Below, piece after piece: positions 1 to 64,000 of a DNA stretch of 64,000 nucleotides; position 1 is the stretch's first letter, and the number at the start of each line of letters is the position of its first letter. The notes under the pieces were generated by a model. The model was not told where the DNA came from, did no database searches, and saw only the letters and a program-made list of their open reading frames with translations. The position numbers and the translations under genes were made by a program. The stretch spans positions 245,086,001-245,150,000 of the forward strand of contig OZ024742.1 in assembly GCA_964016885.1 (NCBI GenBank), written 5' to 3'. Origin of the DNA: Eledone cirrhosa. Lineage: Eukaryota.

Positions 1-392
1 TGTCGGGTTGGTGTTAGGACGTGACTCAGTCTTAATTACATCTAACACTGCAGTAACTTCGGTAGAACTTAAAAAATTTATAAGATCGATAGTTGATACA
101 GGTTCGCAAACGTTGATAAAGACTAGTGACTTGACCATCTAGGAATTGTCACCAAATGTTCCTAATAAAGCTCAAGTCATTCTCTGCTCCTCCTAAGTTT
201 CTTTCCTGAACAATTTACATTAGGTCGTCAAGTATGAAATTTGTAGTGAGGCATTAACAAAGTTTATTTTTTCTACAAATTTCATAGTTGACGAGCCAAT
301 ATTTGCTGCGATAGTGTTGGCCTGCATCAACAAGTATTAGAGAGAAGCTCCTGCACCACTTATGACTTTTCCTTTTGTTTCTTTCAGTACTG

Positions 393-454
<62 letters not shown>

Positions 455-455
<1 letters not shown>

Positions 456-640
456 CGGGTAAAATTTCCGAGATCCATGGACGAGTTCTCTCCAGCGGTC
501 TCTGTCCCTCATTATCGCTGCCATGTCCTGCGTCTCCAAGAGACCAGTGTCTGTCCTTAGGGCATCAACATATGTCAAGTTCAGTCTCCCTCTTCCAGTG
601 TGTCCATGCAGGGGCTCCCACAGGAGCACTGAGTGCAGTG
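455..640 (-). mobile_element. RTE-type LINE C-terminal fragment
   Basis: VLLWEPLHGHTGRGR..TYVDALRTDTG..MRDRDRWR resembles RTE ORF ends. Confidence 0.65.
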
Positions 641-705
641 TCAACTCTGAATGTCAGTGAGCATGTCCAGCTAACCTCAGTTTCCTCAGTGCTACTCTCG
701 AGCTG

Positions 706-741
<36 letters not shown>

Positions 742-1965
742 GAAAGAAATGTATTGTATATCATAAGAAAGCTGGTGGCTAATAAATTAATAAAATAAAA
801 AATCTCGGTGTGTAAAGCCTTTCATTTTAGTTTTACAAATGAATGATATGAAATAACAGTACTAGTCTAGTTATAAGACTGTATCTGGGAGGTATGCTAT
901 TTCGTTCCTCTTAGCGGCCAATGGCAACTTCTTTTCCCGTCTCTAAGGGTCTTCACCCTATTTTATAGCATCTTCGCGTATGAGCACGCCACAGTTGGGC
1001 GTTTGTCGGTAGCGACGATTTGTGTTCCCGTTGATTCAATCAACTGAACAACCTGCTCGTGAAATTATCTAGCTAGTGACTGAGCATACCACGCATACAC
1101 GTGTACCCTTAAGGTAGTTCTCATGAGGAGGTTTGGCGTAACACATAGTGTAACAAGGCTGCCTCTTTAAATTACAGGTGCAACTAATTTTTTGCCAGCT
1201 GAATGGACTAGGGCCACGTGCAGTAGATTGTCTTGCACAAGGACACAACGTACTGCTGGGAATTGAACTGACAACTCTACTATCCTTAGCTGAATATTGT
1301 TCACGTACATCTAAGAGAATTTGTGGCTAATGCTCTATTACCACTAGGTTAATATTTGTAATTTAGAGCGAATTAAACTACTTTTTACATTATGAAATTG
1401 CAAATCCACGAGAAAACCAGTTTAACGGAAGTGAAAACAGTACGTTATGCTTCCAGATTGCCAAACTAAGATTTTGACAAATTCTCTCTAGGATATATAT
1501 TTTGGATTTCAGAATTTCGGACATTATCCAATGCAGTCTTAGATATTGTTAAGGCAGTAAGGTATGGTTTAAGGAAAATTATTTGCTATTTCTACCATGA
1601 CGTCACTCAGAAACCCTCTTGTTGGTTTGGATTTGTGTATTTACATAAAATAGTGCAGACGATGTATTTATTGCTTGTTTTAGTTATAAGCTGATTTTAT
1701 TTGAGTAATCTTCCTTACTTTTCTTTTTAGGCCTTAAACACCCCATATAGGGAGGGTTTTTGTATTAATTGCATTGAAATTTTCAACACACTATATTGCA
1801 TATCCAAGATCCTATCATAGTTATATTTATTATGCAGGACACTGAAGTATTTTTCTTTAACCATAATTGTTGATATTCATAATCAGCGTCCCTGCATTTT
1901 CTATTTCTGTATATATTTATATTAATAACTTTTACTTAGTTTTGCCTACAGAGTAGAATATGTTT

Positions 1966-2000
1966 CACTGAAGAGGTCTAGTAAGACTGAAACATGTCTG
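1966..2000 (+). ncRNA. Minimal hammerhead ribozyme motif with a weak stem I
   Basis: CA [CUGAAGA] GGUCU-agua-AGACU [GAAA] CAUG [UC] UG: canonical core, stem II, palindromic CAUG; only 2 bp of stem I. Confidence 0.55.
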
Positions 2001-2747
2001 TTGCGTTTACGAGTTAGTTTTAAAGACCAGATATACTCCAATTTCCATTGTCTATGTTATCCAAAACATTCGAAGTAGCAAACTTGAAGTAGCAGTAAAA
2101 ATGAAGACTTTTGTAGGTTCATATTTGATATAGAGGCTATTGGTTTCAGAATCTTAGTTCATTAATATGTCTGAACACCATTTCTTTATATATATATATA
2201 GATACACACACAAACATATGTTACAAATATATCTTTAATAATATATATAAAATCAATAAATACATGCATACAAACACACACTCATACATACATATGAACA
2301 TATACGTTAAATACATACGCATGTTTTTAATTTTTTTTTAGTGATTTCAGTTATTTGGGCGGCGACCATGCAATGGTTTCAGTTAATTGTATCGACCCTA
2401 GTATTTATTTTAGTTTTTTTACCTATTTTATGGATATTTATTTATTTTTCTGTGTGTCTGTGTGTCTGTGTACTTCGTTTTTGAATTTGTTTTGCAAGAT
2501 TTCTTATCTGAAAATGTGTGTTGAAACATTTATTGTTATATTTTAGGAGGGCCTTGCTGCCAATAAAACACACCTGGTGGTGTTTTACTTCAATTTATTA
2601 TCAATTTCCTGTTGGTTGGTTCGAACCAGCCAACCAACCGAAAACTTAAAATAAATTGAAGTGAAAACCACCAGGTACGTGTGTTTTTATTGTCAGCATG
2701 ACACTCCCAAAGTATAATTATATATACACACACACACACGCGCGCGC

Positions 2748-2823
<76 letters not shown>

Positions 2824-3008
2824 GAGAATGTTAAGTTTGCTTGAAGCATTGTGGAATAAGAAAAATAGTCGTTTTGGAAGACCCATCTGCATTGTTGAGG
2901 CTTCCAAAACGACTGTATTACATACATACATACACACACACACACACATACACACATGTATATATATGTGTGTATGTATATATATGTATATATATATATG
3001 TATATATA

Positions 3009-3143
<135 letters not shown>

Positions 3144-3275
3144 GTGAGGTTTTTTTTACAAAATGAAAAATAACCGAGGTGTCCTACACGAGTGGAAGTA
3201 TAAAGAAAAAGGGATGAAATCGAAAATGCAACTGAAGTCTTATTTTTTAAAAAATATATATATATTTATTTGGTT

Positions 3276-3313
3276 CCTTTACCGGTTTCGCAGTTCTTCT
3301 GCTTTTCAAAAGG
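3276..3313 (-). ncRNA. Identical minimal hammerhead motif on the opposite strand (left arm of the palindrome)
   Basis: + strand cctttaccggtttcgcagttcttctgcttttcaaaagg is the exact reverse complement of 3379-3416. Confidence 0.75.
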
Positions 3314-3378
3314 TGAGTTGAGATGGAGGGTCTGTGGTTTTTCTGTGAGAAAAACCACAGACCCTCCATCTCAACTCA

Positions 3379-3416
3379 CCTTTTGAAAAGCAGAAGAACT
3401 GCGAAACCGGTAAAGG
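3379..3416 (+). ncRNA. Minimal type-I hammerhead ribozyme motif (Penelope-type, U3:A8 variant)
   Basis: CCUU [UUGAAAA] GCAG-aagaa-CUGC [GAAA] CCGG [UA] AAGG: stem I CCUU/AAGG, stem II GCAG/CUGC, palindromic CCGG helix III. Predicted cleavage after 3412. Confidence 0.75.
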
Positions 3417-3486
3417 AACCAAATAAATATATATATTTTTTAAAAAAAATAAGACTTCAGTTGCATTTTCGATTTCATCCCTTTTT

Positions 3487-3541
<55 letters not shown>

Positions 3542-3889
3542 ATATTAACAAATGGAAACTGTATTTATAAAACCATATTTATTTTATTATACATATTTCA
3601 AGGGCCACCAAGGCAAATTATGGTGCGCTTTCATCAGATAAAATACAATACAGATTAGTTTTATAAATAAATATTGACATACCCTGAAAAAAAGACAACC
3701 TGAACGGTTGGAGCTTCCTGGATAGTGGAGATATTAGATTTATTGAGGGTGATATAAATATGGTTTTATGAATATAGTTTCCATTTGTTAATATATTGTA
3801 TATTTACTCCAATAACTTGTTGAGTGCTTTATATCAGTTATAAAAATATTTTTAAGCTTGTTGGATCCCATCAAATTAAATATAACCTC

Positions 3890-3931
<42 letters not shown>

Positions 3932-4219
3932 AATTCATATGTGCTTTGGATTACAAATTTCTATGATTTACTTTTTTCCAGGTGTTTCACATGTGTGAAT
4001 TCGTGCCTTTGTCCTTTACTGTCTGGTTAACTTATTCATCAATATCAGGTATAGCTTCTTTGTTTCTATTTCGTACACATCTAATGCTTCTATCATATAT
4101 TTGTTATTGTTAACTTTCACACGAAACTAACATAAACAATTGCTTGGCTTTTGTTCTATTATTCAAAGCATAGATCATTTGTATAGAATCAATCACTGTT
4201 TTAAATATTGTATATATGC

Positions 4220-4310
4220 TTCTCTCTCTCTCTCTCTCCCCCTCTCCCTATCTCCCCCTCTCCCTATCTCTCCCTCTTCCTCTCTCTCTCTCTTCCTCTC
4301 TCTCTCTCTC

Positions 4311-4350
<40 letters not shown>

Positions 4351-4448
4351 TCTTCCTCTCTCCCTCTCCCTCACTCTCTCTCCCTCTTCCCCTCTCTCTC
4401 TCCCTCTCCCTCACTCTCCCTATTCCTCTCTCTCCCTCTCCCTCTCTC
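4220..4448. repeat. (TC)n-rich polypyrimidine microsatellite; similar tract at 34098-34232
   Basis: Direct inspection. Confidence 0.95.
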
Positions 4449-4661
4449 TATATATGTATGCACATGCACATACATATATGTGTTTGTGTGTATATATACA
4501 CACTAATATAACACGTAAATAACAATATATTTTTTGGGGTATCTATATTTAGATACACACACCATCATTCCAGTGTTTTAAAAGTACTATATACCTCTAT
4601 ATCTATATACCTAACTAGCTATTGTGTGTGTGTGTGCGTGAAGACAGAAATATTTATGGCT

Positions 4662-4809
4662 CCTCTGCCGGATTTAGGACAAATGAGGTCCTGTGCTAGT
4701 TTAGGTATGAGACAGACCCCTTATATTTGAAAAATTCATCATAAAAAATTTGTTTGACAGGAAGACGGGGCCCTGTGCTCACCTAAGCACAATGGTAAAT
4801 CCAGCACTG
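4662..4809. mobile_element. Possible hAT-type MITE
   Basis: Imperfect TIRs ctctgccggattta / taaatccagcactg; no clear TSD. Confidence 0.45.
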
Positions 4810-5159
4810 TATCTCCTTAGTATAAAGGATAGTGTCCTTGCCTGGTCAGAAGTCAAAAAAAGATATATGGGTCAATTACTGTTGAAGAGGTACCACCACA
4901 TTTGTCTTTCAAATTGGATTGACGTGTCATCATCATCATTAACATCATCATTTAATGTCAATTTTCCCTGCTAGCAAGGATCAGACAGGTCTTCAGAGGT
5001 TGAGTTAGTATTCCAGTCGGGCTATGTGTATAAGGATTAATATTACTCAACTCAAATGACACAGTCCTTGGCTTGTCTAGGAAGACAGTAGCTCCATTAA
5101 ATACTGACTTAGTCTAGAATGATTTGTTCAAACTACGCCAACAGGGAACATGGACGTAA

Positions 5160-5720
5160 AATCATCATCATCATTTTACGTCCACTTTTCCCTGCTTGCA
5201 AGGGTCGGACGGGTCTTATTCAGTACAGCATCTCTCCACTTCTTCACCCATCGGTCATTCTACATGCGCATCACATGTCCATACCACCTCAGTCTCCTCT
5301 CTCGCACACTACATTCTATCCCTCTCAGACACAGTTTCTCTCTCAACACATTTATGCTCGGTCGTTCACGCACATTGACATTGCACATCCAACGGAGCAT
5401 GCTTACCTCATTTCTCTCCAGCTTTTGCATATCCTCTGCAGTTGCTGCCCATGTGTCACTACCATGCAGCATTGCGCTCCTCACACAGGGCATCATATAA
5501 CCGGCCTTTCGTACGCAGGGAGAAACCCTTCTTCGTCAGCAGCGGAAGCAGCTCCCTAAACTTCTTCCAACCCGTCCTTATTCTAGCTACTATGGCCTCA
5601 GAACCCCCCTCCCCCCTCCCTTGCTAATCTGATCACCTAGGTACTGGAAGCTATCCACCACTTCTATAGCACCCGCCTGCATTTGAAAAATGTGTCTATC
5701 AAATCGACTTCTACTGTCTA
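5160..5720 (-). mobile_element. RTE LINE 3' fragment (same family as 16196-19400) with an internal deletion
   Basis: Highly similar to 16200-16880; translation ...ERRLRWYGHVMRM; (ATG)n tail. Confidence 0.9.
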
Positions 5721-6277
5721 GGGGGAGTCTTGTACTCTCAGTCACATCACATTATGGAGACTGGGATAAGCACTGGCTTGATGAGACAGACTTTGGTATA
5801 GACACATACATATATATTATGCATACACACTTACATACATATACCTGTATGCACACATGCTTACCTATTTAAACTCCTGTATGTATATGTCACTGGTAAC
5901 ATATAATCCAGTACTGTGTTAGATCGGTGAGGAAGGTTGCTAGAAACCCAGTTGGACAAAATCAAGCCCTGTCAGAACGATGGCTAAACAAATCATTGAG
6001 TCAACAGCTATCTTGCCTCAGTGCATGAGGACACAGAAACACTTGAATTGGTGACCAAGAGTGTAGCAAAACTACTGAAAGTGATGGACCCATAGTTCTA
6101 GTCAGAGCATCCATCTAGCAGATACAAAACTCCAATTTCAAATTCTCACTGTTTTTGCAGGTAAGACTTGAGTAACCAATTGTCAGTGATAGATCTTCAG
6201 GTACGTGTCAAATAACCTCGCTATCCTGTAAATGTTAGGAATAGCATAAGACTAAAGAAAACAACTCTGGTAAATAT

Positions 6278-6463
6278 TTGTTTCTACTTTTGGCACAAGG
6301 CCAGCAATTATCCCAGTGTATTACTGGTACTTTATTTTATCGACCCCGTAAGGATGAAAGGCAAAGTTAACCTCAGCGGGATTTGAACTCAGACCATAAA
6401 GGACCGTAACTCTTTGCTGCAAAGTATCGCGTCCAACCCTCTATCGATACTGCCAATCCACCG
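6278..6463 (-). mobile_element. SINE family A copy
   Basis: Reverse complement of the 10571 consensus. Confidence 0.8.
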
Positions 6464-7829
6464 TTGGAGTAAAGTCCACAAATGGTTCTTTATCAACTCT
6501 TGTATCCTGTCTCATCTTCAACCATCTTAATTATGTCTTGTTGCTGGATTCAGATGAGCGAGGAAGATGGATGATAGTTATAAGTAGGGATAACTGAAGC
6601 TAAGTTACACACCATTTATAACTTTGGCACCAACTGATTCATAAACAGACAGTAGAACCTTTTTTATTACATTGACCAAGGTATCAATTACTAATGAATG
6701 AATATGAACGTGTTGTGAGGCAATTGTATTTTGGGATTATTAATTTCTTCAATGTCTATAAGTTTTAAATACTTTTTTAGTAAAAGAGTTGTCAGTAATA
6801 TCCTAGAAGATGTCACAAACTAGACCACATGAAATATATTTATGGCCGTAGCCCAAACTATTCTGTATTACTGAATCAGAACTGCCTAGAATTAGTTTTA
6901 AGATATCCAAAGGATCGCCAGCACCATAATAGTATGTATATATGATCCCATAACTCCTGGTGGAGTCATAGGGATACTGTAGTGATATCAGGCGTTTCTT
7001 AGGCAGTTTAAACCTGGAGAGCCCATCCTTCTTTAGATTTGAACACAGCCAATTTCTTACAGAGAAGGAGGGGGGTGAGAAAGAAATATAGTTAACCTCA
7101 GTGAGATTTGAACTCAGAGCACAGAGAGACAAAATGAATACTCAAAAACATTACTATTTGATGTTCTAATGACTCTGCCAATTCACCATTTCAACGCTAC
7201 AAAAGACAATCAATCAAATTAGAATCTGAGAATCTTTGGAGATATCTATAGATTGAGATGTTAGTTACTGGTTTTTCATTACCGTTAATTATCTCCCTCT
7301 CTTTCCCTCTCTTTTTGAGAGTGGTGGTGGAGGTAATTTTTCTTGAACCAACATTTTCATACCTGTTCTATAATCAAGTTCAACTTTTGGACTGATTACT
7401 CTCTATTTTCTATGTTGACTCTTGAACTTGACCTTTTGTCAGTATCATTTTTGTTTTTTTGTTATTGTAATCTTTTCTTTCTGACCACTGAGAGAGAAGT
7501 AAGAGATATTTATCTACCATTTCTGAAGTTTATCTTATTTATTGATGCAGACCTTGACCAGTTTTCTCATATCTTAAGTTGTTTTTTTCCTAGAGAATGT
7601 AGCTTTTAAATTGTTTTATTGAGGTTATTAAACATATTTATTTTATTGTTCATTTAAATTAATCAGTTGTATACAATAGAGTTTATATTTAGCCTGAACT
7701 GTTAGACTAAAACTGCCTGATCAACAAACTATGTCATAGTGTTCTAATGTTAAACTAAATGTAAACAAAACAAACTGACACTGAATTTAAATGAGTCAAT
7801 CTATTTTTCATATTCTACTTGTTATTGTT

Positions 7830-8020
7830 ATTTAATCAATCCTGATCCAATACACCTATGATAAAAGGCTCTCCATTCATAATCACCCTCTCTTTTAAAG
7901 AAAATATCTATCACTACATTATCGAATGTGTACTCTCCTTATATAAGATAGTTGGGTGTGATTTAAGGAAGATTTGGCTGCTATTTCTTGTAGATTCAGT
8001 GACTGTGTAGAGGCATCCTT
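7830..8020. repeat. Dispersed repeat family (gtgtgattt.a.g.agatttggctgctatttct..), also at about 1480-1625, 19740-19900, 35150-35315, 50200-50350 and 56960-57120
   Basis: Recurrent ~150-200-bp similarity seen by eye; class not determined (probably a SINE). Confidence 0.55.
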
Positions 8021-8384
8021 ATTAACTATTTAATCTTTTCATTGTTGTTGATTCTCTTTGTATTCAGACTAACCCTGATCAAATGTACTAATGATTAATG
8101 ATGTTTCAGTTTTTTTTATTCAGACATAATGTATCTTGGACTCCATTAGTCAATGTTTTGTAAGAGGTTAGGATAAGAGATCCATATTTCAAAGATTTTA
8201 TTAAAAGAAAATGATGCTACAGTTCAAATTCCAGCTCAAGTAACCACATCCCCATCCACTTACCTTAAGAAATCAAAAATGTAAAGATTATAAAACTAGT
8301 AATAGTTCAACTCCAGTCTAGAATTAATTTTCGTGTTTCTTCATACATTTTGTTTAACACAATAATTAAGATTTTCAGGTAATT

Positions 8385-8800
8385 TGGTCAATAGCGAATA
8401 CAAGCAGCTGAAATGGGATTTCTCCTAAGGGTCTTTGGAGTGACATTACTCAATAGAGTGCAGAACTCAGAGATCAGAGACTTGCTCCAAGTAGAGCCAC
8501 TATTTCTCCAAATTGAGAGATCACAGCTCTGATATTATGGGCTTGTGGTTAGAATGTCTCAGGAAAGAATCGCTGGACAGATTTTGCGGGAAAAACCACC
8601 TGGCAAGAGACCCAGGAGTAGACCCCGAGCAAGATGGTTGGATAACATCCATGAACTTGACAGGTCTTGTTTGGGGATCCAGCCGGATCAGTTGGAGGCA
8701 GTTGCTTCTGAGAGGACCTGCTGGAAGGAGTGTTTGAGGAGTCTGCTCCATGACCCTCTCAGAAATAAGTGGGCAAAGATTAAGAATAATAAGAAGGTAG
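8385..8800 (+). mobile_element. RTE-type LINE 3' fragment (second family)
   Basis: RIQAAEMGFL.RVFGVTLL.RV.NSEIR...ERSQL.YYG...GKRPRSRPRARW; homologous to 26953-27512. Confidence 0.8.
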
Positions 8801-9114
8801 TTTACTTGTTCTCTTTGAATGATGAAGTTCATCAATAAAAGTGTTTGAGCTGAGAGTTGTTATTGGAATCTGGAACTCAAAGAAAAAGATAATAAATTAT
8901 CTCTTGAGCCAGTGATTGGTATATCTGACTGTATACTTAACTATTTCTCCTGGAGATATCAAGCATCATGACATTTTATTTTAGTAAAAACAAACTTGCT
9001 ATTACACTATAGTCTCATTCCAGTTCTTCAGCTTCTCTACTAAGGAATCACTTTTGCATGCACATATAACTAGGAGAAATTACCAGAAAGTTATAGGTGT
9101 CAACTAGAGAATGG

Positions 9115-9501
9115 CATTCATTACCATATTTCTAATGAAAGACACCATGATTTTCAAATATTTTTGAAAATAATCAAGAAAATGTATGGATTTAGAAGTA
9201 AATGTATGAATTTAGAAGTAGATGTATGGATTTAGAAGTATAACTAGCTTTTTTGTTATCATATTTTCATATTTCTAATAAAATATATTGCCTATGGTTT
9301 TCAAATATTTTTGAAAATAATTGAGAACTTGGAAAGATTTAATTATATAACTAATTTTCTTGTTATTAAGCTGGTGTTTGGTACATAACTTAACAGAATT
9401 ATGATTGAAGGTTTTTAGATAAATATAAACATTTTAAAATGAATAATTTTATATCATGGAGCCAGGGGCGGTTTCAGGCAGTTGGGTATCAAAAGGATTA
9501 A
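9115..9501. mobile_element. Possible second TTAA-type MITE family with internal duplication
   Basis: Right end ...gggtatcaaaagga-TTAA; 9125-9185 duplicated at 9268-9330; 3 x 20-bp internal repeat; left end unclear. Confidence 0.45.
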
Positions 9502-10570
9502 AAAGAAGGAGCCAATTATGAAGGTATCAGTTAAGGGAGAGAGTGAATTGAAAGAATTACCCCCAAAAGAGCATTTTTCTAACGAGATTCAGGAAGGTTC
9601 TGTGACACTAAATCTAACAATGCTGACTCCCAATATTGTCTGATTGGTTATTTTGGATTGTCCATTTCTTCTAGGGTTAGTTCTGTTTAGCAAATTTTGC
9701 AGTTCCCTAAACGTGAGTTGAATCCCTCTATCACTCTGTATAGAACTGTATAGTCTGACCCAAGGAAAAAAATAGCACTTTGTGACATCAAACTTTCAGA
9801 GATGATATCAGGTCAAATAAAAACAAAAGGATAATATGAGCATCCATCAACTGTTCCTAAAAGACATTTTTTTCAAAATACCAACCGTTTAGGTCCCACA
9901 AATTCAATGAGATCTGTTTCATAGCTTGTATGCTCATTAGATGGTATTGATGTGTAGGACTGTAAAATGTATGTTCTAGCTCCAAGCATATCTGGTAGTT
10001 ATAATAAGTTTTTCAAACAATCTTTTCACACATGGGTAATGTAATTCATTGTAAATACATTGAAGAAATCTGAATTTTGATTAATCAGATTAGCATACTA
10101 AAGGCAAGACATAATTCTCTTCTTCACATTGATAGAAAATGTCAAGATTGTATAAACAGTTTGATCCTTTATCATAATAATTTGTCATTCTTTACTTTTA
10201 CATTTATGGTATGGTAGGGTATGGTTCTTTAACTCCTGATGGAATCATAAAGATGCTGGTGTTTCTTGGGCATTTTTAAACCTGGCAGAGCCCATCCTTC
10301 TTTATGTCTGAACACAGCAGATTTTTTCCAGAGAAGGATTGAGAGTGAGAGAAAGTGAGAAAGAGATATAGAGCAAGAATCGACCACAGTACTGGACCAG
10401 TACATTTGTTTATCGACCTTGAAAGGATGAAAGGTAAAGTTGACTACAACAAGATTTGAACTCGGGGAGAAGAGAACCAGATTGAATACTGTAAAGCATT
10501 CTACCTGATGTTCTAACAACTCTGCCAATTTGCTACCTATTCACATTTATAAGATATTATAAAACACAAA

Positions 10571-10760
10571 GGCGGTGAATTGGCAGTATCGGTAGACGGT
10601 CGGACGCCATGCTTTCTAGCATAGTTACGTCCCTTTACGGAATGAGTTCAAATCCCGTCGAGGTTAACTTTGCCTTTCATCCTTACGGAGTCGATAAAAT
10701 AAAGTACCAGTAATGCACTGGGTGATTGTTGGCCTCGTGCCAAAAGTAGAACCAATTATT
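10571..10760 (+). mobile_element. tRNA-derived SINE family A
   Basis: ggcggtgaattggcagtatcggtag...gagttcaaatccc..gaggttaactttgcctttcatccttacgg.gtcgataaaataaagtaccagt; more than 10 copies in the window. Confidence 0.85.
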
Positions 10761-11288
10761 AAACACAAATGAGAGGTTTTATAGTTTATGGATCTAAACC
10801 CATGCTAGCGTGGAAGATAGACGTTAAACGATGATGATGATGATGATGATGATGAATGAGAGCAAAGTGTCCCCTTAAAAGGTAGTGTTGTCTTTTATCT
10901 ATGCAATCAACAATTCCGGCTACTGTATTTCTTCTCAAAAGATGTATACAGCAATTCACTTTGGGAAGAGAGCAAAAGATAAAGGAAAAAAAAAATCGAT
11001 TGTTATGATGCTGCAGGTAGAGCAATGTCTAATATATTGATCTCAACTGTATGTTGAATGGAGTTGTCTATAGAAAGAAGGCAAATATTTTCAATGTTAA
11101 TTTTAATATTTTAAAGTAGTAACATGATAAGGAATTGTGAAAGCCTTATATTCCATCAAGGATCTTACTTTATCTGAAAATTATACTAATCATTTGTTGT
11201 AATGAATTAGCACAAGTATTAGACTAACACTCTAACAAATAGGGCACACATTTTCACAAATATAAGTATCATCATCATCACCGTTTAA

Positions 11289-11498
11289 CCCTTTAATGTT
11301 AAAACCGGCCAGAATTCTCTACCTTTTTCTGTTGAAACTGGCTGTAACTGGTCACTCAAACTGATGTTAAGGTATTGTTAACAAAATAAATAATTTCAAA
11401 ACCTCATAGATTCCATATTATGTGAGATAATTATGCGAGCTAAAGCCTTTACCATGAAAATACAATAGTACATATAGAGTAATGTGAATGCTAAAGGG
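11289..11498 (-). mobile_element. TTAA-specific (piggyBac-type) MITE, ~220 bp
   Basis: CCCTTTA...TAAAGGG termini with TTAA on both sides; removal restores the RTE tail ccgtttaa|cgtcc. Confidence 0.88.
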
Positions 11499-12056
11499 TT
11501 AACGTCCATTTTCCATGCTTACATGGGTTAGACGGTTCGTCCATGCTGGGTATTTTACAGCAGAATGCCCTTCCTAACACCAACCACATTTACATTGTAG
11601 AATTGGATGGCCACGTTATGAGGAGGGACAAGCCGGTTGGCTGCGCTGACCCCATCTCACAATGGAACCTAATTTTCAGAGTTGGGGCTCTCTCATAGTT
11701 TTGGAGCCCGGTACTTGATGTCACCGATACAGAAAAAAAATATATATGTATTAAGCTTGTTGAATCCCAACAAATTAAATATAACTTTTGCATATATGTA
11801 TATATATTTATATTTATGTATGTATATATATTTATATATTTATATGTATATGTATGTATATGTATGTATATATATATATGTATGTATATGTTTATATATA
11901 TAAACATATATATATGTAAACATATATGTATGTATGTAAACATATATGTATGTATGTATATATGTATATATATATATATGTATATATATCTATGTATGTA
12001 AACATAAATGTATATATGTATATAAGTATGTACATATATATGTGTGTATATATATA

Positions 12057-12092
<36 letters not shown>

Positions 12093-12807
12093 TATGTATA
12101 TATGTATGTATATATATTGTTATACTTGGGGAGGGTCATATTTATGTAATATTACCAGAATTAATAACAGAACACACTCACTGTTTGGTTGGTTTTCGCT
12201 TTTCGCTTCTGTGCCTTTTATATCGGTTAATTTAATTTATTCGGCCCTCAATGTTGCCATTGACTGACCAACGGTCAAAAATACAGATACAATATAGACA
12301 CAAACACGACACACGATTTCATATCAAAAACCTCGCAAAACTAATTCATCGCCGTTATATATAGGCATGTAAACATATGTGTATGTATGTATATATATAT
12401 GTATGTATATATGTATGTATGTATGTATGTATGTAGATATATATGTATGTAGATATATATGTATGTATATATATATGTATGTATGTATATATGTATGTAT
12501 GTAGATATATATGTATATATGTATGTATGTAGATATATATGTATGTATATATATATGTATGTAGATATATATGTATGTATATATATATATGTATGATCTT
12601 TTGTTTAACCTGTTTGGCTTGCTTCGTTTTTTGACTCCAGTGGCTGATAGCTTCATGACCGGCATTTTCAGTCTGTGCAGCCTCGATAACCTATGTTAAT
12701 TGCTCTGGTCTTCGTTTAGTCCATTGAGTGGTTGGCACATATCTAGAAAATTGCGTTTCGCTTTGTTTTTGATCACAGCTGAAATACGATCTCGCTGAAA
12801 TTATATT

Positions 12808-12858
<51 letters not shown>

Positions 12859-12954
12859 ATATATATGTGTATATATATATATATATGTATATATATGTGT
12901 ATATATATATATATGTATGGATATATATATGTATGTATATAAATATGTATGTAT

Positions 12955-12995
<41 letters not shown>

Positions 12996-13088
12996 TGTAT
13001 GTATATATATATATGTATGTATATATATGTGTGTATATATATATATATGTATGGATATATATATGTATGTATATAAATATGCATGTAT

Positions 13089-13129
<41 letters not shown>

Positions 13130-13265
13130 TGTATGTATATATATATATGTATGTATATATATGTGTATATATATGTATGTACATATATATGTATGTATAT
13201 ATGTATGTACATATATATGTATGTATATATGTATGTATGTATATATGTATGTATATATATATATG

Positions 13266-13298
<33 letters not shown>

Positions 13299-13314
13299 GT
13301 ATATATATGTATGT

Positions 13315-13369
<55 letters not shown>

Positions 13370-13389
13370 TATATGTGTGTATATATATG

Positions 13390-13422
<33 letters not shown>

Positions 13423-13611
13423 GTATATGTATGTATATATATATGTATATATATATATGAATGTATATATATATGTATATATATATATGAATGTATATAT
13501 ATATGTATGTATGTATATATATGTATATATATGTATGTATATGTATGTATATATATGTATATATATGTATGTATATGTATGTATATATGTATATATATAT
13601 GTATGTATATG

Positions 13612-13649
<38 letters not shown>

Positions 13650-13737
13650 TATGTATATATATACGTATGTATCTGTATATATATAGTTTTAATATAGAAG
13701 AGATTCTACAGGACTAGAACAATCTATCATTTCATTC

Positions 13738-14066
13738 ATCGTTTTATTTTACGTCCGCTTTTTCCTGCTTGCAAGGGTGGGACGGGAACTGATTCTGGCT
13801 TGATTTCTACAGCTGGATGCCCTTCCTAACACCAACCTCATTTACAGTGAGTGCTGGGTGCTTTTTTGCCGTGGCACCTCCACGACCACTTTGCAGTGGA
13901 ATGATAGGGACCCCAGTCCCTATCATCTCATTTCTACAGCTGAGTAAACTGGAGCAATGTGAAATAAAGTGTCTTGCTCAAGGAAACAACACATCACCCG
14001 GTCTGAGAATTGAACTCACAACCTTTCGATTGCAAAGTCAATGCTCTAACCACTAAGCCATGTGCC
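13738..14066 (-). mobile_element. Young composite SINE: tRNA-like head + core + hairpin + RTE-derived tail
   Basis: Minus-strand head ggcacatggcttagtggttagagc...gagttcaattc (A/B boxes); RTE-like 3' end; near-identical copies at 27966-28293 and 28606-28936. Confidence 0.85.
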
Positions 14067-14132
14067 TATATGTTTATATATATATATACACATATATATA
14101 TACATATATATACACATATATATACATATACA

Positions 14133-14176
<44 letters not shown>

Positions 14177-14215
14177 GATTATTATACATATACATATATA
14201 TATATATTCATATAC

Positions 14216-14276
<61 letters not shown>

Positions 14277-14294
14277 CAGATATATATATTTATA

Positions 14295-14330
<36 letters not shown>

Positions 14331-14372
14331 CATATATGTATATATACATATATATACATATATATATATACC

Positions 14373-14415
<43 letters not shown>

Positions 14416-14418
<3 letters not shown>

Positions 14419-14700
14419 GAGGCACGTGGCCTAGTGGTAAGGGTGTTGGACTTACGATCATAATGTCATGGGTTCGATTCCTGGGTTGCGTGTGGTGTTC
14501 TTGAGCAAAACACTTCATTTCACGTTGCTCCAGTATACTCAGCTGAAAATGAGTACCAGCAATAGCTGGAGGTTTAACAATGCGATGGACTGGCGTCCTG
14601 TCCAGGGGGAAGTCTTGTACTTTCAGTCGCATCATGCCATGAAACCGGGATAAGCACCGGCCAAATGAGCTTTCTGGCTTAAGACAGACTTTAGACTTTT
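14416..14700 (+). mobile_element. tRNA-derived SINE (related head/core, different tail)
   Basis: A box tggcctagtggtaag, B box ggttcgattcc, core ttgagcaaaacactt...ctcagctgaaaatgagtac. Related fragments at about 1150-1300, 15515-15630, 41895-42005 and 47185-47490. Confidence 0.75.
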
Positions 14701-14701
14701 T

Positions 14702-14762
<61 letters not shown>

Positions 14763-14772
14763 CATATATATG

Positions 14773-14803
<31 letters not shown>

Positions 14804-15058
14804 GTATATATATATACATATATATATATGTATATATATATGTATATATATACATATATATATGTTCTCTTTTAAAAGAGAATAAAAGAGAACATATATA
14901 TATATATATATATATGTTCTCTTTTATTCCCTTTTAAAAGAGAAAATATATATATATATGTATATATATACATATATATATATTTGTATATATATACATA
15001 TATATACATGTATGTGTACATATATATACATGTATGTGTATATATATGTGTATATGTG

Positions 15059-15107
<49 letters not shown>

Positions 15108-15120
15108 ATATATATATGTA

Positions 15121-15165
<45 letters not shown>

Positions 15166-15178
15166 ATATATATATGAG

Positions 15179-15212
<34 letters not shown>

Positions 15213-16165
15213 CATGTATCATCATCATCGTTCAACGTCCATCTTCCACGCTAGCATGGGTTTGGACATATATATGTATATATGTATATAAATATATATA
15301 TATATATACATGTAGTATGTATAGCATGTAGTATGTATAAAATTAGAATTTTATTATTCAGCAAGGCCTGCCATAACTCGCGCAGTATGCAAATGAGGCA
15401 ACTCAGCCGATGTGTACTTAAGAAAATAGTCTATATTTTCAACCGCAGAGGTAAACGGTCCTGATGAAGAGTAATGACATGTTGATTGTTCCTCACAGCC
15501 AATGTTGAATAGACAATGTGAAATAAAGTGTCTTGCTCAAGGAAACAACACATCACCCGGTCTGAGAATTGAACTCACAACCTTTCGATTGCAATGCCAA
15601 TGATCTAACCACTAAGCCATGTGCCTCCAATGTATATATATATATGGCAAAGGAGCTCTTAAGAGTCAATGGCCATCCAAAATCGCCGGGAGAGATGACC
15701 CCCTTAGCCTTTGTCAAGGCAGAATTCATGGAGAAGGAAAACTCTGATATAACACCTGTAGCCCTGATGGTATCCAATGATGTTGACTTGTTCTTCTTTT
15801 TGGTAAATATCATCTTGGTTAAGAGAGTGGGACTGGCTTTGTGCAGTGCCTTTGCTCACTATAGAAGCTTCACGGCACAGGCATTGCTTTATATCTGGAG
15901 ATCTCTCTGCACCTGTCATCACATGGCACCATGGGCCCAGCACTATGTGTCCATAATTGTCACAAGTGTAGTGTTTGTACCAGAGTTTTCAAGTCGCTGG
16001 CTGGACTAAAAATTCACACTCGTTCAGCGCATCGGTAGGGGTTCTCCTACATATAGAGTAGTGGCCGTAATCGAAAACGAGTTGGCAGCCACCATATGTA
16101 TGTATATATATATATATATATAAGCAAGGAAAAGCGGACGTAAAATGATGATGATGATGATGATG

Positions 16166-16195
<30 letters not shown>

Positions 16196-16196
<1 letters not shown>

Positions 16197-19100
16197 ATCA
16201 TCATCATCATCATCATTTTACGTCCGCTTTTCCTTGCTTGCAAGGGTGGGACGGGTCTTATTCAGCACAGCATCTCTCCACTTGTCACAGTCCTTCGTCA
16301 TCTCCACCGTGAGCTTCAATGATCTGAGGTCTGTTCTCACCACCTCCGCTCATGTTTTTCGTGATCTACCTCTACCACCTCTTCCTTCAACTGGCATTTC
16401 CTGGCACTTCTTCACTCATCGGTCATCCTCCATTCGCATCACATGTCCATACCACCGCAGTCTCCTCTCTCGCACACTACATTCTATCCCTCTCAGACAC
16501 AGTTTCTCTCTCAACACATCCATGCTGGGACGTTCACGCACATTGGCATTGCACATCCAACGGAACATGTTTGCCTCATTTCTCTCCAGCCGTCGCATAT
16601 CCTCTGCAGTTGCTGCCCATGTGTCACTACCATGCAGTATCGCGCTCCTCACACAGGCATCATATAACCGGCCTTTCGTACGCAGGGAGAAACCCTTCTT
16701 CGTCAGCAGAGGAAGAAGCTCCCTAAACTTCTTCCAACCCGACCTTATTCTAGATACTATGGCCTCGGAACACCCTCCTCCCATGCTAATCTGATCTCCT
16801 AGGTACCAGAAGCTATCCACCACTTCTATAGCGCCCTCCTGCATTTGAAAAATGTGTCTATCAATGCGACTTCTACTGTTTAATTTCCCTGTACATCTAC
16901 TGCATACATATTTATCCCTACCTATTAGTTTGCCTGCTATCCCGCTACATCTCTTGTGTACCTAGGATCTGCATTGTGTGCATTTTATAGAATTTATGCC
17001 AGTTCCTTTTCTGCATATCGAACATGGCCATTTCCCTGATGGAATCAGAGTTTTGTCCTCTTTTCTACTCATCAACACTTTTGTCTTAGCTAGGTTCACT
17101 CTCAGTCCTCTTGCTTCCAACTGCTGTTTCCATAGCCAGAATTTATTCTCCAGCTCCTCTACTGATTCTGCTATAAGAACCAGATCGTCAGCATAGAGAA
17201 GTTCCCATGGACAGCCAGTCTTGAACTCCTCTGTTATGGCTTGGAGGACTATAATGAACAAGAGCAGGCTGAGGACTGAACCTTGATGTACTCCTACTTG
17301 TATCTGGAATTCCTCACTAAACTCCATTCCTACCCTGACTTTACTGAGAGTACCTCTGTACAATGTTTGCAGTGTCCTCACAAGCCATTCCTCAACACCT
17401 AGCTTCCTTAGGGACCACCAGATGACAGATCGGGGTACCCTATCAAAGGCCTTCTCTAGGTCAACAAAGGCTAAGTATAGTGGCTTATTTTTCTCTAAGA
17501 ACCTCTCTTGCAATTGTCTCACCAATAAGAGGGCATCTGTTGTACTCTTCCCAGGCACAAAACCAAACTGCATCTCATCTAGTTTGACCCTTTCTCTAAT
17601 TAGTTGTGCTAATATCCTTTCTGACACTTTCATAACCTGATCCATCAGTTTTATACCCCTATAATTACTCCTCTCCAGAGCATCCCCTTTACCTTTGTAG
17701 CAATTTATGAGAATACTGCTGCACCAGTCTTTGGGTATGACACCACCATATATAGCCTGATTGATGATGCGTGCAACCAGTTTAGTGCCTATGTCCCCTG
17801 ATGCCTTCAGCATCTCAGCAACTATTCCTGATGGTCCAGCAGCCTTACCATTTTTCATTTCCTTAATCGCCTCTTGGACCCTATATTCGTCAATCTCAAT
17901 AGCTGGTCCCTCTGTCGGATCTACCAAGGGTAATTTCTCTCTCTCCCATTCGTTCTCCACATTCATCAGTCTCTCATAAGGACATTTCCAGGCCTCCTTT
18001 TTCTGATCATTCGTGATACTAAGTACACCGGCATCATCCCAGACACATTTATCTCCAACAACATCCTGATTTGCATTGACACACTGCCTTGCAATGTGGA
18101 ACACCACACGCCTCTGATCTTCCCATCGCAGAACATTGGCAAACCTCCTACTCTCCGCCTCCCTGCGTGCTAAGTACACCTGACGTCTAGCTTCTTTCTC
18201 AGCGGCTGTATATCCTTCTCTACTCCCACCCTTTTTCCAAGCCTACCATGCTAGCCTTTTGTCTCTAATGGCCCTATCTACTATGCTGTTCCACCACCAG
18301 GTCACTCTCTGTCTGGTTGGAGCTCTGCTCCAGCCACAAGTTTCATCAGTAGCCTGCAGCAAGTTGTCACGTAAGAAATTCCAGTTATTATCTATGTCAT
18401 ACGTCTCTAAATCGTCTTCTTTTTCGTCATATACAACTTGAAGGGCTTTCCTAAATTTGTATTTTAGTGAAAGGTATTTTAGCTTACAGGCCTTTCTTCT
18501 CCACACCTTCCTGTATGTCTCATTCCATCTCTTGCTTACTGAGATATCACTAATGACTAACCTATGCTGTGGGGTACATTCTTCCCCAGGGTATGCCTTG
18601 GTATTAGACACTATCTGCCTGTCAATCTGGCTTATGTGCTCACCAGATTTGTAGGTTATTAGGTGATTGGCAGGTTTCTGGAAGTTTGTGTTGCAAATAG
18701 TCAATGTACCTGCATCACAAAATTCAAGAAGTCTCACTCCTTCTTCATTTCTTGAGCCGTAACCGTGCTCACCATGTACCCCAGTGTAACCATCATGGAG
18801 CTGTCCAACATGACCATTGAAGTCTCCTGCTAGCATAACGATGTCTCCGTCCTCTGTCATTGTGGTTGTTTGTAAAAGTTGCTCGTAAAAGCAGTCTTTC
18901 TCATCTTTGCCTAGGCCTGCTTGGGGAGCATAGGCAGAGATGATTATCAGTAGTCTCCTGCCTACAACTAATCTAAGCTTAATTATTCAATTACTAACTC
19001 GAACTACCTCTATTGTCTTATTGATCCATTTCTCAGCCAGGAAAATGCCTACTCCCCCTAACCCATCATCCTTACCTACCCAGAATAGCTTATAGCTAAG

Positions 19101-19400
19101 ACGTTTGCCTACGACTAGTCTCGCAGAGGCACCTCTCCATCTCACCCTTGCACGCAGCACACATCCACATGCCTTCTCTCCAGCATCTCCGCTATTTCAG
19201 CAGATCTACCTCTGAGAGTGCCAACATTAAGTGCTGCAACTCTGAGATGCAACGTCTTCATATTTTGTTGTTGTTCCTATTTGTTGCTGTGCTGATAAGC
19301 GTTTTGGCATTGATACACTGGTTGGATGCCCTTCCTAACACCAGCGCCACTTTACAGCATGGACTGGGTGCTTTTATTTGTGCCACCAGCACTAGGGAGG
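16196..19400 (-). mobile_element. Near full-length RTE-clade LINE (APE endonuclease + RT), disabled by stops and frameshifts
   Basis: ORF start near 19261 (MKTLHLRVAALNVGTLRGRSAEIAEMLERR); endonuclease motif GDFNGHVG (ORF 18243-18860); RT motifs QFGF, DLEKAFD, QGSVLS and YADD (ORF 16962-18179); C-terminal RLRWYGHVMRM; (ATG)n tail at 16196-16216. Confidence 0.95.
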
Positions 19401-19472
19401 ATGTCTTACTTGACTCAAGGGCCCTCTCTACCCCTCCATTTTACAGCATGGTCATTAAAAAAAATATATATA

Positions 19473-19527
<55 letters not shown>

Positions 19528-20667
19528 TAAATCATGTCTTTAGAATTATCAGATAAATAAAATATATACCATTTCCTCTCCCAATCAGCATAATTAACCA
19601 TATAAAAAAACCAATTAGACCAAGCTATATATATATATATTTGTGCGTGTGTACATACACACAGTATTATCAGGTCAACCTACAAAATTTATATTTTTAA
19701 GCTATTTATCTCTATTGTTGTTTACAAGAGGTTATGTCTTGAACCTCTATATATGGTCAACCGACTTGCTAAAAACAGCAGCCAAATCTCCTCCCCAAAT
19801 CAAACCTTAGTCTTAAAAACGAAAGGACACATTGGGCAATATAGTCTCTGATATACAAAGAGACAGATGATTGTAGCTGGAACAAAGTTGAGGGGGGGCT
19901 AAACAATAATAACCTATAGATGACACCCATCCCTAAGCTATGTCAGAAGATATATTATTGTATGTAGGGTTGTGGGTATGTTGGGGGAGACAAGATTTTA
20001 AGGGCTGCTAGAAAGATAAAGTAGCAAGCCACCTTACTGACCTACTAAAAAGTTCTTCAGTGATAAAACTGTCAAACTAATTTGACCAGTAGCAGATAAG
20101 GAAAGCAGCTGATTTGTTAGCCCTTGGTTTATGGCAGGAAGACAAAGTAGCCTAGACTTTGTGAACAGATAGATTTTGATGTAGTGATTGTATTAGTAGT
20201 AATAGTAGTAGTAGTTATTGTTGTTCCAGTTAATAAATATTTTGTCTGTTATGTGTGGGAGGTTTTGGTGCTTTAATAGAAAGAATATTCAATCATCACT
20301 ACCCCAATAGTATGAGCCCAGCCCATCCCAGTCATGTCAGGACAGTGTGGGAGAAGGCTCTCTGGTGTGCAGACCTGTAGGTGCAAGCTGCCATATGGTC
20401 TCAGCTGTCAGAAGGGATAAAATGTTACCCCAAAGATACCAAGTAAAATACATTGGAATAGCCATTTCAATTCATGGATCTTACTCCTGGGGATGGCCAA
20501 TTCCATCCTCATAAGTGAGTAAGAAGGTGGTTCAGGGACCAATAACACTGGAAGTCTTCATTACTACAGATGCAACATATTATTGGAAATAATATGTTAT
20601 TCCGGGCAGACAGGAGCCACTCCTTGTGATGGTAAAGAGGTTTGCCTGATACAATCACGATAACATA

Positions 20668-22420
20668 TCATCATCATCATCATCACCGTTTTACGTCCGT
20701 TCTTCCACGCTAGCATGGGTTAGACGGGTTGTCCTGTTGTGGGCAGTGTCTGGTCGGCTGACCATGCCTTGCTCATACAGGAACTGATTTGGCTTCATTT
20801 CTACAGCTGGATGCCCTTCCTAACACCAACCTCATTTACAGTGAGTGCTGGGTGCTTTTTCGTGGCGCCTACACGTCCACTTTACAGTGTGGGCTGGGTG
20901 CTTTTTTGCCGTGGCACCTCCACGACCACCTTGTGGTGGGGGTGTGGGGGCATATTGTCTATATGCTTCAGCTTGTACCCATGGGAGGTCGGGTACTCTG
21001 TATTACTGCGTGACGCCAGAGGTCACGGTCGTGTGTCATCGCCTTTGAGAGGTGTAATTGGGTAAGGTCGGCTTTTATCACCTCATCCCAGGTCTTCTTG
21101 GGTCTCTCCACTCTGCAGTTTCCATCGACTTCTAGTGCTCTGCACCTTTTTATGCAGCTGTCATCCTTCATACGCATCCCATGTCCATACCAACGCAACC
21201 CCCTCTCCTGCACACAGCATTTGATTCCTCTTATGCTCAGACTCTCTCTCAATTCATTTATACTTTGCCGTTCGCGTATATTACTATTACACATCCTTCG
21301 GAGCAGGCAGGCTTCGTTTCTTTCTAATCTATGCAAGTCTTCCACAGACAGCACCCAGGTCTCACTACCATGCAACATCGCTGTTCGGATACACGCATCA
21401 TACAGTCTGCCTTTCATTTTGAGGGAAAAGCCTTTTGCAGCTAGCAGTGGTAGTAGTTTCCTAAACTTCTTCCATCCCGTTCTTACCCTAGTTATTGTAC
21501 TTTCTGAACACCCACCTCCGCTGCTAATTCGGTCACCTAGGTAGCAGAAGCTGTCTACTGTTTCTACAGAGCCCTCCCAAAGATTAGTGGTACTTGTTTC
21601 CTGTGGCTGTTTGCTGCTTGCTGTCCCAGCACAGCTGCTGCATGTGAAGCCTACATTCTTAATTAAGCTTCCTGAGATCCCGTTACCCATTGTTTGCATT
21701 TGGGGCAGAGAATGGAGTTCCTACCTACACCTTTCCTACATACTGAGCAAGGCCATTTCCCTGAGGGGATCTGGGTTCTGTTTTCTCGTCTACTTACAAG
21801 GACCTTAGTCTTTGTCATGTTGACTTTGAGACCCTTTCTTTCTAGTCCCTGCTTCCAAGTTTGGAATTTCTTCTCTAGTTCTACCATAGATTCAGCTATA
21901 AGTGCGAGGTCATCAGCATACAGGAGTTCCCATGGGCATCCGGTCTTAAACTCCTCCGTTATTGCCTGCAGGACTATAATGAACAGGAGGGGGCTAAGAA
22001 CAGAGCCCTGGTGGACCCCACCTGTACGCTAAATTCCTCGCTATACTCATTGCTAATCCTAACTTTGCTGACTGCTCCCCTATACATGGTTTGTGCTGCT
22101 TTTACAAGCCATTCATCTACTCCTAGTTTTCTAAGAGTCCACCAGATTACAGCACGTGGAACTCTGTCAAAGGCTTTCTCAAGGTCGACAAATGCCAGGT
22201 AGAGTGGCTTACTTTTAGCTAGGTACTTTTCCTGTAAGTGCCTCACAAGGAAGAGGGCATCAGTGGTGCCTCTTCCTGGTACAAACCCAAATTGCATCTC
22301 GTCTAGTTTCACCCGGTCCCTAATCAACTGTGCTATAACTCTTTCTGTTACTTTCATGACCTGGTCCATCAGCTTTATACCTCTATAGTTTCCTCTATCG
22401 AGTGCATCACCTTTACCTCG
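20668..22420 (-). mobile_element. 5'-truncated RTE-clade LINE with a long 3' UTR and (ATG)n tail
   Basis: RT motifs in ORFs 21974-22444 (QFGFVPG, DLEKAFD), 21663-21887 and 20968-21699 (LRWYGH); frameshifted; 3' UTR ends ...cggacgtaaaacggtgatgatgatg. Confidence 0.92.
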
Positions 22421-22544
22421 CCATGATTCTCTGTCTAAAATCATCCTTCAAGACACAGTTGAGGGAGGGTGAAAAAGAGGCAGAGAAAGAAAATCCTAAT
22501 CTAACAACATCAAGGACTGGACAGATCACAACACCATGACCCTT

Positions 22545-22890
22545 CTCTCCAAATATTGGTCACTCTCCGACAGGTTTGCAGTGGAACCCATAGCAGTGGA
22601 GACTTCTGGTGTCTTTGGCCCTAGTACCTCCTCCCTATGCACTACCATTGGTACGTAGTTGGCTACCCGCAGGTGTGAGCCCTGCGAGCTGCAATGGTCC
22701 TTCCAGCACGTTTCCCTCAACATCCTCCAAGGAAAAGCCTTTTCTATTCTGTCAACCGAGGCTACGGAGCAACCAGCGTGTAGACCCCCCCCCCCCATTT
22801 GCTCATAATAGTGAGAGATGGGGAGAGCAGGAGAGGCAGTGATAGTGGGAGTTTGGTTTGATTGTGTTCAGACCTGGTGTATATGTATAT
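22545..22890 (+). mobile_element. CRE-like (restriction-endonuclease-like) non-LTR retrotransposon C-terminal fragment
   Basis: Manual translation SKYWSLSDRFAVEPIAVETSGVFGP...WSFQHVSLNILQGKAFSIL resembles the PxAxETxG...QRxSxAxxRGNAxxI C-terminus of CRE-clade elements. Confidence 0.65.
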
Positions 22891-24159
22891 ATTTATTTAC
22901 CACACCACATTAATAATCATCATATATCTCTTTGTGGTCAAATTTCTATACAAAATGATGGAGGATAGAAAACTCTTGTGTCATCCTGCTCATGTTGGAA
23001 GATGAGTCTCCTGTAGTATCCCAAACTCAATCCTATGTTAACTCCTTCATCCCAACTTTTCCTATGTCTACCTTTAACAGTTTCTATCAACTTCAGTCTT
23101 CTCTCTTGCTCTTCTGTTGCTTCTCTTCTGTTGCTCCACTTTTCTCTCATTTTATTAATGCTTTTATCTAAGGTTTATGTAAGAACCTTTGTTAAGTTAT
23201 GTTCCTCAAACCAAATTAATAATAGGGAAGTTAGTTATATTACTAGATCCTCAAATTCCTTAATATTTTTAAAATTATTTGAAAATTATAGATAGTATTT
23301 TTCAAGAGAAATTAGGTAATGAAATGGTTGAATTACTTTCTATAGCAACAATAAAATGAAACAAATTAAGAACCTTCATTAATGATTTATTGTTGAATTA
23401 TCAGAACTCAGTCAAATTAAGTATTTTATTGATTTTCTTGCTTAAGAATGTCAGGTATTTTTCAAAGTTACTGCTGAAACAAGTACATCAATGATTATGA
23501 GTACAAAGGTGAATGTATAATTAAGGTATAGAATCTGTTGGTTCTTTAACAACTAACCATAAATGTCCAATTTTCTCTGACAGGCACTATTAATTATATT
23601 CTTAGTTGGCGAGCATTTAATGACAGTTTCACTTGGAATATTCTACTAATTTCCCTAAAAATGAAATGTTAGCTTTTACGTTCAGAGTTCAAATCCCACC
23701 AAGGTTAGCTTTGCCTTTCCTCCTTACGGGGTCGATAAAATAAAACACCAGTAACGCACAGGGGTCAATTTAATCGACTTTCCCCTCTCCCCAAATTGCT
23801 GGCTTTGTGCCTAAAGTAGAAATAATTATTGTCTTTGATATTTCCATCCAGGCTTGTCACTGGGGGTGAAAGGGAGAGGCACTGGATGACTTTGATACTT
23901 CCATCAAGGCTTATTGTGGTGGTGGTGGTGGGGGGGGGGGGGGAGCAAGGTACTGGATGACATTCTCCCCTACTTTTAAACGATGCTCTCTAGGATTTAA
24001 AAATATTAACAGCGACATGCTTATTCTGAAAGTTTCCATCTTAGAATTATGCCGACATAGAATCCTCCAAAACCCTCCCTGAGCTACAAAACTTCACAGT
24101 GGTCCTGCTTCCATCTAAGTAACATGTTCGTCTATCTAATACGTAGCATGGCATATTAA

Positions 24160-24690
24160 TTATACAACAGTTGTTTACTTCACTCAGAGGTAATATGTTC
24201 TGGAACCAACCGTGATAAATGAAAATCTGCGAGAGACCATAAAGACAACCGTTGTTTTCATAGTTTATGCCTTAAAATACCTCTCCTACACACTTTAAGT
24301 ACATATAAACTCATTAAAACACACTTTTGTATTTAAACACCAAAAACAGTCAGTAACGATCGTACCACTAGTTACCAATGACAATCATTACCAGCCATAT
24401 TAGCCCTTTGGTAATACACTGCACATCTCCCGTCAATCTATGAAGGGTTTATAGTAGTTTATTCCTTACGCTACACACTTCAATCACATTGAAACTTATC
24501 TAATGAGTTTAAATTTTAAACACTTTTTATTCAGACATATGTACCGTGATAAGAAAATAGATATGTTTTAACAAAAAATCCGTGATGTAGCGAGGATTAC
24601 CGCAGTAGGAAATTAGATACATTCCAAAGAAAAATCCACAATGTAGCGGGACCGTGAAAAATGAACCGCGATATAGCGGGGGATTACAGG
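24160..24690. mobile_element. pogo/Tigger-type non-autonomous DNA transposon (decayed)
   Basis: Right end aaaaatcc.c.atgtagcgggaccgtgaaaaatgaaccgcgatatagcgggggattac resembles Tigger-like termini; left end degenerate. Confidence 0.55.
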
Positions 24691-24914
24691 ACTACCGTTT
24701 CACATTTTACATCTTAAGAGCTGCAGATATTTTTCATTGGAATGTAAAATATTTCACTTTTACTTCTTTATTTAGATAGACTTGTCCATCAGATCCGGGT
24801 TCATTAAGTATCTTATTCTGAGAGTTTCTCACATAGAACTCATGAGATATTTACTCTCTTCATTTATTTCTCTTTCTTTAGTTTTTTTTTTTGTTTTTAA
24901 TTTTTTTAATACAT

Positions 24915-26952
24915 CTATACATTCATTCATCACACATATTTACATATAGAGTTATATACATACATTCATCACACATATATACATATAGAGTTATATACAT
25001 TCATCATAGATATATATATACATATAGAGTTATATACATTCATCACACATATATACATATAGAGATATATACATTCATCACACATATATACATATAGAGA
25101 TATATACATTCATCACACATATATACATATAGAGATATATACATTCATCATAGATATTTACATATAGAGTTATATACATACATCATAGATATATATACAT
25201 ATAGAGATATATACATTCATCACATATATATATATATACATGTATACAGATATATACATTCATCACACATATATACATGTATACATATAGTGATATATAT
25301 ACACTCATCACACATATATACATATATACATATAGTGATATATATACACTCATCACACATATATACATGTATACATATAGTGATATATATACACTCATCA
25401 CACATATATACATGTATACATATAGTGATATATATACACTCATCACACATATATACATATATACATATAGTGATATATATACACTCATCACACATATATA
25501 CATGTATACATATAGTGATATATATACACTCATCACACATATATACATGTATACATATAGTGATATATATACACTCATCACACATATATACATATATACA
25601 TATAGTGATATATATACACTCATCACACATATATACATGTATACATATAGTGATATATATACACTCATCACACATATATACATATAGTGATATATATACA
25701 CTCATCACACATATATACCTATATACATATAGTGATATATATACACTCATCACACATATATACATATATACATATAGTGATATATATACACTCATCACAC
25801 ATATATACATATATACATATAGTGATATATATACACTCATCACACATATATACATATAGTGATATATACACTCATCACACATATATACCTATATACATAT
25901 AGTGATATATATACACTCATCACACATATATATATGTATACATATAGTGATATATATACACTCATCACACATATATACATATAGTGATATATACACTCAT
26001 CACACATATATACATATATACATATAGTGATATATATACACTCATCACACATATATACATATATACATATAGTGATATATATACACTCATCACACATATA
26101 TACATATAGTGATATATACACTCATCACACATATATACATGTATACATATAGTGATATATATACACTCATCACACATATATACATGTATACATATAGTGA
26201 TATATATACACTCATCACACATATATACATGTATACATATAGTGATATATATACACTCATCACACATATATACATGTATACATATAGTGATATATATACA
26301 CTCATCACACATATATACATATATACATATAGTGATATATATACACTCATCACACATATATACATATATACATATAGTGATATATATACACTCATCACAC
26401 ATATATACATATAGTGATATATACACTCATCACACATATATACCTATATACATATAGTGATATATATACACTCATCACACATATATACATATATACATAT
26501 AGTGATATATATACACTCATCACACATATATACATATATACATATAGTGATATATATATACATATAGTGATATATACACTCATCAGACATGGCATCACTC
26601 AGCAAGACCTTTGTTAGCCGCTCTCCAGCCATCTATTTAAAACTGTATACAGCTATGGTGCGACCACACTTGGAATTCGCATCATCAGTCTGGAACCACT
26701 ATCTTGCTCGGAACATTGACCTCCTGGAAACTGTTCAGAGACGTGCAACCAAGCGCATACCCTCCATCAGACACCTACCATACTCTGAACGCATATATAC
26801 ATATATACATATAGTGATATATATACACTCATCACACATATATACATGTATACATATAGTGATATATATACACTCATCACACATATATACATGTATACAT
26901 ATAGTGATATATATACACTCATCACACATATATACATGTATACATATAGTGA
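24915..26952. repeat. 45-bp minisatellite (catcacacatatatacatgtatacatatagtgatatatatacact), with shorter diverged units at its left end
   Basis: 45-nt period visible from 25261; gives the 15-aa repeat ORFs; interrupted by a CR1 fragment at 26584-26791. Confidence 0.95.
26584..26791 (+). mobile_element. CR1-clade LINE fragment embedded in a minisatellite
   Basis: LYTAMVRPHLEFASSVWN..LARNIDLLETVQRRATKRIP..LPYSER is the typical CR1 RT C-terminal motif. Confidence 0.85.
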
Positions 26953-27512
26953 TGGAAGGTAAGAGGCTGAATTAAGTGCAAGAATTGCAGGAGCTGGTGC
27001 AGTCATCAGAAGAAGGGAAGTGGGTGTAAAAGCTAGACTTGCTATCTTCAATTCGGTTTTCGTGCTAGCCCTTACCTATGGTCATGAATCTGGGGTAATG
27101 ACCAAAAGAATATGATCATGAATACAAGCAGCCAAAATGGGATTCCTCCGAAGGGTCTTTGGAGTAATGTTACTCGATAAAGTGCGTAACTTGGAGATGA
27201 GAGAGTCACTCCAGGAAGAGCCGCTACTTCTCTGGATTGACAGATCACAGCTCTTATACTATGGCCATGTGGTTAGAATGTCTCAAGAAAGAATCGCTAG
27301 ACATATTTTACAGGCCAAACCAACCTGCAAGAGACCCAGAGGTAGACCTTGAGCAAGAAGATTTGATAACATCCATGAGCTCGGCTGGTCTCACTTCGGG
27401 ACCCAGCTGGATCAGTTGGAAACAATTGCTTCTGACAGGACCCACTGGAAGGAGTGTTTGAGGACTCTTCCCCCATGACCTTCTCAGGAATATGTGGGTG
27501 AAGAAGAAGAAG
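26953..27512 (+). mobile_element. RTE-type LINE 3' fragment (second family), (AAG)n tail
   Basis: ORF 27137-27352 MGFLRRVFGVMLLDKVRN...YGHVVRM...KRPRGRP. Confidence 0.85.
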
Positions 27513-27572
27513 ACATATATAGTTATATACATTCATCGCACATATGCATATAGTTCTGTACATTCATCATTC

Positions 27573-27608
<36 letters not shown>

Positions 27609-27609
27609 T

Positions 27610-28490
27610 TACATTGACATCCTGGAAACTGTTCAGAGACATGCAACGAAGCGAATACCTTCCATCAGGCATCTACCATACTCTGAGTGCCTTGATTCTC
27701 TGGGCATAGATACATTGAAGCTCCAATGTCTGGCAACTGACTTGGTAAAACCCACAAGATTATTAACCATCTTGCCAATAACAACCCTGAGTATCTTTTT
27801 GACTTCCATGTGTCTAACATACGTGGGCATGCCTACAAAGTCAGAAAACAGCACAGCTCCCATGACTTTCAAAACATTTTTTCAAGCTCAGAGATGCTAA
27901 AGCATGGAACAAACTCCCTGCATCAGTTGTTAGCTGCTGAGACACTGCATCCTTTAATACCTCCATCATTCATCATCATCATTTCATTTTACGTCCACTT
28001 TTCCCTGCTTGCAAGGGTGGGACGGGAACTGATTCTGGCTTGATTTCTACAGCTGGATGCCCTTCCTAACACCAACCTCATTTACAGTGAGTGCTGGGTG
28101 CTTTTTTGCCGTGGCACCTCCACGACCACTTTGCAGTGGAATGATAGGGACTGGGGGTCTCATCTCATTTCTACAGCTGAGTAAACTGGAGCAATGTGAA
28201 ATAAAGTGCCTTGCTCAAGGAAACAACACATCACCCGGTCTGAGAATTGAACTCACAACCTTTCGATTGCAAGGCCAATGCTCTAACCACTAAGCTTCCT
28301 GAAATTCGCCAAGACTACACCTGATATACCCCCTCCATACACACACACACATGTATATCATACACTGTCCACTTTCCTGACATTTGTACATTATTCTATG
28401 TACTATACATGCACCTTTGATGAGTTGTAGTGCACCTGAGCACTGTACACAATAATTTCATTATTATTATTGTCATTATTATTATTATAT
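27610..28490 (+). mobile_element. CR1-clade LINE 3' end, interrupted by a SINE at about 27966-28293; (ATT)n tail
   Basis: LETVQRHATKRIP...RGHAYKVRK; the junction cctccat|gcttcc is contiguous in the 33688 copy. Confidence 0.8.
27966..28293 (-). mobile_element. Composite SINE copy 2
   Basis: Near-identical to 13738-14066. Confidence 0.85.
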
Positions 28491-28605
28491 ACATTCATCA
28501 GACATATATACATATAGAGATATTTACATTCATCACACTTATATACATATATACATTCATCACACACACACACACATATATATATATATAAAGATATATA
28601 CATTC

Positions 28606-28936
28606 ATCATTTCATCATCATTTCATTTTATGTCCGCTTTTTCCCTGCTTGCAAGGGTGGGACGGGAACTGATTTTGGCTTGATTTCTACAGCTGGATGC
28701 CCTTCATTTACAGTGTGTGCTGGGTGCTTTTTTGCCGTGGCACCTCCACAACCACTTTGTAGTGGAATGATATGGACCCCAGTCCCAATCATCTCATTTC
28801 TACAGCTGAATAAACTGGAGCAATGTGAAATAAAGTGTCTTTCTCAAGGAAACAACACATCACCCGGTCTGAGAATTGAACTCACAACCTTTTGATTGCA
28901 AGGCCAATGCTCTAACCAGTAAGCCATGTGCCTCCA
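28606..28936 (-). mobile_element. Composite SINE copy 3
   Basis: Near-identical to 13738-14066 with a small deletion. Confidence 0.85.
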
Positions 28937-29755
28937 TGCATTCATCACATATATATATAGAGAGATATATACATACATTCATCACACACATATACATATG
29001 TCTGTGTCACACCATACAACATAAGGAATAACTAAGTTATAAGATATGACTAAGTATGTTTTACTATCAACTTATTGTTCTATAAAATCTGTCCATATAT
29101 TCAAAATATTGGTAAATCAATGCAATACCAGTAGTATAAATATATTAACAGCTACACACACACTCACATATATGTAGTTACACCATGTGTTTTTCCATGT
29201 GGTTTTTGACATGGTGTGGTGTGTCAAACTTCTCTCCAGATACCTGCAAGTATATTACTCTGTATACTACTTTTTTGCTTCTATTTTTCTATTAGAATGC
29301 TAAAGACTATACCTCTGAGAAGTTTTCTGAGTCTGCTGTGGTTTAATTATTATCAATAGTTTGTGAACGATAACCGTTCACATAGATCAATTTTAAATCA
29401 CAGTTTACAGTTAACAAAATGGCACCATAAGGTCACTTTTGATTCCATTTTGAATACATGTTCTTCTCTGTATTTAGTATATGTACAATATACTGTGTCA
29501 TCTCTGGATAAATGGTTCTTTCTCTCTCTCTCTCTTTATATATATATATCTTGTACTTCTGACTTATATATATATACACACTGTAAATGTGTTAGTGTTA
29601 GGAAGAGCATCATCATCATCACCACCGTTTTACGCCCATTCTTCCACGCTAGCATGGGTTAGATGGGTTGATTTTGGCTTGATTTCTACAGCTGGATGCC
29701 CTTCCTAACATCGACCTCATTTACAGTGAGTACTGGGTGCTTTTTTACCGTGGCG

Positions 29756-32700
29756 CCTACACGACCACTCTACAGTATGGACTGGGTTCTTTTTTGTCAT
29801 AACACCTCCACGACCACTCTACAGTATGGACTGGGTTCTTTTTTGTCATAACACCTCCACGACCACTCTACAGTATGGACTAGGTTCTTTTTTGTCATAA
29901 CACCTCCACGACCACTCTACAGTATGGACTGGGTACTTTTTTGTCATAACACCTCCACGACCACTCTACAGTATGGACTGGGTACTTTTTTGTCATAACA
30001 CCTCCACGACCACTCTACAGTATGGACTGGGTACTTTTTTGTCATAACACCTCCACGACCACTTTACAGTATGGACTGGGTACTTTTTTGTCATAACACC
30101 TCCACGACCACTCTACAGTATGGACTGGGTACTTTTTTGTCATAACACCTCCACGACCACTCTACAGTATGGACTGGGTACTTTTTTGTCATAACACCTC
30201 CACGACCACTTTACAGTATGGACTGGGTACTTTTTTGTCATAACACCTCCACGACCACTCTACAGTATGGACTGGGTACTTTTTTGTCATAACACCTCCA
30301 CGACCACTCTACAGTATGGACTGGGTACTTTTTTGTCATAACACCTCCACGACCACTCTACAGTATGGACTGGGTACTTTTTTGTCATAACACCTCCACG
30401 ACCACTCTACAGTGTGGACTGGGTACTTTTTTGTCATAACACCTCCACGACCACTCTACAGTGTGGACTGGGTACTTTTTTGTCATAACACCTCCACGAC
30501 CACTCTACAGTATGGACTGGGTACTTTTTTGTCATAACACCTCCACGACCACTCTACAGTGTGGACTGGGTACTTTTTTGTCATAACACCTCCACGACCA
30601 CTCTACAGTGTAGACTGGGTTCTTTTTTGTCATAACACCTCCACGACCACTCTACAGTGTAGACTGGGTTCTTTTTTGTCATAACACCTCCACGACCACT
30701 CTACAGTGTAGACTGGGTACTTTTTTGTCATAACACCTCCACGACCACTCTACAGTGTGGACTGGGTACTTTTTTGTCGTAACACCTCCACGACTACTCT
30801 ACAGTATGGACTGGGTACTTTTTTGTCATAACACCTCCACGACCACTCTACAGTGTGGACTGGGTACTTTTTTGTCGTAACACCTCCACGACTACTCTAC
30901 AGTATGGACTGGGTACTTTTTTGTCATAACACCTCCACGACCACTCTACAGTGTGGACTGGGTACTTTTTTGTCGTAACACCTCCACGACTACTCTACAG
31001 TATGGACTGGGTACTTTTTTGTCATAACACCTCCACGACCACTCTACAGTGTGGACTGGGTACTTTTTTGTCATAACACCTCCACGACCACTCTACAGTA
31101 TGGACTGGGTACTTTTTTGTCATAACACCTCCACGACCACTCTACAGTGTGGACTGGGTACTTTTTTGTCATAACACCTCCACGACCACTCTACAGTGTA
31201 GACTGGGTTCTTTTTTGTCATAACACCTCCACGACCACTCTACAGTGTAGACTGGGTTCTTTTTTGTCATAACACCTCCACGACCACTCTACAGTGTAGA
31301 CTGGGTTCTTTTTTGTCATAACACCTCCACGACCACTCTACAGTGTGGACTGGGTACTTTTTTGTCGTAACACCTCCACGACTACTCTACAGTATGGACT
31401 GGGTACTTTTTTGTCATAACACCTCCACGACCACTCTACAGTGTGGACTGGGTACTTTTTTGTCGTAACACCTCCACGACTACTCTACAGTATGGACTGG
31501 GTACTTTTTTGTCATAACACCTCCACGACCACTCTACAGTGTGGACTGGGTACTTTTTTGTCGTAACACCTCCACGACTACTCTACAGTATGGACTGGGT
31601 ACTTTTTTGTCATAACACCTCCACGACCACTCTACAGTATGGACTGGGTACTTTTTTGTCATAACACCTCCACGACCACTCTACAGTGTGGACTGGGTAC
31701 TTTTTTGTCATAACACCTCCACGACCACTCTACAGTGTAGACTGGGTTCTTTTTTGTCATAACACCTCCACGACCACTCTACAGTGTAGACTGGGTTCTT
31801 TTTTGTCATAACACCTCCACGACCACTCTACAGTGTGGACTGGGTACTTTTTTGTCGTAACACCTCCACGACTACTCTACAGTATGGACTGGGTACTTTT
31901 TTGTCATAACACCTCCACGACCACTCTACAGTGTGGACTGGGTACTTTTTTGTCGTAACACCTCCACGACTACTCTACAGTATGGACTGGGTACTTTTTT
32001 GTCATAACACCTCCACGACCACTTTACAGTATGGACTGGGTACTTTTTTGTCATAACACCTCCACGACCACTCTACAGTGTGGACTGGGTACTTTTTTGT
32101 CCTAACACCTCCACGACCACTCTACAGTATGGACTGGGTACTTTTTTGTCCTAACACCTCCACGACCACTCTACAGTGTGGACTGGGTACTTTTTTGTCA
32201 TAACACCTCCACGACCACTCTACAGTATGGACTGGGTACTTTTTTGTCATAACACCTCCACGACCACTCTACAGTATGGACTGGGTACTTTTTTGTCCTA
32301 ACACCTCCACGACCACTCTACAGTGTGGACTGGGTACTTTTTTGTCCTAACACCTCCACGACCACTCTACAGTATGGACTGGGTACTTTTTTGTCCTAAC
32401 ACCTCCACGACCACTCTACAGTGTGGACTGGGTACTTTTTTGTCATAACACCTCCACGACCACTCTACAGTATGGACTGGGTACTTTTTTGTCATAACAC
32501 CTCCACGACCACTCTACAGTATGGACTGGGTACTTTTTTGTCCTAACACCTCCACGACCACTCTACAGTGTGGACTGGGTACTTTTTTGTCCTAACACCT
32601 CCACGACCACTCTACAGTATGGACTGGGTACTTTTTTGTCCTAACACCTCCACGACCACTCTACAGTGTGGACTGGGTACTTTTTTGTCATAACACCTCC

Positions 32701-33257
32701 ACGACCACTCTACAGTATGGACTGGGTACTTTTTTGTCATAACACCTCCACGACCACTCTACAGTATGGACTGGGTACTTTTTTGTCCTAACACCTCCAC
32801 GACCACTCTACAGTATGGACTGGGTACTTTTTTGTCATAACACCTCCACGACCACTCTACAGTATGGACTGGGTACTTTTTTGTCCTAACACCTCCACGA
32901 CCACTCTACAGTATGGACTGGGTACTTTTTTGTCCTAACACCTCCACGACCACTCTACAGTATGGACTGGGTACTTTTTTGTCCTAACACCTCCACGACC
33001 ACTCTACAGTATGGACTGGGTACTTTTTTGTCCTAACACCTCCACGACCACTCTACAGTATGGACTGGGTACTTTTTTGTCCTAACACCTCCACGACCAC
33101 TCTACAGTATGGACTGGGTACTTTTTTGTCCTAACACCTCCACGACCACTCTACAGTGTGGACTGGGTACTTTTTTGTCCTAACACCTCCACGACCACTC
33201 TACAGTATGGACTGGGTACTTTTTTGTCATAACACCTCCACGACCACTTTACAGTAT
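29756..33257. repeat. 49-bp minisatellite, ~71 units (acctccacgaccactctacagtatggactgggtacttttttgtcataac)
   Basis: Period 49 (for example 30001 to 30050); grows out of an RTE-related element beginning at about 29608. Confidence 0.97.
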
Positions 33258-33687
33258 CTAACTGTAAAAACCCTGGTCAAATTTACGGTCCCGCCAGAGC
33301 AAGGTACGGCATGGCCAATCCTGGTCAGACTTATTGTCTCGCAAGGACGACCTATCTGACTCATGCAAGCATGGACAAATGGACATTATGATGATGATGA
33401 CCCACGCACACACACATACATACACGTATACACACACATACAGTGCACACACACATATATATATGCATGTATACACACAGGCACACATACACATATGTAT
33501 GCACACACACACACACACACACATACACACTTGTATATATGTACACACACATATATATATATATATGTGCACACACACACTACCTAAATAGTTTATAAGT
33601 TGTGTTGTAATTAATGAAAAAGATACTCTGGGTATGATATAAATATGAGTGGATAGTTTATATCTATGATGAATGTATATATATAAA

Positions 33688-34042
33688 ATTGTTAACCATG
33701 TTGCCAACAACAACCCTGAGTACCTTTTTGATTTCCATGTGTCTAACACACGTGGACATGCCCACAAAGTAAGAAAACAGCACAGTTCCCATGACTTTCA
33801 GAAACATTTTTCACGCTCAGAGTTGCTGAAGCATGGAACAAACTACCTGCATCAGTTGTTAGCTGTCGAGACACTGCATCCTTTAAGACCTCCATGCTTC
33901 CCGAGATCCGCCAACACTACAGCTAACACATACACACATGTACTTCCCTGACATTTGTGTATTATTCTATGTACTATACATGCACCTTTGACGAGTTGTA
34001 GTGCACCTGAGCACTTTACACAATAATTTCATTATTATTATT
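33688..34042 (+). mobile_element. CR1-clade LINE 3' end with (ATT)n tail
   Basis: NTRGHAHKVRKQ...; terminal gttgtagtgcacctgagcact..acacaataatttcattattatt shared with 28420-28490 and, reversed, with 42015-42065. Confidence 0.8.
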
Positions 34043-34097
34043 TTATATATATATATGTGATGAATGTATATATCTCTATATGTATATATGTGTGATG

Positions 34098-34139
<42 letters not shown>

Positions 34140-34182
34140 CCTCTTTCAGTCTCTCTCTCTCTCTCTATCTCTCTCTTTCAAT

Positions 34183-34240
<58 letters not shown>

Positions 34241-34534
34241 TATATATATATATGGTTATATATGTGAGGAATATATACAACTCTATTTACATTATTCATA
34301 TAAAGACCTGTTGTTAAGCTCTGACTTTGTGTAGGATTCTATAGTGATGATTTCTACGATTCATGCAAGACAACACTTCAGTTAATCTCAGTAATTGACT
34401 GTTATTGACTTAAACTGGAAGGCTTAAACTCAGAACATGTGTATATATATATATATATATATATGGACCTGTAATTCCTGATGGAATCTTAGGAGTGCCA
34501 TAGTGTGATATACAGTATGTCTTAGGCGTTTTAA

Positions 34535-34745
34535 CCCTTTAGCATTTATATTACTCTATATTTACTATTGTATTTTCATGGTAAAGGCTTTACCTCACAT
34601 AGATATCTCACATAACATCAAATCTATGAGATTTTGATATTATTCATTTTGAGAACAATACCTTAATATCAGTATAAGTGGCCGGTTTGAAAAGAAAAAG
34701 GTACAAGAATTCTGGCCGGATATGGCTGGTTTAAATACTAAAGGA
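34535..34745 (+). mobile_element. TTAA MITE copy upstream of the first coding exon
   Basis: TTAA-CCCTTTAGC...CTAAAGGA-TTAA; body shared with the other copies. Confidence 0.88.
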
Positions 34746-35376
34746 TTAAACTTCTCCAGGTCTAAACACAGCAGATTTCTTCCAGAAAAGAAGGAAGAGA
34801 GGGGGGGGGGGGGGCGATCAATCCTGGTACAGAACTGACCCTTTTTTTATTGACCTTGAAAGGTTAAGTTAACATTGGCAGGTTTTGAACTTTGAACTTG
34901 GAGTGCAGAGAGCTGGAATGAATACTACAAAGCATTCTATCTGAACTTCTAACGGCTCTGCCAATTTGCTCAGAACAGTAAGCACAGCTAAATTAATACA
35001 ACATACCACAAAGAATTTTGTCCTATCTATGATTTTATAATGACAGGAAATATTATGATTTAACATAAAGTTTTTACATTTTAGATGTAATTTTATTTTT
35101 AAAATAATTATTTTAGTTATTATGAGAATCCTCTAGATTTTTGTTTTTAATGTTGTTGTAATGCTCGAGTTCAGATCAATGATCAAAGACTTTCAAGTTA
35201 TACATCCAGACCTACATTATACCCAAAATACTAGTCTCCTTCTTTTTTTATGATGATAAGATGTAATTTAAGGGAGATTTGCTATTATTTCTAGCAGGTT
35301 CAACCTGCCTTTTGGCTCTTTAATATCTGTATCAATATTTCTAGTTTCTTTCTTTCTTTTTTTTTTTTAGTGTGTA

Positions 35377-35396
35377 ATGCCTTCAAAGTGATGTGA
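35377..35396 (+). promoter_or_regulatory. Two chained uORFs: M-P-S-K-stop (35377-35391) and start-stop ATG-TGA (35391-35396), overlapping the main ATG
   Basis: Sequence ATG CCT TCA AAG TGATGTGATG GAT. Each TGA shares its A with the next ATG. Confidence 0.65.
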
Positions 35397-36157
35397 TGGA
35401 TGGAGGAGAATCAGTGGTGGAAGCTGGTGGGATCCTTAACTCGGAGCAGCTCTTGTCTCAAACTGAATGTTCTTCATCACATGGTGAGAAAGATACTCTT
35501 TTAGAAAGTAAAGATTCCCTGGAAAATAACCAAATTATTGACAGTAATGTGACAAAAGACAGTCAGTCTGGTAATGAAGGACAGCTAGGGGAAATTTCTC
35601 AAGTTCAAGCTGTGACAGTTTCTTTACCATCTTCAACAGAATCTTGTCAGAATCAAGTGGACACACAACTAGAACAGCAACTAACACAACAACAAATAGA
35701 CAAAGAACACCAACAGCAATTATCTTCAGCACCATCACCTTATCAACAGCAGCTAGATGAGCATCAATATGAAAACAACACTCAAGAAGAACCCCAATCT
35801 CACCACCAGCCCCAACCATACCATTCAAATGATGACCCATATGATTTTAATAATGAAGACTTTAATAATGCTTCTGTCTTGAAATTCTGTCCAAGATTTA
35901 TTGGAGGGATTCAACAGAGCTCAAGAATTGCAAAAACTTCAGACAATGCTAGCTCAGCAGAATTTTGCACAGAAAAGCCTGTGTTTGTACAGCCAGGTTA
36001 TGACTACCATAACATTAAAATGTATGATGTATCAAATGCAGCCACTCTTTCTAAATTGGATTCTGGGAGTAATGAAAGTGATCAGCATCAAAACTGTACT
36101 GTTAATGGTATTTTGCAACAAGATACACCAGCAGTAACTCCTGGAGATAATAATCAG
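35396..36157 (+). CDS. First coding exon of a large, probably nuclear, low-complexity protein (254 aa: MDGGESVVEAGG...GDNNQ). The exon itself starts at 35371.
   Basis: Long polypyrimidine tract plus AG at 35369-35370. In-frame TAA at 35375 lies upstream of the ATG at 35396 (G at -3 and +4). The frame is open, non-repetitive and Q/S/E-rich, and ends at donor CAG|GTAAGA (36157/36158), phase 0. Confidence 0.85.
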
Positions 36158-36181
36158 GTAAGAATTGCAATTCTTCTTTAA

Positions 36182-36402
36182 ACCTTTAGCATTTAAACTG
36201 GCCGTACTCGGCCAGAATTCTCTCACCTCTTTCTTTTCAAACCAGCTGTAACCGGCTGCTCATACTGATGTTAAGGTATTGTTCTCAAAATAAATAATAT
36301 CAAAATCTCATAGATTCAATATTATGTGAGATAATTATGAGAGATAAAGCCTTTATTATGAAAATACAATAGTATATATAGAGTAATGTGAATACTAAAG
36401 AG
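36182..36402 (-). mobile_element. TTAA MITE copy starting 24 nt into the intron after the exon donor
   Basis: TTAA at 36178-36181 and 36403-36406; reverse orientation. Confidence 0.88.
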
Positions 36403-36449
36403 TTAAAAGCATGTTATGTTGATGTCATAGTGAAACAAATGTCAATTAA

Positions 36450-36673
36450 CCCTTTAGCATTTACATTACTCTATATATACTATTGTATTTTCATATAATA
36501 ATATTTTCACGGTAAGGGCTTTATCTCACATAATATTGAATCTATGACATTTTGATATTACTTATTTTGAGAACAATACCTTAACGTAAGTATGAGCAGC
36601 CAGTTACAGCTGGTTTAAATAGAAAGAGGTGAGAGAATTCTGGCCAAATACAGCCAGTTTAAAGGCTAAAGGG
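36450..36673 (+). mobile_element. TTAA MITE copy, inverted relative to the 36182 copy
   Basis: TTAA 36446-36449, CCCTTTAGC...GCTAAAGGG. Confidence 0.88.
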
Positions 36674-36753
36674 TAAAAGTAAAATCACTGCCAGAAACAT
36701 CATGTATACGTAGCCAATCTCTTGGACTTTTACGAAGTGCTGAAGGGATAAAG

Positions 36754-36944
36754 TTAATATAAAGGGTGATGTGCTCATGTGTGAAGATGCTATAAAATAA
36801 CTTATGAAATAGAGTAAATACACTTAAAGCGAAAAAAGAAGTTTCCATCAACTAGCAATTTTTTCTGTTTTTAAGGCTCTTCACCCTATTTCATAAGTTA
36901 TTTTATAGCATCTCCATGCACGAGCACACCACCCTTTATATTAA
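36754..36944. repeat. Palindromic MITE-like element (~60-bp inverted arms); half-copy at about 920-992
   Basis: ttaatataaagggtg.tgtgctc...gatgctataaaataacttatgaaatag is inverted at 36883-36944. Confidence 0.8.
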
Positions 36945-37415
36945 AATATGTTTTGTGATTATTTCAAAATTTGAATTCCACTTTTGAGATAAATACTACT
37001 CAAAATTTTGAACATTTAGAATCTTAGAGGTTTACATTAGTGTTTTCAATGTAGAGATAATTTGACCTTATAAATTCCTCAAATAAAAATGTTGCCCTAT
37101 AACTTAGACTAATATTTTGTACAACGCATACAGATAAATGAAGTTGTACCAAAAGTGTAACATTTTACAATATGCAGTTTATTTGGTTATTGTTCGGAAG
37201 TCAAATTTTTTGGTTGATAAATTAAATACCAATAATATATTGGAATATATTCAGACTGGCATTTTGTTGCTAGTTAAAAGATGATTTATAAAATACAGTT
37301 AGTTTGTTCTGGTTCAATCAAACTTTCCCAGTAATCTAGAACCAGCTGCAGAAGATGTCATCTTTTGTTCAGATGATGTTCACCACATCACTTGCATTAT
37401 TTACTATCAATAAGG

Positions 37416-37630
37416 GGGCAGTGGATTGGCAATATCGGTAGAGTGTCAGACACCATGATTTTCAGCATAGTTATGGCCCTTTAAGTTCTGAGTTCAAATC
37501 CCACCAAGGTTTACTTTGCCTTTCATCCTTATGGGGTCGATAAAATAAAGCACCAGTAATGCACTGGGGTAATATATCCCGTCTAACCCTTGCTAGCGTG
37601 GGAGATAGACGTTAAATGATGATGATGATA
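37416..37630 (+). mobile_element. SINE family A copy ending in an RTE-type (GAT)n tail
   Basis: Family A head/core followed by ccgtctaacccttgctagcgtggga..gacgttaaatgatgatg. Confidence 0.8.
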
Positions 37631-38638
37631 TATCTGCGGAATTAATAATGGTTTTGAAATAACTAATTAACCCGCGTGTATTAAATATTTTACTCTTAAT
37701 TTGGCCAGAGATTTACATTCCCAAATGCCTTTTAAAGCGTAACTTTCCGTATTTATTACAGTTATGAGATGTGGTTTGTTATTTAGGTATTACTTTCTCT
37801 GTTTTTAGCCTAAGAAAATATCTATATGCGTGTGTAATTAATACACGCATACTTTTATTTTTTTAAAATTAATTGAGTTCTTAACACGCAGGTATGATAA
37901 TGTTTTTGAAAAAACTAATTAGTCCACGTGTATATTATTTTACTTTTCTCGTGACTCGTGGTTGTCTCCCTTTTCCGCTTCGTGACGCTATGAAACTTCC
38001 TCAGTCAAAAGACTACTGGAATTTCAAATTTGGCAGTCATTTGATGCGTGAAGGGACAACTTAGCGTACACGAAAATTAACTGCGGTAAGGAATTTTTTC
38101 TTATATCAAAGTTTATTGGGCTTCCACTGACGATTTATAAGTGCTCACCTAAATATATTCTTACATGAAAATATGTTAGGCTTCTACATAAAGTGGAAAC
38201 ATTCTCCCAACTTGTAGAAAACTTATAATGAAACAATTGTTTGGAAAGAGAGATATATTTTAACTTTAATTATGTCTCATATAAAATAATACAACTGGCT
38301 TTCCACAAAATACATATAGTTAGCACCCCAAACACTTAAATTAGGTTTATACTAACGTATAACCTAATGTTTGTGGAGTGAGATGGTTACCAGTCGGAGT
38401 TTAGCTTAAAGCTATCTCTGTTATTGTATTAATTATATATATATGTATATATGTTTATCTCGGGTTCAATCGAGAGTAACCACAGTAAGGTACTCAATAC
38501 ATAGCAGAGTAGGCATATCTAATATAGAAATGGGTTCTACAAGACTAGAACTGTTTCATTTGGAGGAAATCATCAGGGCTTTCCTGATGATTTCCTCCTA
38601 ATGAAATAGTTTTAGTCCTGTAGAAGCCATTTCTATAT

Positions 38639-38730
<92 letters not shown>

Positions 38731-39298
38731 ATATATATAATGCAGTAAAAAAAATAACTAAAGCATAATACAACTCTTCTGATACAAGCAGGTTACTTGA
38801 GTATTGTAAACACAATGTAAACATAATTCCAGTTGGGAAATTGTGCTTATATATAGACTAGGCATAAGTTTCTATTTTTGTTCTTTTAAAAAAGAAATTA
38901 TCACTTTTGAATTTAGTTTATAGTATTGAATGGTATCACATTTTATATCAAAGTAGTTTCTCTGTTGGTTCATTTGACTGTGTTTAGATATAAAATCATA
39001 ACAAAAGTGTACAACACAAACACTACTGTTTCTTTTATACTACACAGCAATTTTAAGAAGTTAAAAGCTTCTTTTAGTCTGTTAAGCTAACCAAAGAGAA
39101 ATATTTAATTGAGATAGTTAAACACTGCACTACTTATTTTCTGTGATCTTTTCTGGAAACCATATATAATTAATATAGTTAAAACTGTAAATGGTGTCAA
39201 TGGCACTTTCCTATTTCTTCCTTTCTATTAACTTTAACATATCTCATAGCTGCAATTCGATTTTACCTCATTAATGATCTTCATCCATTCTTTTCTAT

Positions 39299-39507
39299 CC
39301 CTTAGCATTTATATTACTCTATATTTACTATCATATTTTCATGGTAAAGGTTTTATCTCACATAAATATCTCACATAATATTGAATCTACGAGATTTTGA
39401 TATTATTTATTTTGAGAACAATACCTTAACATCAGTATGAGCAGCTGGTTACAGCTGGTTTGAAAAGAAAGAGGTGAGAGAATTCTGGCCAGTTTAATAC
39501 TAAAGGG
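39299..39507 (+). mobile_element. TTAA MITE copy (TSDs degraded)
   Basis: Body matches the family. Confidence 0.8.
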
Positions 39508-39575
39508 TTCTATTCAGTGCTGATATAAGTATCTTCTGCCAGAAACCCAGAAAATTCAATTTCTATATATTAGAT

Positions 39576-39716
39576 CAGGCATGTCAAACTGACGGTCCCC
39601 AAGGGCCACATGGGTCACATTTTTTTTATATACGAAGATAAAACATGCTCCCGCTGTAAAAACCTTTGTGCAGGCCGCAGGTGTGCATGTAAAGGGCCGC
39701 ATGTTTGACATGCTTG
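39576..39716. mobile_element. hAT (Charlie-like) MITE
   Basis: TIRs CAGGCATGTCAAAC / GTTTGACATGCTTG; perfect 8-bp TSD TATTAGAT at 39568-39575 and 39717-39724. Confidence 0.9.
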
Positions 39717-40889
39717 TATTAGATGTTACATTTATTAAGACCATTTTTATATGTTGTTACATTTCCTCTATTCTCAAAGAAGAAAGGAATTGCAGATTTA
39801 ATTTTTAAATTAGAAATTATTAGATCATGAACCATCTTCATATTCTGTGTCGTCCTCAATTCTCTTTCAAATTTTCCTACTTCATTACATCTCAATATGC
39901 ATACCCATACTATGCAGCTCTCTTTAATCCTCTACTCCAAACATTGCACATAAATACTTACAATGAAGAATGTCTTTTAGCTTTTTAAATCTCATGTGTA
40001 CACTAACTTAAAATTGCATATTAAGTGAATCGCTGCCACTCACCCTTAATCATTCTGATCCAAAAGGAGTTTTCAAAGATGTTATATGAAATAAAAATAA
40101 ACAGCTTCCTTACCACTGTGATACAATGAAAGAAGGAAACAATTTCATTTGCTTCTAGTATCATATGTGTACGTATTGAATAGAGAAAGAACATTGGAGT
40201 TTAGCAGATGATAAAATGATTTCCATGTGACAGTTGGCCAGCAGGTATGTGAGAAAGTAACTTTAGAACTGCAGACTTCAGAACAAATATTGGTAGAATC
40301 TTTTTATAATGTATATTCTATTTAAAACAAAATAACGCTCTTAACCATAGCATTGATATAGAATAGTGTTGAATATTAAATTCTTTTGTTGTTAATTCTA
40401 CTAGGTATGAATATTCAGTATTAAGTTTTAGGTTAAGGTGGTCTCTAAATAATAATTAAATCTCTACATAGTATAACATTTATGATATGACATTGTTATT
40501 CTTTCTCTCTATTGAAAATTACAAAACAAATCTGTCTTGTACATCTGGCTGACAAAAAGTGGTTGATGAAAAATTTGAGAAAACAAAACTTTTAATCTTA
40601 TATAAACTGAAACATCATGAATTATAAGTGGGGCTTGATCTTGATCACTCAGTTAGACCAGAGCAGAGTTAAGTACTTTGTTTTTGGCACAACACAATAG
40701 TAGTAATATTTGAACTTATGACTATGTAGTTAGTAGTTCTGCACCTTAACTTCAGCCGGTGTGTCTCATAACATTAAAAATATTAAAAGCAAAAAAAAAG
40801 AACAGAAAAAAAACTTATGAAATGATGCACACAATTTATAAGCTAGGTTTCAACACAAATTGCATTATTTATACTTAAAACACTACAGG

Positions 40890-41190
40890 TTGGCCCTAGG
40901 GCCACCTCCCTACTCAGAGTTGGCTTCCCGCAGGTGTGAGCCTTGCAAACAGGAATAGCTCTTTCAGCGCATCTCCCTCACCATCCTCAGGAGAAACGCC
41001 TTCTCTATTCTATCCCCCGAGGCCATGGGGTGGCCAGTCTGCCATGGCCATAGGGCAGCCAGTCCGCTGTGGCTGTGGGGTGGCCAGCACATGGGCCTCT
41101 ATTTGCTTACAATAGTGAAAGATGGGGAGAGATGGAGGCGGTGACTGTGGGAGTTTAGTTCTTTAGTGTTTGGACCTGGTGTATATATGT
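40890..41190 (+). mobile_element. Second CRE-like 3' fragment
   Basis: LASRRCEP...LFQRISLTILRRNAFSIL plus a 3' UTR shared with 22790-22890. Confidence 0.65.
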
Positions 41191-42550
41191 ATAAGGAGAA
41201 TTAATTTTCCTTCTGTAATCTTTTAAAATTACCTTTCTGTATACCTACATCTGTCCATTAGATACTACAAACATTTGAATAAATAGGAATAAGGTTTCTA
41301 TAATTCATAGAATACTATATAATTACGAAAAACATCAGGAATGCAAAACACAGAAAACAGTCTAAAATATGTTATGAATATATTTCCTTGAAGAAGAAAA
41401 AGAACAGTTGTAGTATTCAGACACATTTATTTTTAATCCTTAGTCTTATATCATCCAGATTTTCAGTTTCCAGTTTTCAAATTGAAATTGAAAGGTCACT
41501 ATTAATTATATTTGCTGACATTTCATTGAACTAGTGATTGGTTTAGTTTTATTTCAGCCAAGTTTCACTTGTCTCAACTAAACTTGTAACAATTTTTTAA
41601 GGTGTTGAATTGGCAGAATCATTAGAATGTTAAATAGAATACTTTGTTATATTCGTTCCTGTTCTCTGAGCTCTGAGTTCAAATCCTGTTGAGATTAACT
41701 TTGCCTTTCATTCTTTCGAGGTTGATAAAAAAAAGTACAAATCCAAATTCTTTCTCTATTTCTCTTTCTCGCTTCTTCTCTTTCACTCTCAACAGTCGAT
41801 CAACTTTTGTCAAATTGGACCGAGGAAACAATGTTTCCATTGGTCTTTCCAATTGCTAATACTCTCTATTGGTCGCAACTCCAGGTGGAAGGAACAACAT
41901 GAAAGAAAGTGTCTTGCCTAAGGACATAACACATCACCCGGTAGGGAATCAAACTCACAAGCTCACGATTGTGAATCTAATCCTCTAACCACTCAGCCAT
42001 GCGTCTTTCACTCTATAATAATAATAATAATAATAATGAAATTATTGCGTACAGTGCTCAGGTGCTCTCCTTTTCTGGAAGAAACCAACCAGGAGACGGG
42101 ATCGGTTCCACCAGGTGTAAATTATCCCTATGACTCTATAAGGTCTATACATATATCTACATTGCTAACACCATATAATGAGGGAATAATTACATATATA
42201 GCTGATCTCAAGACATCATTTCATGTATAATAAGTGCCACTAACCACCCATTAGGTGTTTTACTCCATAATAAATGTATCTGGTTCCAAGATTTTGCTTT
42301 ATAGTAAAAGAGATACTATTTGAGAGAAAACCATTGTTATCATTATCATTTATCATCTGTTTTCCACTCCCTAGTTAAATTTAATCAATGTCTTTGTCTC
42401 ATAGTTATTTCAGTTCTATATCTTGTTTACATTCGCAAAACCTCATTTACATGCATATGTACATGTGTGTATGTATATATGTATAGTCCCGTAACCCCTG
42501 ATAGTCGTAGGGGTGCCGTATTGACATATGGCATTGCTTGGGCAATTTAA

Positions 42551-42770
42551 CCCTTTAGCGTTCACATTACTCTATATATACTATTGTATTTTCATGGTAA
42601 AGGCTTTACCTCGCATAATTATCTCACATAATATCGAATCTATGAGGTTTTGAAAGTATTTATTTTGAGAACAATACCTTAACATCAGTTTGAGCAACCA
42701 GTTACAGCCAGTTTCAACAGAAAGAGGTAGAGAATTCTGGCCGGTTTTGGCCGGTCTGAACATTAAAGGG
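42551..42770 (+). mobile_element. TTAA MITE copy
   Basis: TTAA 42547-42550 and 42771-42774. Confidence 0.9.
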
Positions 42771-42889
42771 TTAAGCCTGACGGAGCCCATCCCTCTCCAG
42801 GCCTGAGTACAGTAGATTTCTTCCAGAGAAAGACAGAAAGTGAGAGAGAGGCAACGAGAAAGAGATATAGAGGAAGAATCAACCCCAGT

Positions 42890-43219
42890 ACTAGACTGGT
42901 CCTTTCTTTATCGACCTCGAAAGGCAAAGTTGACCTTGGTGAGATTTGAACTCAGAGAATAGAGAGCCAGAACAAATACGATAAAGCATTCTATCCAACG
43001 TGCTAACGACTCTGCCAATTTGCTGCACCGGGCGGTGGATTGGCAGTATCGGTAGAGGGTCGGACGCCATGCTTTCCAGCATAGTTACGTCCCTTTACGA
43101 TCTGAGTTCAAATCCCGCCGAGGTTGACTTTGCCTTTCATCCTTACGGGGTCGATAAAATAAAGTACCAGTAATGCACTGGGTAATTGCTGGCCTTGTGC
43201 CTAAAGTAGAAACAATTAT
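42890..43219. mobile_element. Head-to-head SINE pair: related family B (-, 42890-43025) and family A (+, 43031-43219)
   Basis: Shared core gagttcaaat..cc.agg..actttgcc in opposite orientations, heads about 5 bp apart. Confidence 0.8.
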
Positions 43220-43454
43220 GTACATGTACACATGTGCATACACACAGACACACAAATACAACATAGTTTTGATTTTGTATAGCTAACTACAACAGATTTT
43301 GGATCTATTGATACATTATTTTTCTTGGTCTCCACTCCTCTCTTTATCTTTTATATATACACACCTGCAACTGCACTTGTGTTCAAGGTTCAGGCTTGCT
43401 GCACCCCAGGTTCACCAATGCCTTGTGTGTGGAATTTGGTAGATGCAAACTGTG

Positions 43455-43810
43455 GAAACTTGTCTTGTATGTGTGTGTGTGTACTTGTCTTGTATGTTTC
43501 TGTGTGTGTGTACGTGTACTTGTCTTGTATGTTTGTGTGTGTACTTGTCTTGTATGTTTCTGTGTGTGTGTACTTGCTTTGTATGTTTGTTTGTGTGTGT
43601 ATGTGTACTTGTCTTGTATGTTTGTGTGTGTGTGTACTTGTCTTGTATGTTTGTTTGTGTGTGTACGTGTACTTGTCTTGTATGTTTGTGTGTGTATGTG
43701 TACTTGTCTTGTATGTTTCTGTGTGTATGTGTACTTGTCTTGTATGTTTCTGTGTGTGTGTGTACTTGTCTTGCATGTTTGTGTGTGTATGTGTACTTGT
43801 CTTGTATGTT

Positions 43811-43841
<31 letters not shown>

Positions 43842-43860
43842 TTATGTTTATGTCTATGTC
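43455..43860. repeat. Minisatellite gtacttgtcttgtatgttt(gt)n, ~28-36-bp units
   Basis: About 12 variable-length units. Confidence 0.9.
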
Positions 43861-44474
43861 TGTATTCATGTCCCATAACTTAGTGGTTTGACAAAAAAAG
43901 ATTGATAAAACATGTACTGGGGTCAATTGTTCAACTAAATAAAGGTGGTGTCTCTGCATGACCTCTAAACCCACCCCACTCTGCAGTCTAATGACTGAAA
44001 CCAGTAAAAGAGTTCCATTGCTCCTGATATATATATAATTTTGATAGGTTTCGGCCAGTATTGGCCCAGGTCATGTCTAACTTAATAGCACCATATACCA
44101 TATAAACTCAAATATAACTCAATTCAAATATAAGTCCCCACCACCCCATTTTGTGTCTGAGAAATATGCAAAAATCCAAACCTCCATTTATAATCTGGTG
44201 AAAATCATCAACATTTTGACTGTGAATATAAGCCAGACGTCCCGCCTCCTTTACTATCGATTTTTTGGTGACACATGGTGACATATTCTTAAGCTTATCT
44301 TCAAGTATATACGGTATTTATATATATATATATATATATATGTGTGCGTGTGTATGTGTGTATGTGTGTGTGTGTGTTAAGTATTTCTGTAGAAAAAGTA
44401 AAGGAAAGAAGAGTGCTCTATGTATGTATTGTACAGAGCTGCTGTACTCAGGCCTGTTGTTTATTATGTAATTA

Positions 44475-44522
<48 letters not shown>

Positions 44523-44860
44523 GAGAATCGGGGCCCAATAGCTGACCTCTTGCTGTTTTGACAGCAAATTCCAGACTTAAAACGGCAAGAGCTCAGCCGT
44601 CAGGCCTCGACTCTTTAATATATTTACATTCTACTATCCCTAGTATCGAGTACTCTCACTACTTTAAAACTCATATAATCCTGATCTATCTATCGATCTC
44701 TCTCTCTTTCTGACTCTCTCTATCAACAGTTGATCGACAAGATCCCAGACCTCATTCACTTAACGAGTGGGGTGGAGCTTGTCAAATCAGACCGAGGAAG
44801 CAATGTTTCCATTAGTCTTTCCAATTGTAAATACTATCTGTCGGTCGCAAATTCAGGCAG

Positions 44861-44941
<81 letters not shown>

Positions 44942-45064
44942 CGAAGGAGGTGTGGTAAGGAACCAGATGGATCATAACACACAAGAGTACTCAATACTTA
45001 GGGATATATATATATATATAACGAACTAAGGAAAAAATTAGAAATAAGAGGGATCAGATGTTGT

Positions 45065-45683
45065 TTACTCGAGAGAAGGCTACGTTGGTATGGTCACGTG
45101 ATGCGCATGAAAGACGACAGCTGTATAACAAAGTAGCAGGGCAATAAAGATAGATGGTAGCCACGGAGTAGGCAGACCCAGAAAAACCTGGGACGAGCTG
45201 ATAAATTCCGACCTCACACACTTACACCTCTCCAAGACAATGTCACTGGACCGAGACCTTTGGCGGTACTCAGTAACAGAGAAGACCCGCCTTACCTAAA
45301 TACAAAGTAAAACCTACTACAGTCAGTAGGCATCTCTAACAAAATACACCCCCGTCCCACCACCCCCACCTCATCCACACCACCCCTTTCAATGCAAAGT
45401 TATGTTGGTGCCACACCATCCAGGCCGAAACAAATGAGATCGTGTAGGTGTCACGACAAAAAAACACACAGTCCACGCTGTAATGTGGCCGTGTAGGCAA
45501 CACGGTAAAAACCTCCCAGACCCACACTGTAAATGTGGTTGGTGTTAGGAAGGGCATCCAGCTGTAGAAAACCCGCCAGACAGTCCTATGCGAGCAAGAC
45601 AACCACTCATGCCTCAAGTGGGAAAACCCCCGTCCAAACCCATGCAAGCGTGGAACGCGGACGTTAAACGATGATGATGATGA
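45065..45683 (+). mobile_element. RTE LINE 3' end with a long 3' UTR (same architecture as 20668-22420)
   Basis: RRLRWYGHVMRMKDDSC..., then 48-bp-type units, ggttggtgttaggaagggcatccagctgtagaaa and a (GAT)n tail. Confidence 0.85.
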
Positions 45684-46023
45684 TATATATATAAAACAAA
45701 GAGGGTGTGGTAAGATACCAGATGGACCATAATGTACCAGAGTACTCAATACTTAGGGTAGTAGAGTGGGTAATAGGAAAAGAGCCAGGACCCCGATGGC
45801 TGAGCTCCGGTGGCTGTTTCGACAGCTAGATCCTGAATCTTTTCCTATATATATATATATATATATATAAATGAAGAGTGATACACACACACACAGGGGG
45901 AGAAGAGGACACAGTAGAGAGAAGCAAAGACAGTAAGAATAAAGAAGATCCAACTACAACTATCAGCTGCTGAGTGTTTGGTGTCCAACAAGTGTGTCTA
46001 GACATGGTTGTTCTATCTATGGT

Positions 46024-46055
<32 letters not shown>

Positions 46056-48439
46056 GCTGCAGGCTGTTTTTTATCCACACTCTCTGTTGACCTACTTAAC
46101 ACTGCTGTCTACATTTAGCCTGCCACTATACAACCCACACTTTCCCACACTTCTTCAGCTTATCTTCCCCACCTCTTCTTTCTCCTATATTTTCTGTTAT
46201 ATTATTACATTAGTGTGGGTCTTTTTTTATACTCTTTCTCTGTGCTGTTTTCTAAGATGTCCAAATTGATTGTATGTCACGTATATAAAAAAAAAAACCC
46301 TACAGATAATATCTCACTAGAGAACTGACCCAAATAATTAACTGTTCTTTCTCTAGCCCTCATACCACCCTACACAAACTTACTTCATCTAACTACTCCA
46401 CCCAGAGTATGAGTGTTAGAAAGTGTTATGTAGGTGATAGCATATATAATCATTAGAACATGAAACTGTTAAGGTACTCTCATAGATAGACACTAACAGG
46501 TCAGGGTTAAAAAAAAAAAGGAAGCATTATTAGTCTGAGTAACGTTATCGTTTCTGACTAATAACTATGGGAGTTATGGGAGATAACTCTGGAAGCATGC
46601 CACAATTTTTATTCTTTTTATGGCTCCTCTGGGAATTTTCTTTATAATTTGCCAAAATACTTATAAAAAATTATTTTTCGTTACTTCACCCAAACAAAAT
46701 CTTTACCATTTACCTCTGCACATAAACTCCCTCTTTTGCCCAGGACTCTCTAAACTTCTCTTTACTATGAATGTTAAATTGCTTCTACATTGTCATCTTC
46801 CACAGTTATGGCACATCTTGCCTTAAACACTTGTTAGATTGTTGAAGTGAACGTGACCCAACAGGTTACAGGTAGTCTAGTATAAAATAAAAATATATTT
46901 TCCAGCAGTAAATTTAATTTTTAAATGCTGTAAGAGAACTTTAAATAGCTCTCAGTGAAGTATGTGTAGAACATGGAGTATAGTCAACAGTTTTTGATGT
47001 CAAAACAAATTAGAGGTTAGATAAATAAGAATGTATGTGAAAGAAGATATAACATGGAACAAACAGATGAAAAATATTGTTCTTCAAAAATAGTAATTTT
47101 GATCAAAAAGAAAGTCGTTATGATGTAATAAATAACATTATAAGTAAATCATGTTCTTAATTGTCAAATAATTGATTATTTGAAGGTATGTGGCTTTGGG
47201 GTTAGAGGACTGGGCTCACAATCCTGAGGTTGTGAGTTTTATTCCCAGACTGTGGGAAATGCATTGTGTCCTTGGGTTAGACACTTTATTTCACATTGCT
47301 CCAGTTCACTCAGCTGGAAAAAAATAAGTTGTGTTGTTGCTAGTACCAAGCTGTATCAGCCTTTGTCTTCCCTTTAGAGAACATCAGAAAGGGGAACTGG
47401 TATGCATAGGAGACTGCTGGTCTTCCATAAAAACATGTTGTACTTTAGATGAGAACTTTCTAGGTGCAAACCCATGGTCATTTGTCACATGATACTGATT
47501 GCAATCTGCAAGCTCAAGCAACTGGTAGACATTTTTGAAGTTCTCTTGCTGTTTTTTTTTTTTTTTATTTACTGATAGAAATTCTATTTATATTTTATAT
47601 AAAAAAATTATTCTATATTTAAAATTAAATTATTTTACAAAATACTTTTTATATTCTATGAAAAGACATTTTGATAAAGTGTCATTCACTAAAAAATAGT
47701 TCACTAAATTACTGTTTGAAAAATTATTCAATAAAAAATGGCTTTTTATAAAAAGGTGTTTGATAAAATATCAGTTGAGTTTGGTAAAGGACCTGTATGG
47801 TAATTAAGAAATGGAGGGAAGAAAGTTTATTTATGAAATTAATTCACAATATAATTATCATGTTGATGATCTATAAACAGTATATTTTGAAACAGAAATT
47901 GAGGATTTGTGTTTTAGTGCTAGTGGCCTGTTTTCTAAACTTTGAAGGTTTATCTCTTATTTATTATTTTTTTCATTTATGTCACATCTTTGTAAACCAC
48001 TTTAGGATATTGAATTTCGATCTCTTCAGAAAATTGTTCACAAAGGTAGATTTCATTATGTTGATTATTAGTTATGATTGTTTCAATAGAGTCTGACTTA
48101 ATATTGGTCTGTTGCCAAGGACTATCTGCATAAATTTAGGGAATGTCTGCTCATCTGGCATGTTTCAATTATTAAAGTGTTGAAGTTACAAACAAAGTTA
48201 AATATAGTTAGGTGTGGTGTAGGTTGTGGTTAGACAGTGACTAATAGAACCAATTGGAGCAGAAAGAGTCAGTCAAGGGAAAAAGAAGTGAAATGTATTT
48301 CAAGAGTCAGTTAGGCAATTAAGGAAGTAAATAAAGTGATTAGCTTATGTGGGTCATTTAAGATGGAAATTATTTCAGCTTCTATACTAGTTGGCTATTT
48401 GGGGAATTGTGTAAAAAGGCCCGACTAAATTGTCAATAT

Positions 48440-48700
48440 TGAACTCACCTGCAGTCTGGTTTGTGACAACCATGCAAACCATATACAGAGCTGCCGTCAG
48501 TAAGTAAGAGTTAATCAGTGAGGAATTTAGTTTGCAGGTTGGTGTACATCAGAGTTCAGTTCTCAGCCTCCTCTTCTGTATAATACTCCTCTAGGCCATA
48601 ACAGACTGATTGTCTTACTCCTATAATATGATGACCTACTACTATTAGCTGAATCAGGCAAAAATTTAGGGAGGAAATTTCAAATTTGGAAGCAAAATCA
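48440..48700 (+). mobile_element. Decayed RTE RT fragment
   Basis: gaggaatttagtttgcaggttggtgtacatcagagttcagttctcagc = EEFSLQVGVHQ(G)SVLS, matching the 16962 RT. Confidence 0.65.
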
Positions 48701-48904
48701 TGGAGCCTCACAATAGTGTGGTGAAAAACTTTGATTAATTGACATTATCATTGCAATGAGAAGACAAAAATACCCACAAAGGGACTGAGCCATATGTTTA
48801 TTCAGCATGTAGTATGTTTCCCTGCTCTATTTTCCCTCAGCCCTATTATTATATATATAATAGGGATGAGAAAACATAGAGCAGGGAAGCATACTGCATG
48901 TTAA

Positions 48905-49124
48905 CCCTTTAGCATTCACATTACTCTATATGTACTATTGTATTTTCATGGTAAAGGCTTTACCTCACATAATTATCTCACATAATATCGAATCTATGAG
49001 ATTTTGAAAGTATTTATTTTGAGAACAATACCTTAACCTCAGTTTGAGTGACCGGTTACAGCCAGTTTCAACAGAAAGAGGTAGAGAATTCTGGCTGATT
49101 TTGGCCAGTTTGAACATTAAAGGG
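48905..49124 (+). mobile_element. TTAA MITE inserted in one arm of an older palindrome
   Basis: TTAA 48901-48904 and 49125-49128; removal restores catgttaaataaacat, complementary to atgtttattcagcatg in the left arm. Confidence 0.9.
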
Positions 49125-49257
49125 TTAAATAAACATCGGACAGGGTTTCTTTTGGGATATTTTTGTCTTCACAATGTTAGTTAAAGAAAGTTTTTCAGCT
49201 CTTTATTATATCTATATTAACCATCTCTATGGTTTACTAACTGAGGTGAACATGCAT

Positions 49258-49330
49258 TGCTGAAGAGATCTAATAGAATCAAAACATGTCTGTTACTGTC
49301 ACTAGTTGATTTTAAAGACTAGATATATGT
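49258..49330 (+). pseudogene. Degenerate copy of the 1966 hammerhead-bearing repeat (GAAA mutated to AAAA)
   Basis: ctgaagagatctaatagaatcaaaacatgtctgtt...ttttaaagactagatata aligns with ctgaagaggtctagtaagactgaaacatgtctgtt...ttttaaagaccagatata at 1968-2035. Confidence 0.5.
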
Positions 49331-51184
49331 TTAACAGCATTGTATTTATTTCTCCCAAATTTTAATTAGCTGATATTGGAATTATTTTCCTAGCTTCTTG
49401 TTTTAGATTTTAAGCACTCATTGTATTACATATGTGAATCATGAGTGTATGTATTTTAAGATATATTAGGCCACAGACATGCTAATTTTATCTACCCATG
49501 CCAGCTACTCCCACTTAGCAAAGAGGTCAGTTAGATGGCCCTTGAATAATATAATTATTACACTCTAATCACACCATGTTGTATTTCAGCAAGTATTTGT
49601 AAGAAACCCAACAAAAGCCCACTTTATGATAATATCAAACAAACTCATGTGAATAATCCTTCAGATACTGTTAAATAAGACACCCACTTTAAACTTATAT
49701 AGCAATCTTTGTGAAATATTCTTTTAACATATTGACGTTAGATATTCTATATGGCCTCTTTTCTACTATTACATATTTATAACTGCTACCTATTCACAAA
49801 CTCTAGATTTATGGAAATACTAACCATAAATGACTTAATAGTAAGTTTTTATGTCCTTTTTGTATGTAATTATATTTCTATAAATGTTTTTTTCTATAAA
49901 TGTTTTTTACAAGTCTAAAGTTGAAGTTTCTCAGACATCTTTGATGTATGAAACTTTTTAGAATGTGATTATTGTTCAGATTAATTTTGTGATCTTAGAA
50001 AATTCTTTCTTTACTTCTTACTATGTTATCTTGAAAAGCTTACATTGATATGCTGCATATAGAACAAGCATTTTTATCAGAAATGTGTTTTAGTCAGCAA
50101 CATATGTAGGCTAAGTATACATTCAATATGAACATAACTTTCAATATCTTTGTAGCTATGAAAATAGTGTTGAATATTGTTTGCCTTTGGCATTCCAACT
50201 GGGGTATTTTTCTCCAGATATAGTGTATCTAGGACTACATTGTTTAATGTATCCTTCCTTTGTTAAAAGGGTAGATGTAATTTGAAAGAGATTTTATTGC
50301 TTATTTTAGCAAGTTTAGTAACCACATAGTTCAGTAAACTCTTGTTGGCTCAAATAATGTTAGTGATGAAGCTTAGGGAGTATCCAATGTATTATACACC
50401 AACTACATAGATTGGTACAGACATCGGAATTTATAGAGGAATCAAAACATTTGTGACTGGATGACTGAAATGGAGCAAAATGAATCCCACAGTCTACTAA
50501 AATGGATTTAGTTTATATAGAGCTTACTTTATTGTTTGACCCCTGACATAGATTACATATAAATTGGAAAAAAGAATGATGATAGGGTAAATAGAAGCTG
50601 GATGCATACATTGATATATTTCTTCTCTTTCCCAAGTAATCCTGCCACATGGAGTAGATAGATATAGTTGAAGCTATGTAGTGGCTAAGTCAATTAGCAT
50701 CTTAACTAAAGTCTATAGAGGTGTCATTTGAACACTGTAAAACTGGTTTGAGGCTGATAAGCAAAATTTAAACAGCAGCAGGAGTTTAAGAACCTATTGA
50801 CTTTACTTTCGGACTTTAAGTTTATTTCTGAATAGATATTCTCTATAACTACCACCTAAACCACTACAGCCACTTCCTCTTTAACCATTCCCAGTACTAT
50901 TATTATTATAAAGAGACTTATCTTTACTTACATACAAACACATACACCGACACCTACACACATGCACACTCACCAAACACATATATTAACCATTAAAAAG
51001 ACAAAGTAGAAGGTTCATGCCACAATCAAACTCATATATTTAAAAATACAATAGGATATTCTCTCCTTTAGACAATTAACCAGCACTTGTGTATTTGTAA
51101 TGATAAATTGCATGGTGTATAAGCTTCAGATTAGGAATCAATAAAACAGCATTTATATGTTGATAGTTAACATTATTTAGAAAA

Positions 51185-51407
51185 TGGTGGATTGGCAGTA
51201 TCGGTAGAGGGTCGGACACCATGCTTTGCCGCATAGAGTTACGGCCCTTTATGATATGAGTTCAAATCCCGCCGAGGTTAACTTTGCCTTTCATCCTTAC
51301 GGGGTCGATAAAATAAAGTACCAGTCACGCACTGGAGACAATTTCATCGACTTTTCCCTCCCCACCCCCAAATTGCTGGCCTTGTGCCTAAATAAGAAAC
51401 CATTATT
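51185..51407 (+). mobile_element. SINE family A copy
   Basis: Matches the family A consensus. Confidence 0.85.
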
Positions 51408-51894
51408 TAGAAAACAGTTCACACACAAAAAATAATTTGATAATGTCTGTGTCAGAAATTGTATTGAAAATTTACAAAATAAGTTGGAGAAAATTGGTTT
51501 TATTAGACCATTTCCATTGCATAGTTGGTATAGTTTTGTAAAATATATCAACTGTGTTTCTTTATTGAAGAATTTACTATTGAGTTAGAAAAATGTACAT
51601 AATCTTTGTTTCCATTTTTTGTGTGTTTAATGACACAGACATGTGGAAATATCTATACTAGATCATGTGTATCATTGTAACATTGTGTGTATACAGGTCT
51701 GAAAGTAAATATAGTCCAGCTATTGTGGTAAACAACATTGAAAGAGCTTCCTTCAATAAATATGCAGCAAATGAATTGTTTGGCACTGGAATTCTCCCCA
51801 CCCTCCTCCTCCTAATCATCATCATCATCATCATTTATACATTTGTTTTCCATGCTTGTCATCAACATATAGTATTTGTTATGGATGACTGTTC

Positions 51895-52790
51895 TTAAAT
51901 TTCTCTGTTTAAGGCCAAGAGAGCTACAATAAACAAGAGTGGGCTGTGAACAGCCTGCACACTAATTTCTTCACTAAACTTATTGTCATCTCTCATTTTG
52001 CAGACACAATTTCTGTACATGACTTGCACTGCTCTCACAAGCCATTCATCTGTCCCTAGTTTTTTTTTTAAGAACACCAGACCACAGATCAACAAAAGCT
52101 AAAATATAGTGGCTTACTCTTAACTAGGAACTTTGCATGCAGTTGTCTCACAAAGAAGAGAGCATCACTGAGTATGGTGCAATCATGTATTTTCTAGTTA
52201 ACTATGCAAGTGATTAGTTTGAGCTCTACTTTGCCAGATATTATCAGCATTTCAGTGACTATCTATGGTAGTATATCTGCCTTTCCCTCTCTCATATCCT
52301 TAATGGCTTCTTTGACCATATAGCTGTTGACTTTGACAGCTAGCCCCCTCTGTTGGGTTTACTGTGGGTAGTCAGTCTTTCTCTCACGCGTACTTCACAT
52401 TCAACAACCACACATAATAACATTTCCAGATCTCTTCTTCTAAGTGTCAGTGAGGCTAAGTGCACCAGTGTCATTGCTCAACAACATCTTGATTCATGCT
52501 GAAACACTGCATGCCTTCGATCCTCTCAATGCAGAATACTGCAAATCCTCTTGCTTTCAGCTTCTCTCCATGCTATATAAACCTGATATTCCAATCTACA
52601 TGATATTGTTCTTTGTTGCCCATCTTTCTTCCAGTATTTTCAAGTCTCTCTTTTAGCTTTTATGGCTCTGTACTATTCCACTACCATGTCACCTTTTATC
52701 TGGCTGGTACCTTGTGTCAACCACATATCTCATAGCTCACAACAGGATGTTTCAATGAAACTTTCAGTTGCCGTTTATGTCATAGGGAAC
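51895..52790 (-). mobile_element. Decayed RTE RT/tether fragment
   Basis: KKLGTDEWLVRAVQVMYR...FSEEISVQ; by eye similar to 17250-18400. Confidence 0.7.
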
Positions 52791-53800
52791 AGATTTTCCT
52801 CTCTTATCATACACTTGACATAGAACATCTCTAGACCTATGTTTAAAATAAGATCTATACCTGTATCTATATCTAACAAATAGATCTTTTAATTTCCTTA
52901 CTCTCCTTCTGCAAATTGTTCTGTGTCCCTGAGTTCATTTAGATCTTAAATTCATTTCACAAATAACTAATGTGGCATATTCTTCTTGTGGAAAAGATTT
53001 AATATTCTCAGCTATTCATCTATCCCATTTTCTAAACAGTATGAAGTCACTCTGGTTTGTGTGTTCATATTTTAGAAGTAAAAACACATATATATATATA
53101 TATATATGACAGACTTCCACACAGTTTCTATCTACCAAATAGTAGAAAACATTTACTTGGTTTCATGCAGTGATGTGGAACCTGAAACCAGTTGGTTGTT
53201 AAATGAACTTCTTAAGCACACATATAAAAACATAGAATAAAAGAAAACTTATCAAATCATCCCAATAGAAAATATAAAACCATTCATTCGAAAGGTAAAT
53301 GTAGGAAGAACTTACTTAGGTAATCAGTATAAATTAGAGTATACAAAAGGAAAGGTGTGATTTGTAGCAGAGTGACAGGTATAATTACCTGTCACTTTGT
53401 CACAAATCACATAACTTTAAATGCACCAAAGAATAGCTAATAAATAGCATTAGCTAGTTATGAAGTGGACACCATGAAGTATTTGGATGATGACTGTTGA
53501 GCAAGGGACACAGGTTAAGGACAATGTAAATGTTTTGGATTTCAAATGATTAAGAATAAAATAAACATTATTAATAAATAGCTGGCAATGGTTGGTGTTA
53601 GGAAGGGCATCCAGCTGTAGAAAACCTGCCAGATACAGTCCTATATGAGGGAGACACGGTCACCCGATCAATCTTGCCTCAAGTGGGACAATTTCCGTCT
53701 AACCCATGCTAGAGTGGAAGATAGATGTTAAACGATGATGATGATGATGATGATTATTATTATTATTTTATTAAGGCGGTGGATTCTTATTATATTATTA

Positions 53801-53992
53801 GGGCGGTGGATTGGCAGTATCGGTAGAGGATCTGACGCTGTGCTTTGCAGCATAGAGTTACGGCCCTTTATGGTCTGAGTTCAAATCCCGCCGAGGTTAA
53901 CTTTGCCTTTCATCCTTACGGGGTCGATAAAATAAAGTACCAGTAATACACTGGATAATTGCTGGCCTTGTGCCAAACGTAGAAACAATTAT
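53801..53992 (+). mobile_element. SINE family A copy
   Basis: Matches the family A consensus. Confidence 0.85.
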
Positions 53993-54351
53993 TATTTTAT
54001 TAATTAACATCCATAAGATTGATTGGTCATGCTTGGGGAGCCAACCGGACCATTTGGAAATAGCTGCTTCTAATAGGAGCCCCTACAAGACATGTCTGAG
54101 AATTTTGTCCCTACAACCCTCTCAGAAATAAGTGGGCAATGAAGGGGGAGGATGAGAAGAAGAAAAAGATTATTTACTTTGTCTACTTGTTTTTTAATAC
54201 TGTTTAAATTACTTAAAGTTCTTAAATTAGAGATCATTTTTAGGATTACTGGGAGCTGTGAAATTAATCAATAATTCCTTTCCCGTATGATTAAGAATAC
54301 TAATTTTTAAAAAAATAGGTATGGAACAGTATACTATCGGTAGAATTTTAA

Positions 54352-54970
54352 ATAATTGCTTCTACTTTTGGTACAAGGCCAGTAATTTGAAGGAAGGGGA
54401 AAGTCAATTAAATCGAACCCAGTATGTTACTGGTACTATATTCTATCAAAGCTAATCTCAGTGGGATTTGAACTCAGAATGTAAACGGCCATAACTCTAT
54501 ACTCTTAAGCATGTTGTCCAATGCTCTACCAATACTGCCAAACCCTTGTAGAATTATAAATAATAGTTTCTACATTTGGCACAAAGCCAGTATTTTGAAG
54601 GAAAGGAGAAAAGTCGATTAAATTGACTCCAGTGCGTTACTGGTACTTTATTTTATTGACCATGTAAGGATGAAAGGCAAAGCTAACCTTGGTGGGATTG
54701 GAACTCAGAATGTAAAGGGCTGTAACAATATGCCGCAAAGCATGTTGTCCAACGCTTTACTGATATACCAATAATTGTTTCTATTTTTGGCACAATACCA
54801 GTATTTTGAAGGAAAGGAGAAAAGTCGATTAAATTGACTCCAGTGAGTTACTGGTACTTTATTTTATCAACCCCGTAAGGATGAAAGGCGAAGTTGAACT
54901 CAAACTGTAAAGGGACGTAACTCTATGCCGCAAAGCATGGCATCCAACCCTCTACTGATACTGCCAATCA
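54352..54970 (-). mobile_element. Three tandem SINE family A copies
   Basis: Units at about 54352-54545, 54560-54772 and 54772-54970, each ttctac/tatttt.gg.acaa...tactgcca. Confidence 0.8.
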
Positions 54971-55825
54971 ATGTGCATGCAGCATGGCTGAATGGTTTAG
55001 AAGTTTGCTTTGCAACATATTTTTGTAGAAGAAACAGTTTATTACTTGAATGGTACTTATCAATCCTGAACGATGTTGGGATTTCTACATCCCAAGACAT
55101 TTTATTCTTATGTTCTATCGATTCTGCTAATTCAGCACCCTTGAATCTAAACTATAATAAAGTAAGGAGCGCAGGACTGCGTACGGTTTATAATTTTTTA
55201 TCCCATTAGTAAAATAAGTTTGAATAAATAATGAATGAATATTACATAATTTATCTACTAAATACCGTGGCTGTTGATTAAATATATTTTGTTTATTTAA
55301 AGATTCAGTTCTTTAAAATTTCTGAAATGTCAACACTTCCGGTTGGCCATCGTTTAAATAAACATACTAATTTTCTGTCACTAATTTTCTCCTAATGCAG
55401 TTTGTATATAATATCGTCTTTTTTAATGTATCATGGATTACGTTACTGACTAAATAAGACAGTGTAACACAGTCTTCGTTCAATTTCTATTATATATTGT
55501 CAATTACGATTTTGACGTATCATATCTACATGTATATATACCTGCGTATAATATCAATATACACACTACACATGCTAGCAGAAAACCACCGGAAGGGTGG
55601 TTTTTCTGCTAGTACATATATAATGATATCAATAAAATATTTTTTGAAGTTGTGAAGTTAGGTATATGATTTTAGGTATAATGAAGGATCTAATAAGGAG
55701 GAAACAATGACCTAAGGAATAGAATCAGTAATTAATTCATGATCTTCAAACAGTTATTATGTACTTTGTTTATTACCAGAGTACTTAGTATGTGGTCTAA
55801 AAAATGATGATGATGATGACTTGAA

Positions 55826-56048
55826 TAATGGTTTCTGATATAGGCACAAGGTCAGCAATTTTTAGGGAAAGGGAAAATTGATTAAATGGACCTCTAGTGC
55901 ATTACTGGTACTTTATTTTATCGACCGCGTAAGGATGAAAGGCAAAGCTAACCTTGGCGGGATTTGAAATCAGAATATAAAGGGACGTAACTCTATGCTC
56001 CAAAGCATGGCGTCCACTGCTCTACTGATCCTACCAATCCGCTGCCCT
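55826..56048 (-). mobile_element. SINE family A copy
   Basis: Reverse complement of the consensus. Confidence 0.8.
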
Positions 56049-56054
56049 TAATGA

Positions 56055-56275
56055 CCCTTTAGTATTTACATTACTCTATATCTACTGTTGTATTTTCACA
56101 GTAAACACTTTGTCTCACATAATTATCCCACATAATATCGAATCTATGAGATTTTGATATTATTTATTTTGAGAACAGTATCTTAACATCAGTATGAGTG
56201 GCCGGTTATGGCCAGTTTGAACAGAAAGAGCTGAGAGAATTCTGGCCAGATACAGCCGGTTTAAATGCTAAAGGA
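56055..56275 (+). mobile_element. TTAA MITE copy
   Basis: Body matches the family; right TTAA 56276-56279. Confidence 0.82.
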
Positions 56276-56500
56276 TTAAATAACAAATTATTTGCAATAT
56301 TAAAATCTGGCTTAGTTCCAGATATAATGCAATATATTTTAATCAAAAGACATTTAGTTCAAAATATTTTCTCCATTTTTTTGTACTAATAAATTGATAA
56401 ATCAAACATAATCTACACAAATTGATCAGTATTACTGTGAACTATCCCTAAGAGGAAAAAGATGGCTTCACAGTATGCTGTACTTCGTTCATTATTGTAA

Positions 56501-56783
56501 TAGGTGTGGATTGGCAGTATCGGTAGAGGGTCGGACGCCATGCTTTGTAGCATAGAGTTACTGCCCTTTATGGTCTGAGTTCAAATTTCGCTGAGGTTAA
56601 CTTTGCCTTTTATCATTACGGAGTCGATAAAATAAAGTACCAGTCATGCACTGGGATCAATTTAATCAACTTCCCCCTCCCCCAAAATTGCTGGCCTTGT
56701 GCCTATATAAGAAACCATTGATTTAATTGACTTTCCCCTTCCCTTCAAATTGCTAGCCTTGTGCCTAAAGTAGAAACAATTAT
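56501..56783 (+). mobile_element. SINE family A copy with duplicated tail
   Basis: Consensus head/core; the tail segment tttaat..actt.cccct..aaattgct.gccttgtgcct occurs twice. Confidence 0.8.
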
Positions 56784-57214
56784 TGTAATAGGCAGTAGAC
56801 TATATAACTATAACTTGTGTTTAAGAGCAAACAAGGATGTTTATGATTATATTAAATAATAGCTTAAACATCATCATCATTCAAAGGGGTTGTTAAACGA
56901 TGATGATGATGATCTTGTACTTAATACACTTAATATGTTGCTATTAAAACGCAATGGGGTTACCCAACCTAGTAGAAATATCAACCAAAATTCACATCAC
57001 ACTCTACCTTTTTGAAAAAAGAAGCGCACAATGAATAATGGAGCGTTAAGGTATTCTGTCTAAGAGAATTAAAAAAAACGGGATGGTTGCAGCCAGAATG
57101 CCTTTTATCATAAGTCTGATCAAAGGGAAGTTCACTGATTTTTCACTAATTTCCTTAGAATCTAGTATTTAATTTTTTTCTAAGGAAATAAATGAAAGCA
57201 GAGATGATCTAGAT

Positions 57215-57376
57215 CAGTCATGGGCAAACTGCAGCTCGCGAGCCACATGTGGCCCTGGCTTTCTGAATGGCATATCTAATTTCAAAATTGCCTTGAATAT
57301 TTTTAGTAGTGTGGTTCATATTATGATGAGGCATATCCTATGCAGTCCATTACTCATAAAAGGTTGCCTATGTCTG
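57215..57376. mobile_element. hAT (Charlie-like) MITE
   Basis: Imperfect TIRs CAGTCATGGGCAA / TTGCCTATGTCTG; perfect 8-bp TSD ATCTAGAT at 57207-57214 and 57377-57384. Confidence 0.88.
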
Positions 57377-58619
57377 ATCTAGATATTCATCTTTGCTATC
57401 TAACTTAGGAAGATTTGGCTTTTTTTTTACCTCTGTATTTGTTTTGGCTTTCTACATTCTATATTCAAACCCTGCTGAGGTCAACTTTGCCTTTCATCCT
57501 TTTAGGGTTGATAAATAAAGAATCAATCAAAGTGTTGGATGGGATGCTTTGTGGTATAGGTTCCAGCTCTGTACATTCTAAGTTGAAGACCACAAGGGTA
57601 AAAGAAAAACTCAATGAATTAGAATTGGAAGTTGCTGTTAACTCTTAACATCCTGTAATGATTTAACAGAAAATATCTAAAAACGAATTTATTAATTTAA
57701 ATATTTATCGTATCTTTACAAGTGGGTAGATTGTTGTGACTATTTGCAGTAGACTAAAGTAAAGACTTTCATTTTTAATGTGATGCAGTCATAGTGCTGT
57801 TATACACTTTTCAAGATTGTCTTGGTAATATGATTTTAAGAGTTAGATGTGTTAATGTCAGTGCTGACTGAGTAAGTTTGCACTTACATTGACAAGAACA
57901 AATTAAAGCAGGAGAGGGAGTGGTGTATTGAAAATTAGACACCTGGAAATGTTGCATTATAATCACTTTTAAGTTCCTTTGACAACTCATACTGTTGTTT
58001 CTGTTTGTATATATTGATATGTGTGTGTGGCTGAGTAACTGTGTGGCTATTAAGGATAATAGTTATACAAAAGAAACAATATAAGTGTGTGTGAATGTAT
58101 ATATCATTATCATCATGTAACATCCTTATATATATATATATATATATATACTCTTTTACTCTTTTACCTGTTCCAGCCATCCAGCTGGGGCCATGCTGGG
58201 ACACCGCCCTTATATCAGGATGTTAAATGATGATATACATATAGATATATTTGGGGATGGTCAATGTTGCCAATATTACCAATAGAAAGAAACACACCAT
58301 ATAATTTTCACTTTATTTTTATTGTTCGTTATTCATTTGTTTGTCAAAGTTCTTTTGTCACACATTCTGTGACCTCAATGACTATCTGTTTTCTGCCTCA
58401 TCTTTTAAATGGTCTAAAATTTCTACTTCATCTTGTCTTTGTTTTGTGGTACGTTTTTCATGTCTGCACATGCATTTATGCCTGTATCTCTGTATGAGTG
58501 AATGTGTTTTTGTGTTTGTCATGTCTATGTATGTTTTATGTGTGTGTGGGTTTGCCGTTTTGCTGTTTGTGTCTTTTTTTCTCTATTCTGTCTTCAGTCA
58601 TTAAGCTGCGGGCTTTTAC

Positions 58620-59070
58620 TATTCCAATTGTGTTTTCTGTTCAGGCCAGGTCTATATTCTACTATGTGTGTGGCCTCCGTAATTTGTCTAATTGTCTGAT
58701 CGGTGTGTCAGTTCTATGTGTGGATAGGATCTTTATTTCTATGTTATCTATTGAGGCCCCGTGTTCTAGTTTGGCCTGTTAATAGAGCACTGATGAGCTT
58801 TTCTCCTCCTTAAGTTCTCACTAGTGTTCCTTTAATATATCTCCTATACTACAAGCTGTCTCTGCTATGTATGTCATTGTCTTGTTTCTGTATCGTCCCT
58901 CTCTACATCTTACCCTATAGACTACATTATTAGTATTACAGGTCATCTGTGGGCTTATCTTACAGACCAGACAGTTTCTATCAGTACATGGGAGCTTTCC
59001 TAAAGGGGTATGTCATTCTAATCTGGGATTTTATGGTAGCTCCTGGTTTTTCTATTACTTTAATCCTAAG
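58620..59070 (-). mobile_element. Penelope-like element GIY-YIG endonuclease fragment (decayed)
   Basis: Minus-strand manual translation CLVC..CNTNNVVYRVRC...YIAETA...LKEH, then RQITEATHI..RPGLNRKHNW. Confidence 0.7.
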
Positions 59071-60465
59071 GTTAATTTTGGTAAACGCTCTTCTGAAATG
59101 ATAGCTGGTGCCACTTATGTCTGTTTAATACTTTCTTTTTGGTAAAATACATACACATATATTGCTTGTGTATTGCTTGTGTATGCATGTAACAGTCAAT
59201 GTCTTCATTGAATTGGTGTACCCTGAGTGTGGAAAGATTTACTTGAGCAAATCTGGTCTTAGGAGCTACAGTCACAGCCATGTTCAGAGAGAATCAGTGA
59301 ACTATGATGTCCATGGTATTGTGAAGGTTCACAGGCAACCTGATGCAAGAGCTGAGGCCAGGGAGAACCATAGTTGTCGTCAATGTGTGAAGGAGTGAAA
59401 GTCTCTAGCAGGCTTGAAAAGCCATATCCGAGCATCACACATTTGAATCTGACAAGCAATTGTAATACTCTTAGTAGAGTTTGCAGCCAACATGTATGTA
59501 TCTCTTCATTAAGACATCTCTCTAGGAGAAGGTCACTCTGATATAAAACCTGCGACCTCATTTGTATCCAATGGTGTAGCCTAGTTCTTCTTTTTGGGTA
59601 AATGCATTCAATGTTCATAGAGTGGGATTAACTCCCCTTAAAAAAGCTTCAATCTCAGGCATTGCTTGATATGTGACTTTTTTGCAATGCATGGCATTGC
59701 TGACCATAGGCAAGCCCCTAGCAGGATTAAAAAGCTGCGTCCGTGATGTTCATGCTTAAGTATCAAGTTGCAGCCATCATCATGTATGTATGTTTGTGTG
59801 TGTGTGTGTGCATGTGAGAGAGAAAGAGAGAATATATTCATATTTTCTATATATATAGATGATAAGCACACATTGCTTTTGTGTATTTGCATATGAGTGA
59901 GTGTGTGTGTGTGTGTGAGAGAAAGAAAGAAAGAGAAGCAGAGCATATGGGCATATTTTTTTTATATAACGATCATAAAACAAATTGCTTGGGTATGTGT
60001 GTCAGTGAGTGAGTGAGTGTGTGTGAGAGAGAGAGTGAGAGATAGATAGATAGAGAGAGAGAGAATATAGGCATATTTTTTATATACAAAGATCATAAGT
60101 AATTATCAAATATCAGTGGTATAACCAGATGTGATGCAGGACCCAAATATATATATATAACTGGCCACTGTCAAATGCGAGAAAGTTCTCCAGGAAAGTT
60201 AACCAGGAATCTTTAAAAATATCCTCACCAAAGTTAACAAAGAACTTACTAGATCTACAAAACCAAATTGTAAAATCATAATATTATAAAATTCAATTAA
60301 ATTGTTTAGAACTACAAGTGAAGTCATTCTTTTCCTTTTTTTAAATATATATATATATATCATCATCATCATCACCGTTTTACATCCATTCTTCCATGCG
60401 AGCATGGGTTAGACAGGTTGTCTTGTTGTGGGCAATGCCAGGTCAGGTGACCATGTCTTGCTCAT

Positions 60466-60837
60466 GCTTTTTTACTGTGGTGCCTACATGACCACTTTAC
60501 AGTGTGGACTGGGTGCTTTTTGTTGTGACACCAACACAACCACTTTACAGTGTGGACTGGGTGCTTTTTGTTGTGACACCTACATGACCACTTTACAGTG
60601 TGGACTGGGTGCTTTTTGTCGTGACACCTACATGACCACTTTACAGTGTGGACTGGGTGACTTTTGTTGTGACACCTACATGACCACTTTACAGTGTGGA
60701 CTGGTTGATTTTTGTTGTGACACCTACATGACCACTTTACAGTGTGGACTGGTTGATTTTTGTTGACACCTACATGACCACTTTACAGTGTGGACTGGTT
60801 GATTTTTGTTGTGACACCTACATGACCACTTTACAGT
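60466..60837. repeat. 48-bp minisatellite, ~7.5 units, homologous to the 49-bp array
   Basis: cacctacatgaccactttacagtgtggactgggtgctttttgttgtga, period 48, downstream of the same RTE-type tail (60361-60465). Confidence 0.93.
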
Positions 60838-61213
60838 AATTATATTGTAATGTTTTGTTGTCTGTACATGATAGGCCAAAAGTTGATTACTCTAGAATGG
60901 ACCCCTTAAACATATGGCCTAATTGGGAGCAATTGGTTCAATTAGTTTAAGTCCAACCCTGGATTTAATCTATCTTTGAACTAGGATTAGAATTATTTTA
61001 TTTAGACGTAAGATACTGTGTTTTAAAACTGAATTAAAACAAAACTCCTGATAACATTTAATAACATTTTGTGTAACATTGTATATTTGCAATGCAACAC
61101 AAAATGAATTTAAAGAAAGCATTGTAAAATATTTTTACTGACATTAATAGTGATGTAATTACATATTAGTTTAGCATAAAAGTAATGTATATATATATAT
61201 TTATATTCTTCAG

Positions 61214-64000
61214 GTACATAAAACATTAAGAAGATCCCAGGAAAATCTCCCAAAAGATGCAGTTTCAAATGTTTCAAAGTCTCGGTTATCTAACAGGGAT
61301 GTTTTTCAAAATCAAACTCAGGAAGCATTATCTATGCAGTCCCCAAAACCAGTTTTACCAACCAAAGACAATATTGACAAATCTATTGTTTCTTCATCCA
61401 TCTGTTCTTTTGAAAAGAACTGTGAAATGGAAATCAGCCATATAGATAATCCTAGTATTAATAATGAACTCCAGTCCATTCAACCAGAGATGAACCATAA
61501 AACATTACAATCTCAGGGATATGCATTTACTGAATCATCATATGTTAATGGAAGTCAGCTTGAAGATATAACTGGGTCTAGCTTTGCTGACACTAATCAG
61601 AAAAATCTTAATGATATACATAATATCACCACTGGAACTCTTGATAATGGTTCCATCAGTGGAAAAGGCTATTCTCCAGATTCAGATGTGATGGTTCCCC
61701 TAAAAGAGAATTTAGAAGTTAACACCAACTGTGAACAAAGCCTGATCTCAAAGCAATCTAATCCTGCAGCTGTAGGTAGTCCAACGACTTTCCATGTATC
61801 ACAGTCATTGCCTCCTTCTACATCTGATGAAAATATGCTGTGTGATAAACTTTCTGAAGAATCAGTTAGAAGGAACCTTCTAGATATGCCATACCAAGCA
61901 ATATCTGAATCTAGAAAAAGTCTCAACATTGATGACATACTAAAATGTAAGCGACCGAAAATTTGTCATTCTGAAAATTCTTCATTTTCATTTCATCAAC
62001 CGTCACGATCATGGCCAGCTGTAACTACAGCCATGTTACAATATCCCAGCTCAATATCATCAGTTCTTTCTCCAAGAAAACCAGTTGATATGTCTGTCGA
62101 CCAGACACATTCAAATGTTGATAAAAGATTAATGCAAGCCAGTAAAGCAAACAATGTTGACTCTGTTATTGTAAGCAATGTTTTACCAAGTGGAAATGAT
62201 CTGAATGATGACATTATGAAACATACTTCCAATCTGTCATATTGCTATGATAAAAGCATTAAATCAGAAAACCATTCTGAAATGTCTAAAGGTAATGAAA
62301 CTGATTCAAATGCCATATTATCTGGCAGTCAGTGTATTCCAAGGAACTACAATCATAACTCAACATCTCAGTCATTATCTTCAAAAGACGATATAGCTCA
62401 ACATATTTTATCTCCTGCTCAAAATTTTATTGTTAATTCAATTGATTCAGAAGTTCACAATTCATCTATTCTGGTGCCTGACAGCTCACAGTATAAAGAA
62501 AGAGCAAAACCGAGCCAGACAAGAACATCACCTAGATCTGCTACTGCATCAAAAACAAGAAATGTAAAATCTTCATACAGAAGTCAAATAAAAGCAGTGA
62601 AATCAAGAAGTTCTTTGAGAAATCTCCCATCTGATAACAGATTGCTTTCAGCTGAACACAGAACACAATCCTCATTAAATGATTCTATGTTGAACAGTCA
62701 GCTTCAGTTATCAACATTTGATTCTCTACCAAATGCTGCTAATCTTACAGCATTGTCTGCAAATTCTCTTCAACAACTGCCTGAATATATGCCATATAAT
62801 AAGGTACAATTTGCTCCAAACGCTCATGGTAACATTTCTAATGTACCATATAGTTCACATGCCTCTTCAAGATATGGTAATATACAGGCAGGAGATCAAA
62901 ATGTAGCCATGTCATTTGCAGAACATTCTTCAGCTACATCATTAGCAACTTCAAAATTAACAACTGACAGTGTTAAACAACGTCGAGGATATTTACCACA
63001 TCATTTGCTTCCAATGTCATTAGTTAGCAATAAAACTATGAGTAGTCACATCTGTTCAGCACCTAATATAGTTACTCCACAATATACTTCTAGCATTTAT
63101 ACTTGTGCTGCCAGCAAAACTAGTTTTAGTTCAAGTACATTATCTAACCAATCTAAATATCCATCCCTGAACTCCCTCCCCCCACCTCCTCCATATCCAG
63201 GCCCTCCCTCCTATGAAGAAGTTCTTCAAAATATGGTGCCTGCAGCAATCAAAAAAGAGGATTTCCTATCTGACCAACAACAGTTTGGCAGCAGTAGGAA
63301 ATCTCTTTGGCAGCCATTCTCTGAAGGAAATACAAATATGGTTCAGATAAAAACTGAACCAATTTCTGATATTGATTCTTCAACTGAAGCAGCAGCATCA
63401 ACATCATTATCGTCTGCTTCACTAGTCCCTTTGCCTACATTTCGGGATTCTTTTAGCTCAAATTCAATGAACACTCAGATGATTATGTCCTCAAATCAAA
63501 AGTCTATGCCATCCTCTCATTCTGTAAATAATTACCAAATACCTCATCCTTCTAGTACAAGTGCACATACTTTCAGCCAACCATTGCCAAAATCCCTGTG
63601 CATAGGTAAAGTAAAGCTACCAGCAGTTAGTTCAAATGCCAGTAGGGATTTAAAACCTCCAAAAATGTATGCCCCGGAAATATCATCCTCTGACAACCAA
63701 TTTAAACTAAATTCTATAAAAATTGAACCAAACAACAGTGGAAATCCATTATCTCCAGATGTTAAATGTAAATTTTCAATAAATAATTCAAATTTTACTG
63801 AAAGTGATTTTCAAAGTGCTTTCCTTAATTCTTGTCCCCAAAATACCAAAATCCCTAGTGAGAAAATGGCCAGAATTTCAGATGCTTTCAATTCCACTGT
63901 CAAACATATCTTTAACAATAAACATCCTGCTGATACAAAGGAAAATTCATGTCATGAGGGCAATAAAGGATCTAATCCCCAAGTAAAAATTGAACCATGT
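61214..64000 (+). CDS. Giant coding exon (>=929 codons, runs off the window), probably the next coding exon of the 35396 gene; Ser/Asn/Pro-rich, probably disordered
   Basis: Acceptor ttatattcttcag|GTA at 61213/61214. My manual translation from 61214 (VHKTLRRSQENLPKDAVS...NPQVKIEPC) has no stop through 64000. Phase 0 matches the 36157 donor. It is missing from the ORF track, probably because it has no stop in the window. Confidence 0.88.

What the first reader, a model, noticed from the sequence alone, without database searches (positions are those of the whole stretch)
3199..3493. Long palindrome carrying two intact, oppositely oriented minimal hammerhead ribozyme motifs (U3:A8 variant)
Seen: 146-bp inverted arms with a 3-nt loop. 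Each arm encodes CCUU-UUGAAAA-GCAG(aagaa)CUGC-GAAA-CCGG-UA-AAGG, i.e. all hammerhead elements, with the C3:G8 pair replaced by the compensatory U3:A8. Established: Penelope-like elements carry minimal hammerheads with a palindromic helix-III tetranucleotide that cleave as dimers, and such elements often have inverted ends. Inference: a transcript from either strand contains one ribozyme plus its perfect antisense, so it would fold into long dsRNA that masks the ribozyme. This would be a self-silenced ribozyme cassette, possibly in the 5' intron of the + strand gene, and a potential ADAR/Dicer substrate.
Basis: partly seen in the sequence, partly recalled or inferred. Interest (0 to 1): 0.8.

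Follow-up and report, generated by a model that had tools for sequence, protein, structure and literature searches.

The report
Head-to-head Penelope retrotransposon ends with hammerheads
The palindrome is two short end-pieces of a young, very abundant Penelope-like jumping gene joined head to head, each carrying that element's predicted self-cutting RNA motif; it is one of more than a thousand such palindromes in this genome and is likely a by-product of how the element copies itself, not a purpose-built silencing cassette.

Summary
The arms are 146 bp (89 perfect, 3 mismatches) and each holds a minimal type I hammerhead motif with a U3-A8 core (0 hits in 60,000 shuffles). It is not unique: a 31-mer of the motif occurs 11,267 times in the genome, and 1,372 palindromes have this kind of centre. 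The parent is a Penelope-like element with RT, cysteine linker and GIY-YIG nuclease, inserted in (TA)n. The insert is really 3137-3493: the left copy has a 62-nt tail that the right lacks. U3-A8 cores, opposite-strand hammerhead pairs and one-sided tails are published. Not found in my searches: 71 of 71 classifiable pairs have one long and one short end, 5' ends pile up at one boundary, and either arm may be longer. This likely reflects two primings on one RNA. Inserted cores decay like their flanks, with no ADAR signature and no cleavage footprint. Cleavage and expression are untested. Ordinary in kind, useful for mechanism.

The parts
3137..3344 (-). Left copy: 5'-truncated 3' end (pLTR) of the Penelope-like element, -64 to +141 relative to the predicted cut site (long end)
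   Evidence: 98% identical to natural full-length copies
3344..3493 (+). Right copy: same pLTR, -68 to +79 (short end)
   Evidence: 98% identical to natural full-length copies
3137..3198 (-).
   Evidence: one-sided in 71 of 71 classifiable pairs
3379..3416 (+). Minimal type I hammerhead motif: U3-A8 core, helix I 4 bp, helix II 4 bp, palindromic ACCGGT helix III, predicted cut after 3412 (GUA)
   Evidence: activity untested
3276..3313 (-). Mirror-image hammerhead motif in the left copy, predicted cut 3' of 3280
3344..3348 (.). Head-to-head junction of the two 5'-truncated copies, 1-nt overlap, no untemplated bases
   Evidence: the same junction occurs at C1:86148096
2971..3136 (.). TA-rich microsatellite, left target flank (start approximate)
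   Evidence: sequence
3494..3537 (.). (TA)n microsatellite, right target flank
   Evidence: sequence
3982..4048 (+). Probable internal exon (AG/GT-bounded) of a + strand host transcript; would place the insert in the preceding intron
   Evidence: run X4 contig covers 3980-4048 only, with 189 and 92 nt lying outside the stretch laid, while run X1 covers 3938-4215 without a break; X4 is not on record as RNA

Best explanation
This is a head-to-head pair of 5'-truncated ends of a young Penelope-like retrotransposon family in a TA microsatellite, likely made in one insertion event as a by-product of transposition, and each end carries the family's predicted dimer-dependent hammerhead. Shown: identity to the 3' end and 5' pLTR of full-length elements, the (TA)n flanks, one long (+141) and one short (+79) end, and 5' ends just inside a sharp boundary at -71/-72. 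Inferred mechanism (about 0.6): a transcript starts at about -71 in the 5' pLTR. The RT-GIY-YIG protein nicks both strands of a TA tract and primes two cDNAs on the same uncleaved RNA, one at +141 and one at +79. Both run off the RNA's 5' end after only 150-210 nt, and their 3' ends join through 0-2 nt of microhomology, which gives the palindrome. The hammerhead would matter in the parent, where two sense copies 4.7 kb apart in a partial tandem could pair. In this copy a read-through intronic RNA would bury it in dsRNA, as a consequence and not a function (about 0.9).
For: Copy number: 11,267 exact 31-mers, control 0; 10,882 by the flanks; 1,372 centre-type palindromes. Parent: many 775-aa open frames among the 150 best-scored hits. 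L061 reads pLTR with motif, ORF1, ORF2 (RT PF00078 E 1.3e-6, just under its curated cut-off; C-x4-C-xx-C linker; GIY-YIG PF01541 E 2.1e-6), 1.1-kb UTR, motif, tail. Sample 1 (first 100 of the 11,267 matches plus the window; 125 arms): 3' ends 68 at +141 and 44 at +79; 41 head-to-head pairs = 36 long+short, 5 long+other, 0 long+long, 0 short+short (p 1.5e-11); 67 of 124 5' ends between -74 and -56; (TA)n follows 96 of 118 long or short ends. Sample 2 (40 of the 50 loci listed, none among the sample-1 pairs): 35 long+short, 4 long+other, 1 other (p 2.9e-11); 77 of 80 5' ends at -72 or inside it. Arms of a pair are closer than random arms: 1.8% vs 4.1% and 1.5% vs 4.7%, with 9 shared rare variants vs 0.25 expected. 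The short-end arm reaches further 5' in 15 of 36 and 11 of 35 pairs, and in 7 of 14 pairs that differ by more than 20 nt, which a fold-back copy of the long arm cannot give. In vitro, another PLE protein nicks and extends both strands, starts internally at two sites that define the tail, and uses uncleaved RNA (PMC11167929). Fold kept at lineage level: a sister family (73% aa) has a C3-G8 hammerhead motif with different helices at the same end (735 matches).
Against: No RNA data: start site, expression and cleavage are all unobserved. Similar arms could also come from gene conversion after insertion. 2 of 30 and 2 of 35 pairs disagree at the two subfamily-diagnostic bases; one in each sample is a true subfamily mismatch. 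Central deletion of a longer fold-back palindrome could also make either arm longer. Sample 2 leans to the long arm being longer (19 vs 11, 5 ties). 43 of 125 arms in sample 1 were not in a pair by my rule. 5' ends near -570/-590 are probably alignment breaks, not true ends. The reference was cut at +141, so the long end is bounded by it. The samples come only from the first 100 Mb of contig C1. Published tails are 30-40 bp; this one is 62. Within the family there is no covariation, so the case that the motif works rests on sister families and on literature.
Confidence: 0.75

Rival explanations
1. Same element, but the palindrome forms by self-priming (fold-back) of one cDNA or on an antisense template, as proposed for rotifer Penelopes, with later trimming or deletion at the centre.
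For: Proposed in PMC3846280 (passages). The arms of a pair share rare variants. Junctions fall at short self-complementary words. The long arm is the longer one in 19 of 35 mini-palindromes.
Against: In 26 of 71 pairs the short-end arm extends further 5' than the long-end arm, by kilobases in some (L124: -3370 vs -861). A copy of the short arm cannot gain the tail, and a copy of the long arm cannot exceed it without a later deletion. Both arms stop at the same boundary.
Confidence: 0.2
2. The mini-palindrome is itself a mobile non-autonomous unit (MITE- or retrozyme-like) copied from one or a few master palindromes.
For: A few junction types recur often (-72/-70, -72/-68, -69/-69). Retrozymes are described as non-autonomous PLE derivatives (bioRxiv 10.64898/2026.07.22.740005, passages).
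Against: Many different junctions exist. The same junction occurs with either arm carrying the tail. Sizes run continuously from 0.2 kb to full length with the same long+short rule. No tandem arrays of this unit were seen.
Confidence: 0.08
3. One reading: a self-silenced ribozyme cassette kept for a function in the host intron (dsRNA for ADAR or Dicer, or a switchable ribozyme).
For: The hairpin would form and mask the motif. The site is probably intronic. Both motifs are intact here.
Against: Both motifs are also intact in 23 of 40 other young palindromes. Core, helices and 5' flank mutate equally (0.94, 0.94, 0.90%). No A>G excess. Nothing distinguishes this copy from its family.
Confidence: 0.05
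4. Assembly or library fold-back artefact.
For: Near-perfect palindromes can arise this way (general knowledge). This locus was not checked with long reads.
Against: One-sided tail, unmirrored flanks, 1.5-1.8% divergence between arms across the family, at least 1,372 cases with a fixed end rule, and strand-switch joints at the boundary in short-read contigs.
Confidence: 0.02

Closest known systems
Minimal hammerheads in PLE pLTRs, including the U3-A8 variant of Schistosoma Cercyon elements (Cervera & de la Pena 2014, PMC4209133; parts 1-2 of 4 read)
   Same: Type I motif in the pLTR, short helix I, G10.1-C11.1 pair, palindromic helix III that needs a dimer, U3-A8 core (about 1,300 hits there), mostly in truncated copies, and dual motifs 100-700 bp apart on opposite strands.
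   Different: Helix II is 4 bp (7-8 bp in Schistosoma), there is no extra base between positions 9 and 10.1, and copies are far more uniform and numerous (11,267 exact 31-mers).
C-terminal EN+ PLEs of the Neptune/Nematis type (Craig et al. 2021, PMC8557442; Introduction and passages)
   Same: RT, CX2-5CxxC linker and GIY-YIG with two cysteines between its halves; partial tandems forming pLTRs; inverted 5'-truncated copy; one-sided tail; (TA)n targets.
   Different: Tail is 62 nt rather than 30-40. The parent has a separate 400-aa ORF1 overlapping ORF2 in the -1 frame. The paper's Fig. 1 legend mentions a frameshifted ORF1 in some PLE type, but the figure is not held, so I cannot say which clade. 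No tree was built, so Neptune versus Nematis is open.
Poseidon PAc of Anolis (Frangieh et al. 2024, PMC11167929; parts 1-2 of 4 read)
   Same: Two internal RT start sites that bound the tail, both target strands nicked and extended, AT-rich targets, uncleaved RNA as template, no reads ending at the cut site.
   Different: There the hammerhead overlaps the ORF start and has C3-G8; here it lies 171 nt upstream of ORF1. In the parts I read, the two starts are not said to be used one per strand in the same event.
Adineta vaga Penelopes with inverted pLTRs and junction palindromes (PMC3846280, passages)
   Same: Head-to-head inverted pLTRs, tail on one of them, overlap at the junction, Inr-like sequence in the pLTR.
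   Different: A few dozen copies there, explained by self-priming; here thousands, with length asymmetries that argue against simple fold-back.

Membership tests
Penelope-like element, C-terminal EN+ | RT followed by a GIY-YIG endonuclease in one frame in the parent | tested here: met
   L061 ORF2: PF00078 E 1.3e-6 (28.7 bits, cut-off 29.6) and PF01541 E 2.1e-6 (above cut-off); DKG and YLDD motifs visible in the translation. The window itself holds no coding part.
Penelope-like element, C-terminal EN+ | pLTR formed by a partial tandem; inverted 5'-truncated copy | tested here: met
   L055, L056, L058, L061 and L070 carry the motif-bearing end both before ORF1 and after ORF2; most of the 20 stretches fetched have an inverted copy
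Penelope-like element, C-terminal EN+ | One-sided tail | tested here: met
   71 of 71 classifiable pairs are long+short; 62 nt, longer than the published 30-40
Neptune/Nematis type | CX2-5CxxC linker between RT and EN | tested here: met
   CGRSNCGTC in family A, CGDPRCGTC in family B
Neptune clade | (TA)n microsatellite targeting | tested here: met
   96 of 118 long or short ends are followed by perfect (TA)4; both window flanks are TA
Neptune clade | RT phylogeny groups with Neptune | not tested
   No named reference RT sequences were fetched; no tree was built
Minimal type I hammerhead (PLE type) | Core boxes with a 3-8 pair, helices I and II, UH triplet | tested here: met
   U3-A8, GAAA, GUA triplet, 4-bp helices; 0 of 60,000 shuffles. 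Rfam hammerhead models give no hit.
Minimal type I hammerhead (PLE type) | Palindromic helix III allowing a dimer | tested here: met
   ACCGGT; the cofold minimum has intermolecular helices I and III (-20.3; active-like form -18.9 kcal/mol)
Minimal type I hammerhead (PLE type) | Covariation in the helices | tested here: inconclusive
   None within the family. The same topology with different helices occurs in a sister family and in about ten other repeat families, but homology of those motifs to this one is shown only by position, in the sister family.
Minimal type I hammerhead (PLE type) | Self-cleavage | not testable with these tools
   No RNA run listed; needs an in vitro assay
Non-LTR retrozyme | Tandem head-to-tail hammerhead repeats of a few hundred bases | tested here: not met
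   Copies are head-to-head pairs or singles; the only direct repeats seen are 4.7-kb partial tandems of the full element

The most novel reading that the evidence does not exclude
The strict one-long, one-short rule (71 of 71), the shared 5' boundary and the free choice of which arm is longer are the genomic fingerprint of the Penelope insertion mechanism: a dimeric RT-endonuclease primes both target strands on a single uncleaved RNA at two fixed sites and joins the two cDNAs head to head. This would explain the long-noted inverted ends and tails without antisense self-priming. The family, whose parent also has a -1 frameshift-type ORF1/ORF2 overlap conserved with a 44%-identical sister family, would be a ready model with over a thousand short natural products.
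Probability: 0.5. Interest if true: 0.55.

Novelty: new member of a known kind. Interest (0 to 1): 0.3.

Why it matters
As a single locus it is ordinary: one of more than a thousand truncated retrotransposon palindromes, and each headline feature (minimal hammerhead, U3-A8, opposite-strand pairs, inverted ends) is in print. Its value is statistical. How Penelope-like elements make inverted ends and tails is named as an open question in the papers read, and this family gives a large, young sample with a fixed end rule that separates the candidate models and names exact positions to test (-71, +79, +141). It also seeds the genome with many 300-bp near-perfect hairpins, some probably in introns, which could be a background source of dsRNA; that is untested.

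Tried and rejected
Rfam scan of 1-8000: no hammerhead family, only sub-threshold hairpin models. DNA search of the own genome with the arm returned nothing, because the tool skips very common words; patterns were used instead.

Footprint of cleavage: if cut RNA were a template, arms should start at +1. Only 157 junctions genome-wide join a boundary arm to an arm starting between about -22 and +8. Starts are spread out: 1 of 30 at +1 by script, and about 3-4 of the 100 listed by eye. Rejected.

ADAR signature in inserted copies: A>G 8 of 3,437 vs T>C 18 of 4,810 sites; none. Selection on inserted cores: none.

RNA evidence: no RNA holder listed, which is no evidence either way. No GT..AG joint inside the pLTR was listed in the contigs laid, so a possible pLTR intron stays untested.

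Family B hammerhead: a TTGACAA core with a 4-bp helix II was found upstream of ORF1, but helices I and III are unconvincing; not counted as support. Host gene: long + strand frames at 35378 and 61175 have no Pfam match above cut-off; unnamed.

Literature: 'Penelope + Neptune + ribosomal frameshift' 0 papers; 'Penelope-like + slippery + frameshift' 0; 'Penelope + twin priming + inverted + retrotransposon' 2 listings, unrelated by title and not opened; the Terminon search added nothing that I opened. The library lacks most subscription papers, figures are not held, and I opened no supplements, so absence from print is weakly shown. Earlier scan notes: none for this genome; eight from other genomes did not bear on this locus. 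No protein homolog search, structure prediction or tree was run.

Full report
Observation. The palindrome is real: 89 perfect pairs around GTG at 3345-3347, extending to 146 bp (3199-3493) with three mismatches in a low-complexity tract. Each arm has all hammerhead boxes with U3-A8, a 4-bp helix I, a 4-bp helix II and the palindrome ACCGGT in place of helix III; the predicted cut is after 3412. A descriptor for this found 0 hits in 60,000 shuffled arms and 0 in 20 shuffled windows. Rfam does not recognise it.

It is a repeat. An exact 31-mer spanning the motif occurs 5,674 + 5,593 times in the 3.0-Gb own genome, control 0. Many matches are divergent pairs, and the first 30 loci end in (TA)n at one of two fixed points. 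Upstream of one copy lies the C-terminus of a GIY-YIG nuclease. A search with it gave 150 scored hits out of 10,476 candidates, many in 775-aa open frames. Twenty stretches around such frames show the parent: motif-bearing pLTR, a 400-aa ORF1 starting 171 nt after the cut site, an overlapping ORF2 in the -1 frame with RT, a C-x4-C-xx-C linker and GIY-YIG, a 1.1-kb UTR, and the motif again. Several copies are partial tandems and most have an inverted truncated copy at the 5' side. This is the architecture described for C-terminal EN+ Penelope-like elements; the linker and (TA)n targets point to Neptune or Nematis (PMC8557442). No tree was built.

What the window holds. Mapped on a natural full-length copy, the left arm is -64 to +141 (3137-3344) and the right arm -68 to +79 (3344-3493), both 98% identical, with a 1-nt overlap. 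The insert is therefore larger than the palindrome and asymmetric: a 62-nt tail lies on the left only. A pattern for this kind of centre finds 1,372 loci, one of the 50 listed having the same junction.

The end rule. Sample 1 took the first 100 of the 11,267 matches plus the window and gave 125 arms: 68 end at +141, 44 at +79 and 13 elsewhere. Of 41 head-to-head pairs, 36 are long+short and 5 long+other; none is long+long or short+short. 43 arms were unpaired by my rule. Sample 2 took 40 of the 50 loci listed: 35 long+short, 4 long+other, 1 other. 5' ends pile up at a boundary: 67 of 124 lie between -74 and -56 in sample 1, and only 2 of 80 pass -72 in sample 2, which was selected for ends near there. 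Because of 1-2 nt overlaps, the true limit may be the A at -71, in an initiator-like context (the consensus is recalled, not tested). Contig depth along the pLTR steps up at the same place, and strand-switch joints fall there (contigs only, possibly the assembly's own sample). The arms of a pair differ at 1.8% and 1.5% of sites against 4.1% and 4.7% for shuffled partners, and share rare variants 7 and 9 times. The short-end arm reaches further 5' in 15 of 36 and 11 of 35 pairs, including the window.

Mechanism. In vitro, the Anolis PLE protein nicks and extends both target strands, starts internally at two sites that bound the tail, prefers AT-rich DNA and uses uncleaved RNA (PMC11167929). Two cDNAs primed from opposite strands of the target give exactly a head-to-head pair with 3' ends facing outward. 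Independent choice of start sites would give long+long and short+short pairs; their absence, with shared variants, suggests both primings use one RNA (inference). Starting in the 5' pLTR, both copies run off the RNA end after 150-210 nt and join by microhomology. The published alternative, self-priming (PMC3846280), does not by itself give a short-end arm that is longer than the long-end arm, though later central deletions could. Gene conversion could also explain the similar arms.

Is the ribozyme real? At lineage level, probably. The dimer with intermolecular helices I and III is the predicted minimum. A sister family (73% amino-acid identity) carries a C3-G8 motif with entirely different helices at the same end (735 matches). 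About ten other repeat families in the held loci show the same topology. Minimal PLE hammerheads are reported as inactive as monomers and weak as dimers, or protein-assisted. At the level of inserted copies there is no selection: core 8 of 852, helices 13 of 1,389, 5' flank 7 of 779, loop 4 of 379, 3' flank 32 of 2,199 minor alleles, and no compensatory change. There is no peak of 5' ends at the cut site and no A>G excess. Cleavage was not tested.

Host context. A contig from run X4 matches only 3980-4048, bounded by AG and GT, and carries 189 and 92 further bases from elsewhere, while run X1 covers the stretch without a break. That is how a spliced transcript would look, so the insert probably lies in an intron, but X4 is not on record as RNA and the upstream exon was not located. 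A read-through RNA would form a -235.8 kcal/mol hairpin that masks the motif. This follows from the geometry and holds for every such palindrome.

Comparison and verdict. Cervera and de la Pena already report U3-A8 cores in Cercyon PLEs and dual motifs on opposite strands 100-700 bp apart; inverted copies, one-sided tails and microsatellite targets are standard. This is a new member of a known kind. My searches did not find the strict long+short rule or a dual-priming reading in print, but the library is incomplete and I saw no figures or supplements. Interest 0.3.

Noticed in passing
L061:4301-7740; L185, L186 and other family B loci: The parent has ORF1 (400 aa) overlapping ORF2 in the -1 frame at CATTTTTTAG. 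The T-run site and the two-ORF layout are kept in a second family (ORF2 44%, ORF1 32% identical), which suggests programmed -1 frameshifting in an endonuclease-bearing PLE. Two paper searches found nothing; a figure legend mentions a frameshifted ORF1 in an unnamed PLE type.
   Followed up: partly
window 3582-3643 (-), inside repeat 3540-3880: A third minimal hammerhead motif (C3-G8 core, long helix II, ATATGTAT helix III) in a different high-copy repeat right beside the palindrome.
   Followed up: partly
L089 / L158; 735 matches genome-wide: A sister family (73% aa) shares much of the 3' UTR but ends in a different hammerhead motif with a C3-G8 core and a 4-bp helix III, suggesting a swapped 3' end and a monomer-competent form.
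   Followed up: partly
held loci, e.g. L018, L073, L082, L086, L110, L118, L123, L126, L131: About ten distinct minimal-hammerhead repeat families with palindromic helix III; some also form divergent pairs.
   Followed up: no
L184, L186, L187, about 280 nt upstream of family B ORF1: A TTGACAA (U3-A8) core with a 4-bp helix II and GAAA, but weak helices I and III.
   Followed up: partly
element pLTR, -67 and +103 (window 3345 for the first): A GTGAG donor-like site just inside the 5' boundary and a pyrimidine tract ending in AG at +103 could bound an intron containing the whole hammerhead motif; by eye only.
   Followed up: no
window 16419-18986 (-): Broken LINE with AP endonuclease and RT matches (PF14529, PF00078); a similar fragment at about 20971-22447.
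   Followed up: no
window 29624-33300: 49-bp tandem satellite, about 70 copies, 92-95% alike.
   Followed up: no
window 35378-36178 and 61175-64000 (+): Long open frames of a probable host gene, with no Pfam match above cut-off.
   Followed up: partly
window 58824-59012 (-): Short frame resembling a PLE linker and GIY-YIG start by eye; no Pfam hit.
   Followed up: partly
window 2572-2680: Small imperfect inverted repeat, possibly a MITE-like or another truncated inverted pair.
   Followed up: no
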